Virus record (IMG/VR): IMGVR_UViG_3300042350_003801 | Length of the DNA: 64,000 bases | Source of the DNA: a virus | Lineage: Duplodnaviria; Caudoviricetes | Reading direction: 5' to 3' (one strand) | Shown: positions 1 through 64,000 of the stretch, one piece after another | Position numbering within the stretch: the first letter of the stretch is position 1 | How the letters are laid out: every line of letters starts with the position of its first letter | The notes under the pieces: model-generated | The model's input: only the letters and a program-made list of their open reading frames with translations | What the model was told of the DNA's origin: nothing | Database searches by the model: none | Position numbers and translations under genes: made by a program

Positions 1-19309: not shown

Positions 19310-20086
19310 TTATTGAGCAAGGGTTGCATCCAGGCGAAGACCGTCCCTAAAGATTGCTTGCCGAGTATGAACAGGAAGATTGCCAAGAAGTTGCAGGCTT
19401 GCGAGTGTATTAAACTTGAACATCTTAACCAACTCTTCCCTCACCCTATCAATCTTCTGTATGGCCAACATTTCTGAACCAAGCGGTGAGATGATCGCTT
19501 CCCATGCATCCGAATCCATTTGAAAGCCTTTAGTGACTTCAAAGCGGATTGCTCGCATAATCCTCAACCCGTCTTCTCGGATTCTCGTTTCAGGATTCCC
19601 AACGAAAGATAAAATCTGGTCCTTGATGTCTTGTTGACCATCAAATGGGTCAATTAGGGTTCCATCATTTGCGCGGGCGATTGCATTACATTTAAAATCA
19701 CGGCGCGACAAATCATCAAGAAGTGTTCCAGGTTTTACCCATTCTGGGCGACGACCATCTTTGTATGGGCCGTCTTTGCGAGCAAGAACAAAATCAGCAT
19801 AATCTGTGATTCCTTTGAGTGGAGAATCATTAGGAACTTTGGCCCGAATTGTCAAAAATTGATGTGGCTCACAATTCAAAGAAGTTTCCTTTTTTAAATC
19901 AAATCCTAAAGCAATGAGATGTTCTTTCATTGCACCAAAAGCAACTTCTACTGAATCAAATTGTTCACTGGAAACAACAGCAAAATCAATATCATTAGAT
20001 TCAATTCCTAGAAGACTATCTCTAACGCAGCCACCTACTTCAAAGAATTGGAAAGTATCTTGAGACATTTTCAAATTGTGCAGCAA
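19310..20086 (-). CDS. tRNA nucleotidyltransferase (CCA-adding)/poly(A) polymerase family, class II, short form
   Basis: VGGCVRD..DIDF, DDLSRRDF..NA, DPFDG..D, EDGLRIMRAIRF. Confidence 0.9.
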   Translation of the reverse strand: MLHNLKMSQDTFQFFEVGGCVRDSLLGIESNDIDFAVVSSEQFDSVEVAFGAMKEHLIALGFDLKKETSLNCEPHQFLTIRAKVPNDSPLKGITDYADFVLARKDGPYKDGRRPEWVKPGTLLDDLSRRDFKCNAIARANDGTLIDPFDGQQDIKDQILSFVGNPETRIREDGLRIMRAIRFEVTKGFQMDSDAWEAIISPLGSEMLAIQKIDRVREELVKMFKFNTLASLQLLGNLPVHTRQAIFRDGLRLDATLAQ

Positions 20087-20148
20087 TGAGTATAGTATAA
20101 CCCGATTATCGGTCCAATTGTGTTGGCAGTGGACGGTTTTTTAAGTGT

Positions 20149-20562
20149 CTACAGACCCTCGTATAACTTAAGAAATGGCATCTCATAATTTCTCATCTTT
20201 CCTTCTAAAAGTTTGTGCATTACGATTAACTCTTTGGTTGCCAGGGTTTCAGAAAGATAAAGCATGGACCAAATATGACTTCCATCAGCGTCTAAAATTA
20301 AACTTTCAATCTCATCCAAAAATCTCCTACACTCTCTACTGATAAATGTGTGATCATACCTTATTTTATGATAATTGGAGCTATATAGATGAGAAACTCT
20401 TGTTAACTGTCTTTCATTCAAAGAATCGTGAAACGTCCAAAAGTTAATAAATGCTGCATAGTTTGGCCCAAGATATGACTCGGGATCTTGCATAAAAAAC
20501 TTTGAATATCGCCCTTCAAATCGGGTTTCAATGGCTTTAATTGTAGCGGGGGAATAGTTCAT
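20149..20562 (-). CDS. GPNY-family paralog
   Basis: YLGPNYAAFINFW...ATKELIVMH. Confidence 0.8.
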   Translation of the reverse strand: MNYSPATIKAIETRFEGRYSKFFMQDPESYLGPNYAAFINFWTFHDSLNERQLTRVSHLYSSNYHKIRYDHTFISRECRRFLDEIESLILDADGSHIWSMLYLSETLATKELIVMHKLLEGKMRNYEMPFLKLYEGL

Positions 20563-21038
20563 AAGTTTTCAAAAAGTGGAAGAAACGTGAACTTGATTCC
20601 TTTTTCCAAAAACGCTTGTGCATTGTAAACTTCAAATGCTGCACCTCTTACCGATAAACGAATCGGAAAATCATCCAAAATGTTGTCAAAAACATTCGTC
20701 CAAAAATGATCAAAATTAAACGTATTGTTGTGATTATGATACTGATCAGTTACATTGCCCAATTTATCATTAGATAAAGCAACATAGCGATCACTTACAA
20801 CTAGCCACTGTTCTACATCTAGTGTGTCAAGATAAATCCAAAAGTTCAAAAGAGACTGATAATTTTCACCTAAAATTTCTTCGGGATTATCAATACAACT
20901 TGGAGCGATACAGGTAAAATACTGATGACATTTAGAAATCATTATTATCTCCAGCTTTAGCAAAATTGTAGCCGTCTTTAAAGCCGCGTTCATATAATGA
21001 GTCTGTGACAGATAGTTCAATAGACTTTGGAAAGTCAT
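20559..21038 (-). CDS. GPNY-family paralog
   Basis: LGENYQSLLNFW...FLPLFENL. Confidence 0.75.
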   Translation of the reverse strand: MTFQSLLNYLSQTHYMNAALKTATILLKLEIIMISKCHQYFTCIAPSCIDNPEEILGENYQSLLNFWIYLDTLDVEQWLVVSDRYVALSNDKLGNVTDQYHNHNNTFNFDHFWTNVFDNILDDFPIRLSVRGAAFEVYNAQAFLEKGIKFTFLPLFENL

Positions 21039-21083
21039 TCAAACTTTCTTTGGTTACATCCGAAAGATATTCTTCAGTGTAAT

Positions 21084-21281
21084 TCATTTTGAAAGACACG
21101 CCTCCAGGTGGTGTTTTTGACCAATCACGGTTACTTCATTATTGAAAGTGATGAAATGCTGATGCAACTGTTTTTCAAACCCAGTTAGTTCCAGTTGATA
21201 ATGGATTTTGATTGTCAGAAGCGTTGAAAAATGGCCAATAACAAACGGACTGAGCGACTTGAATTGTTCGTAGTTCATCAT
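21084..21281 (-). CDS. hypothetical protein
   Basis: Small ORF. Confidence 0.5.
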   Translation of the reverse strand: MMNYEQFKSLSPFVIGHFSTLLTIKIHYQLELTGFEKQLHQHFITFNNEVTVIGQKHHLEACLSK

Positions 21282-21374
21282 TGGATTTCCACGGTCAATG
21301 GTTTGAGAACAAGGTCATTCTAGGCTATTTGTAATATGACAACGGTTCTACTGGGCCAGTTGATTAAGTGCCCC

Positions 21375-21692
21375 CTACATATCTCCATAAAAAATGTAGT
21401 CGGTATCAATTCTACAAATTCCGTATTCTAAAAGAGGAATTACCTTTTCTAGTCGAGTGGCGTGATTAAGTGCTTCTTGTTCATCCTCGTAAACTTTACA
21501 ACCACCCCAAATATCTTTCATATAACCACCAAGATTATATGGTTGATTCTTTTTATACCAATCAAAATTATCAATGGCACAGACATCAGAAACCCGATAA
21601 ACAGGATAAGGCTCAGTTTTAACCCATCCGATACCTTCTTGCTTTCTGGTGCGGATGGTTTTCAAGATGTAGATGCCGTTGTCAGAAGACAT
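21375..21692 (-). CDS. hypothetical phage protein
   Basis: MSSDNGIYIL...LEYGI motif. Confidence 0.7.
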   Translation of the reverse strand: MSSDNGIYILKTIRTRKQEGIGWVKTEPYPVYRVSDVCAIDNFDWYKKNQPYNLGGYMKDIWGGCKVYEDEQEALNHATRLEKVIPLLEYGICRIDTDYIFYGDM

Positions 21693-21734
21693 AGTAGCGC
21701 CTCTTTTTGTTTACTTTGCTATTATGGCACAAAA

Positions 21735-21932
21735 CTACAACAGATGGTGAGGATCTTGTGTCAGTTGTGAAACTGGCACAAACGAAAAAGGAGCGGTCTT
21801 GCCGCCCCCGTATTTCTTCTTAAATGCTGCCAAGCGTTTCCTAGCGTTCCTGGCTTGTACGGGCTTCTTGCGGCCCTTGTCGTTGCGCTTCGATGGGGTT
21901 TTGCCCGTTTCCCAGATTTTGTGGTGAGACAT
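21735..21932 (-). CDS. small basic protein
   Basis: Lys/Arg-rich 65 aa; palindrome promoter upstream. Confidence 0.5.
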   Translation of the reverse strand: MSHHKIWETGKTPSKRNDKGRKKPVQARNARKRLAAFKKKYGGGKTAPFSFVPVSQLTQDPHHLL

Positions 21933-22022
21933 TGGTTTTTCCTGAGGATGCCTACACTATATTAGGTGTTTGGAAAATAGGGTAAATAAAGGGCCAGTTT
22001 TTCAACCGGCCGAGTGTTTAGT

Positions 22023-23825
22023 TTAAACGAACAGGTTCAAGATTGAATCTTTAGAAAGTTCATTTGGCTCCAAAATAACATCCGCATTTTCTTTCTTTGT
22101 GGTGATTGTAAAAATATCACTAAGTCGGATAAAATTCTCGGATTGAGAAAGAATAGCAGACTGTGCAATTTTGTCCTTTTCTTTATAAGAACTTACAATA
22201 CCTTCACCAAAGAATTGGTCAATAAGATAGAAATTTACCCCAGTATTATTTTCATTGGGCTTTAGTAGTCCAAGAATTTTCTGCCGATAATCCATCACAC
22301 AATCAACCGAAAATAGAATTTTGTTTGAATCAATCATATAATTGGAATTAATTTTATCTCCATAACCAATAATAATTTTATATTGTTGATTTTCTGGGGC
22401 ACTATATCGGTTAAGTTTGATTAGGTATTCTCCATCAAGTTTATGGCAGTAGAGCCATTCCGATGCGCCATTGTGAGCACTCGTTACATCACCAGAATAG
22501 GAAAGACCGCCGCCGTTATGTCGTGAGTTCCAACCAATTTTTCCATTAACATTTACGGCTGACAAATCTAAATCAGAATGAGATTGAGTATTTTTCCAGT
22601 AAACTCCAACCAAAAGACTTTGAGACTCTTCATATGGAACTGAAATTTTTGTATATTTTGGAATGTTACCAGAGAACATTTTTTCAGAAACTGGAACTGC
22701 GTAATCAACAAAAGGAGCAGTATAGATTTTTGTATCCTTTTTTTGAGTTTTTACGGTTTCGAGCAATGTGAAAAGATTTTGTTGAATCTGCTCCATCGTG
22801 AGCGTAGATGGCTTAGTTTTTGCAAAACTTTTACCATTTCGGATTTTATAGTACCGATTGTCATTATCGGTCAAGTAAAGTTTTGTTGCACTGATAGCCC
22901 TAAGAATTTGAAAAATGCTTGCATTTTGCATTGCATCAGTCAATTCTTTACGAGAATACATCTTGGAAGTAAGACTCCCCAAAACATTTTCTGCAAGAGG
23001 AACGTGATGAACTTTTGCAAGTTTTGCAATACGGTTAACGATCCTAGAGTTATTTTTATTGAATTTAAAGGCGAGCCAAAGTGGCTTATAGCGATGAAAA
23101 GACTTAGATAGTTCAACAATCTGTGATTCTGAAGTAATCAGAACATTCAAATCAAAACGAGAAGACTTAATGTTAGTGATCAGTTGAGAATTTTTAATAA
23201 CCAATGTTTCTTTAGTTGCAGTATAAATCAGATAGCGAAACAGTTCTTCCCCATTTTTAGGAAGAATGCCAGTCAAATCAACAATAAGAGACTTTGCCTC
23301 CTTGTTTGCAATTTTTTCGTTACCGGTGAAAATATAACCGCAGTCTGCAAGTACATTCAAAATATTTTGAATTGTGTCTTGCTGTAGTGCAATTTTAGCA
23401 TTCAAAAACTTAAAACAAGATGCATTAAGATTTTCCTTACTAATTCCTTTAATAACACGAAGTTTTAGAGATTTAGGCGAATCGGTTGCGAACTCGTCAG
23501 TTGGGATATAAACATATTCTGGCGAGTCAAGACCCAAACTCATCAACCCATAGGTTGTAAAGTAATGTAGAATTTGGTCTCGTAGACGTTCAATAAGAGT
23601 TACAGATTGAACTTTTGTCCAAGATTTATAAAAAGAAGTATTGTTAAGTTGCGAATTTTGCAGAGTTGTGGATTTAATTTCACTCAAAATACTATCTTTA
23701 AGGTGCATTGCCGTTGGTGCAATCACAACACCAAGTTCTTGGTCAATATAAAAATCGTTAGAAATTGGATTGCTTCGGCCAATAACGGCACCAAAAAGAA
23801 GAAGAGAAGAGGAGATGTTTTTCAT
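22023..23825 (-). CDS. 600-aa protein with C-terminal TerD-like segment
   Basis: DLDLSA...YSGDVTSA..GASE resembles TerD-family motifs; N-terminal FYKSW..QILHYFTTYG. Confidence 0.65.
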   Translation of the reverse strand: MKNISSSLLLFGAVIGRSNPISNDFYIDQELGVVIAPTAMHLKDSILSEIKSTTLQNSQLNNTSFYKSWTKVQSVTLIERLRDQILHYFTTYGLMSLGLDSPEYVYIPTDEFATDSPKSLKLRVIKGISKENLNASCFKFLNAKIALQQDTIQNILNVLADCGYIFTGNEKIANKEAKSLIVDLTGILPKNGEELFRYLIYTATKETLVIKNSQLITNIKSSRFDLNVLITSESQIVELSKSFHRYKPLWLAFKFNKNNSRIVNRIAKLAKVHHVPLAENVLGSLTSKMYSRKELTDAMQNASIFQILRAISATKLYLTDNDNRYYKIRNGKSFAKTKPSTLTMEQIQQNLFTLLETVKTQKKDTKIYTAPFVDYAVPVSEKMFSGNIPKYTKISVPYEESQSLLVGVYWKNTQSHSDLDLSAVNVNGKIGWNSRHNGGGLSYSGDVTSAHNGASEWLYCHKLDGEYLIKLNRYSAPENQQYKIIIGYGDKINSNYMIDSNKILFSVDCVMDYRQKILGLLKPNENNTGVNFYLIDQFFGEGIVSSYKEKDKIAQSAILSQSENFIRLSDIFTITTKKENADVILEPNELSKDSILNLFV

Positions 23826-23833
23826 TATTTTTA

Positions 23834-24089
23834 GGCGAAAGGTAATTTTTTAAGAGTTAGGAACCTTTTGTGCCAAGGTTGTTTTTGACGGGTAGTAAAA
23901 CCTGCAAATTGTTAAAAGGAACTACCTATGTCAAAGAAAACAGTCGTGTGCACACCAATTAGTTCATTTGTGGCGAACAGTAAAAACGTCCAAGTTGTGT
24001 TAAAAGGAACTGTTTATGCCAGGGTTGTTGCAGACGAAAAGTAAATTTTGGTGTGCCTTAGAGGCGCGAGTGAAGGAACTTTTTGTGTC
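23834..24089 (-). ncRNA. array of four covarying hairpins (candidate structured leader/small RNAs)
   Basis: Units 24033-24089, 23972-24020, 23887-23932, 23834-23874; identical architecture with compensatory stems; promoter (palindrome+CATAAT) just upstream. Confidence 0.7.
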
Positions 24090-24493
24090 GGCGGTTTTGC
24101 TTGTGTACTCCGTTATTATGGCACGGATTCTGATGAAATGGTGGAAGAGTGTTGCACTTTTGCAACTGGCACACCACCTAAATGAACTCGGCCAAATAGT
24201 AGTCTACATTCACTTCAAGTTTGGCTGCTTCTACTTCATATTCTTTAATTTTTTCGTGGTCAATAAACAAATCAATAGACTCGTCTGAAATGATGTTTTC
24301 TTTGTCAATCATCAGAAAGTGAAATTAATTGTATTGCAGTCATTTCAAATACTCGTCAATTTTTTTGTTTTCGTGATTGTCAAAGATGAAAGAATGGCCG
24401 AAAGACTCGGCCATTGCATAAGAGATCTCAAAGGCTTCGTTAAGGTCGTCAGTGTTTACAGACTCACCATTACCGTGAACCGTATAACGGTAT

Positions 24494-24751
24494 TCACTCT
24501 GCATCTACGGGCATCTCACGCACGGGGAGGTATTGATCATAAAGAGCATCCTCATTTGCAAGAATGAGGTCGTTAATCTCGTCTTCAGTTTCAGGTGCAA
24601 CTGCAATACCATTAGCCTCTGCAAGAGCGGCAATAGCATTTTCTTGTGCTTCAGTATCACCATCAAAAAGGTCTGCCATAATAAGAGCAACCTCTTCGGC
24701 AGCAGTCAGGTTCATTTCGGTGGTAGCTTCAGTTTGAATTAGGGCGATCAT
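24494..24751 (-). CDS. small acidic protein
   Basis: 85 aa, very Asp/Glu/Ala-rich. Confidence 0.65.
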   Translation of the reverse strand: MIALIQTEATTEMNLTAAEEVALIMADLFDGDTEAQENAIAALAEANGIAVAPETEDEINDLILANEDALYDQYLPVREMPVDAE

Positions 24752-25217
24752 AATGAGAGTTGTTTGGGAACAGAATCAATATAGGGCAGTTTTGGCTACC
24801 CCCGTTAATCAGGCAGACAGTTCAGCAACTGGAACAGTTGTTTCTTCTTCTGCCAGTTTTGCAACTACAAAATCAAGTTGATTCAATAGTTCATCGCCAG
24901 TCTCCGCAGATTCTAGCGATTGCATTGCAGTTTTAAAATCAAGTTTAGTTAGTGTCAAATTCATCATCCAAAAGTTGTAAAAGGGCTGGGTCTAGTTTTT
25001 CTTGAAGTTGTGAGCCAAAGTCATTTTCTTCAAAAAGTTGATCGTCAAGTGCTTCAATAGGATGCATCATCAAACTCCGGTTGTTCTGTTTGTTCTTGAG
25101 AATCATCAGTGATTTCCTCTGATAAAAGGGTGTAGAGACTGTTGGTTTGAGTTTGAGCTTCTTCAGGGTCGGTTGACATATTTTTAAAAGTAGAGAACAA
25201 ATGATACAAATCTAGAA

Positions 25218-25445
25218 TTAACTAGCATTTGCATCAAATAAGTAGTCCACAAAATCTTCAACGTTCCAGGAGAACGTAATGCGTTCTGTTGATTCATCCA
25301 TTTTAAATTCCTTTACCTCGTTGTGCATCTGCTCAACAGTAAGAAATCCATAGTCATCTGAAATACGATACAAGTAGTTTGTATAGTCGTCCCAAGTAAA
25401 CTCAGGGGAGAATGGAGATAGTTTCTCAATTGTAGTCGGAGCCAT
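25218..25445 (-). CDS. hypothetical protein
   Basis: ORF 75 aa. Confidence 0.6.
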   Translation of the reverse strand: MAPTTIEKLSPFSPEFTWDDYTNYLYRISDDYGFLTVEQMHNEVKEFKMDESTERITFSWNVEDFVDYLFDANAS

Positions 25446-25491
25446 AGTTTCGGGAGCGAGGGGATAAGTGTTATTTAGGAGAGTCCAATTC

Positions 25492-25710
25492 TCATACTAG
25501 TTGTAAAGCGTTTTGTTGAATTTGAGAATTCACAAAGCGACCGACTGAACCACCAGTGCTAACGATTTCAGAAAGATTTGACATAAACATTTCAGCATCA
25601 GAAAGGGTGTAGGTGTAGGTTGACCCACTTTTCCAGGTAATGTCTACTTTGTTTTCAACAACATCAGAAATGCTGGTGATTGCGGTAGATTTAGTGAAGT
25701 TGTAACTCAT
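25492..25710 (-). CDS. KTSC-domain-like protein (start revised)
   Basis: STAI...V.I.W..G..Y.Y...SVGRFVN..I. Confidence 0.55.
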   Translation of the reverse strand: MSYNFTKSTAITSISDVVENKVDITWKSGSTYTYTLSDAEMFMSNLSEIVSTGGSVGRFVNSQIQQNALQLV

Positions 25711-25811
25711 TGGTTGTTCTCCGTTGATATGGTTATCTGGATTTCTCCATTGACCTAAGAGTAACACATTAGTTTTCTTTATGGGTGGTTTGGTGGACAG
25801 TTTAGAGACTG

Positions 25812-26222
25812 TCACAGGTATTCGAGGAATTTAACAAAGAAAAGGGGTAAATCTTTTTCCAAAAGTTCGTGCATAACCATCAACTCAAGTGTTATCCAGC
25901 TCATTAAATAACCAAATCCACGGTGTGATGAAATTTCTCGGTCTTCACAAGCAACAATAACACCATTCCATATATCGTCTTCAAATTCATATTTTTCGGT
26001 TTCAACTAATTCAGTAATGCGTTTATAACTTTGAGTTATTATTTCAAAAAAGATTTCCTCGTAGGCCGTTCCCAATATTCTCGCCTGTTCACAATTTAAT
26101 CCGTCAATGAACCACCAGAAGTTCAAGACTGTTTCGTAGTTTGAGCCAAGATACTTTTCTGGTTCTTCAATAATAACTGGGTAATTTTCAGAAATTTTAA
26201 GGTGAATGAATGAGTAGTTCAT
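25812..26222 (-). CDS. GPNY-family paralog
   Basis: [14 protein letters not shown]...LELMVMH. Confidence 0.8.
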   Translation of the reverse strand: MNYSFIHLKISENYPVIIEEPEKYLGSNYETVLNFWWFIDGLNCEQARILGTAYEEIFFEIITQSYKRITELVETEKYEFEDDIWNGVIVACEDREISSHRGFGYLMSWITLELMVMHELLEKDLPLFFVKFLEYL

Positions 26223-26689
26223 AATTTATCAAAAAGAGGAACAAACAATAAATCCTTACCATCGTCCAAAAGCGTGTGCATACCAATTAGTTCATAAGTG
26301 GCATTCCAGGCGGCATCCCCGGCGGCATCCCTGGCGGCAGCCCAGGCGGCAATCCTGGCGGCAGACATGGCGGCATTCCTGGCGGCAGCCCCGGCGGCAT
26401 CCCTGGCGGCATCCCTGGCGGCATTCCAGGCGGCAATCCTGGCGGCAGACATGGCGGCATTCCTGGCGGCAGCCCCGGCGGCAGCCCAGGCGGCATTCCT
26501 GGCGGCATCGTCTAGGGCATGATAACGGCGGGCAACTTCATTCCATTGGTTCTCGGTAAGACCATCAATAAACCACCAGAAGTTAATGACGGTTTCGTAG
26601 TTTGGTCCTAGAAAATTCTGTGGATTTGTTAGGGCTTCAGGTTTTTGAAGGCAGTTGGAGAAGTTTTGATGTGCTTTTGAGTGTTTCAC
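26219..26689 (-). CDS. GPNY-family paralog with 17 AAxx repeats
   Basis: Repeats at 26303-26506. Confidence 0.85.
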
Positions 26690-27150
26690 TTTTGCTGCTC
26701 CACTTTAAAATCATTGAAATATTCCCGTTGAATCTTATCACCAAGGACCAAACCAAATCCCCCACAAAAAAGGGCAATAATAAGAACAAAACTATATGCT
26801 CTACCGTTTTCGGGTTTTAGAAGTTCTTTAGATGTTTTTGTTGTTAGTTTTGTTGCAAACCAGGCGCTACTACTACCAAACAAAAACGTTAAAAAGTATG
26901 GTGTATAAAACACAAAGAGCCATATAAAAATTCCCAGTCCAATCAAGGTCATTGTTCCATCGGGACCATCGGTGACCGGAATTTGAATAGAATGCGACGA
27001 AACTTCACGAATGTTTCGGATTTTATCTGGAGTAACGTGATAGATATTGCAAATCTGTTCTGTTACACCATTGTAACTACTGGAGTTAATTTCTACAGTT
27101 TGCAACCCAGAATTGCTCCCGAGCCAAACATCTGCTTTGTAGTTGGCCAC
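26686..27150 (-). CDS. hypothetical membrane protein
   Basis: Three hydrophobic stretches in the C-terminal half. Confidence 0.7.
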   Translation of the reverse strand: MANYKADVWLGSNSGLQTVEINSSSYNGVTEQICNIYHVTPDKIRNIREVSSHSIQIPVTDGPDGTMTLIGLGIFIWLFVFYTPYFLTFLFGSSSAWFATKLTTKTSKELLKPENGRAYSFVLIIALFCGGFGLVLGDKIQREYFNDFKVEQQK

Positions 27151-27152
27151 TG

Positions 27153-27596
27153 TTAAAAGTTAAAAAGAGGAACAAACAATAAGTCCTTACCGTCATTCAA
27201 TAGAGTATGCATACCCATTAGTTCATAAGTGGCAGCCCAGGCGGCATTCCCGGCGGCATCCCAGGCGGCATACCTGGCGGCAGACCCGGCGGCATTCCAG
27301 GCGGCATTCCTGGCGGCATTCCTGGCGGCATTCCTGGCGGCATTCCCGGCGGCATTCCAGGCGGCATTCCTGGCGGCATTCCTGGCGGCATACCCGGCGG
27401 CATCCCAGGCGGCATCGTCTAGGGCATCATAACGGCGGGCAACTTCATTCCATTGGTTCTCGGTAAGACCATCAATAACCCACCAGAAGTTAATGACGGT
27501 TTCGTAGTTTGGTCCTAGAAAATTCTGTGGATTTGTTAGGGCTTCAGGGTTTTGAAGGCGGTTGGAGAAGTTTTTATGTGCTTTTGAGTAGTTCAC
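27153..27596 (-). CDS. GPNY-family paralog with 15 AAxx repeats
   Basis: Repeats at 27234-27413. Confidence 0.85.
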
Positions 27597-27950
27597 GACA
27601 TCACCATTTTAATATCTTTGCAACCGTTGTTCTCAATGTGTTGTTTCCATAGTTCTGCACCTTCAGGATCTAGGAATGTTGCTTCCTGCCGAGAATAGAA
27701 TCCTTTCTTTTTAGGTTGTTTGTAGGTGAGGGTGTAACGAATCATTTTGGGAATGGGGTGTAACTTTTACTATGATAGGCTAAAATAAAAATGAACCTAT
27801 CGGCAGTGGACGGTTTGCAAACCGCCTTCTTCATCTAGGATTACAACAAAAGAATGCACCAATTTCAGAATTATAATGAATTAAGGCTAAGTAGCACTAA
27901 TCGCTACTTAGCCCTTTTGAACGAAAGAATTTCTTTAGTTCAGGCAATAA

Positions 27951-28424
27951 TCACCCCACCCAGGCATTATCTCCGGCGAGAATCCTGAAGCGTTCGGCAA
28001 TATCCTCAACCGAATCGTAGGTCAACTCATCGAGACTCCTTTCTTCGGGTTCAAAAGTAGCAGGATCGGCGGTAATACCTGCAGCACGGTTAGCAATAAG
28101 ACGCTCAATACGAGCCTCAATGCTAGGTTCAGCCAGTTTCGTTTCAATGTATGCATCAATGGCTTTTTCGATCTCGGCCTTAACCTGTCTGGCAACACCG
28201 TTAACAATAACGGTTGAACCCATCCGACTTACAATACGTCGGCAAATTTCATTAGTGCGATCATCTTGGCCAAGAACATTGGCAAACATTTCTTCAAGAT
28301 GTTCATCGGTGAGAACAAGTTCCTTACGAGACCGAATCTCTTCTGTAAGGAGTTCTAGACCAACGAGTAGATTGTCAAGTGTAACGAGTTTGCCAGCAAC
28401 GGTGACTTTAGTTGGAGAAGACAT
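27951..28424 (-). CDS. hypothetical helical protein, last gene of the Ubl cassette, ends in Gly
   Basis: 9 nt downstream of E1; C-terminus DNAWVG. Confidence 0.7.
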   Translation of the reverse strand: MSSPTKVTVAGKLVTLDNLLVGLELLTEEIRSRKELVLTDEHLEEMFANVLGQDDRTNEICRRIVSRMGSTVIVNGVARQVKAEIEKAIDAYIETKLAEPSIEARIERLIANRAAGITADPATFEPEERSLDELTYDSVEDIAERFRILAGDNAWVG

Positions 28425-28432
28425 AATTGATT

Positions 28433-29137
28433 TCAGGAAGCAGAGGTTTTGAGGTTACGAACGTTGAAATAGAAGCCAGACTTATTGGCTTCTAATTTTT
28501 CATCCAGGAGGTTTTGAATCACCGCCAACGTAGCAGCGGCTGCCATAAAGTTGGCGGCGATAAGTTGCGGGCGAGACTCTTGAAGTCTGGCACAACTACC
28601 GGCGCGAGGAATTTCATCTTCCGGTTGGCTAATGTTGGGAACAACATCTTTTGGATTCATTCCAACATTCTCTCCATTGATGCGACCAAACCAAAGTGTT
28701 TGACCGCGAACTTCTTCAATACCATCACTGTTACCAGGAGTAATAAAGAAAAAGTCTTTGTCGGTGCAGGTAAGCATAATGGCATCAATTACAGCGGCGC
28801 GGGTTGCATCGTTATCAACCGCTGCAATAATCAGTGGAGACTCACTTTCCTCCAGGAAAGGAACAAAAGATGCCATCGTGATGTACTCACCAAATGCATT
28901 AACATTAGTGAGACCCATTGCACTACACATCTCAGCCATTGCATCAGCCTTATTTTGACCAACGTGATCCGGTGTCATAAACTGACGACTCTGATTCTTA
29001 TTCTCAAAGTCATCACCATCAATAATCGTAACCATATTGTCACGAGTCGCCGGATGATACTGAAGGGTTTTAACAAGAGGTGGAATAAGATACCCACCGG
29101 TACCGCCAGTTCCGATCACAAAAGTCTTATCAAACAT
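28433..29137 (-). CDS. ThiF/E1-like ubiquitin-activating enzyme (PRTRC-type)
   Basis: GTGGTG, IDGD, RQ..GQNKA, AVDN, putative catalytic SCA, Q...ANFMAA. Confidence 0.9.
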   Translation of the reverse strand: MFDKTFVIGTGGTGGYLIPPLVKTLQYHPATRDNMVTIIDGDDFENKNQSRQFMTPDHVGQNKADAMAEMCSAMGLTNVNAFGEYITMASFVPFLEESESPLIIAAVDNDATRAAVIDAIMLTCTDKDFFFITPGNSDGIEEVRGQTLWFGRINGENVGMNPKDVVPNISQPEDEIPRAGSCARLQESRPQLIAANFMAAAATLAVIQNLLDEKLEANKSGFYFNVRNLKTSAS

Positions 29138-29210
29138 AAAGAAGAAGAGGGGTGAAGGACAAATGAATCATAGGGCAAAGATTGCCCCTAGGATGAAGAA
29201 GTGGACGGTT

Positions 29211-64000: not shown

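What the first reader, a model, noticed from the sequence alone, without database searches (positions are those of the whole stretch)
23834..24089. Four-hairpin covarying RNA array in the leader of the TerD-like gene
Seen (minus strand): four units GRC-AY-A-[6-bp arm]-TCCT-variable loop-TT-[arm']-C-GYC. The arms are AAAAGT/ACTTTT, AACAGT/ACTGTT, GGTAGT/ACTACC and AAAGGT/ACCTTT, closed by GAC/GTC or GGC/GCC: all different, all perfectly paired. Units are arranged as two dimers joined by similar 12-nt linkers (aacaacc). A palindrome+CATAAT promoter sits ~20 nt before unit 1 and the ATG of the 600-aa gene is 9 nt after unit 4. Inference: an undescribed structured RNA, either a multi-site protein-binding leader (autoregulation or sponge) or a processed small-RNA/guide array partnered with the 600-aa protein.
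Basis: partly seen in the sequence, partly recalled or inferred. Interest (0 to 1): 0.85.

Follow-up and report, generated by a model that had tools for sequence, protein, structure and literature searches.

The report
Phage Y-RNA-like hairpins with TerD protein
Four small folded RNA units in front of a large phage gene belong to a widespread RNA family, found in no catalogue searched, that almost always sits beside this same uncharacterised protein, in phage tRNA clusters and in a bacterial RNA-repair operon, so the pair looks like an unrecognised RNA-protein particle built like Ro60 with its Y RNAs.

Summary
Four hairpin units lie on the minus strand at 24089-23834, each with a 3-bp outer helix, an AYA bulge, a 6-bp helix ending G-C/U-A, a loop starting UCCU and ending U, and a single-C bulge.

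The units belong to a large RNA family:
- I found 221 distinct units in 106 sources, with 8 of 9 pairs showing compensatory changes.
- Single mismatches are G.U 13 times and A.C once, which fits RNA on the gene's sense strand.
- A search with the RNA pattern alone recovered the 600-aa protein's homologues in 57 of 83 paired viral loci and 8 of 12 paired bacterial loci. None of 24 and 95 chance matches had one.
- All 92 viral units are on the gene's strand, at a median 104 nt upstream.

The protein has a 390-aa helical N-domain with no solved counterpart, plus a C-terminal TerD fold. It is not Ro60.

About 10% of units in relatives carry intact or permuted tRNA-like payloads; one scores to Rfam YrlA below threshold. 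In Chryseobacterium the module sits between RtcB and RlaP.

Best reading (0.6): cognate handle RNAs of a Ro60/Y-RNA-like particle, with unit 4 (8 nt from the AUG) probably also giving autoregulation. Binding and expression are untested.

I found no Rfam, Pfam or literature description. Earlier notes of this scan reached the same reading on other genomes.

The parts
24151..24166 (-). Palindrome GTTGCAAAAGTGCAAC upstream of the array; function unknown
   Evidence: Sequence. Kept in the 94% orthologue L001 with changes that leave only G.U-type pairing; absent from the 82% orthologue L002.
24115..24123 (-). Extended -10-like promoter element TGCCATAAT, 25 nt before unit 1 (inferred promoter)
   Evidence: Sequence. 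A TGn + -10-like hexamer stands at the equivalent place in L001 (TGCCATACT) and L002 (TGCTACATT). The consensus scan did not list it because there is no -35. Not verified.
24033..24089 (-). Unit 1: handle GAC-ACA-AAAAGT / ACTTTT-C-GTC, 35-nt loop
   Evidence: Model R1 33.8 bits, E 1.9e-9. The orthologue L002 has GAAAGT/ACTTTC, a compensatory change.
24021..24032 (-). 12-nt linker TGCAACAACCCT between units 1 and 2
23972..24020 (-). Unit 2: handle GGC-ATA-AACAGT / ACTGTT-C-GCC, 27-nt loop
   Evidence: R1 52.7 bits, E 1.4e-16.
23933..23971 (-). 39-nt spacer between the two dimers; holds a 27-nt insertion absent from L001 and L002
   Evidence: A 9-nt stretch of the spacer is complementary to the loop of unit 1 (I5).
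23887..23932 (-). Unit 3: handle GAC-ATA-GGTAGT / ACTACC-C-GTC, 24-nt loop
   Evidence: R1 51.1 bits, E 5.4e-16. L002 has GGCAGT/ACTGCC, a compensatory change.
23875..23886 (-). 12-nt linker AAAAACAACCTT between units 3 and 4
23834..23874 (-). Unit 4: handle GGC-ACA-AAAGGT / ACCTTT-C-GCC, 19-nt loop; ends 8 nt before the start codon
   Evidence: R1 44.6 bits, E 1.6e-13.
22023..23825 (-). 600-aa protein: helical N-domain (1-~390) with no solved counterpart, plus a C-terminal TerD-fold domain (~393-560); the presumed RNA partner
   Evidence: ORF. No Pfam, PHROG or PADLOC family. AF2 model pLDDT 84, pTM 0.80. TerD fold: Foldseek probability 1.0, VIA Z 9.9. N-domain unmatched in PDB. The family has 1180 clusters at E<=1e-30.
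21992..22011 (-). Terminator-like hairpin right after the gene
19310..20086 (-). Context: CCA-adding tRNA nucleotidyltransferase 2 kb downstream on the same strand, in a window without any tRNA gene
   Evidence: Pfam PolyA_pol 3.9e-17. PHROG tRNA nucleotidyltransferase 3e-48. ARAGORN finds 0 tRNAs. The same gene order holds in L001.

Best explanation
The four hairpins are four copies of a conserved RNA 'handle' module, and this module is the cognate RNA of the 600-aa protein encoded just downstream.

Anatomy of the handle:
- a 3-bp outer helix
- a 3x1 internal loop (AnA opposite C)
- a 6-bp helix that always ends G-C, U-A
- a loop base UCCU...U

The stem sequences are free to vary as long as they pair. 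The apical loop is a variable payload.

In this phage the array is probably transcribed from an extended -10 promoter as the 5' part of the mRNA: promoter, U1-U4, ORF, terminator.

Proposed mechanism (inferred, not shown): the protein binds the invariant internal loop and loop base of each unit. This would form a ribonucleoprotein organised like Ro60 with its Y RNAs, with a constant protein-binding handle and a variable module. In relatives the variable module is a tRNA or a tRNA mimic, which would link the particle to tRNA and RNA damage control. Unit 4 ends 8 nt from the AUG, so protein bound there would also occlude the ribosome-binding region and give negative autoregulation.

What is shown:
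- the structure, by covariation
- the strand
- the tight two-way genomic coupling with the protein
- the payload types
- the RNA-repair and tRNA-cluster contexts

What is inferred:
- direct binding
- processing into separate small RNAs
- autoregulation
- the cellular role
For: Structure:
- In 46 units all 9 pairs are kept in 99% of cells, 8 of 9 pairs have compensatory changes, and there are 101 double-change cells against 28 in shuffles. Slid controls give 32-57% pairing.
- In an unbiased set picked without any pairing requirement, 113 of 155 matches pair at all 4 free stem positions, against about 2% expected by chance.
- Orthologues at 94% and 82% protein identity keep the handles, change two stems by compensatory substitutions, and let the loops drift by indels.

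RNA rather than DNA:
- Single non-Watson-Crick positions are G.U 13 times and A.C once.
- 92 of 92 units are on the gene's strand.

Coupling to the protein:
- Every homologue locus examined (26-94% identity) has 1-6 units. These include Synechococcus phages S-CRM01 and S-CBWM1, gut phage Phass-1, Nautilia and a Marinifilaceae MAG.
- From the RNA pattern alone, 57 of 83 paired viral loci hold the protein against 0 of 24 chance loci (p 2e-10).
- In bacterial genomes the figures are 8 of 12 against 1 of 108 for the matches that are not fully paired (0 of 95 with at most 2 of 4 pairs, 1 of 13 with 3 of 4; p 5e-9).
- Whole-genome scans place the units only around the gene in S-CRM01 and S-CBWM1.

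Y-RNA-like organisation:
- 23 of 221 units carry T-loop-bearing payloads, both permuted and intact tRNAs.
- S-CRM01 unit L003:2622-2736 aligns end to end to Rfam YrlA at 35.9 bits, E 3e-6.

Context:
- tRNA genes occur in 25 of 65 protein-positive viral loci against 1 of 24 controls.
- Chryseobacterium has WYL / RtcB / RNAs / protein / RlaP.
- L010 has RtcB 1.8 kb upstream.
- The window has a CCA enzyme, an RNA ligase and a phosphoesterase.

Protein:
- The invariant residues include many basic ones (R245, K247, R329, K382, H87, H274).
Against: - There is no direct evidence that the protein binds RNA. Its N-domain matches no solved RNA-binding fold, and TerD domains are not known RNA binders.
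- No expression or processing data exist: no RNA run holds the sequence.
- 80 of 92 units lie within 500 nt upstream on the same strand, which a purely cis-acting leader would also explain.
- The window's own four units carry only short A/U-rich loops with no tRNA-like payload.
- Specific RNA-repair genes are rare next to the module in viral loci: 1 of 65 each by tblastn.
- The covariation set was partly chosen by pairing, and the model-fitted alignment leans towards the structure. The unbiased pattern set is the cleaner test.
Confidence: 0.6

Rival explanations
1. Purely cis-regulatory 5' leader. The hairpins control translation or stability of the downstream mRNA, by autoregulation or as 5' protection against RNases, and have no life as separate RNAs.
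For: Most units lie 17-270 nt upstream of the gene on its strand. Unit 4 ends 8 nt before the AUG and no Shine-Dalgarno sequence is visible. A promoter-like element precedes the array and a terminator follows the gene.
Against: A leader does not need 1-6 copies with different stems, nor tRNA or permuted-tRNA payloads of 100-140 nt. Units also occur 1.3-2.6 kb downstream of the gene (Phass-1; six units), 2.5 kb upstream inside a tRNA cluster (S-CBWM1), and in a second cluster about 10 kb away (Phass-1). Part of this reading, autoregulation by the proximal unit, is compatible with the best explanation.
Confidence: 0.2
2. Processing or punctuation cassettes recognised by host or phage RNases or tRNA enzymes (RNase P, Z, E or III, or CCA enzyme). 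The protein acts in the same pathway but does not bind the handle.
For: Some handles enclose a complete tRNA with encoded CCA, so the handle is then a leader-trailer duplex of a pre-tRNA (L012:1576-1693; L045, L046, L093). The module is enriched in tRNA clusters. A CCA enzyme lies nearby in the window.
Against: The handle occurs with this one protein family across hosts as different as cyanobacteria, Bacteroidota, Bacillota and Campylobacterota, which points to a dedicated partner rather than varied host enzymes. Whole phage genomes with 25-33 tRNAs have handles only next to the gene, not at every tRNA.
Confidence: 0.12
3. Guide or antisense RNA array. The variable loops base-pair with nucleic-acid targets for the protein.
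For: The architecture is a constant scaffold plus a variable segment. The loops differ between units.
Against: The longest complement of each loop in the 64-kb window is 9-11 nt, the same as shuffled loops. The loops are A/U-rich and change by indels between close orthologues. Many payloads are folded tRNA-like domains, not single-stranded guides. Host genomes could not be searched.
Confidence: 0.04
4. DNA-level elements: single-strand hairpins for replication, recombination or homing-endonuclease sites.
For: Homing endonuclease genes (DUF559/Vsr-like, HNH) are frequent near units in tRNA regions.
Against: The ratio of G.U to A.C is 13:1. The strand bias with the gene is 92:0. One unit matches the YrlA RNA model.
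Confidence: 0.03

Closest known systems
Bacterial and phage Ro60 (Rsr) with Y RNAs YrlA/YrlB (Rfam RF02553; Chen et al. 2014, PMC4201824), encoded in rsr-yrlBA-rtcBA type loci
   Same: - One to several small RNAs are encoded beside the gene of a ~600-aa protein.
- The RNAs share a constant stem ('handle') and differ in an apical module.
- Some modules are circularly permuted tRNA mimics (T arm, closed acceptor stem, D arm); one of these aligns to the whole YrlA model.
- The module occurs in phages and bacteria.
- In Chryseobacterium it sits next to RtcB, where rsr sits in Salmonella.
   Different: - The protein has no TROVE ring and no vWA domain. No Ro60 appears in Foldseek or VIA searches, and there is no Pfam hit.
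- The handle lacks the GNCGAAN0-1G Ro60-binding motif and has its own invariant features: an AnA/C internal loop, a GU/AC closing pair and UCCU.
- No unit reaches the Rfam gathering score.
- The four units of this window have no tRNA-like domain.
TerD-domain proteins of the ter stress-response system (PF02342; e.g. PDB 2qz7, 2kxt, 3ibz)
   Same: The C-terminal ~170 residues adopt the TerD fold (Z 9.9, rmsd 2.9 A over 140 residues; Foldseek probability 1.0). They keep a DxDxS ... GW ... SGD.T....G.SE pattern like the Ca-binding signature.
   Different: The domain is fused to a ~390-aa helical domain. The gene is not in a ter operon. Its genomic partner is an RNA family. The Pfam TerD model is not reached (best E 0.0085 in 2 of 25 members).
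Autoregulatory mRNA leaders of RNA-binding proteins (ribosomal-protein leaders, T4 RegA and gp32 operators; established knowledge, not tested here)
   Same: A copy of the presumed protein-binding RNA sits right at the translation start (8 nt from the AUG).
   Different: There are multiple tandem copies with different stems, copies far from the gene, and tRNA payloads.
Zorya ZorC EH-signature domain
   Same: One AlphaFold-DB cluster named after ZorC is the second-best structural match of the N-domain (E 1.8e-7, probability 1.0). This is a weak hint of a nucleic-acid-binding helical domain.
   Different: TM is only 0.41 and rmsd 13 A. There is no Pfam EH_Signature hit and no PADLOC Zorya hit, no solved ZorC among the PDB matches, and no ZorA/B/D context.
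Handle RNAs beside Ro60-like (helical + vWA) proteins of Felix O1-type phages
   Same: The same idea: several small RNAs sharing a handle, one with a permuted tRNA, next to a large protein in a phage tRNA region.
   Different: The model of the present handle finds nothing in the whole Felix O1 genome at E<=0.01, so by this test it is another RNA family with another protein.

Membership tests
Y RNA of the YrlA type (Rfam RF02553) / Ro60 RNP | Encoded next to a Ro60/Rsr gene (TROVE domain, usually + vWA) | tested here: not met
   The adjacent protein has no Pfam TROVE or vWA hit. No Ro60 chain appears among Foldseek PDB or VIA-wide matches for the whole model or the N-domain. The other window ORFs scanned show no TROVE. 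The rest of the phage genome is not available.
Y RNA of the YrlA type (Rfam RF02553) / Ro60 RNP | Ro60-binding motif GNCGAAN0-1G (bacteria) or GGUCCGA (animals) on the 5' strand of the stem (PMC4201824) | tested here: not met
   The 5' strands read GRC-AYA-NNNNGU-UCCU in all four units. No unit contains GNCGAA.
Y RNA of the YrlA type (Rfam RF02553) / Ro60 RNP | tRNA-like domain (T arm, D arm, closed acceptor stem) | tested here: not met
   The window units have 19-35-nt loops, no ARAGORN hit and no tRNA or YrlA hit even at E<=10. The feature is met in relatives' units (S-CRM01, L012, L053, L066 and others).
Y RNA of the YrlA type (Rfam RF02553) / Ro60 RNP | Score at or above the Rfam gathering threshold (69 bits) | tested here: not met
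   The window has no hit. The best relative scores 35.9 bits.
TerD domain (PF02342) | TerD beta-sandwich fold | tested here: met
   Residues 393-560 match TerD, TerE and TerZ. Foldseek probability 1.0, E about 1e-4 against PDB and 2e-5 against Swiss-Prot models. VIA Z 9.9 and 8.9.
TerD domain (PF02342) | Sequence match to the Pfam model above its cut-off; Ca-binding GDN(R/L)TGEGDGDDE-type motif | tested here: inconclusive
   Only 2 of 25 family members touch the model at E 0.0085. The invariant D418, D420, G445, D446, T448, G453, E456 resemble the motif but are not identical to it.
ZorC / EH-signature domain | Sequence or fold match to the EH_Signature domain, and Zorya gene context | tested here: not met
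   There is one AFDB cluster hit with TM 0.41. Pfam and PADLOC give nothing. There are no ZorABD neighbours.
tRNA | Cloverleaf recognised by ARAGORN or Rfam RF00005 | tested here: not met
   none in the window.
The handle-RNA family defined here (model R1) | 3-bp helix, AnA bulge, 6-bp helix ending G-C/U-A, loop starting UCCU and ending U, single C bulge; on the strand of, and near, a homologue of the 600-aa protein | tested here: met
   All four units meet every feature. R1 scores are 33.8-52.7 bits. Across 221 units the family shows UCCU in 99% and a terminal U in 97%; the scan that gathered them required AnA, a C bulge and full pairing, so those three features count as the family definition rather than as measured frequencies.

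The most novel reading that the evidence does not exclude
A widespread ribonucleoprotein class of phages and bacteria that has not been described. It would consist of a helical + TerD-domain protein (at least 1180 sequence clusters) that captures a family of modular 'handle' RNAs carrying tRNAs, tRNA mimics or short loops. It would be non-homologous to Ro60/Y RNA but occupy the same niche: an RtcB repair operon in at least one bacterium and tRNA clusters in phages. It would act in tRNA-centred conflict, for example by presenting decoy or spare tRNA bodies to anticodon nucleases or to repair enzymes, possibly under Ca2+ control through the TerD domain.
Probability: 0.35. Interest if true: 0.9.

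Novelty: new variant of a known kind. Interest (0 to 1): 0.82.

Why it matters
Ro60 with its Y RNAs is the only well-studied case of a protein that uses modular, tRNA-mimicking noncoding RNAs as adaptors, and what the tRNA-like module does is still open.

If this reading is right, there is a second solution of the same design. It is built from a different protein and a different handle. It is spread over more than a thousand protein clusters, in phages of cyanobacteria and gut bacteria, and in chromosomes such as Chryseobacterium where it sits inside an RtcB/RlaP repair operon.

Consequences if true:
- It would give a new, genetically tractable entry to the question of what such particles do. 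Cultured hosts exist for S-CRM01, S-CBWM1 and Chryseobacterium.
- It would assign a first molecular partner to a TerD-domain protein.
- It would explain unannotated 'spacers' and probably spurious small ORFs in phage tRNA regions.

For this window it turns a 256-nt 'intergenic' stretch and a 600-aa orphan into one functional unit.

Tried and rejected
1. Ro60 hypothesis for the protein. I expected a TROVE ring, but the whole-model and N-domain fold searches (Foldseek PDB, VIA-wide, AFDB, Atlas) and a profile search against PDB sequences found none.

2. Known RNA family. Rfam at gathering score and at E<=10 gave nothing relevant in the window. No tRNAs were found.

3. Guide RNAs. Loop complementarity in the window equals that of shuffles.

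4. Same family as the Felix O1-type handle RNAs of earlier scan notes. R1 finds nothing in Felix O1.

5. Alternative partner protein in paired-unit loci that lack the 600-aa homologue. Only homing endonucleases (DUF559 with C2H2 fingers) and unrelated ORFs recur. About 9 of the 26 such loci are simply cut at the unit.

6. Expression. Two run searches found only lake-water DNA metagenomes and no RNA run.

7. A general link to specific repair enzymes in viral loci. tblastn with the window's CCA enzyme and RNA ligase and with an RtcB fragment hit only 1 of 65 loci each, so the repair link rests on the Chryseobacterium operon, L010 and the window's own gene set.

8. A related-loci scan of viral contigs with the single protein found nothing. 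The RNA pattern scan was far more productive.

9. A conserved loop class (ACAAUUU) occurs in only 8 of 221 units, too few to build on.

10. Burroughs & Aravind 2016 (PMC5062991) is not held and could not be checked for a mention of this protein family.

Full report
**The observation**

On the minus strand the region reads as four units with one common plan: a 3-bp outer helix (GAC/GTC or GGC/GCC), a 3-nt bulge (ACA or ATA), a 6-bp helix, a loop that starts TCCT and ends TT, and one bulged C on the 3' side.

The coordinates are U1 24089-24033, U2 24020-23972, U3 23932-23887 and U4 23874-23834.

Two similar 12-nt linkers join U1-U2 and U3-U4, and a 39-nt spacer separates the two dimers. The start codon (23825) follows unit 4 after 8 nt.

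The 5' pattern has four exact hits in the window, all here. A covariance model (R1) built from 19 units, three of them from this window, scores the four at E 1e-16 to 2e-9 and finds nothing else in 64 kb. The single-sequence fold forms the four hairpins but is not thermodynamically exceptional (z -1.2). The case therefore rests on comparison.

**Comparative evidence for structure**

Homologues of the 600-aa protein were found at 26-94% identity. Their loci were fetched, and every one carries units of the same plan:
- 4 in each of the two close orthologues
- 6 around g174 of Synechococcus phage S-CRM01
- 2 in S-CBWM1
- 3-6 in several metagenomic phages
- 6 (9 genome-wide) in gut phage Phass-1
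- 1 each in Nautilia lithotrophica and a Marinifilaceae MAG

An alignment of the whole leader with the 94% and 82% orthologues shows three things. The handles are invariant. The loops drift by substitutions and indels. Two stems changed by compensatory substitutions: AAAAGT/ACTTTT to GAAAGT/ACTTTC, and GGTAGT/ACTACC to GGCAGT/ACTGCC.

On 46 model-aligned units, 99% of cells pair and 8 of 9 pairs show changes on both sides. There are 101 double-change cells against 28 +/- 4 in shuffles, and slid controls pair at 32-57%. A MAFFT alignment of 19 units gives 100% pairing and 7 of 9 compensatory pairs.

These sets were partly chosen by pairing, so I made an unbiased test. A pattern fixing only the conserved letters, with four stem positions left free on each side, was scanned over viral contigs. 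Of 155 matches, 113 pair at all four free positions, where chance gives about 2%.

Among matches with one non-Watson-Crick position, 13 are G.U and 1 is A.C. This fits an RNA read from this strand, not DNA or the opposite strand.

**Coupling with the protein**

Among the 120 viral loci picked by the RNA pattern alone:
- 57 of the 83 with fully paired stems contain a homologue of the protein within the fetched stretch.
- None of the 24 loci whose matches do not pair (the chance background) contains one (Fisher p 2.4e-10).
- All 92 units are on the gene's strand.
- 80 lie within 500 nt upstream, with a median of 104 nt.
- About nine of the 26 'protein-less' loci are cut right at the unit.

The same scan of 185,579 prokaryote genomes returned mostly chance matches, as expected for 596 Gb. 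However, 8 of the 12 fully paired ones have the protein just downstream, against 0 of 95 poorly paired matches (at most 2 of 4 pairs). Counting the 13 matches with 3 of 4 pairs, one of which has the protein, the comparison is 8 of 12 against 1 of 108 (p 5e-9). These are five Chryseobacterium, one Solobacterium, one Muribaculaceae and one other genome.

Whole-genome scans with R1 put the units only around the gene in S-CRM01 and S-CBWM1. In Phass-1 they fall in two same-strand clusters.

A profile of the protein finds 1180 clusters (50% identity) at E<=1e-30, so the family is large.

**The protein**

It has no Pfam, PHROG, PADLOC or PDB-sequence match. The AlphaFold2 model is confident (pLDDT 84, pTM 0.80).

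Residues ~393-560 are a TerD fold: Foldseek probability 1.0, and VIA Z 9.9 to 2qz7 and 8.9 to 2kxt. They keep a conserved DxDxS ... SGD.T....G.SE pattern.

The first ~390 residues are a mostly helical domain. It has no solved counterpart:
- The best VIA Z is 6.5, and only on a 70-residue bundle.
- Foldseek PDB gives nothing at E<=0.001.
- The Atlas search finds only viral hypothetical proteins of the same family.
- AlphaFold-DB clusters give family members, a 766-aa 'TerD family protein', and a weak ZorC EH-domain match (TM 0.41).

I had expected Ro60 (a TROVE ring plus vWA). That was tested and not met.

**Payloads and the Y-RNA analogy**

Across 221 distinct units from 106 sources I found 52 different arm sequences. 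The loops start UCCU in 99% and end with U in 97%. The bulge is AUA, AAA or ACA; the scan that collected the units required AnA, a C bulge and full pairing.

Loops have a median length of 32 nt, but 31 exceed 60 nt and at least 23 contain a T-loop. Some are circularly permuted tRNA bodies: T arm, acceptor stem closed by a loop, then D arm. In these the handle stands where the anticodon arm would be, which is the architecture of bacterial YrlA Y RNAs (PMC4201824).

The S-CRM01 unit L003:2622-2736 aligns to the whole Rfam YrlA model at 35.9 bits. That is E 3e-6, but below the 69-bit gathering score.

Others enclose an intact tRNA with encoded CCA (L012:1576-1693). In Chryseobacterium a normal-order tRNA body carries the handle, closed by a tetraloop, in place of its anticodon loop.

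The handle is thus a portable module grafted onto tRNA bodies in three topologies, or used bare, as in this window.

It lacks the Ro60-binding GNCGAAN0-1G motif. R1 finds nothing in Felix O1, whose Ro60-like protein has its own handle RNAs according to earlier notes of this scan.

**Context**

- tRNA genes occur in 25 of 65 protein-positive viral loci (205 tRNAs in 633 kb), against 1 of 24 chance loci.
- In S-CRM01 and S-CBWM1 the gene sits in the middle of the tRNA cluster.
- In Chryseobacterium sp. MMS23-Vi53 the order is: WYL regulator (divergent), RtcB, RNAs, the protein, RlaP, R2K ATP-grasp. The protein thus takes the place that rsr has in rsr-yrlBA-rtcBA operons.
- L010 has RtcB 1.8 kb upstream.
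- The window is from a large lake-water phage, with a tail fibre, a helicase and two TnpB-like genes. It has no tRNA gene in 64 kb.
- The window does encode a CCA-adding enzyme 2 kb downstream, an Rnl-type RNA ligase and a metallophosphoesterase.
- Specific repair genes are, however, rare beside the module in viral loci.

**Mechanism**

I commit to the following, at about 0.6. The units are the cognate RNAs of the protein, which recognises the invariant AnA/C internal loop, the closing G-C/U-A pairs and the UCCU...U loop base. The array is co-transcribed with the gene from an extended -10-like promoter that is conserved in position in three orthologues. The resulting particle is an analogue of Ro60-Y RNA whose variable modules connect it to tRNA and RNA damage control. 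The start-proximal unit also gives autoregulation.

Structure, strand, coupling, payloads and contexts are shown. Binding, processing, autoregulation and the cellular role are inferred.

The rivals are a purely cis leader (0.2), processing cassettes for other enzymes (0.12), guides (0.04) and DNA-level elements (0.03).

**Novelty**

There is no Rfam 15 family and no Pfam or PHROG family. I found no paper linking TerD proteins with Y-like RNAs:
- The jumbo-phage survey PMC7824862 mentions phage TerD only as part of the Ter system, and ROT/TROVE separately.
- A catalogue of 10,006 unnamed viral RNA candidates (PMC10690425) may contain the motif, but it names no such family.
- Burroughs & Aravind 2016 could not be read.

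Earlier AI notes of this scan described the same RNA-protein pairing on other genomes, and on this same region. They are leads, not evidence. I re-derived the pairing here and tested the RtcB-operon claim myself.

Noticed in passing
L003:2791-2937 (S-CRM01 g173, minus strand) and L014:5585-5884 (Phass-1 WIC39680.1): Two annotated 'hypothetical protein' CDSs in published phage genomes lie entirely over handle-RNA units (S-CRM01 units at 2750-2968; Phass-1 units at 5580-5903). They are probably spurious gene calls.
   Followed up: partly
window 24048-24056 with 23950-23958 and 24168-24176: The loop of unit 1 (GGCACACCA) is complementary over 9 nt to the 27-nt insertion in the U2-U3 spacer, and also to a site upstream of the palindrome. 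The insertion is absent from both orthologues, so the pairing is specific to this window.
   Followed up: partly
window 33814-35010 (+) and 54836-56014 (+): There are two paralogous ~395-aa transposase genes on the plus strand (PHROG 506; E 1e-128 and 2e-132; I take them to be of the TnpB / IS200-IS605 OrfB type) in an otherwise minus-strand phage region. Associated RNAs were not examined.
   Followed up: no
window 28433-29137 (-) and 30208-31320 (-): A ThiF-like E1 gene (Pfam E 3e-11) and a protein with a weak prokaryotic JAB match (E 2e-4, below the Pfam cut-off) flank an unassigned 303-aa ORF (29211-30122). This may be a ubiquitin-like conjugation/deconjugation set in a phage.
   Followed up: no
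window 26095-26252, 37388-37559, 43104-43282 (-): Three small genes share a similar upstream sequence (TTTATTGTTTGTTCCTCTTTTT...ATGAACTAC) and an N-terminal motif (PEKYLGxNY). They form a paralogous family scattered over the window.
   Followed up: no
L046, L063, L093, L094, L018, L067 (viral contigs): A ~220-280-aa family recurs beside handle units in tRNA regions that lack the 600-aa protein. Two of the three members scanned match DUF559 (Vsr-like endonuclease), and one of these also has C2H2 zinc fingers. They are likely homing endonucleases.
   Followed up: partly
L171:4230-4370 (Chryseobacterium, minus strand): A normal-order tRNA-like RNA has its anticodon loop replaced by the handle, closed by a UUUU loop. 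This is the handle in circularly permuted topology relative to the phage units. It has open acceptor ends that could in principle receive CCA.
   Followed up: partly
window 19310-20086 (-), 35558-36253 (-), 37917-39404 (-): A CCA-adding enzyme, a metallophosphoesterase and an Rnl-type RNA ligase are present, although the 64-kb window has no tRNA gene. This is an RNA-repair tool set whose substrates are not obvious here.
   Followed up: partly

What the first reader, a model, noticed from the sequence alone, without database searches (positions are those of the whole stretch)
23945..23974. Central spacer of the hairpin array matches the GPNY paralog family (27/30 nt)
Seen: cgtgtgcacaccaattagttcatttgtggc (23945-23974) vs cgtgtgcataccaattagttcataagtggc in the family (e.g. 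15457-15486, also the 26219 and 35092 copies). This is the [10 protein letters not shown] segment that begins exactly where the 12-nt arrays end. Inference: either a guide-like spacer directing a protein to the repeat boundary, which would link the RNA array to the diversification system, or a recombination relic at the GCCAC junction. The family fragment at 33508-33591 joins a promoter hairpin at the same codon position, so this junction is a hotspot in either case.
Basis: partly seen in the sequence, partly recalled or inferred. Interest (0 to 1): 0.8.

Follow-up and report, generated by a model that had tools for sequence, protein, structure and literature searches.

The report
Strain-specific paralog scrap in RNA-array linker
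The "spacer" is a real copy of about 22 bases from a repeated phage gene family, but it is a recent 27-base insertion found only in this strain, so it is an ordinary recombination scar and not a guide RNA.

Summary
The match is real: 27/30 to three paralog genes, 0 of 100 shuffles. It does not support a guide.

- **Where it lies.** It sits in the 5' leader of a 600-aa gene, in the linker between hairpin units 2 and 3.
- **Absent in relatives.** Four relatives (82-94% protein identity) keep all four hairpins and the paralog family. They lack exactly 27 nt (window 23940-23966). A tree with the 82% relative as outgroup makes this an insertion on the window's own branch.
- **Not an artefact.** Independent assemblies of the same strain carry it.
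- **What was copied.** Only 22-23 nt came from the family (21/22 identical to four local copies). Five filler bases (ACTGT) follow.
- **Orientation.** The copy has the same sense as the family mRNAs.
- **Linker length.** Linkers in 52 related arrays have a median of 14.5 nt. This one is 12 nt without the insert.

Its alternative, a recombination relic at GCCAC, is supported.

The interesting object is the array itself. The same hairpin unit flanks homologues of this TerD-like protein in more than 60 phage contigs. Its loops often carry tRNA-like modules that score as sub-threshold YrlA (Y RNA-like), and no Ro60 gene was found.

The parts
23940..23966 (-). 27-nt strain-specific insertion. Placement is ambiguous by 1 nt (23939-23965 fits equally).
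   Evidence: Absent from L001, L002, L003 and L006, present in the same-strain assemblies L004 and L005 (alignments A1 and A2). Contigs from other runs cross it without differences.
23945..23966 (-). The part copied from the paralog family's C-terminal box (codons for Y/N-E-L-I-G-V/M-H-T). It is 21/22 identical to four local copies. The single difference (G for A) makes a perfect 10-nt palindrome, GTGTGCACAC.
23940..23944 (-). 5-nt filler ACTGT, found neither in the family nor in relatives' leaders. Together with the next T it repeats the 3' arm of unit 2 (ACTGTT).
   Evidence: The origin is inferred.
23967..23974 (-). Ancestral leader sequence GCCACAAA: the closing GCC of unit 2 plus the start of the linker. 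With the next T it gives 7/9 microhomology to the family's GCCACTTAT.
   Evidence: Present in the three closest relatives L001-L003 (92-94%); in L006 (82%) only its GCCA aligns and the rest of the linker is shorter.
23933..23939 (-). The rest of the ancestral 12-nt linker (TTTCTTT).
23972..24020 (-). Hairpin unit 2 (GGC-ATA-AACAGT-TCCT...ACTGTT-C-GCC).
23887..23932 (-). Hairpin unit 3.
   Evidence: L006 carries a compensatory change (GGCAGT/ACTGCC).
24033..24089 (-). Hairpin unit 1.
   Evidence: L006 carries a compensatory change (GAAAGT/ACTTTC).
23834..23874 (-). Hairpin unit 4.
24115..24166 (-). Promoter-like element of the leader: palindrome GTTGCA-AAAG-TGCAAC (24166-24151) and CATAAT (24120-24115).
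   Evidence: Read from the sequence. It is conserved in relatives, and the box recurs across the window.
22023..23825 (-). 600-aa gene served by the leader. The protein has an N-terminal helical domain and a C-terminal TerD-like beta-sandwich.
15457..15479 (-). Candidate donor: the C-terminal box of paralog 15394-15828. Identical boxes lie at 26273-26295, 35146-35168 and 43303-43324.

Best explanation
The stretch is a recent, strain-specific 27-nt insertion into the normally 12-nt linker between hairpin units 2 and 3 of the 5' leader of the 600-aa gene. About 22 nt were copied from the C-terminal box of one of the genome's own tetrapeptide-repeat paralogs, and 5 filler bases follow. The copying was seeded where the ancestral leader (GCCACAAAT) already resembled the family (GCCACTTAT). 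The likely cause is a short template switch, or microhomology-guided ectopic repair, during recombination-dependent replication. It is a scar with no guide function. It is tolerated because linkers between the hairpin units vary in sequence and are probably discarded if the array is processed into separate small RNAs. Shown: presence or absence, boundaries, polarity, donor similarity, left-junction microhomology, sense orientation. Inferred: the molecular mechanism, the origin of the filler, and neutrality.
For: 1. Relatives L001 and L002 (94% protein identity), L003 (92%) and L006 (82%) keep all four hairpins and lack exactly these 27 nt.
2. A protein tree places the L006 lineage outside the clade holding the window, L001-L003 and their kin (support 100/98). 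One gain on the window's branch is therefore the simplest account.
3. L004 and L005 are independent assemblies of the same strain (99.98-100% DNA identity) and carry the insertion. Contigs of two further runs cross it with no differences. It is not an assembly artefact.
4. The only significant non-self similarity of the whole leader inside the window is 23 nt at 22/23 to four paralog copies, E 7e-5.
5. The window's own copies fit better (21/22) than the relative L002's copy (20/22).
6. The relatives do hold the family's C-terminal box, but nothing family-derived lies in their leaders.
7. GCCACAAAT in the leader matches GCCACTTAT in the family at 7/9 next to the junction. I estimate about 1e-3 by chance for one fixed alignment.
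8. In 52 linkers from related arrays the median length is 14.5 nt and 50 are 6-24 nt. This one is 39 nt, or 12 nt without the insert.
9. The copy is on the same strand as the family genes, so the leader RNA is sense to their mRNAs.
Against: - No exact donor was found. Every sampled family copy has A where the insert has G, and none continues with ACTGT. Only 64 kb of a roughly 250-kb genome could be read.
- The right junction shows no clear microhomology.
- No expression or processing data exist, so neutrality is inferred.
- The insert-bearing strain occurs in many lake metagenomes. The insert is at least not strongly harmful, and a benefit cannot be excluded.
Confidence: 0.82

Rival explanations
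1. Guide-like spacer. The linker RNA, held between hairpins, directs the 600-aa protein or another effector to the repeat boundary of the paralog genes or their mRNAs.
For: The match is far beyond chance. It lies between structured repeat units next to a large protein of unknown function, and it corresponds to the first unique sequence after the 12-nt repeats.
Against: - It is absent from every relative that keeps the array and the family.
- 8 of the 30 nt are ancestral leader sequence.
- The RNA would be sense to the mRNAs.
- The other two linkers are 12 nt and match nothing.
- The units are four different hairpins fixed in position, not identical repeats.
- The 600-aa protein shows a helical plus TerD-like fold with no nuclease domain detected.
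Confidence: 0.03
2. The 27 nt are ancestral and were lost from the relatives.
For: Short deletions between microhomologies are common, and the three lineages closest to the window form an unresolved fork.
Against: The outgroup L006 also lacks the segment. At least two independent deletions with identical boundaries would be needed. The more distant arrays (L007, S-CRM01 and the IMG/VR loci) have short linkers as well.
Confidence: 0.04
3. It is a remnant of a whole paralog gene that once sat between units 2 and 3 and was later almost entirely deleted.
For: Family genes and fragments are scattered through the genome, for example the C-terminal fragment at 33508-33591 in another leader.
Against: This needs two events instead of one, and no intermediate was seen in any relative. 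The left junction sits inside ancestral leader microhomology, as expected for direct short-tract copying.
Confidence: 0.07
4. It is an off-target product of a programmed, site-specific recombination system that shuffles the family at the word ATGAACTA.
For: ATGAACTA occurs 23 times on the gene strand and once on the other. Both family relics, here and at 33584, begin at it. It lies at gene starts and at the C-terminal box, so each C-terminal module is flanked by near-identical 12-mers.
Against: The strand bias follows from family homology alone. No recombinase was linked to the word. Two relics are too few. The TnpB gene at 33814-35010 was not tied to this word.
Confidence: 0.04

Closest known systems
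Microhomology-associated templated insertion or short ectopic conversion tract, in a phage with recombination-dependent replication. T4-type genomes are known to shuffle at short repeated promoter-stem-loop cassettes called PeSLs (PMC2839356, PMC4122927).
   Same: A clean presence/absence difference between close strains. A near-identical donor family in the same genome. Imperfect 9-nt homology at one junction. A few filler bases. The genome is full of a repeated palindrome-plus-promoter box.
   Different: No PeSL lies at this junction. The mechanism was not observed, and no exact donor was found in the 64 kb available.
CRISPR spacer or other guide RNA (crRNA, TnpB omega-RNA)
   Same: A short stretch matching other DNA of the same genome, lying between structured repeat units.
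   Different: The units are not identical repeats. The other linkers carry no matches. The stretch is missing in relatives. No effector nuclease is adjacent. The RNA would be sense to the transcripts.
Y RNA-like RNAs (YrlA, Rfam RF02553) encoded beside Ro60/Rsr and processed from one precursor (PMC4201824)
   Same: This concerns the surrounding array, not the spacer. Several small hairpin RNAs lie in tandem beside one protein gene. Each has a conserved bulged stem. In relatives the loop holds a T arm, a capped acceptor stem and a D arm.
   Different: The partner gene is TerD-like, not Ro60, and no TROVE gene was found in five phage records. The stem consensus differs. Scores are 36-48 bits, below the gathering score of 69. 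The window's own units lack the tRNA-like module.

Membership tests
CRISPR-like array / guide spacer | Near-identical direct repeats flanking each spacer | tested here: not met
   The four units have four different 6-bp arms and different loops. Only the architecture is shared.
CRISPR-like array / guide spacer | Spacers of similar length, each a captured foreign or target sequence | tested here: not met
   Linkers are 12, 39 and 12 nt. Only the central one matches anything in the window.
   It is absent in L001, L002, L003 and L006, which keep the array. L002 and L003 also show the family's C-terminal box within the DNA held.
CRISPR-like array / guide spacer | An adjacent effector with a nuclease domain | tested here: inconclusive
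   The 600-aa protein has no Pfam or PHROG hit. Its model is a helical domain plus a TerD-like sandwich. The neighbouring small genes were not examined.
Microhomology-associated templated insertion | Presence/absence between close strains with exact boundaries, and polarity fixed by an outgroup | tested here: met
   Alignments A1 and A2 and the tree.
Microhomology-associated templated insertion | A donor sequence elsewhere in the same genome | tested here: met
   Four local copies at 21/22. No 22/22 donor was found in the 64 kb read.
Microhomology-associated templated insertion | Microhomology at the junctions | tested here: inconclusive
   The left junction shows 7/9 (GCCACAAAT against GCCACTTAT). 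The right junction shows none that is clear and has a 5-nt filler.
YrlA / Y RNA-like (RF02553), for the surrounding array | Score at or above Rfam's gathering score (69 bits) | tested here: not met
   The window has no hit at E up to 1. Relatives' units score 36-48.5 bits, E 7e-8 to 3e-4.
YrlA / Y RNA-like (RF02553), for the surrounding array | A tRNA-like module (T arm, D arm, capped acceptor) | tested here: not met
   The window's loops are 19-36 nt without such a module. The module is present in many relatives' units.
YrlA / Y RNA-like (RF02553), for the surrounding array | Encoded beside a Ro60/TROVE protein | tested here: not met
   The adjacent protein is not Ro60 by fold. PF05731 is absent from S-CRM01 and four large phage contigs, while the control genomes were positive.
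TerD domain (C-terminal part of the 600-aa protein) | TerD beta-sandwich fold | tested here: met
   Foldseek matches PDB 3ibz, 2qng and 2qz7 (probability 1.0, E 7e-5 to 2e-3), and AFDB 'TerD family protein' clusters. The Pfam sequence model did not hit.

The most novel reading that the evidence does not exclude
The insertion could be a by-product of a programmed process and not of random template switching. The word ATGAACTA stands at every family gene start and again at the C-terminal box, and it begins both family relics seen in leaders. It would then mark a site-specific recombination or cleavage point that drives cassette shuffling of the expanded paralog family, and the leader insert would be an off-target capture. 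A weaker variant is that the sense copy in the linker titrates a factor that binds this box.
Probability: 0.06. Interest if true: 0.6.

Novelty: already known. Interest (0 to 1): 0.18.

Why it matters
For the spacer itself, little. It removes an attractive but wrong link between the RNA array and the paralog family, so the array should not be treated as CRISPR-like. It also gives a dated example of a short ectopic copy seeded by microhomology in a large lake cyanophage-like genome.

The useful by-product is that the array is now much better defined. The same bulged hairpin unit, often carrying a tRNA-like module, accompanies this TerD-like protein in more than 60 phage contigs. That separate question deserves follow-up.

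Tried and rejected
- **Close relatives in IMG/VR.** A search with the single protein found none. Exact-pattern scans for the family box in viral contigs and for the inserted 22-mer in metagenome contigs found nothing, so no donor or second copy could be traced there.
- **Cultured phages.** There was no DNA match.
- **Whole genome.** None is held for the window, so the other ~186 kb could not be searched for an exact donor.
- **Rfam.** No hit on window 23000-25000 at E up to 1.
- **Leader folding.** The whole leader gives z = -0.9, so bulk folding energy is uninformative. With and without the insert, the minimum-energy fold keeps units 1-3; unit 4 is not predicted in either. No structural effect could be argued.
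- **Laying public runs.** This returned only fragmentary contigs of the same strain and no variant lacking the insert.
- **Earlier findings by sequence.** Nothing was returned.
- **Ro60 hypothesis for the 600-aa protein.** Rejected. The profile search against PDB sequences was empty, the fold is helical plus TerD-like, and TROVE is absent from related phage records.
- **57% relative (P0017).** Its record has only 15 nt upstream of the gene and no DNA was served.
- **Link to the TnpB at 33814-35010.** Considered for the junction word, but the element's ends could not be defined from the relatives available, so I dropped it.

Full report
**Observation.** The 30-mer at window 23945-23974 matches 15457-15486, 26273-26302 and 35146-35175 at 27/30. 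None of 100 dinucleotide-preserving shuffles gave a match. The three targets lie in minus-strand genes of 144-156 aa. These genes belong to a large paralog family. It has a conserved N-terminal box (LGPNY..V.NFW), a core that in seven copies is a run of 12-nt / four-residue repeats (A-A-x-x), and a conserved C-terminal box ([12 protein letters not shown]...F-V-P-L-F).

**Where it lies.** All genes here are on the minus strand. The stretch is in the 354-nt gap between a small upstream gene and the 600-aa gene at 22023-23825. On the minus strand the gap holds:
- a palindrome and a CATAAT box (24166-24115);
- four hairpin units with one architecture: G-N-C, A-Y-A, a 6-bp arm ending GT, a loop starting TCCT and ending TT, the complementary arm starting AC, a bulged C, and G-N-C.

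The units are at 24089-24033, 24020-23972, 23932-23887 and 23874-23834. Linkers are 12, 39 and 12 nt.

**Decisive comparison.**
- A search with the 600-aa protein found 63 relatives, and I fetched the DNA around several.
- In L001 and L002 (94% protein identity), L003 (92%) and L006 (82%) the promoter and all four hairpins are kept. L006 has compensatory changes in two arms.
- The central linker in these relatives is short, and 27 nt (window 23940-23966) are simply missing (alignments A1 and A2).
- The three closest relatives (L001-L003) read CGCCACAAA directly followed by TTTCTTTGAC. L006's linker is shorter still and keeps only the GCCA.
Its two 'mismatches' are ancestral bases.
- A tree of the proteins puts the L006 lineage outside the clade that holds the window and the 92-94% relatives (support 100/98). 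One insertion on the window's branch explains the data. Loss would need repeated identical deletions.
- L004 and L005 are independent assemblies of the same strain (99.98-100% identity) and carry the insert. Contigs of two further lake metagenome runs cross it without any difference. It is not an assembly error.

**What was inserted.**
- BLAST of the whole leader against the window finds one significant non-self similarity: 23 nt (23967-23945) at 22/23 to the copies at 15457, 26273, 35146 and 43303.
- Within the 27 nt, 22 are family-derived (21/22), and the last five (ACTGT) occur neither in the family nor in relatives.
- The window's own copies fit slightly better than the copy in relative L002 (20/22), as expected for an event inside this genome.
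- The ancestral GCCACAAAT resembles the family's GCCACTTAT at 7 of 9 positions next to the junction. I estimate about 1e-3 by chance for one fixed alignment. This points to pairing at imperfect microhomology.
- With the following T, the filler repeats the 3' arm of unit 2 (ACTGTT). That is suggestive of a second short template switch, but a 6-mer nearby is not rare by chance.
- The one internal difference (G for A) creates a perfect 10-nt palindrome. I attach no meaning to it.

**Tests of the guide reading.**
- The relatives hold the family's C-terminal box (L002, L003 and L004), yet their leaders contain nothing family-derived. Their only non-leader matches are the shared promoter box.
- The insert has the same sense as the family mRNAs, so the leader RNA could not pair with them.
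- The other linkers match nothing.
- The 600-aa protein has no Pfam or PHROG family. Its AlphaFold model (pLDDT 88.9) is an N-terminal helical domain plus a C-terminal TerD-like beta-sandwich. No nuclease domain was detected.

**Why the site tolerates it.** I scanned 65 IMG/VR loci that encode 26-43% identical homologues for the unit's architecture.
- 114 units were found, all on the gene's strand. Of these, 102 lie within 1.2 kb upstream and 12 just downstream.
- With the closer relatives added and duplicate loci removed, the same scan gave 141 units on the gene strand. Opposite strands and shuffled sequences (all loci) gave 4 hits each.
- In a test that starts only from the unpaired motif (A-N-A, four bases, GTTCCT), 129 of 159 sites have a perfect 6+3-bp partner. 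After shuffling the 5' stem letters, 5 do. On the opposite strand, 0 of 10 do.
- There are 34 different arm sequences.
- Linkers between neighbouring units have a median of 14.5 nt, and 50 of 52 are 6-24 nt. The window's 39 nt is an outlier that becomes the modal 12 nt without the insert.
- Linkers are not conserved in sequence, so an insert there should cost little.

**The 'hotspot' remark.** The fragment at 33508-33591 is indeed a C-terminal family piece lying behind a promoter box. Like the leader insert, it begins at ATGAACTA. That word occurs 23 times on the gene strand and once on the other, because it is both the family's start (M-N-Y, usually overlapping the previous stop as TTATGA) and part of the C-terminal box. 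Shared short words of this kind are natural places for illegitimate recombination. Two cases do not show a programmed site. The repeated palindrome-plus-promoter boxes recall the PeSL cassettes that mediate shuffling in T4-type phages (PMC2839356, PMC4122927). I did not test that membership.

**Context worth its own study.**
- In S-CRM01 and S-CBWM1 (cultured Synechococcus phages with 43% and 36% identical homologues) the gene sits inside the tRNA gene cluster and is preceded by the same units.
- In many phages the unit's loop holds a T arm, a capped acceptor stem and a D arm. These score as YrlA (Y RNA-like, RF02553) at 36-48.5 bits, E down to 7e-8, below the gathering score of 69.
- Bacterial YrlA RNAs lie beside Ro60 and can be cut from one precursor (PMC4201824). 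Here the partner is not Ro60. TROVE is absent from S-CRM01 and four large phage contigs, while control genomes ring.
- I found no paper linking a TerD-like protein to such RNAs.

**Verdict.** The match is real and homologous, but it is a strain-specific insertion scar in a variable linker. It is not a guide. Interest in the finding as written is low.

Noticed in passing
window 23834-24089 (-); L006:854-1075; L007:9803-9990; L009:1015-1480; IMG/VR loci L011-L075: The hairpin unit (G-N-C / A-N-A / 6 bp ending GU / UCCU...loop...UU / 6 bp / bulged C / G-N-C) is a widespread RNA element with strong covariation. It is tied to homologues of the 600-aa TerD-like protein in more than 60 phage contigs. 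It is always on the gene strand, mostly upstream and sometimes just downstream. There are 34 distinct arm sequences, and 129 of 159 motif sites are paired against 5 after shuffling. It matches no Rfam family at threshold.
   Followed up: yes
L009:1122-1236 (S-CRM01); L045:917-1023; L042:836-935 and 984-1063; L050, L053, L055, L072, L075: In many relatives the unit's loop carries a full tRNA-like module (T arm, capped acceptor stem, D arm). It scores as sub-threshold YrlA / Y RNA-like (36-48.5 bits against a gathering score of 69). No Ro60/TROVE gene was found in S-CRM01 or in four large phage contigs. This is a candidate Y-RNA-like partner for a TerD-like protein.
   Followed up: partly
L009 and L010 (S-CRM01, S-CBWM1), L036, L045, L046, L055: Homologues of the 600-aa gene sit inside phage tRNA gene clusters. 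Two loci also show tmRNA-like hits. In the window and its relatives, neighbouring genes include a CCA-adding / poly(A) polymerase family gene and, in L007, Thg1.
   Followed up: no
window 33814-35010 (+): A TnpB / IS605 OrfB-type gene (phrog_506, E 8.5e-128; Pfam OrfB_IS605 and Cas12f1-like TNB on the identical product). It lies between a full paralog (35092-35538) and the family fragment at 33508-33591, in a segment that relative L002 replaces with about 0.5 kb. The element's ends and guide were not defined.
   Followed up: partly
window, minus strand, 23 sites (for example 35538, 35168, 35095, 33584, 33511, 26295, 26222): The word ATGAACTA, usually preceded by TT, occurs 23 times on the gene strand and once on the other. 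It stands at family gene starts (TTATGA stop/start overlap) and again in the C-terminal box. Each C-terminal module is therefore flanked by near-identical 12-mers.
   Followed up: partly
window 24151-24178 and many other sites (for example 13612, 8020, 49643, 54751, 16816): A GTGCCAGTTGC-type palindromic box followed by a CATAAT-like -10 recurs through the window and in relatives. It resembles the PeSL promoter-stem-loop cassettes of T4-type phages.
   Followed up: no
window 7346-7957 (-), around 7394-7413: One repeat-type paralog keeps the C-terminal box only up to E-L-I-G and then continues with unrelated sequence ([11 protein letters not shown]...). This shows mosaic breakpoints inside the same box.
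   Followed up: no
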